NCBI RefSeq assembly: GCF_963853765.1
Contig: NC_088855.1
Span: 41,788,001-41,852,000, forward strand
Direction: 5' to 3'
Source: Magallana gigas
Lineage: Eukaryota
Length of the DNA stretch: 64,000 nt
Notes under the pieces: generated by a model
What the model saw: only the letters and a program-made list of their open reading frames with translations
Told to the model about the DNA's origin: nothing
Databases searched by the model: none
Translations under genes and position numbers: made by a program
Shown: positions 1 to 64,000 of the stretch, piece after piece
How positions within the stretch are numbered: position 1 is the stretch's first letter
Layout: every line of letters begins with the position of its first letter

Positions 1-12283: not shown

Positions 12284-15200
12284 TTATAAACCTCTACCAG
12301 CAGATGCGTCCTTCAAAACAACTGTTGCGTACATTTTATTCATCTGCTCAATGAATATGAAAGTCAGAACTGTGTGAGGTCCCAGTCTGAAATAGTAAGG
12401 CAAGAATCCCTTCCATAAACTGAAAAAACCTTCCTTCCTCACAGTTCGCAGAAAAACATCCTGTAAATGAAGGGGGAAACCACAGAATTAGACATCTATT
12501 AAAATAAATCGTTGTTTTTTCAATATTGATCTTGAAAAGTTTTACAGGTAGAACCATTTTAACAAGAGCTTGGACTTTGGGTAGTTGTGTCAAACAGCAG
12601 TGTCTATTTCATTGCTGGCCACTCAGCCATGGCTCTTTGAAATCAACAAGATCTGTCTGGCTTTTGAGCTAAGACTACCCAATCGGTGTATATTTCGCTT
12701 GAAACCAGCGTAATTTTTAACTTGTTTAGAAGCAAGAAATAGATAGTTACGTCCTACTGAAAGTCCAAGGTCTTGTTAAAATGGTTCTAACATAGTTCAC
12801 AAGGTAAAAAAGGAAAATTTTGATAATTCTTATGTCCCAAAAACTTTACCGTTGCTCCTTTGTACTCTGGTTTTCCATCAATGGTTTTCATGTTCTGAAT
12901 CCTTTTCAAACAAAGAAGAAGAAAAAATTACATACAAAAAACATTTTTATCCATAAAATTTTTACAACAGATCCTAATTTAATGTTCTTTAATGACCACA
13001 TTTTTACTTACCTAGTTTTGACAATATCTACTGGCATTGAAAACACAGTTGTTACAAAGCCGCTGATCATGCTGCTTACAAAGTGCAGTAGTAAACCGTC
13101 CTTTATAACATTCTCTGAAATATTGAAAGTAAGAACTTTAAAGACAGAGTCAAAGAAATAAAAATCTTAATCTAAATTACCAACACCCACTAATTACTGT
13201 TGAATCTGAATTAACATGATTTTAATTAGGTTTTCCACTTACTGTCTAGGAAGAACTGTTTGACTTGGGAGTAGGAGGATAACTGGGATGCATTTACCAC
13301 CATAGCTCTCCCTATTGTAGGCCCACTTCCCTAGAAAAAAACAAGTGACCAACTGTAACTTTTCTTGACTAAAGTACTGTAGTTATTTCATCGTAAACTT
13401 CCAAAAATTATTCTTTTATTACTTCTATACAATAGAAATTACATCATTATACCCTGAAAAGAGCCATGAATCCTTCCTCTGCCCACACTCTCCTCAATGC
13501 ATCCACAACATTTTTGTATCCTCTTTGCTGCTCAACTGGGAGACTAAAAATCAAATCAAATTCACTTTAAAACCTACTTGAACATATATTTAATGAACAC
13601 AAGACTCAAATTTCATTTTTCTAAATAAAGTACAGAGTACCATGCACTGTTATGCACTGGTTGTGATGCAGCAAGACTAAGATAGAAATCTTTCAGCAAA
13701 ATCAACTTTGTGGCAGTTTTTATGGCCCCAGAGCATAAGAATATTACCCAGGCATACCGGTAGTTAATGGACTATAGTAAGATACTCTTACCGTCCGTCT
13801 GCTGTCATTCTGATGAGAGCCAACTCGGCTGGAGTTCCTACGAAAGCCCCCACTCCACCAGCAAACACACCAATCAGGACCTTCCTTATAAAACTGGGCG
13901 GTTTACCATCACTAACAAAAGACAAAGAACTACGAATTCCATATCAAAATCATCAAATTCTTAAAATGATTTATGACCTTGTGAAAGCACAGATCTGTCA
14001 TAGTTGTTCATTACTTAAAGTTTTCTTTTCAAAGTAATTCTATGCTATTTAGTCAGATAAAATGTGATAGCAAATACATAGCCTTCATCTCAATAGTTGA
14101 GTGTAAAAAATCTGAAATGAGTCAAGATAAAGAAGGTTTACTTACACACTAAATTTTTCAAACAATGAAGAGTAAATTCCCATTCTTGTTGTTGTATATG
14201 TGGCCTGTCTCAAAAGTCCTGCTGAGAGTCTGAAAGAGGAATCCAAACAATTTAAAGTGCAGCCTTTATCATACAGTACCATTATATCTCATCTGCCCTG
14301 TATAAAAACTTGCATAATGTACCAGTACCAGTAATATGGTACATGTACCATATTAAAAATAGAATTTTCATAGATGATTACCTTGTAATCAATTAATAAA
14401 ATAGAAATGTTAATGAAAGCACTTTTGTCATCAATTTGCATCTTACCCAGTGTATATACCAGAAAGTCCCTCGTTCCTCAGGATTGTAATCAGAGCATGC
14501 CCACTGGATTTATACTGACGACTTTTTCCACCCTCACCTACAAATTAGATATATTTTAAAAGTTTTTTTTATGATATGTCAGATCATTATCAGTGTCTTC
14601 CAATTCTTAAATATTAAAAAATTATTTGTTCATTTCATATATTTTGCTTTCATTTTGGAAAATGTGTTATCATCTTATATACCGATAGTCTTCATATTAC
14701 ATACTGGCAAGCATCAATCACTTTGTCTCAGAAGAATCAAGATGAACTGCAATGTTAGATCGTTGAAGAAAGTGGGTTCAAATCTTCAATTTGCATACTG
14801 TTAGAGTTTAACACTTATATACACTTTTCTAAGTTCATTTGGGAAGGATGAATCAGATTCTTATCTCTAAAAAGTTATAGTTACTGGTAGATATATCTTT
14901 GAAGAGAAAGGGTGAACATGAGACCCTTGGCCAGTGAAGATGACTCTTTTTGTATACACTTTTCATTTAAAATCTGCTGGACAATAGCTTTGCAAATGCT
15001 ATACATATAGAAGTAAAGCACTATATGTAGCATGTATATTTTATGTATAAAATGTATTTAAAAGAGCATAGTCACGATTTTAGTCAAATTTTATTTTTCT
15101 ATTGTATACAATGCTTTAGGAATGCATTTCTAATGATAAACCAAAATTTGAGAGTCAATTTTAGAGTTATAAGGAAGATACATATATCACAATTCTGTTA

Positions 15201-15727
15201 TGTAAACAAGGCTCATGCCATGTTTTTGTTTACATTGGTTCAATAAATTGGTAAAAAATCTTTTTCAAACTGGTTTTTTTTTATCTGCTTATTCTTTTGA
15301 ACTTAAAAAAAAAACAGTTCCTAGCATTTGTCATATTTATATTAGGTCTTTAAAACCTGGAATTTTCTTTTCAACATTCAAAATGTAAACAAAAAGATAA
15401 CCTGAGCAAAATGTAAACAAAAAGATGACCTGAGTTTTGTTTATAGAACAAAGGAATTGCAAGTTCTGTATCTCGCTTATAACTACTGGTAGATGACTTA
15501 CACTCAGATTTTGGTTGACTATTAGAAATGCCATACTGATGGATAAAATAAATTTTGACTCAAATTGTGTGCCCCTTTAAGAACAGAAAACAGTTAACTT
15601 CCATTTTTTTTCTTCAAAATAACGATTCATTAATCTGATGTTGAATAAGCTGAAATTCTATTGGATGAAAAAAGATCTTAACTCTGAAAGTTAACTCATG
15701 CTACATACATTTTAGTCCTTAAAAATC

Positions 15728-15799
<72 letters not shown>

Positions 15800-15923
15800 G
15801 TCTCTCATTGCTACATGTACAGTAAATAAGAAATTACCACTTAGCTGCATTCTGTTCTTCACTAAATCCAAAGGCTGAACAAAAATTGTAGCCCCCATTC
15901 TAAAAATTCAATCATCTAAAAAG

Positions 15924-15957
<34 letters not shown>

Positions 15958-17948
15958 TATCATCATCAATCTATGGCATGCCAAATACACAAAAATGAGC
16001 CAAACATAGTTTCACAGTTGATAAACTAGGTTTATAGACTGTTTACTATAGTTTACGAACTGTAAATTATAGTTAATGATTCTTTTGAAACACTCCCGCT
16101 ATCTTATACAGTTAAAGGAAACTGCTAAAAGCAAAAACTCAACATGGATTTTGTATTGCGCGTAACATGAAAATACCCAGATGATAAAGTTAAAAACTGT
16201 GCAACTGCCAAGGCATTCTAAAAGAAAAATGGAATTGTTTTTTTTTCTGTCAATTTTTCTGGACAAAAGAAAATGACATGTCAATGAAAATATTTAGGAA
16301 TTTTTGTAAATTTAAACAACTTTTCATTAAAAATCATCTAACAGTGACAAACCAGCTACTTGGGACAAAGTAACAGTAAAATTTTAATCAAGTACAGTAG
16401 CTTTTTACCATTTTCAAATTGTTCCTGATACAGAGGTTGTAGAGAAGATAATATCCCTATTATCCTCTCTTTATATCCCCCTACCCCACATCAATAAAAT
16501 AAAAAGCCCTTTGGATTTAAGCTGCTAGCACAAACAATCATTGTAAGGACTACAATTTTCTAAAGACAAGCAGATGAGAAAACCCGAATGTATGTTTATT
16601 TGCCCTAAAATGTGTTCGCCCTTGATGCCATTTGCCTTAGTTTCCATTCGCCCTAGGTCCATCTGGCCTTGATTTCCATTCACCCAAGGTCAGTTTGCCT
16701 TATTTTAATACAGGATTAATGTAGTTGTATATTTTTTGTATTTTGATCATTTTAAACTATATACAGTCAAACTTCGTTAACTCGAACTAGATAGGAATGT
16801 TTAAAAACTTCGAGATATCCGAGTATTCAAGATACCAAGGGTCAAAATAAGTGGTTGGGACTAACAAATCACTTCGACATATCCATTGTATTCGAGATAT
16901 CAGTGTTTGAGATATCGAAATTCAACTGTAATTAAACAAAACAGCACCTTTACATAATAATAACCAATTGACTGACCTGAAAACGATATGACATCAGATC
17001 TATATATCTATCTCATATAGAGATCAAAGGATTGTGCTGTGCTCGGGTATATAAATTCTTCAATAATAGAATAGGTGCTCAATAAGTGCTCATCCGCTGC
17101 TCACCTTCTAAATGGGCCCATTAATGTCTCAGTTTTTTTAATTGTTTAGAAACATCAAGTGAAACATTAAAAAAACAACAAGACAGTTATCTATAGTTTA
17201 CAGCATTAACATCTAATAATTAGCCCAATATGTCTTTTTGAAGTTATAAAATCATAAAAATCATACAATGTAAGAAAAAGTTATTAAATGTCAAACAAGT
17301 TACCATAATAGTAAAATATAATTTATCATTTAAAAGGTTAAAAGTAAATTAAATTAATTTTTATCTTAAAATGATGTGGTTTATGAACAAGGTTTAGGGG
17401 GAGCGTCCAACAAAGTTTACGAACGATTATTAGAGCAAATTAACGGACTCTGGGCAAACAGACTCAGGCGAACAGGAATATAGGGCTGAAGAACTGATAG
17501 CAGAAAACCCTAGCGAAAAAAAATTTGAATATGTCAGACATACTATTCTTTAAACGCTTGGCCTAATTAACTGACCCCCCCCCCCCCCCCCCCCCCCCCG
17601 GTCTCATCTCCCACCACTTAGAATTAGGATCCGCCAACGGTAACTTTGATAACTAGGACAAAATTCAAATGTCATTGACATAGGGCTCTAAAGTATCCAT
17701 ACTATTGGTCCGGATATCATCTGACAAAATATATTTATTTGATTTACTGCTTCGAAACAGCTACATAGACTACGGCCGGTGCAGGTGCCCGTGTCCTTGG
17801 ATCACTCAATTTACACGTGCATCATATAAACTCGTTTTTTATGAATGGAAGTTTTTATAAATACTAACCCAGCCAGTCCACCAATGGTAAACTTCATGTA
17901 TTTGGGTATGCCCGCTGCGGGCGCCTTCTTGTTCCCTTTTTCTGACAT
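12284..17948 (-). CDS. SLC25A11: Mitochondrial 2-oxoglutarate/malate carrier, 10 exons, 315 aa
   Basis: Exons 17948-17869, 15899-15838, 14537-14447, 14229-14146, 13911-13792, 13543-13453, 13330-13243, 13114-13012, 12901-12850, 12460-12284 (948 nt, all GT-AG, in phase). Carrier signatures QPLDLVKNRMQ, TPAELALIRMTADGR and MPVDIVKTRIQ, plus GLSAGLLRQATYTT and YFRLGPHTVLTF. Confidence 0.95.
12549..12789. mobile_element. MITE with 30-bp near-perfect TIRs in the last SLC25A11 intron
   Basis: TAGAACCATTTTAACAAGAGCTTGGACTTT (12549-12578) vs AAAGTCCAAGGTCTTGTTAAAATGGTTCTA (12760-12789), 29/30 complementary. The terminal TA may be the TSD. Confidence 0.75.
15058..15580. mobile_element. TTAA-flanked foldback MITE (Kolobok-like)
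   Basis: TTAA at both ends. The left ~200 bp is an imperfect reverse complement of the right ~200 bp (e.g. GCATTTCTAATGATAAACCAAAATTTGAG vs CTCAGATTTTGGTTGACTATTAGAAATGC). Confidence 0.65.
15731..15795. repeat. (CT)n microsatellite, ~32 units
   Basis: Read directly; lies in SLC25A11 intron 2. Confidence 0.95.
15924..15968. repeat. (CAT)n microsatellite
   Basis: Read directly; just upstream of the SLC25A11 exon 2 acceptor. Confidence 0.9.
16764..16928. mobile_element. Tc1/mariner(Tigger)-type MITE, 165 bp
   Basis: TA|CAGTCAAACTTCG ... CGAAATTCAACTG|TA, with internal TCGAG/TCGAGATATC repeats. Confidence 0.7.
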
Positions 17949-18219
17949 CGTTGAATTTGATGTTACAAAAGCGGGTGCAGAAAAAATATGAATGTGCTGT
18001 GTAAAAATAAAACAGAACGGGTAACAATCCGGAAAAGAGCAAACTAGTGATTTCATGCATGTATTGGCATGTGTGTATACTGGTATATGCACATTAATGA
18101 AGTATTTATGCATGCCATTTATTAAAAAAATTACAAATAACTATTCTTGTTAAGTAGACTTGATGAGGCCCGTGGTCAACTTTGGTAACATGGAGAAAAA
18201 CACAAGTTCAGTCCAGTAC

Positions 18220-18335
18220 GTAGTCTCGTTCAACCAGACGCTCGACTGTCTCCGTAAATCTCCGATGAGCAGAGAGACTACTCTGCTCATCGGAGATTTA
18301 CGGAGACAGTCGAGCGTCTGGTTGACCGAGACTAC
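18220..18335. mobile_element. 116-bp near-perfect palindromic element ~270 bp upstream of the SLC25A11 ATG
   Basis: 55-bp arms (18220-18274, 18281-18335) with one mismatch and a 6-nt loop AGACTA; termini GTAGTCTCG...CGAGACTAC. Confidence 0.85.
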
Positions 18336-20479
18336 AGTCCAGCTGTTTCATCACACGTTACTTTCTTTAGAAAACTTATGATATGGTAACTATAGTGCCG
18401 ATAGTTACATGTACATTATATTTGACATACAATATTCTTGACATTTAGACGGCTATATCTGTGTCTATTGGGTTAAGAGTAACCATGCATGCAGTAGTAA
18501 CTCATTTCTACAGTTTCTCCTCAGTCAACTCCGGCAGTTCATATTATGGTAATTTTGTTACTTGGAAGGCTTTATAGAAAGGATTGGAAAAGAGGTGGGT
18601 CATTAGAAAGGGAAGGTCAACGCATGAGAATTGATGAAACGGTTTTCGACTGGTAGACTAACAGTTGTTAATGACCCAACCGAAGCCAGTTGTCCGTGTG
18701 TGAACAAAACGCATGTAATTGCATTGTTATCGTACTTTATTTATGTTACAGCATTTTTGCTCCCTGCATATAATCTGTATATATTTTGATATATTAATAT
18801 ATTATTTTACCTTTATATATCAAATATTATTTTAATAATATATTGTCTCATTCATTTAGAATGATTATTTTTGTAGATAATTTATTCTGTATATATGTTT
18901 TGTTTTGTTTTATTTAAATGGGGGAAAAGTATATTTTGGCTTATTTTAATCTTAGGTTTTATTTCGAAGGTAAATAATTATTTATTTTATGTTATTTTCC
19001 TTAGTCAATTTCAGGAATTGTTTTTACTCCAAATACAACCTTTTGACAATTGCGATTCCATTTGATAAATTTTACATTTTGGATTATTCATATCTTTGGT
19101 TTTATTTTGAAATTCAAGATAGGCCGTTCTTCTCCTGGTACCTTAGCAAGCGAGTTGAGTGCAAAATTCGATATTACACTTAATCCGGTGGTGTCCGTTC
19201 GGTTTTTGAGCATGCTCAAAACTTTCTGTCGGATAAACCGGAATCTCGTACATTGAACATACATGTATTTTTAAAATAAGGAAAAGCTTGCAAACGGAGA
19301 CGATTTTGATTTCCGTTTGCATTATCTAAAACATCTTAAACATTAAAGTCATTAACATTTTCCTCCCGAAAACATGTATAATGCATTAGGATTGATCAAA
19401 ATTTGCAGTCATTGGAAAACCAATTACATGTATTGGTTTTCAAATGGACGATCTCTAATTGCATGAGAACATCTGTAATTACAATCAATGAAAACATGCA
19501 GGTTTAATAAATTACATACACCTGTAGAATCTGATTCAAATTTCCTCTCAATACGAGATAGCGTGTACTGGAAAATCAAATTCTCACAGGAAAACAAATT
19601 CGAACCTTGTTATGAAATGTGGATCATACAGAGAGGAATCGTTTTATCGTCAACCGGTTAAGTAAGGTCACAGTCCAGTTAAATGCTTACTCCTGGGTAT
19701 TGTATTGGGAACTAGCAAGTCATCGTCGGAGCCCACATAATTTGTAGCGGTGTACCGATAAAAATCCCGTGAGTTCCAACGGTGAAAACATAAAGTTTCG
19801 GTTGAAATAAACGTGCATATTGTTTTAAAAAGGAATTGTGTTCAGACCATTTTTTGGAAAATTTCAACTATGATTTTAATTATAGAGATTATTTTTACTT
19901 GAAAAATGTATAAAAGAGAAAGAGAGAAAGAGAGGATGAAAGACTATTTTTCATCGTCGAATACCACAACTTATATATCATATTATACAATTTGGACCCT
20001 TTGTGGGCCTAGTTCTTTATAGATTCACTAAAAGATTGCTAAAAGATATATTTAAAAGGCACATACGGATCATACAACATCAGACGCAAAGAAGTCCTTG
20101 TTACATTATGTAGGCGTTTACATATATCTTTAGAAAAAATCGGTTACGTATCATTTTCTAAATACTACTCCATTAGGAAAACATTCGCACGCCTAAGTGG
20201 AAATATGCAAAAAATAATCTTCATTGTTCAAACCAATCAAGAAAATTGTCCATACGTTGGTTTTTTTATGTAAAATTTTTAAAACAACATTGACATAACA
20301 ATACAATCCATACAATGTATTAATATCCTGATGGAAGTATTAATAAAATGCTGTGTTATGATTAAAAATCATTTTGGCTAATAAAGCGGTTTTTTGATTA
20401 AATATTGAGTTCAGTCTCTCATTCATTCACTGTATACATCTCGCAGCATTCTTCTCTAAAATATATTAATCACAATTTT

Positions 20480-20945
20480 TCACTTTAAATGTAGAAACTC
20501 CAGCAGTCGGCCATCTTCGTTGGCGTCGTCAAAAGCTTGGAAATCCTGTGGAAATAAAACAGTTGCTATATTAGTTACAATAGCAAGCCGAGAAACAATG
20601 ATCATTGTAAACCATCCTATTTTCTCGGTAATGTGGTACATGCACATAAGAAATGTTTTGAATTATCATATAAGTAAATGTTGCTATCAAATTACATACG
20701 CACTTCTGTTTCATAGTAACAACCTCTTATTGTTCTCAAGGACTGAAGATTTTCAAATTGAATAGACATACATGTACAGCTGTTTACCCATTAAGTATTA
20801 AGTTACACAAAAGCATCTTAAAACTAAGTTGTAAACTTTGGCTCAGATGCTAAATGATGATCCCAAAACGTAAGCTAAACACTAGACATAATCCAGATTA
20901 ATTAAATAAGATCTAAAACGAACAAACTGAATCTGAGCTGAGCTG

Positions 20946-20990
<45 letters not shown>

Positions 20991-21820
20991 TTAATGAAAT
21001 GAAGAAATGAAGGAGAGATTATGCAGTGTCATACTTCGTCATTTCTTAACTCTCAGAACCCGGGTTCTGACTGCTATTACTCTTACCCCGCAGTACGTGT
21101 TTCCGTTGAATATCTGTGGGGGTAGGAGGTCGGGTATCCCCGCCAGGGCCCTCATCTCCTCCCTCACCTCCTGGTTCTTACTCAGGTCTATCTCTTCATA
21201 GGGGATCTTCTTACCGTCCAGGATTAGCTTGATTCGGTTCTGTTTGATGTATATCTGAAAGCACAGTCAAAACCAAAATAATTGTACAATAGCACCCTGG
21301 TACCGTATACACTGCAATTGTGTGTTGTATTTGTCGCATTAATTTACTATGTACAACATATGTAACTGCAGTGCATAAGAAATTAAACGGTTACTGTAAT
21401 CTTGTCCTAAATGTGCATATAATTGAGAAGATGCAAGTGTGCGTTTATTACCACACAAACAAACCGAAAAGAAAAAAGGGAGTGTCATTCAAGAAACAAT
21501 GATAGTCTGCAGGAAGCATCATGGATTTATTTATCGGAAAAAGTAAAAATCTCCGAACTCTCTTTACACACTGCATCTGTTAGACAGAAAAATCAACATA
21601 ACACAAACAGAACTCGGAACAAAGCACAGGATTACTAAACCAATGGCGATCGAATTAATCATCAGTAGACGGGAGGTAGAGGAGACGGAGAGATCCCCAA
21701 ACTCTATAAATGGGAGCACTCGACGGAAGGCAATAAACCAACCAGATATTAAGTATATACTATGGTAGTACTTACATCTCGGTTCGTGGATACGGTGGTC
21801 ATGTAGAACTTGATCGACAT
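20480..21820 (-). CDS. SH3BGRL: SH3BGR-family glutaredoxin-fold protein, 3 exons, 92 aa
   Basis: Exons 21820-21776, 21254-21087, 20545-20480 (all phase 0). Translation MSIKFYMTTVSTNRDIYIKQNRIKLILDGKKIPYEEIDLSKNQEVREEMRALAGIPDLLPPQIFNGNTYCGDFQAFDDANEDGRLLEFLHLK, with the family motif PPQIFNG..YCGD and no CXXC. The ORF track missed it. Confidence 0.9.
20949..20988. repeat. (GA)n microsatellite
   Basis: Read directly; in SH3BGRL intron 2. Confidence 0.95.
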
Positions 21821-23827
21821 CTTTATTTTTGTCTACTACTGATCTACTGTGCAAACAGTAGCGCTGTGTTTTGGTTAGAATAAGGCCGATAAGCAGGAAC
21901 CGGCATCCCTGCTGGATGCCCCCGTGTGACGAGCCGGCTGATGATTCAGCATCCAGATGCACGAGTGTGCACCGGGCTATATACTTAATACTTGGCGCAG
22001 AGATAGAGAGCTGCATGTCTACGCGGCTACTCAGAGAAATGAATTACGCGACTGTGACAGATGGATTAATTATTTTTATTTTAAGGAGAAAAGTTAGTTT
22101 GTTAGATCTGCACTTTTCCCTTCAGGGGGCCTCACCCCTGGGGAATCGGCGGAAAGTTATTTCACACCGGCTTTCATTCATAGTTGTTAATTGAACTTAG
22201 TTATTACGCAATTAGTCTGTTTTCAGTGTTTTTTGTTTTTCTAGATTGTTGTTGGAAATCAACATTACGGTTAATTGTGAAACTTTGGATTAAAAATAAT
22301 TACAACATTTCTTGTTGATAACTTAATATATTCAAGCGAGAAAATAAGGTAAAATCTGATTAAAATCAGATCCTTGATGTTTCCGATTAACGATATATCG
22401 GAAGCATTGATAAGCTGATACATCATTTAAAATGAATTAGGTACTAAAGGAAACAATTATATAGAATCATACGTTATATCTACATTGGTTTCAATATGTG
22501 TTGTGTACCTCAGTACTTTTCATATATGTTTGATTTAAAATCAATCCCTCCTTTGTTTTAAATAGAAAAGCATGTGTATGGATATTAAAAAATAAGATGA
22601 CAATCATCCGGTTTGGAAAAAAAAGTTTGTTCATTTTCTTCAAAATAACATGAGAGAAGAGGAAATGAAGATGTTTAATCTGTAATGAAGATACTTGACG
22701 TTAATGAATATCAGAATGATATTATTTAAAATATGGTAAAATTGGGGACAGATTTTAATCTTATCAAATGTATAGTTCTTTCCTCCATGGAAACTTAAGG
22801 TAGCTCCCTACTCGTAAAATTCTCTGAGGAAAGTTGAAACACCGAACTGATTTCGACTTAATAGACTTAAATGTCATCAATTGTTTGAAAAAATATACAT
22901 GTCATCACACTTTTTGAGATGCCAGATAAACATAAACTAAAGCATATTTTAGCATCAGAAAACCGTAATTTTTTTTTTGTAAAAAGTAAAATCTTGTAGG
23001 CAGAAATTTGTTTTTCTTGTTTAATTTTAACGTCAACATTATCAGAAAACTAAAATTACAAAAATATTTTAAAATTAATCGTTGGAATAAGAAAAACTAT
23101 AACATTTAGACATACAACTGAGAGAAAAGTCAGAAAAAGAGTTATTTCCCCTTTGCACAGATAAGATATATAAAAAATTGGAAATTTAGGATAAAATTAA
23201 GAGCGAAAATATCTTGAACCTACCAATAATTCTAATTACATCCATGTGATAATATTCACATAAAATAAATAAAACTATCTTGCACAATTTTTAAAGAATT
23301 CAAAGTTTTACAAAAAAGTGTGACATCACAGAACACTGGATCTACTTTAAATGTAGAATGCGTAAATGTCATAGTCTTCTTGTTTGAGTTTCGCATATTT
23401 TGGTTAAATAATTTAAATTCGAATTTATTCGCTAAAATTACGCGTTATACCAAAAAAAAAATAACAAAACCATAATTGCACGAAAATGAAAAGGAGCGAT
23501 ACAAAAAAGAGTTCAAAGTTTTGTTTTTTAAATAGTCTGAAGAATAAGGATTTGCGAACGGGTTCGGTAGAGTTGTCATAAAACCGAACTGAAGTAATAG
23601 ACATACCGAAACAGGAAACGACTCAACTGGAGAAAAAATAATCTTCACAGTTTCCGTGGATAGGCCATACTTGAAAAACAACCCTGACCAAGCTATCCAG
23701 ACAAGCATCAGGAATATACAACTACCCCTGACGTCTCGATAAAATCAACCGAAATAGGGGTTCAGTGTACATGTACACTGAAGAAGCGTTTTCTTACATT
23801 CCATTGAATTTGATATTTAAAAAGAAC

Positions 23828-23856
23828 GATGATGATGATGATGATGATGATGATGA
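23828..23856. repeat. (GAT)n microsatellite
   Basis: Read directly. Confidence 0.9.
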
Positions 23857-24533
23857 AAATAAATTGGTATTTATCTCTTAATTTTTCACATCCCTGAGAT
23901 TGTTCAAAATTTAATCTTCCGTATCATTCCCTGACAATAGGTAGAAGAAAAGACTTTTATTTTAGCCTTTCATATTTGTTCTCATCAGATCTCGTAATTA
24001 TCAAGGTTTTTTTTAAGGATCAAAACATGCCGAATATGTGGAAACTCCCCCGCGTGTAGATTTGAGGAAAGGCTTTGCTAAGATTAGGAACATGTAATGT
24101 TTTAATGAACATAACTCATTTGCGGTCAGTAAAGAGTTAAGGTGATTAAGGTAACATTTTATGGTAGGCCTACTCCAAAACGGTGTAAGTGCACTTGGAG
24201 AAACACGAGAACAAATGTTACCGTCGAAAACGACCAGTGTTAAATATTATTATCTGATAATTCCGGGGTAGAGCATGCTTTGAAAGGCATTAAAAACCAA
24301 TATAGCCTTAAAGAATTTAAACATAGCTTTTCACACAATACTACTTATTGATCGTCTTGGCAGACTTTTAAAAACTCTGGTATTTATTGTTCCTCTGCAG
24401 GGAGATCCAAGTAGAAATTGTCAACGATACAGATCGGGAGTTATCTGCCCAGTGTGGGAGCCGCCGAGTCCTTGACAACCCGTCTCAGTGCACCTCAAGA
24501 TGCCTCCTCGAGTGCAGTATATATAGGAGAACC

Positions 24534-27500
24534 ATGGAGGAAAACAGCTTTAAAGGTACACTTTGAATTTTATTGTGAAATCTACAACGTTCTACGATGA
24601 CAGATCGTTTTATTTATTTTTTTAATTTTTTAGTTCGTACCAAGTCCAAAATGCATGTCAATTTACTTATGTGCATTGTATATATATGTTTAGAATAAGG
24701 ATTTGTCGTGAGGTGCACATCAGTTCATGGCAAACCTATTCGGGTATTAATTTCCGTGCAAATGATTATGAACAGGTTGTTATACATGTCTATAAGTCTA
24801 CAGAATTAAAACTATTGTTTGAGAGTATTTAAAATTTTCGCGATATTGTTTAAATTGAATAGTAATGCGTGGCCATGTCTCATGTTAAATCATGTGTCTT
24901 TGCTTACTCTGAGTAACTATAATTACTGTTTACTTACAACATAGAAATTCCATTGCCAACTTTGTCACTATTCACATGGTTTTGTAATGCTTTTTAAACT
25001 CTTTTGCTCCACTCAGTAACATTAAATTAGTTCGTTACTCATCGCTGTCTACGTAGCTATATCATGTTTATAGCGAGATAATTTTGCATTTCAAACCATA
25101 TTTAAAACAAAGTCGATTATTAATGTTTTTGTTGTAAATCGGATTTTATTAATTATATTGAACAAAATATTCATCAATGAACTGCATTTGATATAAGGGT
25201 TTGTTTGATGTGTAGGCGCTCGACAAAATTCATACAAGGTTTCACCCAAACGTTAATATGTTGACATGTATCAAATATTTGTCTTGCCGACAGAACTGTG
25301 ATCAAGAACCGAGTTAGGATCAATTATCGACTAATTCTTTAAAAGACCATGTTTAGAATATGCTTTCGAAAACATCCCATCATTCATTCTTAATACATAT
25401 TTATTCAGAATATATCATTCCCCTATAAGGGGAACTTTTATGGCCATTTTGATATCGGATTATTTATTCAATGAACGGTTTATTTAGAACGGCGGCCAAA
25501 ATACTGGAAGGGCAAAAAATAATGAACCCAATCTCTTTAATCCCTTACAGCATGGGGTTCCGTAAACAGATAAATTTCTTCTTTCTTGCTACGAGATTTA
25601 GGATCTTTATCGGGTAGATCTTAATGATAAATCCCTATTTAGGAATTCAGAAACAAAGCCTTCAATGTTTATTCAGAGAAATCGGGACACATTGTTGCAC
25701 GTGTTATATGGATGCATCAGTAGAAATACGGAAGGAAAAACACAGTTTTTATTTAACAGAAATCGGTCTGAGATATTGATAAACGGTGTACATATCAGTG
25801 GACGATTTCAACGTGAAATGAGAAATTTGAATTGATGATTTTTTCTCTCAACTTTTAATCTCTTGATTGAAAGTCCCAGGACGTATCTCATGTTTTCAAC
25901 AAGTTTGAGTGTCAAAGAGGTCTACGTTTATCTACAAAAATCGTGCTGTCTTTTTAATAACCATTAAACACGTCCTTTCAGATGTCAATTTCGCTATTGA
26001 TTCTTGGATATAGACATTTGACTTCGATTAGCAACAACTATCGAATTTTTTCTCTTTTTTTTCAGTGCGACGATTTATGATTTTCTTATCGATGAATTAC
26101 GTCGATAGATTTCTATTTCGACCAATATTGTAATCAAATTTTCAAAGTGTAAATCTCATAAATCACTCGTCAATATAATAGCTCCATTTTTGTGAATTAA
26201 CTAATTGCATCGAGTTTTACGTCACGGTTATCTTCAATGGTTCTCTAGGTGATCAGAATATCTGCCCACTTTCATATTACCCATTGTAAGATTTATGGCA
26301 CTCTTACGTAGAGAGGGAACACTTGCACAAGACGGTGTGAAGTTCAAACACATCCGACAGTTAGCGACAGTTAGCGAGTTCTGTATTGAAAGTTTCTCGC
26401 TCCAAATTAATATCTCTCGTTATTTGATTAAAATCATCGCGAAAATAAGTACAAGGTTATCATTCAAAAAAGCAATATTAAGTCTTCGCAAATAAAATTT
26501 ATTTTACAGTATTGCCAGATCCTTTTACGATATGACGGTATTTATGAATATATTATGTACATATGTTTTTCCAGAAACATTTGATTCGGAGGAAGACCAA
26601 CTAAAGCATGATCTCCTTCATGGAGGGTATAACCTTAATGACCTCCCAAAAGTCCCCTCCAATGTCGTAAAATTGTACGTCTGCGCCAGTAGGAAAGGTG
26701 CGTTCAAAATAAATTTTACGAACCAAATTTATAATTTACAACTGACAAAAATGTCTATTTTGACGTTTAAGATGTATTTTTTTTTGGCTTTAGACTTTGA
26801 AAAGGAACGAGACATTTTGATTAAAGAAGTGTACCCCGATCTCCGACAATACTGCAGAGATAACTATGGCGTGGATTTCCATGTGAGTTCCATTAATTTT
26901 ATATACGTAAACTAAAGTAGCTACGATAGTTGCATTTGATATAAAACTGTTGAGCTTCAATGTACAGGCTGTCGATTTACGATGGGGGTCCAGAATCGAG
27001 GATGATGTGTTCCAACCGATGTTTCTCAGAGAACTTCAGCGCTGCCAGAAAGTGTCCATGGGGCCAAACATTTTGGTAGGAGGCATTCTATAGTTCTTTC
27101 AAAACTTAGCAAAAACAAAAGTTTATCGATATCTAAGGTTACAAACCTATATGTTTCAGTGCATGTTGTGTGAAGATGAGGACGTGTGGTACCCCCCTAT
27201 GGAAGTAGAAAAAGACGAGTACGAAACATTACTGGAATTCCTAGCTTCTTGTGGTTTTGAAGACGAGGCTATGTTTGTAGACAGATACTACAAAGAAGAC
27301 AAAAATGGACCGACTTCATATTATCACCTACAAGTGGACCTTCAACAATCTGGTAAATATCAAAGTTTTTCTAAGTTTGTATTTGACAAACAATAAAATT
27401 AACGTCACTAGTATTTGCGTTTGATTTCATGACCCTTTCAACAACCGACCGACTTAATTGCATAAGTAAAATTAAATAATACCACGTGCCTTTTCCTTGT

Positions 27501-30500
27501 AGATCCCGAAGAATGGTCGTCTACACTTGGCATACTGCAAAGAATATTTTTGAAAGCGTCTGAAGCATGTCTTCAGAAAGGCATGATAGACACAGAGACT
27601 TATATGGAGTTCAAACCCATTGGTAACCATATAGAAATTTGAACGTTAACTCTCCTTTAAAAAAAAGATTGTATTGTATTTTGATAATGTCCTACATTTA
27701 TTTGTGAGTTTGTATTCTTGTACGTCCATTTATAGGTTTGGAAAATGAGATTGAGACCGGAATAATGGCAATTAATCGACAACTTAGAGACAAAAACTGC
27801 ATTTTGTTTGTAAAACTGCCGTTCCAGGATGGAAAAGAGAGCCCCGTGAATGATAGCAGTAGCTCGTGCACGGGGAGTAGTAGCGGTTTTCTACCCAACA
27901 ATTTGAGGGAAACGGTGCTCGAAAATATGAAAACAAACAAGAACGTTATCATTGAGTCAGCAGAGGAAATCTCTTGTGAGAAAAGGGACTTTTGTAATAC
28001 GTTTGCCAACAAAATATATTGTTCAGTGAAAGAAATAGTGGACAGTTCAATGAGAAATCAAAATTCCGTGAAGGCGGATCCTTTCTACCATGAAGTATAC
28101 AACCATTGGAAGTTCCTTTTATCTTCACATTGTCCATTTCTCGAACGAGACGACCTCATGTCTGCCACTAAGGATTATTTTTTGTCAGAGACGGATCGAC
28201 CTTTTGCAATACTAGGAGAGGCCGGCGTTGGAAAGACATCGGCAATAGTTAAGATCATACGTGATGTGAACACTGCCATATATAACAAAGACCTGACAAT
28301 GCGTACGGCAATAGTGTTTCGGTTTGTTGGGGAGACCCAAATCATCACTGCCCGTCAGTTTCTGTTCAACATATGTCGCCATATAGTGATCTTAATGGGA
28401 AAAGACGAAAACGAAATCCCAACAGATTACAAGCAATTGAAATACTATTTTTCAGAACTTCTTCTGAGCGGAGAGTTTGGCGGAATGCTTATAATTCTCC
28501 TGGATTCGGTAGACTTGCTACAGGATAACCATAACTTAGAATGGTTGCCAATCAAGATTGCAGTTAATGTCAAGCTGATTGTTTCTTGTAGTTCTCAGAG
28601 GAAAACCTTGTGCACACATCTGCAAGATAGATGCAAGAACAGTGTCCACTACATTCATTCATTGGATGCCTCGGATTGTGTAAGAATTTTCAGAGCTATG
28701 CTTAGCTCAAGTTGGAGGTCTGTCACGTATGAGCAGATGTCTGTTGTTAAAGATGCCTTCCAAATATGTACCTTACCATTATTCTTGTCTATGGCAATAG
28801 AAGAGGCAAAACGGTGGCATTCATATGACAAATTAAAGTTTTGCGTTCTTGGAGAGAATGTGAAAGAGAACATTACTGTCTTCTTCAATCGAATTAACAA
28901 AGAACATGGTCGCTTGTTTGTATCACATTTCATTGGGTACCTAACTGCCGCCAAATTAGGATTAAGCGAGTCGGAATTACTCGATATAATGTCGATCGAC
29001 GAGGTCTTGCTCGAAGATGTGGATATGAAATGCAGTGAGACTTCCATAAGAAGAATGCCATCGTTTCTAATGGTACGACTGATACACGATCTAGAACCAT
29101 TTATCACTGAGAGGGAAGTTGATGGAATACTCGTAATATCTTGGAAACACAAACAGTTTCAAGACGCAGCTATGGAGAGATACCTTAAAAACGAACAACT
29201 GGTTAAGATGTTATACTCAAACATTGCTGACTATTTCTTAGGGACATGGTCAGGGTCTAAGCGAAAACCATATCGGAGCATCGAAAACAGGGCATTAGAT
29301 AACCTGCATGAGGATATGGATGCATGTCGATATCTATGTGAGCAACCAAATAAATTTGGAAATATAGAAGCTACCACAACGTACAACACGAGAAAGTTTC
29401 GACATCTGACTTTTAGTCTTCGGAAGAGTGATCGGATTGTTGAACTCAAGGAACATGCTTTGTGTAATCTAGATTATATGTTACACAGGATAAAATCGTC
29501 CACAATTCAGGAACTGTTGAGCGATTTTGATAATGCTCCAGATAGGGAAATCCGGCTTGTTGCTGATGCATTAAAAATGGCTGCTCCAACTATTGAAAAG
29601 AGTATCAAATGTTTAGGCGTAGAATTGTCTGGCCGATTGTTACCACATGCCCAATACTACAAATACATCAGGGAGTTAGTTTACTGTTGTGACCAATTCG
29701 CACAAAGAAACTGCCCTCTTGTTCCCAACTGCCAGTGCTACAACACACCTGGTGGGGTCCTTCAATACAAATTCAATGCCGAGAGCGCTTCAAACATCTC
29801 TTTTCACCAGAGTCCTATTGGAATATTTCTAACGGCAAAAACTGCGGGATTTCATTCTTTGCGAGCGTGGGAAATTTCCAGAGGGGATCCTCTTCCTGAA
29901 ATAGCGATGCCTTTCGGTCAAATTCATTCGACAAAGGATGGGAATTTTCTGAATGTATTTTGCAACGATGGAACAGTAAAAATCTTTCGCTCTGACTGCG
30001 GAGAATTGTATGATTCAATAGACTATAAATACGATGATATCGCAAAAATTTGCGTATCAAAAAAATACTTGGCTCTTGCTTTACAAAGAGAACCGGGTCC
30101 ATATATAATTAATGTTGCAGAGGCATCACTTCTTCACCGATTCAGTTATCATTCGCGAACTTTGGCCATCAACTCAAAGGAAACGCATTTTATATGCGAA
30201 TCAGGCACGACAATTTACTTATTTGACTTACCACAGCTAGTCCGAAGATGCACGGGCGAAGCAAGCGATGTTCCGCAACAAACAGTCTTGTGGGAGGACA
30301 AGAAATGCTTCGTTGTCACCAAAAGCAAGCACGTCGAATCAATAACCTTTGACATAGTCAACAAACGATATAAACGGAGCAATCTGATGACTGACATTGA
30401 CATTCGGGATATGAAGCTTTCAAACACTGGAGTTGCCCTGGTCATCATGACTGGAAAGAGTCTTCGATTGTTTTCAACTTGTACGGAAAAGGAGAAAATA

Positions 30501-32210
30501 CTCGACAACAACTTGCCAGCGTGTTGCACGACGTACCCTTCTTCAAACTACGCCAGTGTGACTTTTTCATATGACGACAAATTGCTGATTGCAATCCGAA
30601 GCTCTTTTCTTCTCATATGGAAAGTAGAAACTGGAAAGTTAGCCCGCATCTTAAAAACTGGACAGGTTGCACTTTCAAAACTTCTTACGTCTTTAGCAAA
30701 CAACACGGCAGCCACACTCACTGAAGACAACTGTGTTCATGTATGGGATTTGAACAACGTCGATTCTGCAATTACTCATGCAAACGAGATATTTCCAAAT
30801 GCAATCAGATCAGTAAAGTGTCTCCACGGAGGACACCAAATCGTTTGCTTTGGTTCCAATGGAGATGACGCAAAAATTGTGGACAGCGGTTCTGGACATA
30901 TCTGTAATATTTTACGCGACAACGATGACGTCGGTCAAGTTCGTGAATTGGTCGTTTCCAGAGATGGTTCTTACATCATCACAAGATTAGCTACCCAAAC
31001 CTCCAAAGATGAAACTTTCAGAAATGTTCTTTTTGATGATGTTTTATGGGATGTGCGAAGTGGCAATAAGATTCGCCACGTGTTTGATAGTCGCTTTGTA
31101 GCGTTTTCACAAAATTGCAAAACACTGATATTCGTTACCTCTGTCAATATATCCGAGAACTGGATGAATAATGTCTACAACCTAGAAACCACCGCTCTCG
31201 ACTCTGACTTTAATTTCCTGTGTGAGTTTCCCGAAAGGACTGAGTTTTTGACAACGCCGTGTGTAGTGTCCGAAGATGAATTTAGTTACATGGTTGGGAT
31301 TGTGAAAACGTGCGAACCTGACTCACCCGAGAAAGAAACTGAAAACGATTCTGTGACGCGGTTACTTATTAGAGGTCTATTTAGTCCTTCAGCATCATAT
31401 AGAATGATAAAAATCAAAGACATTGTCTCCAACCTAGACGAAAACAGCATTTTTATTGACGCTTTTCCATTTCAAGAGTGCAGCTGTTTAGTCGTGTATG
31501 AAACGAGAGCGAACCCCAAAACTTCCAGTGCGGTAAAATCGCTTCAGAAAGGGGCAGTGCTATACAATGTGGAGAAAGAAGAGTGTCTACGCCATTTCAC
31601 CTCATTCCTGGAACCAGCGACTGACATATCCTTGATTTCATTTTCCTCTAATAAACAAGTCATTCTTGACAGTCAAGGAACAGTATTTTCCATCGAATCC
31701 GACTACAAAGTTCCAAACACGCGCATAAAAAGCATGAACTTGAAATTCCCATGTCTAGCTTTGAAAGGACAGTATATTGTCGGGCTTTCTAAAGACTTTT
31801 CAGAGATACAAGTCTATCGCGTCAGTGATGGTTTTCAGAACGCAAAAATACCTGTCCATGGTCGTGGAAGCTGTCTGAGCGTGGGTTACGACGACAGAAC
31901 GATCGCCGTGGGCTGTGAAGATGGAAGAGTCATGATATGGACTCTGATTCTACACCTGAGTGACCCCATGATCGAAGTAATTTCCAAACTCCCAAGTCGA
32001 ATTCACAGTCCACATAAAGTTGAAGAAAACCAGAATGGAGCTTTGTTGGAAAGCGATATTGACTACATTACAAGTCGAAGCGTGCCGAACAAGACGGTGC
32101 CTTGTCCGGCTGACGTGAGGAGACCCCCGAGTCATCAGACCGTGTCCACGGCGGTGTATCTGACACAGCAGTCCAGTCTAGGGAGAGAAACGCCGTGTAA
32201 CATCCAATAG
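24534..32210 (+). CDS. NWD2: NWD1/NWD2-like STAND protein: DUF4062-like N-terminus, NACHT NTPase, WD40 repeats; ~1709 aa from ATG 24534
   Basis: Exons 24534-24555 (acceptor at 24400), 26575-26697, 26794-26882, 26968-27075, 27160-27352, 27503-27622, 27736-32210; all GT-AG and in phase. Motifs: LPKVPSNVVKLYV..DFEKERDILIKEVYPDLRQYC..VDLRWG (DUF4062-like), Walker A GEAGVGKTS, Walker B IILLDSVD, WD-type VHVWD and VMIWT. The true start could be further upstream; NWD1 versus NWD2 is uncertain. Confidence 0.85.
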
Positions 32211-32880
32211 ATAACGCTTTACGGTTGTGTTGGTGTTTTATAGCTGTGATAGAGTTCGTGCCAATTTGTAATCAAAATGATATTTATGTGATATATATTT
32301 AGTGATATACATTATTATATTTTTTACATGTAGCGATTGGAATGTATTAAAGATGAACATGTTTTTTGACGGTTTTGTGATTATATTAGTGATTAGCGCT
32401 TTTTGTTTGAAAAGATAGCTAAAAAGTCGGATAATGCTTCGATTTCAATAATTTAACTCGATATAAAACAGAATATGTTACTAATATTATTTGGTTCACG
32501 TATGCTCTTGTATAAATTTATCATATAATATATTGAACGTGATATGAAATTTTACTACGATAAGATAAGGTTCTGAACAGAAAGGCAAACTAAAGGCCCA
32601 GGGATTTAATAATGATAATGAAAATGGTTCTTCGAGAAACTTTTCTTTGACCTTTAGGCCTTTTGACCTGAATGTTGCATTCCCTTCCTATGATATAAAT
32701 ATTGTAAATATTGTAATATTGTAAAATTGATTATATATAAAATATCGTCACACGATTTGTCATGATTTGAATTTGTCAAATCTCACCGAATTCCCTTGAT
32801 GGCCCCTGGAATTGTCAGAGACACGAGTTCGTGTATTCCTTTCAAGAAGAGTCTTCACAAGACACACACAAGTGCAAACG

Positions 32881-35504
32881 ATGAAACTTGCCTCTGTTAT
32901 TTTGCTTGGAATTTTCACAGGTAAGTTATTTTAAAAGAAAAATACTAAATCTGATAATCTATATTTCATTCAAGACATGCAGAAAACTTAAAAGAAAGAG
33001 TTTTGCAGTTTATGTAATTTATAGTTTGATAATGATTAGATGGATTTCGTGCTAAACTCGTATTAAACTTAAGTTTATTAAAGTGCCAATGTTTATTTCA
33101 AACTAATTAACATTTTAAGAAAAAAGCTGTGAACAGGGACGTATATACTAATATAAGTTATATACATTTGTATGTCTCTGTTGTGAACTTTTGTTCAAAA
33201 CGCCTTGAGAAATATCATTTTTATACATGTACATCATACAGTGTTTAAATCGCTAAATGAAAAAAATGGTGAGTTATTAAAAAACAAAAGGCATTACCTT
33301 AAAGTATCTTACCCTATCCGAACCTAGTCGATATTGTCAATTTGACCTTCCAGTTGAAATGAAAGAGTTTTTTCAAAAATCTCGATTGAAAATTTCGTCG
33401 TTTTTGGGGTGCGTATTATACATAGGAACAGCGGGGATTTTTTTTTTTAGCACGGGTGCATATTATACAGATGATTGTAATATACGAGACTTCACATATT
33501 GAAAATGTCGACTATAATAGGATATGGCAAGATACTAGAAAGTTAAATGAACTAACTACATATATAAGTATTCTAAAATCTACAAAAATAAAAACAAGAG
33601 GCGCATGGAACATATTGCTTACCGAGTAATATTGGCCATAACTAATCAGCAAGCGGCAGCGTTATGAATCAAGGACAGGCTATCCAGTATCCAGTTTTAG
33701 AATCAAAATTGAATTTGACAGTTTAGCTAAATATTCTAATTTTCACAAATAATCAGAAGAATTACTTTAATTTCTATCTAATTTCTAGTATTTCTTTTAT
33801 GACATTTGGATTGTGTTGTCCTTATTATTTCAATAAGATAATATATAAGTGTATCTTGTTTTCAGTGTGCTGTGGACAGTACGATACCTACTACTGTAGA
33901 TATCTGTCTAACGCCGACTGTACGTCCAAACCCGAGGACCTGCAATGTGGGACGGACGGAAACACGTATTATAACGAGTAAGTGTCCACTGCATGTAAGT
34001 AACAAAGTACCCCCCCCCCCCTCCACCTACTGTATAATCAGATTTTCAAAATTATGATTAAATCATGAATTTCATGACGTGTTTTGTACGCACAATTTTA
34101 GCGCACAGAATACACGTGGTTGGGCGAAATTAGATAAATATTCCATGTAATTTGATTTTATATAAATATTTTATGTCCAAGCAAGAGTACTTTAGATTTA
34201 AAAGATTTATCCCTCAAACAGTTGAGGTTAACATGAAGTATTGCACGTGTAGTTTTAATTTAAATCCATTTTAATTACTCCCACTTTCAATGTGGGCTAA
34301 TTGGGAAAAGATACAAAGGTAAGGGGTTTATAGCCTTGGTCGCAAAGTAAATTGCCTCGAACATACTATATATTTCCCCTTGGCGAGACCTGAACAATCC
34401 ATAGCATCATTAACTCCAGCTCGTCTCATAAGACGGGGTAAATAAAAATCCCTCTATTGGGTTATCCCTCTTGTACGAGGTTTATTATACCTTAAAAATT
34501 ACACACACGTTTATTTACTCAAATAACTGGAAGTAATAATTATTTGAGGTAACAATTTACATGATATTAATATCTTAAAATAAATTTGCTCTATCTAAGG
34601 TGGAATGGAATATCTTTCAATATTAATGTGGATAAATATTATAATTAAATAAATTTTCAAATTACAAAAAAATACGTCTTCAAACTTTTTGGAAAGGTGA
34701 CAATTTCAAAATCCCCCGCGGGATTCGAACTCATGACTTACGGTTTTGAAGTGAACCTTCTAACCCAATGCACTTCGCTGTAAGCTGACAAGTAAGGAAT
34801 GGGATCTTTAATAAAATTACACTTCATTTTATTGCTTATTTCGATAAATAGTACGTCACAGCATAGGGGTGTCCCATACCACCTTAACTAAGTTCAGTTA
34901 TTTGACATTTCATGGACCTCTCAATATTTTCCTTTAGCTGCGATCTCTCCAAGGCCCACTGCAAGGACAACTCACTCCACAGACGGTACAAGGGGCCCTG
35001 TCCCGTGGACAGTGTCGCCACCACCACCACCAGCAAACCCATCGGCGGGGGAAGCATCACCCATCCAACCCAGGCCCCAATCAACGGGTCCGAGATTGCC
35101 TTTGACATCTTCTGTTTAGATCTGTTTCACCATGATTGTTCCAATGAAATGGCACAGCCCTTGTGTGCATCTAACGGGAAAACCTACCAAAACCTGTAAG
35201 CACATTATACACCAACCCAAAGTATGAACACGGATACTTTGTTGATATACTAATGAAAACCTTAATGATCTACTAGTTTGTATAAATCCAGTGCAGAAAC
35301 ACTCAGATATTTCAAATATAGTATCCACTGAAGGACATGAAGCTTGACTCTAGTAGAAAAACAAATTGCATTATTACCTATATCTGTAATTTTGCAGATT
35401 CTTATGAAAGTATTTTTTTCTTCTTCTTTTTTAGATGCGAGTATGAGAAGACAAAATGCACTCACAGAGAATTACAGATTGTTAAAAATGCTCCATGTAA
35501 CTAA
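32881..35504 (+). CDS. Secreted two-domain Kazal-type protein, 4 exons, 159 aa
   Basis: Exons 32881-32920, 33866-33977, 34938-35195, 35435-35504; in phase. Signal peptide MKLASVILLGIFTVCCG, two 6-Cys Kazal modules (CGTDGNTYYND-C; CASNGKTYQNL-C) and a Thr-rich linker. AATAAA at 35507-35512. Confidence 0.88.
33134..33180. mobile_element. 47-bp mini-hairpin element (degenerate copy)
   Basis: CAGGGACGTATA...TATGTCTCTG flanked by CTGTGAA/TTGTGAA (6/7 direct repeat); same family as 41720-41765. Confidence 0.6.
34595..34886. mobile_element. Kolobok-like MITE containing a tRNA-like segment
   Basis: Left CTAAGGTGGAATGGAATATC vs right GTGTCCCATACCACCTTAA. Internal minus-strand B box (GAGTTCGAATCCC) at ~34719-34731. 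Confidence 0.55.
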
Positions 35505-35592
35505 CCAATAAACTGTGATTTTTTGGATATGTATGTGTCCTGTGTCTTTAAAAAAATGATTTCAATTCAAATACTGAAATTAAATTAAAATT

Positions 35593-35593
<1 letters not shown>

Positions 35594-35629
<36 letters not shown>

Positions 35630-37900
35630 GATCAATAGGTATGATAAAATCAGCTTAATGGAGTCATAATACAAACTATCTGGACAATGTACAATAATAC
35701 ATGTAGATCCTGTATAAATAAAATCCATTTTTCTCCTGGATATTCTTATGTTTATAATCATTAGTCCCTTTTCTAACAGGATGATTTTATAGTCATATCA
35801 TATGTTGAGTATTGCAGTTCTCAAATAGATCCTTAACAATAGTTTATATATGGGATATAAACCTACATCAAACTCTGAACCTTCTTGTGAGGCCAAAGAA
35901 TTGTCCTGGGGCCAAAGTCTTAACAATTATAAAGAATCATCTGGCTGATTAGTTTCTGAGAAGAAGATTTTTAAAGATTTACTCTTTATATTCCTTTGTT
36001 AAACTTTGACCCCCCCCCCCCCCATTGTGGCCCCACCCTGCCCCTGGGGATCATGATTTTCACAACTTTGAATCTACACTACCTGAGGATGCTTTCACAC
36101 AAGTGTCAGCTTTCCTGGCTGATTAGTTTCTGAGAAGAAGATTTTTAAAGATTTACTCTATATATTCCTATGTAAAACTTCGACCCCCCCCATTGTGGCC
36201 CCACCCTACCCCTGGGGGTCATGATTTTCACAACTTTGAATCTTCACTACCTGAGGATGCTTCCACACAAGTGTCAGCTTTCCTGGCTGATTAGTTTCTG
36301 AGAAGATTTGTAAAGATTTACTCTATATATTCCTATGTAAAACTTCGACCCCCCATTGTGGCCCCACCCTCCCCCCGGGGGTCATGATTTTCACAACTTT
36401 GAATCTACACTACCTGAGGATGCTTCCACACAAGTGTCAGCTTTCCTTGCCAATTAGTTTCTGAGAAGAAAATTTGTAAAGATTTACTCTATATATTCCT
36501 ATGTAAAACTTCGACCCCCCCCATTGTGGCCCCACCCTACACCCAGGGGTCTTGATTTTCACAACTTTGAATTTACACTACCTGAGGATGCTTCCACACA
36601 AGTGTCAGCTTTCCTGGCTGATTAGTTTCTGAGAAGAAGATTTTTAAAGATTTACTCTATATATTCCTATGTAAAACTTTGCCCCCCAATTGTGGCCCCA
36701 CCCTATCCCCGGGGGTCATGATTTTCACAACTTTGAATCTACACTACCTGAGGATGCTTCCACACAAGTTTCAGCTTTCCTGGTCTAATGGTTCATGAGA
36801 AGAAGATTTTTAAAGATTTACTCTGTATATTCCTATGTAAAACTTCAACCCCCCCATTGTGGACCCATCCTACCCCCGGGGATCATGATATTCACAACTT
36901 TCTTTGTACACTACCTCAGGATGCCTTCACACAAGTTTAAGCTTTCCTGGCTGATTAGTTTCTGAGAAGAAGATTTTTAGAGATTTACTCTATATATTCA
37001 TATGTTAAACTTTGACCCCCCATTTTGGCCCCACCCTACACCCAGGGGTCATGATTTTCACAACTTGAATCTACACTACCTGACGATGCTTCCACACAAG
37101 TTTCAGCTTTGCTGGCTGATTAGTTTCTGAAAAGAAGATTTTTAAAGATTTACTCTTTATATTTCTATGTAAAACTTTGACCCCCCATTGTGGACCCACC
37201 CTACCCCTGGGGGTCATGATTTTCACAACTTTGAATCTTCACTACCTGTGGATGCTTCCACACAAGTGTCAGCTTTCCTGGCTGATTAGTTTCTGAGAAG
37301 ATTTTTAAAGATTTACTCTATATATTCCTATGTAAAACTTCGATCCCCCATTGTGGCCCCACCCTACCCCTGGGGGTCATGATTTTCACAACTTTGAATT
37401 TACACTACCTGAGGATGCTTTCACACAAGTTTCAGCTTTCCTGGCTGATTAGTTTCTGAGAAGAAGATTTGTAAAGATTTACTCTATATATTCCTATGTA
37501 AAACTTCGACCCCCCCATTGTGACCCCACCCTACCCCTGGGGGTCATGATTTTCACAACTTTGAATTTACACTACCTGAGGATGCTTCCACACAAGTGTC
37601 AGCTTTCCTGGCTGATTAGTTTCTGAGAAAAAGATTTGTAAAGATTTACTCTATATATTCCTATGTTAAATTTCGACCCCCTATTATGGCCCCACACTAC
37701 CCCTGGGGGTCATGATTTTCACAATTTTGTAACTACACTAACCTGAGGATGCTTCCACATAAGTTTCAGCTTTCCTGGTCTTATGGTTCATGAGAAGAAG
37801 ATTTTTGAAAATTTCTGGAAAATTTTCATAAATTCCTAATTATCTCCCTTTGCAAAAGGGCATGATCCTTAATTTTCACAACTTTGAATCCCCTTAGGCT

Positions 37901-37949
<49 letters not shown>

Positions 37950-38027
37950 GAAGATGTTGAAAATGTGAAAATATACAGACAGACGGACAGACAGACAGAC
38001 GAACGACAGACAAAATGTGATCAGAAT

Positions 38028-38063
<36 letters not shown>
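35594..38063 (+). mobile_element. Complete HINE/Helentron non-autonomous element with ~12 copies of a Cg170-type 166-bp satellite
   Basis: 5' AACAAGAGGCCCATGGGCCACATCGCTCACCTGAG. ~166-bp units (GGCTGATTAGTTTCTGAGAAG at ~35943, 36117, 36284 ... 37609), a (GACA/GACG)n tract, and a 3' hairpin AGCTCACTTGAGCTTTCAGCTCAGGTGAGCT whose CTCAGGTGAGC complements the 5' subTIR. The Cg170 assignment is from recalled consensus. Confidence 0.88.
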
Positions 38064-38064
<1 letters not shown>

Positions 38065-38463
38065 TATAAAACTTGTAAAATTACAATGCATATTTAAGAT
38101 TGATCTTAGTAACAAGTTTATTCCTGGACATATTTCATATTAAAAAAAACATCATAAGTAGACAATGAAACTAGTTCATAGAGAGGAAAAATTTAATTGA
38201 ATGATGTACAGAAAAATGCCATCAGAAAAAAATTAGCTTAACTAAATAAATCAACATACATATGATTATAGACGACACTCTTTCTTGAGAGAAAAAAACA
38301 GTCCTGGCTAACTTTGCAAAACTAATGTCATACTCTTTCTCACAAATTCAACCTAAAGACTTGCTCAAACTTTGCATAACTTCTTTTGTCAGAAATCCTG
38401 GGCAGGAATTTGAAGACAAGTGTTTGTCACTTTTATCAGTGCATGTAGCAATAAATGTATTGA

Positions 38464-40978
38464 TCACTTGACTGCAGTATTTTGAGATTCGGTTGAGGAT
38501 GCAGTCTCTATTTCCTGCGGTTTTATCTCAGAATTCTCAGTATTCGTCACAGGAGTGACCATAGAACTTGAACTTGTCCCAACAGCAGTTGTTGAGGATG
38601 TCTCTGTAGAGACTTTTGAGGGACTGTTGTTTGAGGACCCAGAGGACGGTTTAACAGGGGTGGACCCTGGGGTTCGGGGTGACCGCTGAAATCTACGCTT
38701 TGCATCCCGGTCAGCTGAGTTTTGTATTCTTTGCTTCATTACATCCTGAAGGATCTTATCCATTGTTGCTACTTTTTTCTGGGTTCTTGGGGTTCTATTG
38801 CCTGAAATTTGGAAATTATAACGGGTTGTTTTAAAGATTATAAATGTACTGGAAACTTAATACATGCAAGTAAATTTAATTTAAGGTTTAGTATTAAAGA
38901 GTGACACAATAAAAATGTATATTTTTAAAATTGTTTGAAAATAAAATGGTCATGTATATCAACAAGCTTAAGATATTCACATAAAGATAATTTGGATTTG
39001 ATTGTGTATTCCGTATACAGTACAAAAATATAACATACCAGGTAGTCGCTGCGGTGTGACTTTTGGTGTTGTTCCTATGTCATCATCATCAAAATCAAAT
39101 TCTGTTGACTGCACTTGTCTAAAATACAACAAATATTTATAAAACCATTTTCAAATCGGCAGTATTGATACTATAAAAATATAAATAACAACCAAATGAA
39201 CAATATTACATTAGAGAAAACTCATGCAAATCATAAAAGAAGATCATAATGTGGCTGCTTGCAATTTGGCAAAATAAACAATTGTGTAAAATGGGTGAGC
39301 TCTTAAATTCATGTATCTACTTTCAAATATGATTATGGAAAGAGTCTTGTAAAACTTAGAGATATATGTATTAATCTCTTAGAATTTCTCGGTTTTTTTG
39401 GTGGGTTTTTTATTTTTTTTGGGGGGGGGGGGGGTCAGAGTTATTATTCCATTAAGAAAAAAGAACCCATTGTCATACCAATTATCAGTACTACTGTCCA
39501 CCTCAAAAGATTGCTGAATTTCCAATGAAATTCCACTTACAAAGATTATTAATGACATCCAACTTACTTTGCATACTTCTTAGGTTGCTATATTCAATTG
39601 CTAATGGTATGACTTATACTCGAGTCCTCCATGTGCTGCTGAATATTTACTTACTTAGGTTCTACTTAGTTAGCTGAGTTTTTAATGATTAGCTTTTACT
39701 TTGAGTCTTCCTTTGGTTGCTGAGTTCTTAATGATAATTCACTTACTTTGAGTCTCCTTGGGTTGGTGAGTTCTTGATGATAATGTAATTCACTTACTTT
39801 GAGTCCACCTTGGGTTGGTGAGTTCTTGATGATAATGTAATTCACTTACTTTGAGTCCTCCTTGGGTTGGTGAGTTCTTGATGATAATGTAATTCACTTA
39901 CTTTGAGTCCTCCTTGGGTTGGTGAGTTCTTGATGATAATGTAATTCACTTACTTTGAGTCCTCCTTGGGTTGCTCAACTGGCTCTGGTTTCACATCTTC
40001 CTTCATTTCCACATCTTCTTGTGATTTCTCTGCTTTTGGTAAATGTCTTCCAGGACATTTCCATTGCAATTTTAAAACTTTCTCTTTAGCTAACGCTTCA
40101 TATAGCTTAAAAAAAAACAAAAAAATATTTATATTTAAAACCTATCATTGGTTTTATATTCAAAACCTATTAAACACTAAATAAAAATGCTACATTATTC
40201 CATTCACTATACCTACTGATTATATCAAATGAAAAGTTTCACTTAAATTTACTTTGTCTATAATACACTTACAGGACCATCACTACCATATAAGAACCAT
40301 ACATATATGATAATGGCAAAAATGTACATCAACTTTTTATTGTACATACTGGTAAAGTTTTGTTTGTACATATTAACATATGAATTTTGTTTCATTCTTT
40401 TCATTTACCCTAAATATTTGATCTTGACAAAGTGAAAAAGATTACCTTTTTCTGCCATTTCCCACTTTTTGCACAAAACATCTTATTATAAAGCATTTTT
40501 CTTTCAGAAAACATTGAGTGCAGTCATGAGCAAACAAAAAAGATTTATCCAAGAATAATTCCCAACAGAGATTTTTCTTGTTCAAAGCTGTGCCCTATTT
40601 TACCATTTGATGAAAAATAAGAAAAGTGCACATTTTCTGACTGATTTTAATTGAACTGCTAAAAAAGTGTTGTGAGCAAATTTGGAACTTTTGAAACTCA
40701 AGAGTTAAGATCTGCCTGAGATTTGGGTAAATATAAATATCTGTGAAAATGCCAAACCATTTTGCTTTCTGTCATAAAAAAATACAATGGTAAAATAATA
40801 CACGAGCAGAGCCACTGGCAAGTAAATAACATTTCAAAATGAGTCATACAAATTTAAGATATACTTTTATAATATCCTCTGCAAGAGGGCACCATGCCCC
40901 ATTTCCTTTTTTCCCTGGGTCATATTTTTCTTCATCACTGCCCTGAACTTGCCAATCATTCTCAGGTTTTGCATCCAT
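38464..40978 (-). CDS. PAGR1: PAXIP1-associated glutamate-rich protein 1-like, 4 coding exons, 227 aa
   Basis: Exons 40978-40865, 40105-39954, 39118-39039, 38801-38464; in phase. Motifs W.V.GSDEE, WCP...IIKLYEAL, LQWKCPGR, TEFDFDD and KKVATMDKIL match recalled PAGR1 blocks. The acceptor sits directly before the ATG; probable 5'UTR donor at 41358. Confidence 0.82.
39690..39980 (-). repeat. 52-bp tandem repeat spanning the PAGR1 exon 2 donor site
   Basis: Unit AACTCACCAACCCAAGGAGGACTCAAA-GTAAGTGAATTACATTATCATCAAG; GTAAGTG at 39953, 39901, 39849, 39797 and 39746. Confidence 0.9.
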
Positions 40979-41719
40979 CTATTTACAGGAAAAGAGTCAT
41001 AAAAAATAAAAATATGTTGTGAAGATTCAAAGAATGGAATGTGACTTTTCAGAGATGCAAGAAATCGCCTGAGCAAAAAATTTACTCATAAATTTTTACA
41101 AAAGTTATTAAATAAAAAAAATGTTTATTTATAAAGTTATAGATACCTGAATTTTTAAAACTAATTAATCCAATCAATCTCATTGCTAGATAAAATAAAT
41201 AAGGTCAAGCCCCCAAACTTACTGTTTATATAAAGGTTGGTCTATTCTGTGTTTCAGATCTTTAAAGGACATGTGATATCCCATTTTTATACATAAAAAA
41301 TCAGACTGATTTATTTCCTGTCGAAAAATTGAACAATCCTCTTAACCTGTTAACCTTACCTTTAAATTCACCAACTCTAAAGATGCTTAGGCTTATAAAA
41401 AGTAAAAAGCGCCAAATTCATAACAAGAAATAAACAAAGTAGTGTAAAAAAGGAACCTTCATAGTACATTTCTGATATCCGATAACCGTGATGCGCCCCG
41501 GGAATATTTTTCCAGTGGAATTTAGACAATCTTAATTCTATATAAAAACAAATTTCAACATCTAACACGAAATATTATCTTGGTCACCTACAATACCCAG
41601 TGACACATCTCAATTTAAATTTTTTTCTCCCATTACAAAATTTAGCAAACGGCATCAAAAAACCTCATACATAATATTATACAATATTTTTGGGGTAAAA
41701 TGTAAATTATTAGTTCCCC

Positions 41720-41765
41720 CAGGGACGTATATACTAACTACTTATACTTAGTTTATACGTCCCTG
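41720..41765. mobile_element. 46-bp mini-hairpin element with a 7-bp TSD
   Basis: CAGGGACGTATA...TATACGTCCCTG (12-bp perfect TIR) flanked by GTTCCCC on both sides. Confidence 0.75.
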
Positions 41766-41882
41766 GTTCCCCTGATCTTATCGAGAATTTTTTAAATTCT
41801 GAACATTGTAAAAAAAAATTCCTACAGGTAGTTGTGGCTGTTGTGCACTGGTGAAAATTCAAAGCACTATTCGTTATACATG

Positions 41883-42897
41883 TATCCCCGAGTACCCAAA
41901 CTCCGTCACCATAAGCAGAAATCCTCCCGCGTTTCTCTGTAAATTATTTTTTGTGGTTTTTATCATTTGCAATCACTAAATATAATCTGAAACAATATAA
42001 TTCATAAAATTATTAACAAAAATATTTTTATTTTTATTCAAATAAGCCCTCTGAACACGACGTTTATCATGCGTGCTTATTATATATTATAAACCTAACT
42101 CCGTCACCCACATGCTCTATGATATGGCAGGGAATGAAGACACATTAACAATTTAGTTAAAACTCCACTTGTATCTAGGCCAAGTTATAATAAGTAAAAA
42201 TGGTGCATACAATTTAAATTGTATTTAATTTCATCGAAATGAAATGATCGCCAGAATAAAAAATGGGTCCATGTAACAACAATCACAATGGCCTTTTCAG
42301 AATGTATGGATGCCGTTTGATTTATGTCCTTACATATTTCAAATATTTTATATCATTAATTCATATATTACTTATTATATTATCTATTTATTACATTTTT
42401 AGAAATGTAGCATATTCTAAATAGCGATATACCGGATATATCTATACCCTGTATAAGGCAAAAGTATCGGCATGAGCGATTTGACGTTATCATCAAGAGT
42501 AGTGCATAAAGGCTATTGCGGACAGAAAAAAATGTATTAATTACCTTAATCAAAAATGTATTACATGTGAAATGTTTCATCTTGACCTCTCTAAAAATGG
42601 CTGACCACCGTTAATGATCGAATGGGCCCGCATGTCAGAAATATCGATATTTTAGTTCATCCGTGAAAAAGTTTTAGTTGATTTCACACAATTAATGGTG
42701 CATAAAATGAACAAGGTTTAATTCTGTTATTTTTTTGACACATTCTTAAATTTAACCGTTGCAAATTGTTGACATTTGATTAAAGATTTTTGACATGTAA
42801 AAAATGACGTCATAATCGTACTTGTTTTCAAACGGCGAGGCGTTTCCCGAAAGTGACGGAGTTAGGGTAGTGACGGAGTTAGGGGGCTATGCGATAT
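41883..42897. mobile_element. Non-autonomous DNA transposon with subterminal (C/A)TAACTCCGTCAC repeats
   Basis: AACTCCGTCACC at ~41900 and ~42097; inverted GTGACGGAGTTAGGG twice at ~42853-42885. Ends are approximate. Confidence 0.5.
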
Positions 42898-43270
42898 ATG
42901 TAATTTTCCTTATGTTAAATTGAGTATGCGTGTAACGGTTTTAGCTGCATTTTATTGAACTTTATCTGTTTATTCACTTTCTAAACGCATATAACCATTC
43001 CACAAGACAAATTTTCAAGGACTGGTCAATAATTGTTATGTATTTATTTGATAAGAAATACTGCAATCAGAACACTGAAATTTTAAGCTTTTCAGGAATT
43101 CAAGAAGACATACTTTTTTGTATATATGAGCTGTTCACTAAATCATTTCATAATTGATCATCTTTGGGAAAGGAAGGGGGGGGGGGTGATATTCACTGAT
43201 TTGCTATAAAATCCAGTTTAAATCCTTGGAAAATTTCCAACTTGCCCTTCATACTTTGATGGCAGTAAAT

Positions 43271-44528
43271 AACAAGAGGCCCAATGGCCACATCACTCAC
43301 CTGAACAACAGTTCTTGTATCACTCTATAAAGAAATATGTTTCAAAATGAAACTTTTTAAAAGTATCAAACACTTCCTTATATTACAAAATTTGACTTTA
43401 TATTAAACGACGTACAAGAGTCCCATGGGCCACATCGCTCTCCTGAACAACAATTCCTTGTATCATAACACATATACCTGTGTTAAACTTTGAACCCTTC
43501 TTGGGACCCGAGTATTGGTCCGATGGTGTGGGGAACGACTGCACAATTTTAACAATTTAGAATCTAAATTATTTTAGGATGATTGCGTAGTAATCTCACA
43601 TATTTTAGCATTGTAGTTCTTGAGAAGATGATTTTTAATGATTTTTCCTTATATATTCCTATGTTAAACTTTGAACCCCCGTTTTGGGGCCTAAGTATTG
43701 TTCTGAGGGTAACGGTTCTAAAAATCCGAAATCTTCACTATATATACAAGCTTTGGTGTAAATATTGGCATTTCTGGAGCAGTTGTTCTTAAGAAGATTT
43801 TTCAAGACACACCCCCTATTTTTACTGTTTCGTAATCACTAGTATCTCCCTTCTAAAAAGGGTTACACCTTTTATTTTAATGTTGAATTCAGAATCTCAT
43901 TCCCATAACAATCATTTTACCAAGTTTGGTTAAATTTGGCCCAATGGTTCTAGAGAAGATGTAAAAACTGTGAAAAGTTTACAGATATTTGAATTTCGAA
44001 ATTTGAACACCTATTGGGGTACCAGTATTGATCTGGTAGTCACAGTTATCTACACTATTTAGGATGCTTGTACAGTAATCTCTCTAATTGTAGCATTGTA
44101 GTCCTTGAAAAGAATACACATATTTTCAGACTTTTTCCTTATATATTTCTATAAAACTTGGAACCCCTTTTGGGGCTCCAGGTCACAATTTTAACAATTT
44201 AGAATCTTCACTATATATACATGCTGTTGTGTAAATATGAGCAATTCTGGTAAAGTGGTTTTTGAGATTTTTAATACACCCATCCTATTTTCACTGCTCC
44301 ATAATCATCTTCCTTTTAAAAAGAATAACACCTTTTATTTTAACAATTTAGAACCCCTTTTCTATAAGGATGCATTGTACCTAGTTTGGTCCAGTGGTTC
44401 TTGAGAAAAAGTCAAAAATGTTAAAAAGTTTACAGACAAATGATGGACTGACAGACAGGCAGACAGATTGAGGGACAACATGCAATCAGGAACACTCACA
44501 TGAACTTTTGGTTCAGGTGAGCTAAAAA
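43271..44528 (+). mobile_element. Older HINE element with a duplicated 5' end and degenerate ~170-bp repeats
   Basis: 5' motif (A/T)ACAAGAG(G/T)CCCA.(G)GGCCACATC at 43271 and ~43393, a GACA tract, and a 3' TTCAGGTGAGCTAAAAA end. Confidence 0.75.
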
Positions 44529-44860
44529 GGCTCATCATCTCCCCTTTCATTTGAGGCCGTTGGACATGGGGTGTGTGGCGTTAATTTGAAAGTAGCGAGA
44601 AATAAAACACGAAACAAGAAAATGTAACAATAGCTTTCATTCAAAACTCTATAAAACATAATTCTACAATCAATGTTTGAGAAGTAAAGTTCCTCATACA
44701 CAGAAAATAAAAAAAATTCCTCTTGCAAATTTTGTAATTGCCATGAGTGGAGAAGGGAGTTCATAGCACTATCCACTTGGCATGACATGTTTTCAGATTC
44801 AGATGCTGATGTTACGAGGTTGGTCAACAGTTTTATGATTACACATAGTGTAATTCATTT

Positions 44861-47800
44861 CTACTTGCTCATGAATTCAATTCCCTTTTTGATGTTGCTT
44901 TGTAGTTCGGGCATGGCATTTTCTATTAATTGTGCTTCATATTCAATTGTTTTAGGAATTCCTAGATTCTTCTCCACACCATTTTTCTAGAAAAAAAGGA
45001 AAAACAAAACATTTAAACATTATCACAACAATAATTTTACCACAAGAATGCAAAACAAGAATCCTATCCAAACATGGTAGATAAGTTCAATTTGATGAAG
45101 AGGATTTAAATTCAAATTGTTTTACAATAGATTTATTAAAAGTTACTGCTGTACTGCTTTTTGGAGGGAAAATTGATATGGATGGTGAAATATGACATAA
45201 CAAAAATTGTTTACAGTTTATGTCACTGAATATTTTCATACCTTTGTCACACCATATATAATTCCCATGCAAAAGAGCAATACTGCAGTTATCGCGATAT
45301 TTTTATTACTTATATGAGGTGGTCACATTAATTGTAACTATTTTGAGTACAGTGTATTGCTTATCAAATACTAACTCCAAGCAGTAGTGGCGTAGCAAAA
45401 TAGGCAGCAGGAGTTTCTGTTGATCTAACATATGCACATTCCACTTTGTTGTCAGCACCATTCAAGGCATCAAGCATTTTGTAAGCAAACCTGGCTGCTG
45501 CAAATGCCATTGATAGGGTTGCTGATCCCTGAAACAAGTTTATAGCTGATAATACACGTATGTAGAGATTAAAAAGGAAAACAACCGTAAGTTAAACAAA
45601 CAAGGTATCACAGTTCCACAGAATTTTGGAGGTTTAAGCAAAAGAATTTACAAAGTCATATACCAATAATAGATTCATATGGAATATTAAGATTCTTTGT
45701 GATGATAAAAAAGAGTATTCATGAACATGTGGAAATCTTTGCAAAAAATTCATGAACCAATGCACGAAAATGATGGTCTGTACTTACAGCTCCAGCCTTA
45801 GCCTCTACAACCTCAGTTCCAGCATTCTGTATTCTTTCTGTTAACTTTTTTCTTTCCTCCTGTAACAAAAACATCAAATTAAATGCTGAATAACTAGTTT
45901 GGGAAAGGTGAAAAACTCAATTTTGATATTTCAACTTTAGAAATTACTTCCCTTTTCAATTTAACAATTAAATTGATCAATGCAGCTGTATTTGACCTTA
46001 CATAGTGCTGTGGTGTCTAAGAACAAAAATAATGCTTTGAGGCCTAATATCAGGGTTCACTTTAACCTGGACCAGCTTACCTGTGGGAATGACACTGCTG
46101 GTGTGGCCTGGGAGAGCAGAGGAATAATTGTGACCCCACTGTGACCTCCAATAACTGGGACATTTATTTTGTCCACATCTAGTCCCTATTAAATAAATTG
46201 AAAACAAACCTTTTACATCTTACTCTGATACAACTTTCTTTCATTTTTATGGTGAGTTGATGTATTTAATTAAAGAGAGATTTGGCTGTTCAAACTGGAT
46301 GTTTAACTAAATGACATGAGACAGTTTACTCTTATGGTAAAAATATTGTATTGCAGTTTTGGAAAACCAATGTATGGCACAATGATCTCACCTTCAATTC
46401 AGATACAAATGTGTTGGCTCTAACAATATCTAGTGATGTAACTCCAAAAATGTTGATTTTGTTTTCATTAAAAGCATTTTTTCTTTTGTAAACTTCCTCT
46501 GCGATTGGTACAGTTGAGTTCACCTATAAATAAATAATATGTTTAATGTGCTTTCATCATCTATGAAATCTTTTCATTTTAGCAATATTTTGTGCTTAAT
46601 CTCAAACTTGACTGCAATAATTTTGTTTCATAAGAAAATACATAGAAATTTCATGTAACCCAAAATGATGCTACCCTCTCTTCTGGTCTTGGATGATTTT
46701 TTACCATATATTTTTCACAAAACAATAATTTCTCTCAATCTGTTGCAATTATTTTGAAATTAAACAATACATTGACAAACTTCTGGATGTAGAATCATAT
46801 TACATCTGTCATCAAACAAAAATTACCACCCACCATTAAATAATACAGATAAATGGGCTATCAAATGTCTTTCATGTATCAATGGTGTTGTCAATTAAAA
46901 GTGTAAGAATTACTTCGTATAAACTTAAAAATAATTGATTTATACATTTTTCCTTTAATAACAGACACAAAGTTGTCCTATCTTTATTTTAAGTGTTGAC
47001 AATTTCTACATACTGGATTTGTGATAATTCCCATAATGGCATCAGGACACACTTCAGCACACACTTCACACAGGTCTCTTACAATTCCAGCATTGGTGTT
47101 AAATAGATCATCTCTGGTCATTCCTTATAAAGAAAAAATAATAACATCTTATATACCCGTACATAATTTTATTTCAAAATCCACAAGTCCTACCGAATTG
47201 TAAAATACATGAATGTCATGCATATGACTTATGGGAGTAAAGGAAAACTGTCTTAGTGTTTCAAATGAAAGATCTCATTTCTAATTTCATTTCTTCAGAA
47301 ATGCAATTTAAGCAGAAATTAGCCATATTCTCAATTCTTTCTCATACAACTCTGGCAAATCATCAGTTAAAGGAGATCAGAATGAAAATATGAATCTATG
47401 TGGAGTTTAATCCACATAAATTCATAACTTCATAATTTTAGTTACATGGTTTGTAGTTGACCTAATATGGTTTATACATGGTCAGTAAATTCAATGTGGA
47501 ATTTACTTACCACCTATAACCATATTAGTTCAACTACAAACCAAGAAACTACCTCATCTTACCGACAGCGTTTGTGTTAATACTATAAAATTTACAAAAT
47601 AATAAAAATCAAGCATTTTATGACAATGTTACAAGTTTCTGACTCTAAGAATGAAGTCATAATGCTCAAGGACTGGAGATGTATATTTCACATTGACAGT
47701 GTATGGAATATACATGGTCTCCACATTACTACTGACATCCAACGATTTTCTTACAATTTTAGGTAAAAATATTTAAATGCAAAGCTTTACAATAGTAATA

Positions 47801-48830
47801 GTATTTTATTCAAATAAATAACTTTATACCTGGTTTTCTTGGCACTCCAGCAGGGATGAGAACTAGATCAGCACCTCTCACAGCATCTGCAAGTTGGTCA
47901 CTGCCTAAGTGACCAGTCACCTTTGCTTTGGTAGATATGTGACTCAGATCTGCAGCCACACCTGGGGTGTGCATAACATCATAAAGGGAGAGATGTGTTA
48001 CCCTGTGTGAGTTCTTCAGAAGCAGTGACAAAGGCTGACCAATACCACCTGAGGCTCCAAGGACTGCTACTTTTGCATTACTCTGCACAAAAAATTATTT
48101 TTTTTAAATAAAATGATACAAGAAAAGAACTGCTTGCACCAAAATCATCTGCAAGGTCAAATGTGATAAAATATAAAATCAATGACTAAAATTAGAAGAT
48201 TGAAAATTTAGAAATTTATTTCTCCGTCTAAAGATATGAATAATCTGCATTTTCCTGAAAGTCTATAAGTTTAAGGAGCTTCATGTATGGATAAAAAATA
48301 ATATAATTCAATTTTTGAAAATTAAAAGTATCCAGGTACACATGTACTGATCAAGTAGCAATAAAAATTCTTCCACATATCGCCCTTGGAATACATTATC
48401 TATTGCTATTTCATCCTTTGAGATTTCCTTCTTTCCAGAAGCTTCCGTAATTTTACGTTTAATTGTGGATGATAATTTAAGTTTCGGGACTCATCCTGAT
48501 TACGTAAGCTGATATACGGAGGCAGATTAAGTAAAATATTTAACATAATCATAAAAACAACAAAAAGCATGAAAGAAAGCGCAAGAAACAAGAAATTCAT
48601 TATTACACACAAAAAGTTAATTGCAAAATCAAGATTTCTTTGGACCTCTTTCAGTCTTTGGAATAAAGTACCGGTTGAACGATATACGGAGCGTGACGTA
48701 GATGCACGGTAAAGAATTGTTAAAAAAGCTTTACAATCAATGTAATGGAGGTGCAAACCTGTGATGAGGAAGAAAAGTTTCTGGCTGAAGAGCAAACAGC
48801 CAAAGAAGGTCTGGCGATTCTGGAAAACAT
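44861..48830 (-). CDS. MDH2: Mitochondrial malate dehydrogenase, 8 exons, 340 aa
   Basis: Exons 48830-48759, 48082-47830, 47123-47014, 46523-46392, 46185-46081, 45859-45788, 45528-45376, 44986-44861 (1023 nt, in phase). Presequence [24 protein letters not shown], then [47 protein letters not shown] and [12 protein letters not shown]. Confidence 0.96.
47440..47550. mobile_element. Imperfect palindromic mini-element in MDH2 intron 2
   Basis: GGTTTGTAGTTGACCTAATATGGTT...AGTAAATTC-AATGTG-GAATTTACT...AACCATATTAGTTCAACTACAAACC. Confidence 0.65.
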
Positions 48831-49195
48831 GTTTCAGATGCTGGTCTGTGGTGTCCTCTACTAGAAGGCCAAATGACAGGAAGTGCACGTTGTGGAAGAA
48901 CGCAGGTGCGGAAACACAAATCTATTACTCCGCGCTTGGCAACCATATACTTATTTTAGGCTTTAATTTTGTTAAAAAAACAAAACTGGTATATATATTT
49001 CGTGAAACTTCCTAATCTAAAACCAATACAATGTATTTAAACATTATTCTACACAAATGCAAAAATGCCAATAAGATAATCATTAGGATTACTTACCTAA
49101 AGCGCAATGAACTGTTTATATTCGGTTTGTGAACAGCCCCATGCATGTTCAGATGACAGGTGCAATATAGGATTGTAAACAACTTACACGAAAAC
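48831..49195. promoter_or_regulatory. Bidirectional promoter region of MDH2 and STYXL1
   Basis: The divergent start codons are 365 bp apart. ETS-like CAGGAAGTG at ~48877-48885 and a local CpG increase. Confidence 0.7.
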
Positions 49196-51865
49196 ATGGA
49201 GGAGGGCTTAGAACTGTTGGAACCTACGGAGTTGTACAATATGCTTCAGCAGGCAACGATATTTTCAAACTTGACTGATCCTAATTACCTACTTTTAATG
49301 GGTAAATAGCTTGAATTTAATTATAGTTTATTTATAATGGACTACTGCATGGTATTTGGCATTATGTTGAAACGGAATGGGACAGACAATAACAGACCAG
49401 ATTGGAATTCGAACTCGATGCCCCTTAATGTCTAGTCAAGTGCTCTGCCAACTGAGCTATCTGACATTGGCGGTTGAAACCATTCTGGCTGTCTTAAATG
49501 ATAGATCTTTACCCTCAAAGAACATCTTAGGTTTATTTTTCCAGGGGTTGGTCTCAGCACCAATGGATGGAATGATAGACATTAATGAATGGGATGTGAG
49601 ATATACTGACAGATCAGATTAATTCAAACCCTGAGGTTCCCAGAATCTCTTTTAAATTTATATATAATCATGCAGGTGCTCCATCAACTGAGCTATTTGG
49701 CTGTGTCACTAGTGATCAACCTGGTCTGATCGTCACAGTCTATCATTGAGCACTTTTTAAAATATAAATCACACGATACAACTTAGTGAACCCTACCATC
49801 TAAAATAAAATTTTATTTAATTTTAACATGCAACTTTCTCTTAAAATGGGTACAGTTTAATTTTCATTAATGAAACATGTCTCTAAAATTTCAGATGCAA
49901 GAAATAAGAATGAATACAATGAGAGTCATGTTGTTACTGCTAAAAAGGTTCCAAAGGTAAATTTTAATTTAGTAATATATGAAAAACATGGTACTATTCA
50001 TAAAAGTACATGTATCAGAAAATAGTTATTGAATTATTGTTTAATCTGGAAATTACTTACCCGGTAATTAATGTATATATTGCTGTGAAATATAAAAAGA
50101 AATTATCCAAATTTTTTATTTGCATTAGTTTTTCTGTAAATTTACATAAATTGGTTCACCTTCAGAGCATCAGATTGTTTTAGCAGTTTAAATCTGATAA
50201 CATATATATATTCAGAGAAAATTCCTTTAATTTTCACATGCAGAATGAAGAGGGATATTTTGTGGTACCCTATGATGCTGAATTAGAATGCAAACAGAAC
50301 ATTGTGGTATATGACAGCAATACATCAACACTTAGAGAACCAGAAGGTAGGCATTTTATGCAACTCTTTTATTTTTTAGATTAAAGATTTTAATTTCTTT
50401 TAAGAATACCAGTGTTGTATGTTTATAATATTCAATTGAAAATTCATGGTCTTATTATACATGTCAATTAGTTATTATGTTAATCAATGTTTATCTGAGT
50501 TTGTTTGTGGGGCATAGAAAAAAAAATTAACAAAAATATTTGAAGCAGCTTTAAATTCAGATAAATATGTTTATTACAGCTCCTGCTTTAGACTGTGGAA
50601 GAATGCTATGGGATATGGGTAGTAGAAACAAAGTAAAAATTCTCAAAGGTATGAAAATTTTGAATTTTATACATCATTTAATTCTGCACAGAGCTGGCAC
50701 ACATTTTCAGTCAGCTGATAAATTACATGTAAAAAAAAATACATGTATACCATTTTCTGTAAGCTATGATCCCATCTTTGCTCTCCAAGGATTTTCATTT
50801 CACTCCGGGACTCTGCTCCCCACAATCCTCATGTGCATACATTTTCTATTTGCACCCACATTCAAATGTAGAGCAGTTAAACAACCAGAGTAGGGGGGGA
50901 GAGTGGACCAAAAACTTTTTGGTAGCAAAGATGCTATGACCCTAATGGAGTCATTTATGTGAAATATGACTTATTAAATCGGATATCTGCTTAGTGTATA
51001 TGCTTAGAATATTAATATGTCAGGAGAGGATCAATAAATTTTCCCAGGGGGCCCAAAGGATGCTGGTAATTTTGTTTGCAAGGGGATTTGAAACAAAAGC
51101 ATATATCTGATAACTTTTCAGTGCAATAATATTAAAATACTGTAGAAGCACATATATATTTGTGGGGTTAAAATTTTGTTACTTTTACAGAAGTTTAGTT
51201 GGAATTTAATTTTGTCATATTATAATCACTTAAATGTACACCAACACATATAAACTCTGTCTTTATGAATACTTGGGTTAAAAATTGTCATGGATTTACT
51301 TTTGTTGATTAAAATAATAAAATTAAATACTCAACAAATATTTCTGCTTCTACATTTGATAATGAATTTGAGTTTTCTGGGGGTGGTGGTGAATGTGTTC
51401 CTGATTCCTCTGGATCTGCCCATGCTTCTTATGAATGGCATTTTACCCCTACAAACATTTTGACTTGGGTGTATCTTTTTCTTAAAAATATTAAATATAA
51501 TTAAATATATTAAATGCTTAAATATCTCAGAATTTTACTAAGTCCAATTGAGTCAGTGATAGTAAGTCAAGTTCCTGTTAATTACAAAGTTATGAATTTT
51601 TAATTTCATCATAAAAAAACCCTGTATAATTGTAAATTTCAAATGTTCAATGCCCATAACTATGGGTTTGTGATGAAACACAACTTGTTTAATAAAATGA
51701 ACAATGTCAAAAACATATTCAGTGAATTGTAGGCCTGGTACATAACCTTCTATATTGTACTCAATGTTTCTATCCAGATTTTCTTTCCATTTTTTAGGTG
51801 GATATGAAGAATTCTCTGCACTTTATCCATTTTTAAGAACACAAAAAATCATATTCATGCCAAAG
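49196..51865 (+). CDS. STYXL1: Serine/threonine/tyrosine-interacting-like protein 1 (MK-STYX), exons 1-5 only (rhodanese-like domain)
   Basis: Exons 49196-49301, 49895-49956, 50244-50346, 50580-50648, 51798-51865; in phase. Translation [30 protein letters not shown]...[10 protein letters not shown]...[10 protein letters not shown]...[25 protein letters not shown] matches recalled STYXL1. Phosphatase-domain exons were not found in the remaining 12 kb. Confidence 0.9.
49400..49470 (-). mobile_element. tRNA-derived SINE in STYXL1 intron 1 (second degenerate copy ~49612-49700)
   Basis: Minus strand TAGCTCAGTTGGCAGAGCA (A box) and GAGTTCGAATTCC (B box). Confidence 0.65.
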
Positions 51866-52157
51866 GTAAGTTAACTGATGAGCTTATATGATATGTTTAC
51901 TGGTAATATCTTTAAAAATTACATCAATCAAAAAATCTAATAATAGTTGGGCTATATTATATTAAAAAATACGGTTTTGAAATCAAAGCCTACAAGATCA
52001 AGTGGTAATTACATTGCTGACTGTATTACATGTACCGAAAACTTAATTTTATTGACTTCATGTAGCAATTTATTTTGTGAAAGTATACTAAGATCAGAAT
52101 ATTATCTAATTAGTGAGTTGCACATGTTGCTGCTTCATCCATAACTTTGTCAGTTCA

Positions 52158-52193
<36 letters not shown>

Positions 52194-52242
52194 ATTCTGA
52201 TCACATTTTGTCCGTCGTCCGTCTGTCCGTCCGTCTGTCCGT
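52158..52242 (-). mobile_element. 3'-terminal fragment of a HINE element, abruptly truncated
   Basis: TTTTTAGCTCACCTGAGCTGAAAGCTCAAGTGAGCTATTCTGATCACATTTTGTC is essentially identical to the reverse complement of ~38008-38063. Homology stops inside the (TCCG/TCTG)n tract. Confidence 0.85.
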
Positions 52243-52479
52243 GTCAACCATAAACGTTTATGTGGCGAAAGATTTGTCCAGGACATACTTAAGAGTTTTT
52301 CAAAATTATGAGCTTAGCTCCTAACCTTCAAACTAAAATACGTTATTTAGTTGCTTCTGAGTTTAGTAACAGATTTAGCTTCATTTAAAATTAACCACAT
52401 TATCAGAGAACTCGCTTTTTTCGGACTCCGTCGGACGCTTTTTGAAGTTGTCTCCCTTAGCACATGAAACGCAATGTGT

Positions 52480-52638
52480 ACACCAGGTCACGTGATCCTT
52501 ACATCAGTGATGACGCGACCTCTAAATATAGAATGCATGAAACGTTTTGTAAACTCTCAAGCATGTTTCTGACAAAGACAAACATCCGGTTATTTTGGCG
52601 CTAATCGGAAGGATTCAAGGATATACTATTCTGTACAG
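52480..52638 (+). promoter_or_regulatory. Putative promoter and non-coding first exon inside STYXL1 intron 5
   Basis: E-box GTCACGTGAT (52487-52496), CRE-like TGACGCGA (52511-52518), local CpG enrichment and a consensus donor CAG|GTAAGT at 52639. Confidence 0.45.
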
Positions 52639-53544
52639 GTAAGTTTTTTTCTTTGTATTTAATCAAAGCACATGTTATATATATCATCGCAAATTATTAG
52701 AATTTTTTATCGGGTTTTAAATCCATTTTGTAGGCAGTAGGATGGAATAGATATTTGTGAAAACGTGTATCTTTCGACGGGGTTAATGAAGATTAAGTAA
52801 AATTTATTCATTCCCAGATAGAACATTTTACAATATATTTTCTTACTTTTTTCATGAGCATTTTAATAAATAGAAGTTCCATATGTGTTGTCAGTTTGTC
52901 GTGGTGTCAAGTGTATTCATCTGTGATGACAAACGAGATGTAAACGAAAACCAAACACCGTTAAAATTAGGACCCAGTTGATTTTAGGACCGTCTACCAT
53001 ACATTGCATAAAATTTGAGGCACCATCAATGCTGTATAATGCACTGTTAATCCATGAATAAGCTTTTAATATCGGAACTTGCCTAGACTTTGAAAAATAC
53101 GGAAGCTTTCGCGGACAATACATATTCCAGCTAAATTTAACAAATATTTCAAAAAAGAAATAAAATATTTAAAAATAAGAAGTATATGTGAAAGCAATAT
53201 TTATTCAGGTACTGTTCATTATCTTTTGAAAGAGAAATTGCAAAATATTGAATGAATGATTCTATGTTTGATAACATGTGTACACTCAGTCACATTTATT
53301 GTCGCTGGAGGCTTCTGTGAGAAATATGCTGAATAGAAATTGTTTAGCACAGGGTTTTTATAGAAAAAAATAGAATTGTCACAATTTTGAGCATACGGTA
53401 TATGCTCAGGCACCTGAAGTTATATCTTTTTCTCATAATAAACAAAAAGTATCCTATACCTAATAATACACAAGGGAGGATGGAAATTGACATATTTGGG
53501 TCATACTTTGGGATATCCCTTTTCTGATTGGTATTCTATTGGCA

Positions 53545-55380
53545 ACTCTTAATAGATAGACATTAAAAGCTCATAACTCACAGACACAATCATAAAGTGT
53601 CTTGCTCACAACTCATAATCATTAGACATTAAAAGCACACAAGTCACAGACACATTTGGCAAATTGAAGAGTATCAAATTTTAAAAGTGCGTTGTTGAAT
53701 GTTCACAACTCATAGTCGATAGACATTAAAAGCACACAACTCAAAGACACTATCATTTATCAAAGTTCAGAATAAAATTGGAAAGTGTCTTGCTCCAAAC
53801 TCATAATCAATAGACATTAAAAGCACACAACTCATGGACACAATTATTAAACAAATTGAAGAATGCAATTTAGAAGTGCCTTATTCACAACTTGTAATAG
53901 GTAGAAATTATAAGCACATAACTCCTAGACATATTTTTTAAACAAATTGAAAATACAATACAATTTTACAAGCGTCTTTTTCAAAACTCATTAACTATAG
54001 ACACTAAAAGCCCATAATTCATGAACACAATTATATAGCAAATGTACAATACAATATTTAAATGTCCTATTGGCAACTCGTAATTGGTAGACAAAAAAAT
54101 CACACAACGCACGGACATGATCATTTATCAAAGTGAAGAATACAATTTTAAAGTGTCTTGTTCACAACTCATAATCGATAGACATTAAAAGCACACAACT
54201 CACGGACACAGTTATTTAAGAAAGTGAAGAGTGCAATTTAAATGTGTCTCGTTCACAACTCATAATCAAAAGACATTAACAGCCCATAACTTATGGACAC
54301 AATCATTTATTTAAGTGAAGAATACAATTGGAAAGTGTCTTGCTCCAAACTTAAAATCATTAGACCACATAACTCATGGACACAATTTTTTAACAATGTG
54401 AAGAATGCCATTTTAAAGTGTCTTGTTCACAACTCATAATCAATAGACACTAAAAGCACATAACTCATAGACATAGTTTTTTAAACAAATTGAAAAGCGT
54501 CTTATTTAAAACTTGTTAACGTTAGACACTAAAAGCCCATAATTCATGAACACAATTATTTAGCAAAATGTACCATACAATATTAAAATGTCCTATTGGC
54601 AAATCGCAATTGATAAATAAAAACACATAAATCACAGACATGATCATTTATCAAATTGAAGAAAACAATTTAAAAGTGTCTTGTTCACAACTCATAATCG
54701 ATAGACATTAAAAGCACACAACTCACGGACACAGTTATTTACGAAAATGAAGAATGCAATTTAAAAGTGTCTCGTTCACAACTCATAATCAAAAGACATT
54801 AAAAGCCCATAACTCACAGACATGATCATTTATCAAATTGAAAAGTTTCTTGCTCACAACTCATAATCATTAGACCACACAGCTCATGGACACAATTATT
54901 TAACAAAGTGAAGAATGCAATTTAAAAGTAATTGATAGTCTATAGAAAATAAAAGCACACAACTCATGCAAACAATCATTTATCAAAATTAAGAATGAAA
55001 TTTAAAAGTGTCTTGTTCACAACTCATAATCAATAGACACTAAAAGCACATAATTCAAAGACATAGTTTTTTAAACAAATTGAAAAACGTCTTATTTAAA
55101 ACTTGTTAACGTTAGACACTAAAAGCCCATAATTCATGAACACAATTATATAGCAAATGTACCATACAATATTAAATTATCCTGTTGGCAGCTCGTAATT
55201 AATAGACAGTAAAAGCACATAACCCACGGACATGATCATTTATTAAAATGAAGAATTCAATTTAAAAGTGTCTTGTTCACAACTCATAATCAATAGACAA
55301 TAAAAGTGTCTCAATTTTTGTTAAATGTTCACAACTCATCATAGGTAGACATTAAAAGCACATAACTCGTGAACAATTTC
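53545..55380. repeat. Degenerate ~80-95-bp tandem repeat (~20 units)
   Basis: CACAACTCATAATC..TAGACA.TAAAAGCAC recurs about every 90 bp and resumes briefly at ~55780-55830. Confidence 0.85.
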
Positions 55381-55381
55381 T

Positions 55382-55760
55382 AAAACGAGGCAATCTACTG
55401 TCAATCAAGTTGATGAAACAGGATTATCAACAGTCGCGATTGAAGTCATCATTTCGTAATTAAGTTCTATTGTCAATACAAAGACTTTGTCAGCAAATAC
55501 AATATTCCGCTAAATTAAATGCTTACTTATGTTTTTCATACATATTGCTAGGTCATTATTTATTTACCGATTTGACTTTTCATTTTACCGATCATGATGA
55601 CAAAGAGCACACGGCAGGTGTGACCGGTCAGCAGAGGATGCTTACTCCTCCATGGCACCTGATCCTACCTATAATTTTTTTAGAGGTCCGTGTTTGCTCT
55701 GCTCTTGATTTGTAATTTTCATTTTGGACTACGAGTTCAATTGTTGTTCTTTATTGTTGC
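55382..55760 (+). mobile_element. 5'-truncated Penelope-like retroelement fragment (end of RT ORF plus 3' UTR)
   Basis: Degenerate reading KRGNLLSIKLMKQDYQQSRLKSSFR.KFYCQYKDFVSKYNIPLN*MLTYVFHTYC* followed by GGTGTGACCGGTCAGCAGAGGATGCTTACTCCTCC..GGCACCTGATCC, a motif recalled from mollusc Penelope-like elements. Confidence 0.55.
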
Positions 55761-57705
55761 TTTTCATGGTAGTGTCCCATTCAGAACTCACAAACAATAG
55801 ACACTAAAAGCCCATAACACATGAACAGCAACAGACACAATTGTATTCAACAAAATGTAGAATTATGAATACATTGATAGTTTTCTTTTGTATAGAAATT
55901 TTTTTCATATCATACTTTGTAGACAAAAATTGCTATAAAAAGACACATGGACCCAGTCGTTTACAAATGCGTGTGTAATGAAGTAAATTTTAAAGCCTAT
56001 ACATTTGCAAGTTATAATTTACATTTAAAATGAAATGGATTAAAATGGATAAAATACTGCACAGATGATGTGTAAAGTCCATTGATTGTGGGGTCAACAG
56101 GAAGTGTTAAGTTACACATGGCAAAAATGGATGGAGAAACTCCTGCTGGATTTATTCTTTTTTATTCTGCATATGATTATTCCCAGGCTTGCTCATTTTG
56201 CTCAGATTTTGATATTGATGTTCTAGAGATCTTCATCAATGGTTTTTGCTGTTTAACATTTTTTTGTCTCCCAGAATTTCATGCATGTAGAGCATTTTGT
56301 GTCCTTTCTGGCTTTGCAGTAGAAAAATTCTTAAAGCTTTAATAATTATTATGAAGGTAAGTTATATTAAATAGAATAATAAACAATTATATATTTTTAT
56401 GTATTATTATAGATTTACTTATTGTGTTACAAGTTTAGCGTATATGTCATGAAGCATCAGCTTTAAGATTAGAAGACAGTAAGTTGTTGTGTTCATTCTT
56501 TTGATGGAATAATGTCCGTGTATAAAGTGATATTTGGTAACCCATGACTGAAAGGAAAGGGGTAGCCATTTTGTTAGAGACAAAAATTTTAGGATGGAGA
56601 GACGAGAAGTTTTTGTTATAGGATTGTATGTTGTTTTAAGCTTAGCATTAAGAGTTCTTGTGGTTTTTTTCAATAGCAATTCAAAATTTAGTCAGTTTGG
56701 TGTACATTTAATTTTGGGAGTTTCTTTTGTAATTGATCTGATATTCTTCATAATTGCTCTGGTGTATTTCTCCATCTGGCCAAAAAGAATTTAAGGTATG
56801 TAAAACCTCATAAGATTGTCAATCATGTCATTTAAATGAGTTTCATTAACCATATGAGGTTATAAAAGCAGGTAATGCAATATTTCAACATACTGTGAAC
56901 CAACTGTTTATAAATTATAGTGAGGTTGGTAACTCAGAATTTTGTAATTGTGTTGAATATATTATATAACGTGGAATTTCTCTTTTTAAAAATTACATAT
57001 TTGAATCTAAGTAATTTCAGTTAAATTCCCATTTTTTTGTGAGGGAGAATTGAAGTCTCCCTTGAATTTTGCTCTAAGTTGTCCCTGCCACATAAATAAA
57101 TGGACTGCTATTAAATCTTAGTCCTAAAAATGTTTGAATAAGCTGCACAATATTTCTTAATAGTAAAGTATTGAAAAGAGTTATTCATTACTCATTGAGA
57201 GCATGTTGCCAAAAATGGAGGACATAACAAATTTTCTTTGGTCTGAGGTTGCATTGTTGAGTATGATATTGTTGGTGATGATTTTCATTGTGGTGATCGG
57301 TGCAATGATTTTGAGAACTGTCAGAAAATGGAACAGAATTTTTTATTCTTGGAATGAAAGACTAATGCAGTAGACATACATTTTTTTGCATTGAACATTT
57401 AATTTCCATCTGTGGTTTGCTTTAAATATTGTCACTAAAACTGCAACTGTAACAGGTATGTATGAGTCATTAAAAATTTGACATGTTGAAGATTTGTTTA
57501 ATTAAAATAGAATGTGAAAAAATCCTTCTCATTAAAAATTCAAATAAATATTTAAAAAATATAATTAGGCAATTTATTAGGATAAATCAGAGAGAGGAGA
57601 TCAAGAGAAGTAGTTAGTACATTTTACCCAAGATAAACACATAGATTGGTTGTTTCATTGTTTTGTTTGAAAATAAAAAACTATGCTTTTGGTTTATAGG
57701 TTGCA

Positions 57706-57938
57706 ATGGGAAGGAGGAAAAGGAAACCGGCATCGGGAGATTCATGTACTGCAACTGCAAAGAAGTTAATCAAAACATGTAGTACTACTGAAACTGCAAA
57801 GAAGTTAATCAAAACTGGTGATTTTGTTTGGGCAAAACTGCCTTCAACTTCCTACCTCTGGCCTGTAAAAATAGAAAAAGTGGATATTTCAGATGATCAT
57901 GAAGAATATCATGTGTATTGTAAGGCAGATACTGTAAT
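57706..57938 (+). CDS. First coding exon of a PWWP-domain protein
   Basis: Acceptor TTATAG| at 57699, ATG at 57706, donor |GTAAGT at 57939. MGRRKRKP (NLS-like)...KTGDFVWAKLPSTSYLWPVKI fits the PWWP beta1-beta2 pattern. Candidate next exons 58593-58657 and 60715-60798; upstream UTR donor at 57456. Confidence 0.7.
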
Positions 57939-59775
57939 GTAAGTTAATTAATTTTATATAATGTTTTTATTGTAAAAGAATTTATAAATATTGTCATCTT
58001 TCTTAAATTATAGTTGGTGTAAACAAGTGTCAGAATGATAAAGCATTATATATATATTCAAATAAGGATTTGCATTAAATAACTAAATAACATTCATATT
58101 TTTGAATTTTTTTTATAAAAACAATATTTCAGCCTCCTTTTAAGGTTCTCCAATCCTCAGCCTCAAAGTATATGTTTTTCATCTTAAAAATGTTATTTAT
58201 CCTTCAAACTTTATAAATGAAATAAAAAGAAATTTTTAGGTGGTATCCATGCATTTTACAAAGTTATTGCAAATTTGCCCATGATGGATATAATGAAATA
58301 AATATACAATTTGAGGGGGGAAAAAAGGTTGTACCAGTACATCGGTGGCTCGAACCCCTTTACCTATATTTAGTAGATCTCCATTGATCCACTAAGCCAA
58401 ACATTTCGTTGAATGACTGATTGTAATACTAACACTAGAAGACTAATTAAATTTTTCTATATAAAAGGCAGATTTATGGTGCGAATTAAAAAAAAATGGA
58501 TAATTTAGAGTTATCGAACATGGCTGAGGATCGGAGATCGTTAAGGTAGTTTTGTAAAATTGAGCTAGTTTCTTTTTTGTAAAATTTCTTAGATACAAGA
58601 CCAGACAGGTAGAAATATTTCTTGAAAACATGGAGATATGGAAAGCAAAAGGAGAATGTAATGAGTTAAACATACATTTAAAATGAATTGAAATTGTTGT
58701 TTGTTTCGTTTTTTTTTTTTCAATTTGGTCATCTGAGACTGACCTATTGCTATGTTTATAAGTTCATGTCGTGCATCAATCATATTATATAGCTTAAAAA
58801 TTCATATGTGTAAGCTGCTTCTTATAATCTACAAAGCAAATATTATCATATTCATGATATTGATGTGTTACATCTTTTGACAATACTTATAGAAAACTTT
58901 ATTCCTTAAATTTATGATCCATAGGCACCAAAATTTTATGTGAAAACTTTTGATTGAATGCAGGTTTTGAATTTGTATTGGCTTCTTGCTGATTTTTAGC
59001 AGACAAACTACTGTGGTTCATCAATTTTTGTTGCATCATCAATTTCCTGGATTTTGTAAAATTAGGTTTACAAATTGCAGGTCATCGTACCTTTATGCCA
59101 ATTTTATCATATTCCTCGAGTAGTACTAGTTGTAAATGTTAAAATACAAAATAATAATAATAAAAAACTCAAATTACTAGTATAGAAACATGTCATATTT
59201 CTATATGACATGTCTATATTTCTATCTTTCTATCAAATTTGCATCTGATCCATTCTTTAATGTTTTAGACTCTGATCCAGATTTGGCAGGAAAGCTGATG
59301 ACCCTAGTGTAAATCAATATCATCCAAAAATTTCAGCTAATCTATCGGTTCAAATTATCAAAAGGCAAATTTAGACAATTATCATTATGTCTCAATAAAA
59401 GAAATTGTTTTTTATCGCAAACCTTTCATGATAACAATCAAAATGGGATGCAAATAACCAATTAGCAATTTTGTAATGGATTGTCATCCCTACTTAATGG
59501 CAGATTTATATTGTGTTTATGAATTAAGCAAAGGCATTTAGTTTTGCATTAAAAACACAATAAGAAAGTTAATTCATTGCTTTGACAATTGTATGAAAAT
59601 AAAAAGCTGAGCTAGGATATGCAAGTGATTTCAGACTACATAAATTCCTTTTTATTTAATCTGAAAATACGGTATTATACTCAGGTGACTGTTCATCATT
59701 CTTTTGTTGATTTCATATGATATTTTTGATGTGTTGGTACTAATCATTTAACATTTTAACTTACATGTCATGATC

Positions 59776-60289
59776 TTAAGGTAGTCCATCCATAACTATC
59801 ATATTTCATATCTAATAGATTGCAAGTTTGATCACTAAAATCTTAGTGTGATTTTAAGGAGTTTATTAAATAACAAAGATTCACCTTTGAAATATTAAAA
59901 AAAAATTAATATTAATAACTTTATCATATGTTGAAGTTAACATTGAAGTCTATGGGAAAAATGCATTTTTAAATATATTTCTTTAGTACAAGTAATTTTC
60001 TCACGTTTCTCTTGGTAAAAAGTTGCAAATGTGTTTCCTTTCTTCGAATATGCTAAAAACTTTCATAGTTAACCATACATATTTTAAAAATGCATTTTTT
60101 AAAATTTTCCCAAAGGGCAGACAACTCTTTTAAAAAGTTTTAAGTGCAAAAAGTTCATTTAATTGACTACATACATACAACCGAGTTTGGTTTATGTCAG
60201 CCTCATAATAGCTTTAAAATACGTTTTTGATGTAGTTTAGATCAATCAAAAGCGTTAAATTTGTCTTAGTTATGGATGGACTACCTTAA
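59776..60289. mobile_element. TTAA-flanked MITE with perfect 19-bp TIRs (Kolobok-like)
   Basis: TTAA|GGTAGTCCATCCATAACTA ... TAGTTATGGATGGACTACC|TTAA. Confidence 0.85.
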
Positions 60290-60886
60290 GGCTCAACTAA
60301 GCTTTTTTGATTAAAATCAGTCTGTTGTATGTTGTCATCATTTGCATAACAATCGTCATATACTTTTATACATCATCTTCTTCAGAACCACAGAGCCAGT
60401 TTCAAATAAACTTGGCACAAAGCATCCTTGGGACCGGGTTGAAATTTATGTTAAAGTATTCTCTGGTAGTAAACGTTTTTAAAAAAGCCGGGAAATTAGA
60501 AAAAATTTGGACTGAAAAAACAAGCTTTTGTTTTCCATTTTAAGTAGGATGTTGACCTCTATTAATGCTATTAATCTGAAGAAAAAAAATAATGGATATT
60601 GAGCTTCAAATAATTGGCTATTTAAGGAATGAACTCTCCAAAACTTTTCAGATGAGTCTTCTTCAAAATGCTTACCACATGCATGAAAGGATTCAATTGA
60701 ACTTTCAATTTCAGATATTTTGCGGAAAAAAAATGCAACATTGCAAGCATTTCAAAACGATGTCAAGTGGGCCTTGGAATCTATAGAAGCACAACCAGTT
60801 GAGAATTCTGACTATGCTAACTAGGGCAATAGTTGTCGGAAATTGATATCTGATGAAGATGACTCGGTTTATATTTTCTTCTGTAG

Positions 60887-63800
60887 GCGATCACCCTCAT
60901 CAGTTAGATGTAGTAGAGTTTAATGGCAGAGAGTCATATAAAGGATCTGGTTCTGTTGATGCAGTGATTGAGTCTGTCCTTGAAGATGCATATGCAGGTG
61001 AGATATCTGACTATGCTAACTGAGGCAATAGTTGTTGGATATTGATATCTGATGAAGGTGACTCGGTTTATATCTTCTTCTGTAGGTGACCACCCTCATC
61101 AGTTAGATGTAGTAGAGTTTAATGGCAGAAAGTCATATAAAGGATCTGGTTCTGTTGATGCAGTGATTGAGTCTGTCCTTGAAGATGCACATGCAGGTGA
61201 GATATCTGACTATGCTAACTGAAGCAATAGTTGTTGGATATTGATATCTGATGAAGATGACTCGGTTTATATTTTCTTCTGTAGGCGATCACCCTCATCA
61301 GTTAGATGTAGTAGAGTTTAATGGCAGAGAGTCATATAAAGGATCTGGTTCTGTTGATGCAGTGATTGAGTCTGTCCTTGAAGATGCACATGCAGGTGAG
61401 ATATCTTACTATGCTAACTGAAGCAATAGTTGTTGGATATTGATATCTGATGAAGATGACTCGGTTTATATCTTCTTCTGTAGGTGACCACCCTCATCAG
61501 TTAGATGTAGTAGAGTTTAATGGCAGAGAGTCATATAAAGGATCTGGTTCTGTTGATGCAGTGATTGAGTCTGTCCTTGAAGATGCACATGCAGGTGAGA
61601 TATCTGACTATGCTAACTGAGGCAATAGTTGTTGGATATTGATATCTGATGAAGATGACTCGGTTTATATTTTCTTCTGTAGGTGACCACCCTCATCAGT
61701 CAGATGTAGAGTTTAATGATGGAGAGTCGGATGAAGGATTGGGTTCTGTTGATGCAGTGATTGAGTCTGTCCTTGAAGATGCACATGCAGGTGAGATATC
61801 TTACTTTGCTAACTGAGGCAATAGCTGTTGGAAATTGATATCTGATGAAGATGACTCTGTTTATATCTTCTTCTGTAGGTGCCCAATCTCATCAGTCAGC
61901 TGTAGAGTTAAATGGTGGAGAGTCAGATAAAGGATCCAGTTCTGTTGATGCAGTGATTGAGTCTCTTCTTGAAGATGCACAAAATGAAGAGTCAGATAAA
62001 GGATCACATGCAGGTGAGATTTCTGACTATGCCAACTAGTGCAATAGTTGATAGAATTTGATATCTGATGAAGATGACTGTTTATATTTTCTTCTGTAGG
62101 TGACCACCCTCATCAGTCGGATGTAGAGTTTAATGATGGAGAGTCGGATGAAGGATTGGGTTCTGTTGATGCAGTGATTGAGTCTGTCCTTGAAGATGCA
62201 CATGCAGGTGAGATATCTTACTATGCTAACTGAAGCAATAGTTGTTGCCTTGTTGGATATTGATATCTGATGAAGATGACTCTGTTTATATCTTCTTCTG
62301 TAGGTGACCACCCTCATCAGTCAGATGTAGTAGAGTTTAATGGCAGAGAGTCATATAAAGGATCTGGTTCTGTTGATGCAGTGATTGAGTCTGTCCTTGA
62401 AGATGAACATGCAGGTGAGATATCTTACTATGCTAACTAGGGCAATAATTGTTGGATATTGATATCTGGTGAAGATGACTGTGTTTATATCTTCTTCTGT
62501 AGGTGACCACCCTCATCAGTCAGATGTAGAGTTTAATGATGGAGAGTCGGATGAAGGATTGGGTTCTGTTGATGCAATGATTGAGTCTCTTCTTGAAGAT
62601 GCACATGCAGGTGAGATATCTTACTTTGCTAACTGAGGCAATAGCTGTTGGAAATTGATATCTGATGAAGATGACTCTGTTTATATCTTCTTCTGTAGGT
62701 GCCCAATCTCATCAGTCAGCTGTAGAGTTAAATGGCGGAGAGTCAGATAAAGGATCCAGTTCTGTTGATGCAGTGATTGAGTCTCTTCTTGAAGATGCAC
62801 AAAATGAAGAGTCAGATAAAGGATCACAAGCAGGTGAGAATTCTGACTGCCAACTAATGCAATAGTTGACAGAATTTGATATCTTATGAAGATGACTCTG
62901 TTTATATCTTCTTCTGTAGGTGACCAATCTCATCAGTCAGATGTAGAGTTTAATGATGGAGAGTCGGATGAAGGATTGGGTTCTGTTGATGCAGTGATTG
63001 AGTCTGTCCTTGAAGATGCACATGCAGGTGAGATATCTTACTTTGCTAACTGAAGCAATAGTTGTTGGATATTGATATCTGATGAAGATGACTCTGTTTA
63101 TATCGTCTTCTGTAGGTGACCACCCTCATCAGTCAGATGTAGAGTTTAATTTTGGAGAGGCAGATAAAGGATCTGGTTTTGTTGATGCAGTGATTGAGTC
63201 TCTTCTTGAAGATGAACATGCAGGTGAGATATCTTACTATGCTAACTAGGGCAATAGTTGTTGGAAATTGATATCTGATGAAGATGACTTTGTTTATATT
63301 TTCTTCTGTAGGTGCCCAATCTCATCAGTCAGCTGTAGAGTTAAATGGCAGAGAGTCAGATAAAGGATCCAGTTCTGTTGATGCAGTGATTGAGTCTCTT
63401 CTTGAAGATGCACAAAATGAAGAGTCAGATAAAGGATCACATGCAGGTGAGATATCTGACTATGCTAACTGAGGCAATAGTTGTTGGATATTGATATCTG
63501 ATGAAGATGACTCTGTTTATATTTTCTTCTGTAGGTGACCACCCTCATCAGTCAGATGAAGAGTTTAATGATGGAGAGTCGGATGAAGGATCTGGTTCTG
63601 TTGATGCAGTGATTGAGTCTGTCCTTGAAGATGAACATGCAGGTGAGATATCTTACTATGCTAACTGAGGCAAAAGTTGTTTGAAATTGATATCTGATGA
63701 AGATGACTCTGTTTATATCTTCTTCTGTAGGTGACCACCCTCATCAGTCAGATGTAGAGTTTAATTTTGGAGAGGCAGATAAAGGATCCAGTTGTGTTGA

Positions 63801-64000
63801 TGCAGTGATTGAGTCTCTTCTTGAAGATGAACATGCAGGTGAGATATCTGACTATGCTAACTGAGGCAATAGTTGATTGAAATTGATATCTGATGAAGAT
63901 GACTATTTATATCTTCTTCTGTAGGCGATCACCCTCATCAGTCGGATGTAGAGTTTATTGACGCAGAATCAGATAAAGGATCTGGTTCTGTTGATGCAGT
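60887..64000 (+). CDS. Array of >=16 tandem symmetric (phase 1-1) exons encoding an acidic 36-45-aa repeat
   Basis: Exons 60887-60997, 61086-61196, 61285-61395, 61484-61594, 61683-61790, 61879-62013, 62100-62207, 62304-62414, 62503-62610, 62699-62833, 62920-63027, 63116-63223, 63312-63446, 63535-63642, 63731-63838, 63925-end. Each has TTCTGTAG| and |GTGAG. Peptide e.g. GDHPHQSDVEFNDGESDEGLGSVDAVIESVLEDAHA. Linkage to the PWWP exon is inferred. Confidence 0.75.

Follow-up and report, generated by a model that had tools for sequence, protein, structure and literature searches.

How does STYXL1 continue beyond its fifth exon in the window (the whole 64,000-nucleotide stretch of Magallana gigas DNA analysed here), and what is the same-strand transcription unit which appears in the following intron behind an apparently truncated HINE transposon? 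A sequence-only reading had proposed a large mobile insertion which broke the HINE and brought its own chromatin-reader gene into the intron, or else a truncated STYXL1 or an STYXL1-PWWP read-through. The analysis confirmed the insertion, a 27.4-kb element with a gene of its own, while both the broken HINE and the chromatin reader had to be given up. Coordinates above 64000 are extended ones, past the window end.

STYXL1 across the insert

51797..51865 (start approximate), + strand: STYXL1 exon 5, the final rhodanese-region exon ahead of the insert
51866 to extended coordinate 83106 (31.2 kb; 51866..64000 in the window), + strand: STYXL1 intron 5
extended ~83107 (L006:9107-9256): STYXL1 exon 6 (EMDDNLKPYPTEIMPGFLYLG...), 0.6 kb past the 30.3-kb insert

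Exon 5 ends in ...KIIFMPK at 51865, as had been read, and is followed by the donor AAG|GTAAGT; likewise, no phosphatase exon is found in 51866-64000. Upon extension to the right, STYXL1 exon 6 (EMDDNLKPYPTEI) and the missing end of the HINE (GGGCCTCTTGTT) were both recovered, as the sequence-only reading had predicted. In fact, two contigs from RNA runs (X15 and X20) join exon 5 directly to exon 6, from 51865 to AAATGGATGACAACCTGAAGCCCTACCCTA, a sequence which occurs once, at extended 83108 (L006:9108), with an AG acceptor in front. Exons 6-8, including the DSPc domain, come after the insert, and the exon carrying VLVFSNLGISRS (L006:9626-9952) matches Pfam DSPc with E=1.4e-10. The arrangement is that of STYXL1/MK-STYX, with a rhodanese-type region, whose exons were identified by eye only, followed by a dual-specificity phosphatase domain in which Ser replaces the catalytic Cys (VLVFSNLGISRS). 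No contig or joint linking exon 5 to the inserted recombinase element was found. STYXL1 is complete and spliced across the whole 30-kb insert; truncation and an STYXL1-PWWP read-through are both refuted by the exons beyond the insert and by the exon 5-exon 6 RNA contigs. Nested transposon sequence accounts for 30.3 kb of the 31.2-kb intron, which makes this locus a case of a 30-kb intronic insert that is spliced out cleanly.

A complete HINE and the element inside it

52158..52242, + strand: 5' (left) flank of a Cg_HINE, with T-run, subterminal repeat GCTCACCTGAGC, internal complement and (GTCY)n
52243..64000, ending at extended ~79672 (L006:5672), + strand: recombinase element, of which the left 11.8 kb lie in the window
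52472..52535, unstranded: 64-bp dispersed repeat
53500..55400, unstranded: satellite-like repeat array inside the element, in units of roughly 83-91 bp
59776..60290, unstranded: nested high-copy MITE-like repeat with TIRs (CCTTAAGGTAGTCCATCC...), in intron 1 of the element's gene

Cg_HINEs are non-autonomous Helentrons of Crassostrea gigas, composed of a 5' subTIR with its internal complement, a GTCY microsatellite, Cg170-like central repeats and a 3' subTIR with a palindrome, and they insert at T-rich sites without duplication (PMC7492417, from which the criteria applied here were taken). The host element in STYXL1 intron 5, from 52158 to ~82500, has every published module (PMC7492417): the 5' subTIR GCTCACCTGAGC, the central 166-bp repeats, CTCAGGTGAGC near the 3' end and the palindrome GGCCCATGGGCC. 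Its flanks, ...TTCA|TTTTT and ...TTGTT|ATTTTT, correspond to a T-run insertion without duplication. The HINE body and the 166-bp satellite (extended 80909-82155) lie beyond the window end, as does the predicted 3' end, ...GGGCCTCTTGTT / CTCAGGTGAGCGATGTGGCCCATGGGCCTCTTGTT, at ~82500 (L006:8500). The host is a complete Cg_HINE, i.e. a non-autonomous Helentron-type rolling-circle element; in contrast to published members, which measure ~1-3 kb and hold tandem repeats only, it is split at its microsatellite by a 27.4-kb recombinase element (PMC7492417). Accordingly, what had been taken for a broken, cut-off HINE is an intact one, interrupted by a second and probably independently mobile element.

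The left flank had been described as a young HINE nearly identical to the end at 38063. The match itself holds, since 52158-52239 corresponds to the 5' end of a HINE at 35596-38058(-), but the identity is 93.9%; two further HINEs near the window match the flank 52158-52242 at 94-97%. The first 60 bp are shared without change by the HINEs of the C5 and C7 copies discussed below and by a cargo-less HINE, the flanks of each being unrelated. HINE homology ends at 52242, with the (GTCY)n microsatellite (about 52209-52242).

The recombinase element extends over 27.4 kb, from 52243 to ~79672, with the ends GTCAACCATAAACG ... CTAAAGTTA, and lies inside the (GTCY)n of the HINE, so that repeats of this kind border it on both sides. 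A copy count, which the sequence-only reading had suggested, finds the stretch from 52158 onward four times in the genome. The four copies of the element are 98.9-99.7% identical and are distributed over three chromosomes (C3, C5:5.18-5.21 Mb, C7:40.10 Mb and C5:25.56-25.59 Mb), with unrelated outer flanks. Three are found in different, older HINE copies and the fourth in an unrelated, high-copy HINE-like family, yet all four lie within a (GTCY)n microsatellite in the same orientation, with the junctions (GTCY)n|GTCAACCATAAA...CTAAAGTTA|(GTCY)n. Empty hosts present one uninterrupted tract, in the fourth copy's family exactly at the cargo position, and the direct repeat around each copy equals the target. 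Neither terminal inverted repeats nor long direct repeats were found in the element, whose ends share nothing beyond chance in either orientation, and no other long ORF is present in its 27 kb; from the ORF and end comparisons it holds no reverse transcriptase, LTR or TIR.

The cargo and its surroundings differ in age. The cargoes of the HINE-borne copies differ from each other by 11-13 mismatches over 4.6 kb (99.65-99.67% identity), whereas the adjoining HINE bodies of the same copies are 95.0-95.8% identical, and cargo-bearing bodies match the cargo-less HINE at 94.1-94.7%, being no closer among themselves. The divergence between copies, 4.4% for the HINE body versus 0.26% for the cargo, differs ~17-fold, which indicates that the cargo is younger than the HINE surrounding it.

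Several repeats lie within the element. The 64-bp repeat, with at least 35 dispersed genomic copies, carries the motifs that had been read as an E-box/CRE promoter; it is missing from the chromosome C1 paralogues of the segment, and one DNA contig skips 52463-52535. The proposed promoter, which is without RNA-contig support, could not be upheld. Regarding those paralogues, the left 550 bp of the element are also present on C1 behind a HINE 5' end, followed by different downstream sequence. The satellite-like array (Tandem Repeats Finder rows 53700-54494, 54285-54448 and 54618-54842) falls in the block aligned between the element copies, and the MITE-like repeat, with inverted ends visible in its sequence, has dozens of copies genome-wide that are 89-92% identical.

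The gene of the element

56421..57938 (as seen; start at or before 56421), + strand: first exon, donor AT|GTAAGT after 57938
60715..60798, + strand: exon 2, conserved frame ILRKKNATLQAFQNDVKWALESIEAQP, frame kept with the homologue P0004
60887..64000 and beyond the window end, + strand: cassette-exon array, exons of 108/111/135 nt, all phase 1-1, ~196-bp period

The element has one long, intron-rich gene, which is transcribed and spliced, and in which a long first exon with a PWWP-like start is followed by ~19 cassette exons and a zinc-finger/tyrosine-recombinase body. Two contigs from different runs, L031 (56421-57938) and L032 (56940-57938), align to the genome without gaps and then jump to 60715, and RNA-type contigs join 57938|60715 and 60798|60885; the use of the first cassette is documented by the same L031 and L032. 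Poly(A) RNA reads over the first exon are strand-specific, at a depth of ~1-4.5. Of the two donors previously proposed, that at 52639 shows no spliced RNA, RNA-run contigs going straight through it, and that at 57456 is unused, because the two contigs are colinear with the genome over 56421-57938.

The first exon contains short upstream ORFs and, from an ATG at 57706, the ORF on which a PWWP exon had been proposed. This ORF is present, but the domain call is weak (Pfam E=0.084), the match to PF00855 reaching 13.8 bits against a gathering cut-off of 25.6 and covering profile positions 1-23 only. The remainder of a possible PWWP domain would fall in exon 2, with the frame shifted by one nucleotide. 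In the window copy, alone among the four, the donor of exon 2 reads TT for GT (G to T at 60799). The exon array of the sequence-only reading is real: 19 phase-1 cassettes, which encode acidic repeats (GDHPHQSDVEFNDGESD...VDAVIESVLEDAHA), continue beyond the window end up to the last one at extended 64511-64618, and a 1.55-kb recombinase exon follows. Acceptor counts of the array are 20, 18, 23 and 16 in the four copies.

Downstream, eight exons between 64707 and a stop codon at 76136 are matched at 98-100% by the spliced contig L030, and three copies keep the recombinase ORF open for 821 codons. The frame entered at the PWWP-like ATG is offset from that of the recombinase by one nucleotide, both in the four copies and in two RNA contigs; the recombinase frame has a TAA at 57935-57937, and its next ATG lies no earlier than the ninth cassette exon. 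Due to this frame break and to the long leader with its upstream ORFs, translation of the recombinase from these copies appears doubtful.

The gene product is a zinc-finger and tyrosine-recombinase protein belonging to a large eukaryotic family for which Pfam has no model. An AlphaFold model of the homologue P0043 (pLDDT 80) finds its best PDB matches among Xer proteins (XerA, XerH), Cre, lambda Int, integron integrase and topoisomerase IB, with Z of 9-11.8 over residues 210-645, i.e. both recombinase domains. The window copy carries exons matching the recombinase and its R..R..H..Y motifs: RRPGELEAL, TNLRKHCAT and LGHTQKVHAIHY fit the R...R...H...Y catalytic set, the putative residues being R in RRPGELEAL, R in NLRKH, and H and Y in LGHTQKVHAIHY. 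The first H of HxxR is a T in the window copy and N or I in relatives, and the set is named here from motifs. Among 26 family members no match to DUF3504, DUF3435 or Phage_integrase was obtained even at E<=1, and by these profiles the protein falls outside the described Crypton clades; none of the Pfam recombinase models matches at that threshold. The family has at least 49 matches in the genome, with a 638-codon ORF free of introns at 10 or more of these loci, and 2,943 cluster representatives in the protein library, with Atlas labels of chordates, arthropods, cnidarians and molluscs. Being large and without a Pfam profile, the family is probably overlooked or wrongly labelled in the majority of genome annotations. 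At this locus the supposed cargo chromatin reader is the element's own tyrosine-recombinase gene, and with STYXL1 undamaged and the nested gene assigned to a four-copy transposon, a false lead is removed from the annotation.

Origin of the insert and comparison with known systems

We consider it probable that the element is a Crypton-like, site-specific transposon which targets HINE microsatellites through its family recombinase, and that the copy in STYXL1 is a recent, independent landing, bearing in mind that four insertions are a small sample from which to deduce targeting. A recombinase of the family, supplied by these copies or in trans, would recombine the element's microsatellite-bearing site with (GTCY)n in HINE-type repeats, likely by way of a circular intermediate. 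Such recombination would leave (GTCY)n on both sides and allow insertion in one orientation only, and HINE microsatellites would act as landing pads. The STYXL1 copy would be one of four recent and independent landings, and the nested same-strand gene their by-product. Several observations tell against this reading: the frame break ahead of the recombinase ORF, the TT donor of the window copy, the replaced histidine of HxxR, the absence of matches to Pfam recombinase models, and the occurrence of the left 550 bp on C1 with other sequence behind them.

An unlikely alternative is that the segment spread passively among HINE-type repeats, through ectopic recombination or gene conversion primed on (GTCY)n, with the recombinase gene uninvolved. 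The microsatellite found on both sides of every copy is all that repair-based copying needs, and the doubtful translation of the recombinase in these copies (frame break, long leader, upstream ORFs) is in line with it. Nevertheless, two exchanges within repeats of ~20-40 bp, around 27 kb of heterology, would have had to occur four times, always in the same orientation and with clean junctions; moreover, the high-identity block never reaches into the host repeats, and junctions of this type are just what an enzyme such as the one encoded by the segment produces.

It is improbable, and already strained as an explanation, that a Cg_HINE captured the 27-kb segment once and that rolling-circle transposition of the Helentron type then multiplied the composite as a whole. 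Gene capture is a known habit of Helitron-type elements (PMC7492417), and three of the four copies begin with the same HINE 5' end, end with HINE body, satellite and 3' end, and have T-rich flanks without target duplication. Against this stand the ~17-fold greater divergence of the HINE body, the cargo-bearing HINEs being no closer to each other than to the cargo-less one, the differences between HINE backbones in satellite-monomer number and nested insertions, and the fourth copy, which has neither end of the Cg_HINE family and sits in the microsatellite of another element. Finally, that the intron houses a host chromatin-reader gene, ordinary or domesticated, or that STYXL1 is truncated or reads through into it, is highly improbable: the gene is transcribed on the STYXL1 strand and has a weak PWWP-like start, but it has four near-identical copies at unrelated loci, its protein family is multi-copy, and STYXL1 itself splices past it from exon 5 to exon 6, with no joins from exon 5 to the element.

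The Crypton-like transposon that we favor can be compared with several known systems. Cryptons (CryptonF-1_cRei, for example, and the Goodwin 2003 model), an operational group and no single lineage, enter the genome by recombining their end with a short target of the same sequence (PMC3212892; PMC9977147; PMC13465315). Like them, the present element encodes a tyrosine recombinase, has no reverse transcriptase and no inverted or long terminal repeats, and is flanked by a short sequence equal to the target, as site-specific recombination would give. Cryptons measure a few kb, however, and this element is far larger, its 27 kb being made up of ~28 exons and many nested repeats; its recombinase matches neither the profiles of known Cryptons (DUF3504, GCR1_C-linked) nor Phage_integrase, and in place of a 4-6-bp motif it occupies a tetranucleotide microsatellite within a transposon of another kind.

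MarCry-1_FO, a Crypton fused into a Mariner, is likewise a recombinase element nested in another DNA transposon and recognized from four copies more than 97% alike, but these share Mariner TIRs and TA duplications and moved as a unit by the Mariner transposase (PMC3212892). In the oyster, by contrast, the surrounding HINE sequences are older and vary from copy to copy, which argues that the inner element moved independently of them. Endogenous nimaviruses are also large elements that insert specifically in simple repeats, e.g. (TAACC)n or microsatellites, and their recombinases, compared by description, have a C2H2 zinc-binding region, a SAM-like N-domain and only some of the canonical catalytic residues; they are many-gene viral genomes, whereas the oyster element contains a single gene and none of viral type (PMC10871703). 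The Starships of fungi resemble it as very large eukaryotic elements with a tyrosine recombinase at one end and a site preference, but their captains are DUF3435 proteins and they carry real cargo genes (PMC10104507), while the element described here has no DUF3435 match and consists mostly of introns and nested repeats.

Whether it represents a new lineage of eukaryotic tyrosine-recombinase transposons, with the (GTCY)n of HINE as attachment site and a satellite-like repeat turned into a copy-number-variable array of spliceable cassettes, we regard as evenly balanced. If so, thousands of copies of another transposon would serve as safe landing pads, and, should the targeting prove real, enzyme and site would together be directly testable as a sequence-specific integration system. 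The nested-element pattern speaks for an animal tyrosine recombinase with repeat-specific integration, and the locus offers a natural experiment, in which one 27-kb element occupies the same microsatellite in two unrelated Helentron-type families and divergence is ~17 times higher in the host repeats than in the element.

STYXL1 and the HINE in its fifth intron

The sequence-only reading had STYXL1 stopping at exon 5 and offered, as alternatives to a large insertion, a truncated gene or a read-through from STYXL1 into a PWWP exon. The missing exons lie further to the right, where a motif scan of the DNA beyond the insert recovered the exon 6 that was to be sought there as well as the phosphatase exon (coordinates above 64000 continue those of the window, C3:41788001-41852000, and the flanking DNA covered reaches 114000).

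STYXL1 exons around intron 5
51865: end of exon 5, ...KIIFMPK, then GTAAGT
83107-83256: exon 6, EMDDNLKPYPTEIMPGFLYLG...
83626-83952: phosphatase exon, carrying VLVFSNLGISRS (Pfam DSPc, E=1.4e-10)
about 84252-84380: C-terminal exon

Contigs over exon 5 from two RNA runs continue from 51866 into AAATGGATGACAACCTGAAGCCCTACCCTA, a string with a single occurrence in the extended region, at 83108, where an AG acceptor precedes it. STYXL1 intron 5 spans 31.2 kb and is spliced out normally, and both the truncated gene and the read-through fail because the exon 5 contigs continue into exon 6 across it. The proposal of a large mobile insertion was right in outline, the actual arrangement being a nested transposon insertion within an intact gene, STYXL1. 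A DNA contig of sequencing run X6 links 51936 to 52158, omitting the 221 bp of intron directly before the HINE (a Helentron-type non-autonomous element); this join may represent a polymorphic deletion or an artefact, its short side being supported by 21 nt only.

An 801-bp probe (57200-58000) matches four places of the 564-Mb genome at about 100% identity, and upon alignment of 50-kb stretches of these places the window's copy was found to share 52158 to about 82500. The HINE described as broken at 52242 is in fact whole. Ordinary HINEs used for comparison, at 35596-38058 and 106209-107164 (both minus strand), consist, in order, of an 82-bp 5' end that includes a (GTCY)n microsatellite, AAACTTTTTACATTTTGAAC..., 166-bp tandem repeats and a 3' end, and all of these parts are present in the intron copy.

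Parts of the HINE in STYXL1 intron 5
52158-52242: 5' end with microsatellite
79673-80900: body (AAACTTTTTACATTTTGAAC...)
80909-82155: 166-bp tandem repeats
82156-82500: 3' end

Three copies whose flanks are unrelated have exactly the same left end, TTTTTAGCTCACCTGAGCTGAAAGCTCAAGTGAGC..., and the right end of the window's copy is ...CTCAGGTGAGCGATGTGGCCCATGGGCCTCTTGTT, exactly the missing end expected to the right. This layout agrees with that published for Cg_HINE, namely a subTIR, its internal complement, the GTCY microsatellite, Cg170-like repeats, a 3' subTIR with a palindrome and a T-rich target without duplication (PMC7492417). The two ordinary Cg_HINEs used for comparison, which are devoid of the inserted element, are located 14 kb upstream and 24 kb downstream of the STYXL1 insert.

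The inserted element, its copies and their sites

The element comprises 27.4 kb, from 52243 (GTCAACCATAAACG...) to about 79672 (...CTAAAGTTA), and in every copy it is flanked on either side by the microsatellite. Three copies (the window's on C3, C5:5.18-5.21 Mb and C7:40.10 Mb) are hosted by Cg170-type HINEs. The fourth (C5:25.56-25.59 Mb) resides in a different element (5' end ...TATACCCCCGCTCCGAAGGAGAGGGGGTATACTGTTTTACCC..., body start AACAAAAATTTCTGTCGC...), which belongs to a HINE-like family with at least 40 members, 99% identical, that have a GTCY microsatellite, internal repeats of about 167-190 bp and, at the 5' end, a hairpin (CCCCCGCTCCGAAGGAGAGGGGG). In five empty copies of this host, a single unbroken (GTCY)n tract occupies exactly the place of the element.

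Host of the fourth copy
C5:25563080-25563286: young, high-copy HINE-like element; other loci include L033-L038

Within a 4.6-kb unique stretch, the HINE-borne copies of the element are 99.65-99.67% identical, while the 360 bp of HINE body abutting it are 95.0-95.8% identical among the same copies and 94.1-94.7% identical to an element-free HINE, i.e. pairs bearing the cargo are no more alike. The HINE backbones of the copies also differ in satellite number and nested insertions. Judged by these identities, the element and its host HINE are unequal in age, and the simplest account is that the 27-kb element inserted four separate times, recently, into repeats older than itself. These insertions all fall in the same tetranucleotide tract and in the same orientation, for which we estimate a chance of about 1e-8 even on the assumption that such tracts account for 1% of the genome. 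What makes the element interesting is that it apparently targets the microsatellites of HINEs. Its ends show neither terminal inverted repeats nor long direct ones, and a 14-bp palindrome, CATAAACGTTTATG, marks its left edge. Mis-assembly or haplotig duplication is ruled out by the different flanks, private nested insertions and cassette numbers of the four copies.

The gene of the element and its product

A 528-codon ORF (64673-66259), whose relatives number 2,943 cluster representatives, ends at a donor, ...GCTTTAAG|GTAATA, and further 3' exons were found by tblastn with full-length family members. L030, a 2,491-bp public contig, represents the gene in spliced form and matches eight exons at 98-100%.

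Exons matched by L030
64707-66255: exon 1
68256-68379: exon 2
70432-70558: exon 3
72239-72357: exon 4
72876-73071: exon 5
75538-75636: exon 6
75718-75774: exon 7
75943-76136: exon 8 (stop)

In three copies, which differ by 2-3 amino acids, the joined 3' frame stays open over 821 codons; in the fourth it carries an in-frame 162-bp deletion. In Pfam searches with every exon-sized piece of the gene and nine full-length homologues, no domain passed the threshold, whether of a recombinase, PWWP or any other kind; likewise, 26 relatives of the protein matched no family even at E<=1, and a PDB profile search by sequence yielded only a zinc finger (E=0.21). It is structure alone that provides the link to recombinases. 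The AlphaFold model of P0043, a 651-residue relative encoded without introns, has a mean pLDDT of 80, and its Foldseek matches are, with few exceptions, either tyrosine recombinases or topoisomerases of type IB. Upon realignment, Z scores of 11.8 for XerA, 11.3 for XerH, 10.0 for an integron integrase, 9-9.5 for Cre and 9.1 for lambda Int were obtained over residues about 210-645, which correspond to the core-binding and catalytic domains. At the level of motifs, RRPGELEAL, EVRGKTGKRVPV, TNLRKHCAT and LGHTQKVHAIHY would align with the family's arginine, lysine, arginine, histidine and tyrosine, and the HxxR histidine is not conserved in the window's protein. The N-terminal part displays two conserved Cys/His clusters. 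By their Atlas labels, relatives are unnamed proteins of eukaryotes, namely chordates, arthropods and cnidarians. In the oyster genome, the recombinase has at least 49 matches at 24-52% identity, among them equal-scoring groups of ORFs that lack introns and span about 638 codons, at ten or more loci; the gene belongs to a transposon family and is not a host gene. About 21 recombinase matches lie between C1:54 and C1:65 Mb.

The 5' end of the gene departs from what was first proposed. L031 and L032, RNA-type contigs from different runs, are colinear with the genome from 56421 and 56940, respectively, to 57938, then over 60715-60798 and from 60885 onward; accordingly, the supposed donor at 57456 is unused, being read through by both, and the first cassette exon is spliced. 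No support was found for an exon ending at the donor 52639, and the motifs of the 'E-box/CRE' promoter exist but lie within a 64-bp dispersed repeat that the paralogues and one DNA contig lack. Across 56400-57800, poly(A) reads are sparse (depth about 1-4.5) and nearly all share one orientation, which, given a standard stranded library, means plus-strand RNA. From the mapped reads, no spliced joints within the element at a 3-read threshold and no usable start site were obtained, and the RNA-run contigs cannot by themselves prove transcription, since introns are covered too. The contig ends at ~56411-56421 fall in a segment (56338-56823) of which chromosome C1 has at least one further copy, 97% identical, and therefore probably reflect breaks in the assembly and not a start site.

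The exon array postulated downstream is real, comprising 19 cassettes of 108, 111 or 135 nt, all open and all of phase 1-1. Acceptors number 20, 18, 23 and 16 per copy (60887-64000 plus positions 1-706 of L005, the adjoining 64001-74000; C5 and C7 copies), and the array grows and shrinks as satellites do among near-identical copies. The preceding exon, taken for a chromatin reader's, scores below threshold for Pfam PWWP (E=0.084). Its PWWP-like ORF starts at an ATG at 57706 and leaves exon 1 in phase 2, while the conserved frame of exon 2 (ILRKKNATLQAFQNDVKWALESIEAQP, common to the homologue P0004) requires phase 1; owing to this difference the spliced RNA encodes a 117-residue ORF (P0164) stopping in the first cassette. 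The one-nucleotide offset at the exon 1/exon 2 junction is found in all four copies. In exon 1 the recombinase frame meets a TAA at 57935-57937, and the first ATG of its 1,570 codons occurs only in the ninth cassette (4/4 copies). None of the donors at 52639, 56358, 57456 and 57938 fits an open phase 1 that would provide an upstream in-frame start. In its conserved frame, exon 2 (60715-60798) resembles the absent C-terminal portion of a PWWP domain, and the two halves (57706-57938 and 60715-60798) may once have been in frame. L029, a relative's contig, shows the same exon order, with neither a PWWP-like exon in the 3.3 kb upstream nor a GTCY tract. At 60799, the donor of exon 2 reads TT in the window's copy and GT in the other three, so that the window's copy is probably poorly spliced at this exon.

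Relation to Cryptons and nested sequences

In an operational sense the element is a Crypton, having a recombinase only, no terminal repeats and direct repeats identical to the target (PMC3212892; PMC13465315); this type of activity has been demonstrated in Chlamydomonas (PMC9977147). Nevertheless, it differs from described Cryptons in that its recombinase family has no profile, its body is 27 kb long and intron-rich, and its target is a microsatellite within another transposon. MarCry-1_FO is likewise a Crypton within another transposon, but was moved by its outer element. In endogenous nimaviruses, zinc-finger-bearing tyrosine recombinases insert repeat-specifically (PMC10871703).

Within the element, 53500-55400 is a satellite-like array of ~83-91-bp repeats. 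Private to the window's copy are a 1.1-kb insertion with inverted ends (AACCCTTAGGCTGCTG...) at 67027-68137 (L005:3027-4137) and a 1.4-kb foldback-like segment at 76603-78030; the remaining copies hold private insertions of their own, of 1-4.6 kb. Transposon traffic has been heavy since the copies separated, though their divergence is only about 0.3%.

Three loci on C1 (58.0, 61.0 and 63.1 Mb) carry a HINE 5' end that has a 7-bp duplication, together with the microsatellite and the first ~550 bp of the element, including a GTAAGT donor equivalent to that at 52639.

Partial loci on C1
L025:5630-6400
L026:4877-5620
L027:4502-5150 (reverse)

No recombinase was found within 4 kb of these loci. After the ~550 bp, unrelated sequence with an acceptor and an unrelated short ORF follows, and L025 and L026 have their outer flank in common.

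Follow-up and report, generated by a model that had tools for sequence, protein, structure and literature searches.

A satellite-like array of spliced exons as the probable N-terminal region of a Crypton-like tyrosine-recombinase gene in Magallana gigas

Cryptons are tyrosine-recombinase-only DNA transposons of eukaryotes (Kojima & Jurka 2011, PMC3212892; Glomhopper CryptonA, PMC13465315), and their ends carry short terminal direct repeats of 4–6 bp, which serve as recombination substrates, and no terminal inverted repeats (PMC3212892). New exons and introns can arise from internal tandem repeats (De Grassi & Ciccarelli 2009, PMC2812944; also Zhuo et al. 2007, as listed in the references of PMC3488318).

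The locus described here resembles both systems. The window, a stretch of 64,000 nt of M. gigas (G000:C3:41788001-41852000, the frame for all window-extended numbering below), ends in a satellite-like array of exons. Similar to Cryptons, the gene that continues from this array encodes a tyrosine recombinase, with no reverse transcriptase found; it contains introns, is present in dispersed copies, has a patchy distribution among animals, including molluscs, and no terminal inverted repeats or long direct repeats were found at its ends, leaving its boundaries hard to define. The C-terminal tail of the recombinase is Myb/SANT-like, and at this position some Cryptons carry a DNA-binding domain. 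Unlike Cryptons, it lacks a match to the Pfam Phage_integrase and DUF3504 families, spans a unit of at least 28 kb with around 29 exons, and carries a hypervariable N-terminal tandem repeat, here made of exon-plus-intron units, which we did not find described in the Crypton literature examined. With tandem exon duplication the locus shares a minisatellite-like unit that bears both splice sites and is repeated head to tail, each copy being a symmetric exon plus an intron; copy number varies among paralogous copies, and turnover of whole units keeps the frame. It differs in that the units are very short (197 bp, with an 88-nt intron), number 17–24 per array and sit in the recombinase gene of a putative mobile element, whose relatives are intronless in this region, the roughly 20 introns being lineage-specific. 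We consider it likely that the array forms the N-terminal, repeat-coding part of a Crypton-like tyrosine-recombinase gene, carried on a recently spread unit of at least 28 kb.

Anatomy and splicing of the array

TRF detects a tandem array with a 196-bp period from position 60785 to the window end, with a unit of about 197 bp. A preliminary description had read it as a satellite in which every unit carries a splice acceptor and a donor, and both the parse of all units and RNA junctions at the predicted sites bear this out. The acceptor (TGTAG/G) and the donor (GCAG/GTGAGA) occur in every unit, and the array introns, of 88, 86 or 96 nt, are all GT-AG. Parsing on these sites gives 15 complete exons and one truncated by the window end; the complete exons measure, in order, 111, 111, 111, 111, 108, 135, 108, 111, 108, 135, 108, 108, 135, 108 and 108 nt, with the 135-nt class in units 6, 10 and 13, exactly as first described. 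They are symmetric (phase 1-1), and translation confirms that the spliced phase-1 frame is stop-free (0 stops, against 42 and 101 in the other two frames). In the unspliced array the longest open frame is at most 94 codons in any reading frame. In the assembly, the array extends 707 nt beyond the window, for a total of 19 array exons, and then passes into the terminal exon, which has an array-like start. The features of the array and its upstream exons are:

56421–57938, plus strand: exon 1, from transcript contigs; donor AAT/GTAAGT at 57938/57939; 5′ end as far as the transcripts reach
59800–60290, no strand assigned: dispersed repeat of high copy number, nested in the intron that separates exon 1 from exon A; hundreds of loci match it at about 90% identity (658 candidates at first look)
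60715–60798, plus strand: exon A, 84 nt, boundaries from transcripts; peptide in the acidic frame ILRKKNATLQAFQNDVKWALESIEAQP
60799, plus strand: splice-donor defect, T for G at intron position +1, in the C3 copy only
60799–60886, plus strand: intron 0, aligning over its full length to introns 1–15 and homologous to all array introns
60887–60997, 61086–61196, 61285–61395 and 61484–61594, plus strand: E1–E4, the 111-nt class with 88-nt introns; E1 acceptor junction seen in RNA
61683–61790, 61879–62013 and 62100–62207, plus strand: E5 (108 nt), E6 (135 nt) and E7 (108 nt); intron 6 (62014–62099) removed in raw RNA reads
62304–62414, 62503–62610, 62699–62833 and 62920–63027, plus strand: E8 (111 nt, preceded by the 96-nt intron variant), E9 (108 nt), E10 (135 nt) and E11 (108 nt)
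63116–63223, 63312–63446, 63535–63642 and 63731–63838, plus strand: E12 (108 nt), E13 (135 nt), E14 (108 nt) and E15 (108 nt); intron 11 (63028–63115) removed in raw RNA reads
63925–64000 within the window, plus strand: E16, cut by the window end (complete, 63925–64032)
beyond the window (extended locus L004), plus strand: E17–E19, then the terminal 1.55-kb exon at 64707–66255

Splicing of the array is seen both in raw polyA RNA reads and in transcript contigs. Joints in the reads, for example 62013 to 62100 and 63027 to 63116, are all GT..AG and consistent with plus-strand RNA, and the contigs are spliced at exactly the predicted array sites. Two contigs (L032 and L033) are collinear with the genome from 56421 or 56940 to 57938, then jump to 60715 and join exon 1, exon A and E1; a further RNA contig (X3) has the identical 57938-to-60715 junction, and the sequence of exon 1, exon A and E1 (P0035) comes from two runs. 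The proposed linkage of the exon at 57706 to the array thus holds at the RNA level, by way of the 84-nt exon at 60715–60798. At the other end, contig L012 begins ATGCAG/GTGACC and links eight exons spanning 64702–76245, comprising the terminal exon and seven downstream exons. L012 is the sole long transcript contig, and the large-exon ORF is split in two in it. Because units and copies are nearly identical, junction reads fit more than one of them and are not assignable to one genomic copy. Joints that skip several units or go back also occur among the reads placed, and are explained by identical unit ends and the unit order of other copies; we do not claim exon skipping from them, as they are inseparable from mapping ambiguity and from other copies.

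Over its final 14 nt or so, exon A shares homology with the 3′ end of every array exon. A tandem duplication that took in the end of exon A, an intron and the first part of the big exon would have produced the founding unit, and unequal crossing-over of whole exon-plus-intron units would have made the array grow and shrink. Gain and loss of whole units in this manner would preserve the frame and the splice sites automatically. The locus is an RNA-verified natural case of one exon-plus-intron unit multiplied into around 20 functional introns and symmetric exons. It shows concretely how tandem duplication can make introns and exons proliferate, and its four paralogous copies, with arrays of differing length, lend themselves to comparison.

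A tyrosine recombinase on a repeated unit

The final array exon continues as a 516-codon exon, followed by seven further exons, and together these encode a member of the tyrosine recombinase superfamily with a predicted Xer/Cre-like fold and a putative catalytic set. In an alignment of 18 homologues (A1), the residues R165, K214, R288, H319 and Y323 are conserved in order: R165 of the motif NRRRPGE in 17 of 17, K214 of VRGK in 14 of 15, R288 of LRKH in 13 of 14, and H319 and Y323 of HAIHY in 14 of 14 and 12 of 13, respectively. The AF2 model (P0009, pLDDT 76.9) has a two-domain fold, core-binding plus catalytic, of the Xer/Cre/lambda Int type. Tyrosine recombinases and type IB topoisomerases account for all of its best 50 Foldseek matches in the PDB (probability 0.97–1.0), and its best 30 among Swiss-Prot models are all XerC or XerD, over residues 19–343, with E values from 1.5e-5; ESM-atlas neighbours below 0.9, taken as a lead only, all belong to YR-type families. 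Searches with sequence models gave nothing comparable. Neither Phage_integrase (PF00589) nor DUF3504 (PF12012) matched P0009 or its Pecten homologue even at E ≤ 10, Pfam returned nothing above threshold for the big exon, the downstream fragments, one array exon or the longer homologues, and phmmer and the A1 profile found no recombinase among PDB sequences.

The whole gene lies within a repeated unit, of which the window holds the left part:

52158–64000, plus strand: left part of the repeated unit carrying the whole gene; the unit goes on to about 80–82.5 kb in window-extended numbering

Besides the C3 copy in the window, collinear copies lie at C5:5.19 Mb, C7:40.11 Mb and C5:25.58 Mb. On the left the young copies share one boundary, 52158 (52211 in one copy), while their right ends differ, at 80053 or about 82500. 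Their arrays comprise 17–24 units, the 3′ units being collinear and the 5′ and middle units shuffled; across the four copies all 75 array exons are 108, 111 or 135 nt long, all are flanked by AG and GT, and none has an in-frame stop. The donor that feeds the array reads CCAG/TTGAGA in C3 against CCAG/GTGAGA in C5, C7 and C5:25.58 Mb, a defect that would be expected to cause mis-splicing of the C3 copy at 60799. One C7 unit has a +3 insertion in its intron. From the shared boundaries we infer that the unit is mobile, as opposed to segmentally duplicated.

Could the unit instead be a domesticated or duplicated recombinase-derived host gene family that spread by segmental duplication, its array reflecting minisatellite instability? 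At 28 kb or more the unit far exceeds the size of a usual Crypton, its nested repeats are common to all copies, and few autonomous elements would have around 29 exons with long introns; Crypton derivatives rich in introns have, moreover, been discussed as possible domestication candidates (PMC13465315). Inverted repeats, hairpins and target-site duplications were not found at the unit ends, nor were precise termini or short terminal direct repeats identified there, and an ORF scan, of a kind that would miss multi-exon genes, found no other ORF of at least 90 aa in the unit. We nevertheless hold a non-mobile origin to be quite unlikely, because the unit has features typical of mobile elements, namely multiple copies, lesions and patchy distribution. 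The four copies occupy three chromosomes, share the same left boundary and are 95–99.9% identical; individual copies carry inactivating lesions, and one further, old copy on C1 has decayed. The wider family has more than 60 matches in the genome, including many near-identical ORF copies, and is distributed patchily across phyla.

The acidic repeat itself is absent outside oysters. A gene model in GCA_032062105.1 (P0040) was rejected as a cross-species orthologue, as it is a truncated, decayed fragment of about 2.5 units. A paper on the C. gigas satellitome (PMC8268682) makes no mention of a satellite of 196–198 bp or of exons in it. For annotation, what looks like a satellite here should be treated as probable coding sequence of a repeated element and kept apart from the host gene around it.

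Reading frame, divergence and paralogous repeats

The predicted in-frame array product of 716 aa is 25.7% D+E with a net charge of −160, in keeping with the strongly acidic repeat first described. Its core, VDAVIES[V/L]LED, is short and helix-prone, with weak AF2 support; the repeat as a whole is mostly disordered and runs straight into a Cys/His-rich region and the recombinase core. The class-A unit has the predicted tryptic peptide GSGSVDAVIESVLEDAHAGDHPHQLDVVEFNGR. Candidate roles for such a region are tethering to a host factor or to chromatin, or autoinhibition by DNA mimicry. To judge from the sequence, we infer that the acidic frame is translated, and the frame would be kept open because the recombinase lies downstream in it.

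The array had also been thought to be under selection for its protein sequence, and the suggested comparison of dN/dS and of exon with intron divergence speaks against this. Among units, p-distance is 0.095 in exons and 0.083 in introns, with a pN/pS of 0.91; variant events (10 synonymous, 44 non-synonymous) are close to the neutral expectation of 13.4 and 39.8. In the old copy, exon divergence exceeds intron divergence (0.196 versus 0.124), with a pN/pS of 0.62–0.75, so that values across tests span 0.6–0.9. The proposed asymmetry of frame-preserving indels stands in part: exon indels are indeed multiples of three (3 of 3 events), but the contrast with introns (2 of 6) involves few independent events and is not significant. 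The probability of finding no stop is 0.16 from the young variants alone and 0.02 from young and old variants combined, and none of the 5 complete array exons in the decayed copy has lost its open frame (108, 108, 99, 108 and 108 nt), with units that differ by about 20%. This is modest evidence that the frame is maintained, and what is kept in the array is the open frame and the splice sites only, not the amino-acid sequence in general. Selection would act only on an open, spliceable frame, perhaps also on a few invariant residues of the VDAVIE core.

Several of these observations would fit an array that is an untranslated spliced leader. The recombinase would then be made from the terminal exon's first in-frame Met (MDDSDESW), or off shorter transcripts, and the array would be open because one open unit was recently amplified. 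Between the stop at the junction of exon 1 and exon A and the terminal exon there is no in-frame AUG except a C3-specific Met in E9, the ORF at the 5′ end of the transcript is out of frame, pN/pS and exon divergence show no constraint, and neither the young-variant probability nor the indel asymmetry is telling. Four lines of evidence make us regard an untranslated leader as rather unlikely. First, the frame has stayed open in the decayed copy, in line with the combined probability of 0.02. Second, exon A is conserved at the amino-acid level, in the acidic frame, with a relative of 69% identity (L028/P0003). Third, in the paralogues and in P0003 the repeat region lies in one ORF with the conserved domain. 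Finally, a 2.2-kb leader with many out-of-frame AUGs would be expected to block scanning to an internal Met.

The paralogues also place the translated acidic array, our preferred reading, within a wider pattern. Their N-terminal regions carry unrelated tandem repeats: around 75 copies of TPAPSVKEHG in one case, and elsewhere a repeat of about 22 aa (GPGDVDYPQLQPDDHSC), an S/T-rich repeat of about 110 aa and one of about 25 aa (THSEDMINSQPNKERIETQVDGQQG). All of these lie within one exon, before the same conserved domain, and end at the same intron position; the repeat region of P0003 is likewise intronless. Because the paralogues differ in this way, a hypervariable repeat region is a trait of the family: long, low-complexity and of fast turnover at the N terminus of the recombinase, with the array introns specific to this lineage. 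The locus thus belongs to a clade of animal Crypton-like recombinase genes, unseen by current sequence models, that swaps its N-terminal repeat sequence wholesale between paralogues, which suggests that the enzyme of a putative mobile element has here an interface that evolves fast or is free of constraint.

The PWWP-like leader

Chromatin-tethering modules are known from integration enzymes, such as the chromodomain of chromoviral integrases and the PWWP domain of LEDGF/p75, which tethers HIV integrase. The present gene is similar in that a short, conserved PWWP-like leader exon lies upstream of the recombinase gene in several paralogues. It differs in that about 24 of the 93 PWWP profile positions are covered, below threshold, and in that transcripts put the leader ORF and the recombinase in different frames. 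By analogy, such a leader beside a recombinase suggests a chromatin-reading module that may be tied to the integration enzyme. A literature search on PWWP domains together with tyrosine-recombinase transposons found nothing relevant. The two features concerned are:

57706–57938, plus strand: ORF1, the PWWP-like leader; 117 codons once spliced, ending out of frame within array exon 1
60726–60733, plus strand: A8 run in the overlap of ORF1 with the acidic-recombinase frame

ORF1 has counterparts upstream of a paralogue and close to the old copy, in which its peptide (46% amino-acid identity), donor position and phase (2) are all conserved. On ORF1, Pfam PWWP (PF00855) gives E values of 0.025–0.084 and 13.8–15.5 bits, against a cut-off of 25.6 bits, and matches profile positions 1–24 only; a three-sequence ORF1 profile (A2) found no match, and hence no PWWP, among PDB sequences. 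Two further candidates were set aside. A second PWWP-like stretch at 58226–58384 was dropped, as it has no Pfam support, and an alternative donor, ACT/GTAATG at 57933/4, with an in-frame start MIMKNIM, is absent from all transcript contigs and unconserved in the paralogue.

The preliminary description had proposed a fusion of PWWP and acidic repeats in a host chromatin reader, its acidic tail tuned through exon duplication and its protein sequence under selection. Exon 1 is indeed spliced to the array through exon A, the motif F-W-A-K/R-L-P...W-P-V...V-Y-C-K-A-D is kept in the paralogues alongside the weak Pfam match, and the repeats are acidic with a helix-prone core. The fusion itself was not borne out: in observed transcripts ORF1 lies at +1 relative to the acidic frame, continues as IYFAEKKCNIASISKRCQVGLGIYRSTTRRSPSSVRCSRV and terminates in E1, and the PWWP resemblance, confined to about a quarter of the domain, stays below threshold and found no PDB counterpart by profile. 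Nor did a host gene emerge, as the ORF that follows the array encodes a tyrosine recombinase and lies on a unit present in four copies, the repeat is without amino-acid-level constraint and it is restricted to oysters. We judge a host PWWP reader to be very improbable, and the array more likely to be the N-terminal part of the tyrosine-recombinase gene on the unit of at least 28 kb.

The recombinase reading leaves a translational puzzle, that of a conserved frame of about 1,560 codons, running through acidic array and recombinase without an AUG of its own, next to a conserved leader ORF at +1. Were the A8 run one A shorter, ORF1 and the array would share a frame. Recoding may be needed for the recombinase to be made, through a programmed +1 frameshift or through loss of one A by polymerase slippage at A8, an idea that we put forward as doubtful. 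If true, the product would have a head resembling a chromatin reader, then an acidic array of variable copy number and the tyrosine recombinase, and targeted recombinase would be supplied at a low, tunable level. The overlap of ORF1 with the long acidic/recombinase ORF, in the +1 relation, spans about 120 nt, and the A8 run within it is the same in the four genomic copies and in two RNA contigs.

Splicing and anatomy of the array

RNA shows the exons of the array to be spliced, and the array itself belongs, as an acidic repeat region, to a Crypton-like tyrosine-recombinase gene carried on a multi-copy unit. Tandem Repeats Finder detects a repeat with a period of 196 bp that starts at 60785 and reaches the window end; it also lists higher-order periods of 398 and 419. 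Cutting the array at the proposed sites yields 15 complete exons, each 108, 111 or 135 nt long (units 6, 10 and 13 forming the 135-nt class), and introns of 86, 88 or 96 nt, all boundaries reading ...TGTAG|G at the acceptor and GCAG|GTGAGA at the donor. In the frame in which every intron falls between the first and second bases of a codon (G|GT), the spliced array has no stop; the remaining two spliced frames hold 42 and 101 stops, and the unspliced array is open for at most 94 codons in any frame. Exon lengths, splice sites, open spliced frame and 135-nt units are all as the preliminary description had them. In window-extended numbering, which continues window positions past 64000, there are 19 internal exons (E1–E19), and a twentieth acceptor at 64707 begins a 1.55-kb terminal exon. 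The predicted array peptide has 716 aa, 25.7% D+E, 3.4% K+R and a net charge of -160; an AlphaFold model of a naturally spliced fragment, of low confidence overall, has one short helix per VDAVIES[V/L]LED core.

Raw reads from two polyA, strand-specific RNA runs (L018 x = window x + 60600) contain GT..AG joints that coincide exactly with the predicted splice sites, bearing out the proposal that the exons are spliceable. Unambiguous joints include 62013->62100 (intron 6) and 63027->63116 (intron 11), in reads not assignable to one copy. In all junction reads the first mate lies on the minus strand, which in a stranded library fits plus-strand RNA. Many further joints 'skip' or 'go back' several units; because unit ends are identical and other copies have a different unit order, these are not readable as exon skipping. 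Human genes are known to contain tandem arrays that bring their own splice sites and so add exons and introns (PMC2812944; Zhuo et al. 2007, as cited in PMC3488318).

The 3′ half of every array intron (for example, 60845-60886) is open in frame with the next exon (MKMTRFIFSSVG|DHPHQ) and in another frame reads LISDEDDSV, which resembles the S/D-rich acidic part of the terminal exon. Coding sequence that became intronic may have left this trace.

The recombinase gene and its 5′ end

The terminal exon opens array-like (DQPHQSAVEFNDGESE...). An acidic stretch rich in S and D, KRKK motifs and a Cys/His-rich region follow, and the exon ends ...LLLYNRRRPGELEAL at a GT donor. The 5′ end of transcript contig L012 (Logan contig SRR11244653_87279, 2,491 nt), ATGCAG|GTGACC, is a repeat-exon 3′ end spliced to the last array acceptor.

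Exons of transcript contig L012 (window-extended positions)
64702-66255, + strand
68254-68379, + strand
70430-70558, + strand
72238-72359, + strand
72874-73071, + strand
75536-75636, + strand
75714-75774, + strand
75941-76245, + strand

The L012 product, P0009, carries the motifs RRRPGE, VRGK, LRKHCAT and LGH...HAIHY. Pfam Phage_integrase and DUF3504 gave no match to it at E<=10. With its AlphaFold model (pLDDT 76.9, from an 18-sequence alignment) as query, the best 50 Foldseek matches in the PDB are all tyrosine recombinases or type IB topoisomerases (probability 0.97-1.0), among them XerA, XerH, Cre, lambda integrase and integron integrase, and the best 30 among Swiss-Prot models are all XerC/XerD, over residues 19-343. 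Catalytic R165, K214, R288, H319 and Y323 are kept in homologues, 'uncharacterized' proteins found patchily in scallops, beetles, fish and a starfish. By its modelled fold and its catalytic residues, the protein downstream of the array is a tyrosine recombinase. The array, which had been assigned to a host chromatin reader, belongs to this gene and should be re-filed as the acidic repeat region of a Crypton-like recombinase gene.

L012 is the sole long spliced transcript contig. Its large exon differs from all four genomic copies (47 gap positions), and the ORF there is broken into 334- and 477/492-aa pieces, so a frameshift is present in one or more expressed copies or alleles.

At the 5′ end, contigs L032 and L033, from two further runs, are collinear with 56421/56940-57938, then 60715-60798 (exon A), then 60887 onwards, physically linking the exon at 57706 to the array. 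The leader ORF of this exon, ORF1 (product P0035, ...KADTV|IYFAEKKCNIASISKRCQVGLGIYRSTT|RRSPSSVRCSRV*), has 117 codons and stops in array exon 1. The acidic frame is +1 relative to ORF1, opens directly after the TAA that closes exon 1 (57936-57938) and has no AUG up to the terminal exon, except a Met in E9 specific to the window's copy. Exon A reads ILRKKNATLQAFQNDVKWALESIEA in this frame and VLRKKKITLQEFNDDIKWATEAIDS in a 69%-identity relative, a conservation that speaks for coding in the acidic frame at exon A. ORF1 is itself probably meaningful, since its PWWP-like peptide, donor and phase recur in conserved form both 5′ of a C5:49.08 Mb paralogue and close to the decayed unit copy on C1 (46% identity). 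Its identity as a PWWP domain was rejected: it scores 13.8-15.5 bits against Pfam PWWP (cut-off 25.6), covers 24 of 93 profile positions and as a profile has no PDB match. Of the proposed joining of a PWWP exon to the array, the RNA linkage stands; the in-frame fusion and the PWWP identity do not.

The overlap of ORF1 and the acidic frame holds a run of eight A (A8, 60726-60733) that is the same in four genomic copies and in two RNA contigs; deletion of one A would join the two frames. In the paralogue at G000:C5:49072001-49092000 (minus strand; L029+L030), the PWWP-like exon is in frame with a 1,505-codon ORF if the homologous acceptor is used, the two being parted by TAA AAA AAA TCA TAG, which again includes an A8 run. 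The predicted A-run junction between PWWP-like exon and long ORF is recurrent.

Copies of the unit and the recombinase family

In the 564-Mb, 29-contig assembly, C5 and C7 each carry a 100% identical match to the 1 kb that precedes the array. The window's copy, on C3 (window at G000:C3:41788001-41852000), aligns collinearly with those at C5:5.19 Mb and C7:40.11 Mb, starting at 52158 and reaching at least 76.6-82.5 kb, with 95-99.9% identity and copy-specific insertions. There is a fourth young copy at C5:25.58 Mb, and an old one at C1:26.51 Mb contains stops (75-79% identity). The array occurs at no further locus in the genome beyond these unit copies, and only three weak relatives of its peptide, all oyster-derived, turn up among 1.84 billion representative proteins. 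The unit holds no further ORF of >=90 aa and no reverse transcriptase; more than 60 paralogous matches to its conserved exon lie in the genome (25-48% identity). Segmental duplication is a possible alternative origin of the copies. The gene content fits a Crypton-like, recombinase-only element with features as in PMC3212892; Cryptons and intron-containing derivatives are already known (PMC3212892, PMC13465315).

At 60799 the window's copy reads CCAG|TTGAGA, a non-canonical donor feeding the array, and the other three young copies read CCAG|GTGAGA. Two insertions in recombinase-gene introns are present on C3 only, relative to C5 and C7: 1.1 kb at L004:3026-4138 (window-extended 67026-68138) and 1.4 kb at L005:2602-4031 (76602-78031). 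The left boundary of the shared unit (52158-52260) starts TTTTAGCTCACCTGAGCTGAAAGCTCAAGTGAGCT... and then has a CGTCCGTCTGTC microrepeat. Immediately 3′ of the last exon, relative L028 (10341-10395) and paralogue par49 have similar sequence; either a repeat common in oysters or a feature of the terminus could account for it. An upstream, apparently non-coding part (53700-54842), shared by the other copies, is a 91-bp-period tandem repeat (~9 + 2.5 copies, 72-80% matches). A ~490-bp dispersed repeat (59800-60290), with hundreds of ~90%-identical copies genome-wide, is nested in the intron between exon 1 and exon A in all unit copies. Near the right end, a tandem array with a period of ~165-170 bp by BLAST ladder (L005:6909-8155, window-extended 80909-82155) is shared with the C5 copy; the C7 match ends at 80053.

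Paralogues at 40-48% identity each have long N-terminal tandem repeats, unrelated to one another, before the same conserved domain.

N-terminal repeats of recombinase paralogues
~75 copies of TPAPSVKEHG
acidic GPGDVDYPQLQPDDHSC units, ~22 aa
S/T-rich units, ~110 aa, plus HAPDK
THSEDMINSQPNKERIETQVDGQQG units, ~25 aa

Each lies within one exon that ends at the same intron position, after ...GELEAL, and the 69%-identity relative P0003 has a different acidic repetitive N-terminus in a single ORF. A rapidly replaced low-complexity N-terminus is thus a family trait, and the ~20 array introns are specific to this lineage. In the literature we found no described recombinase-element gene with an N-terminal repeat region of exon-plus-intron units, and no description of family-wide N-terminal repeat turnover in recombinase elements.

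Origin of the array and selection on it

Intron 0 shares homology with the array introns, and the final ~14 nt of exon A with the array exon ends; this, with the array-like start of the terminal exon, suggests that a tandem duplication from the end of exon A, across the intron and into the next exon created the unit. The copies have their 3′ units in common (...FIDAESDK, FIDAESDK, NDGESDKELG, ...HENAHA); 5′ and middle units vary in number and order among four copies, with 20, 18, 24 and 17 introns. Unequal crossing-over of whole units would produce such differences, and would preserve frame and splice sites without any selection.

Selection on the protein sequence, as the preliminary description proposed, is not borne out. 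Units of the window's array differ on average by 0.095 in exons and by 0.083 in introns (mean pairwise distance); the pN/pS ratio is 0.91, with 11/8/10 variable columns at codon positions 1/2/3. Among the young copies there are 56 distinct variants over 108 exon sites versus 48 over 88 intron sites, the exon variants being S 10/N 44 against 13.4/39.8 expected under random mutation. Exons of the old copy are more diverged than its introns, both among its own units (0.196 versus 0.124) and from the young consensus (0.117 versus 0.083), with pN/pS of 0.62-0.75. For substitutions, then, exon and intron parts diverge equally, an outcome that description had named as contrary to its reading; another that it had named, a lack of spliced transcripts, is contradicted by the RNA joints. 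The exon/intron indel asymmetry that it cited is not significant (exons 3, 27, 9 nt; introns -2, -2, +8, +3, +6, -20; hand count, P ~0.12). Amino-acid constraint is not seen in the array, save at a few invariant positions of the 35-aa unit (H4, Q5, E9, D16, V22, A24, I26).

For the frame itself, there is modest evidence from sequence variation that it has been kept open and spliceable. All 75 array exons of the four young copies have 108, 111 or 135 nt, AG/GT and no in-frame stop (P(no stop) = 0.16 for young copies alone). In the old copy some splice sites are broken, and all five complete array exons (108/108/99/108/108 nt) are still open; pooling young and old variants gives P(no stop) = 0.02.
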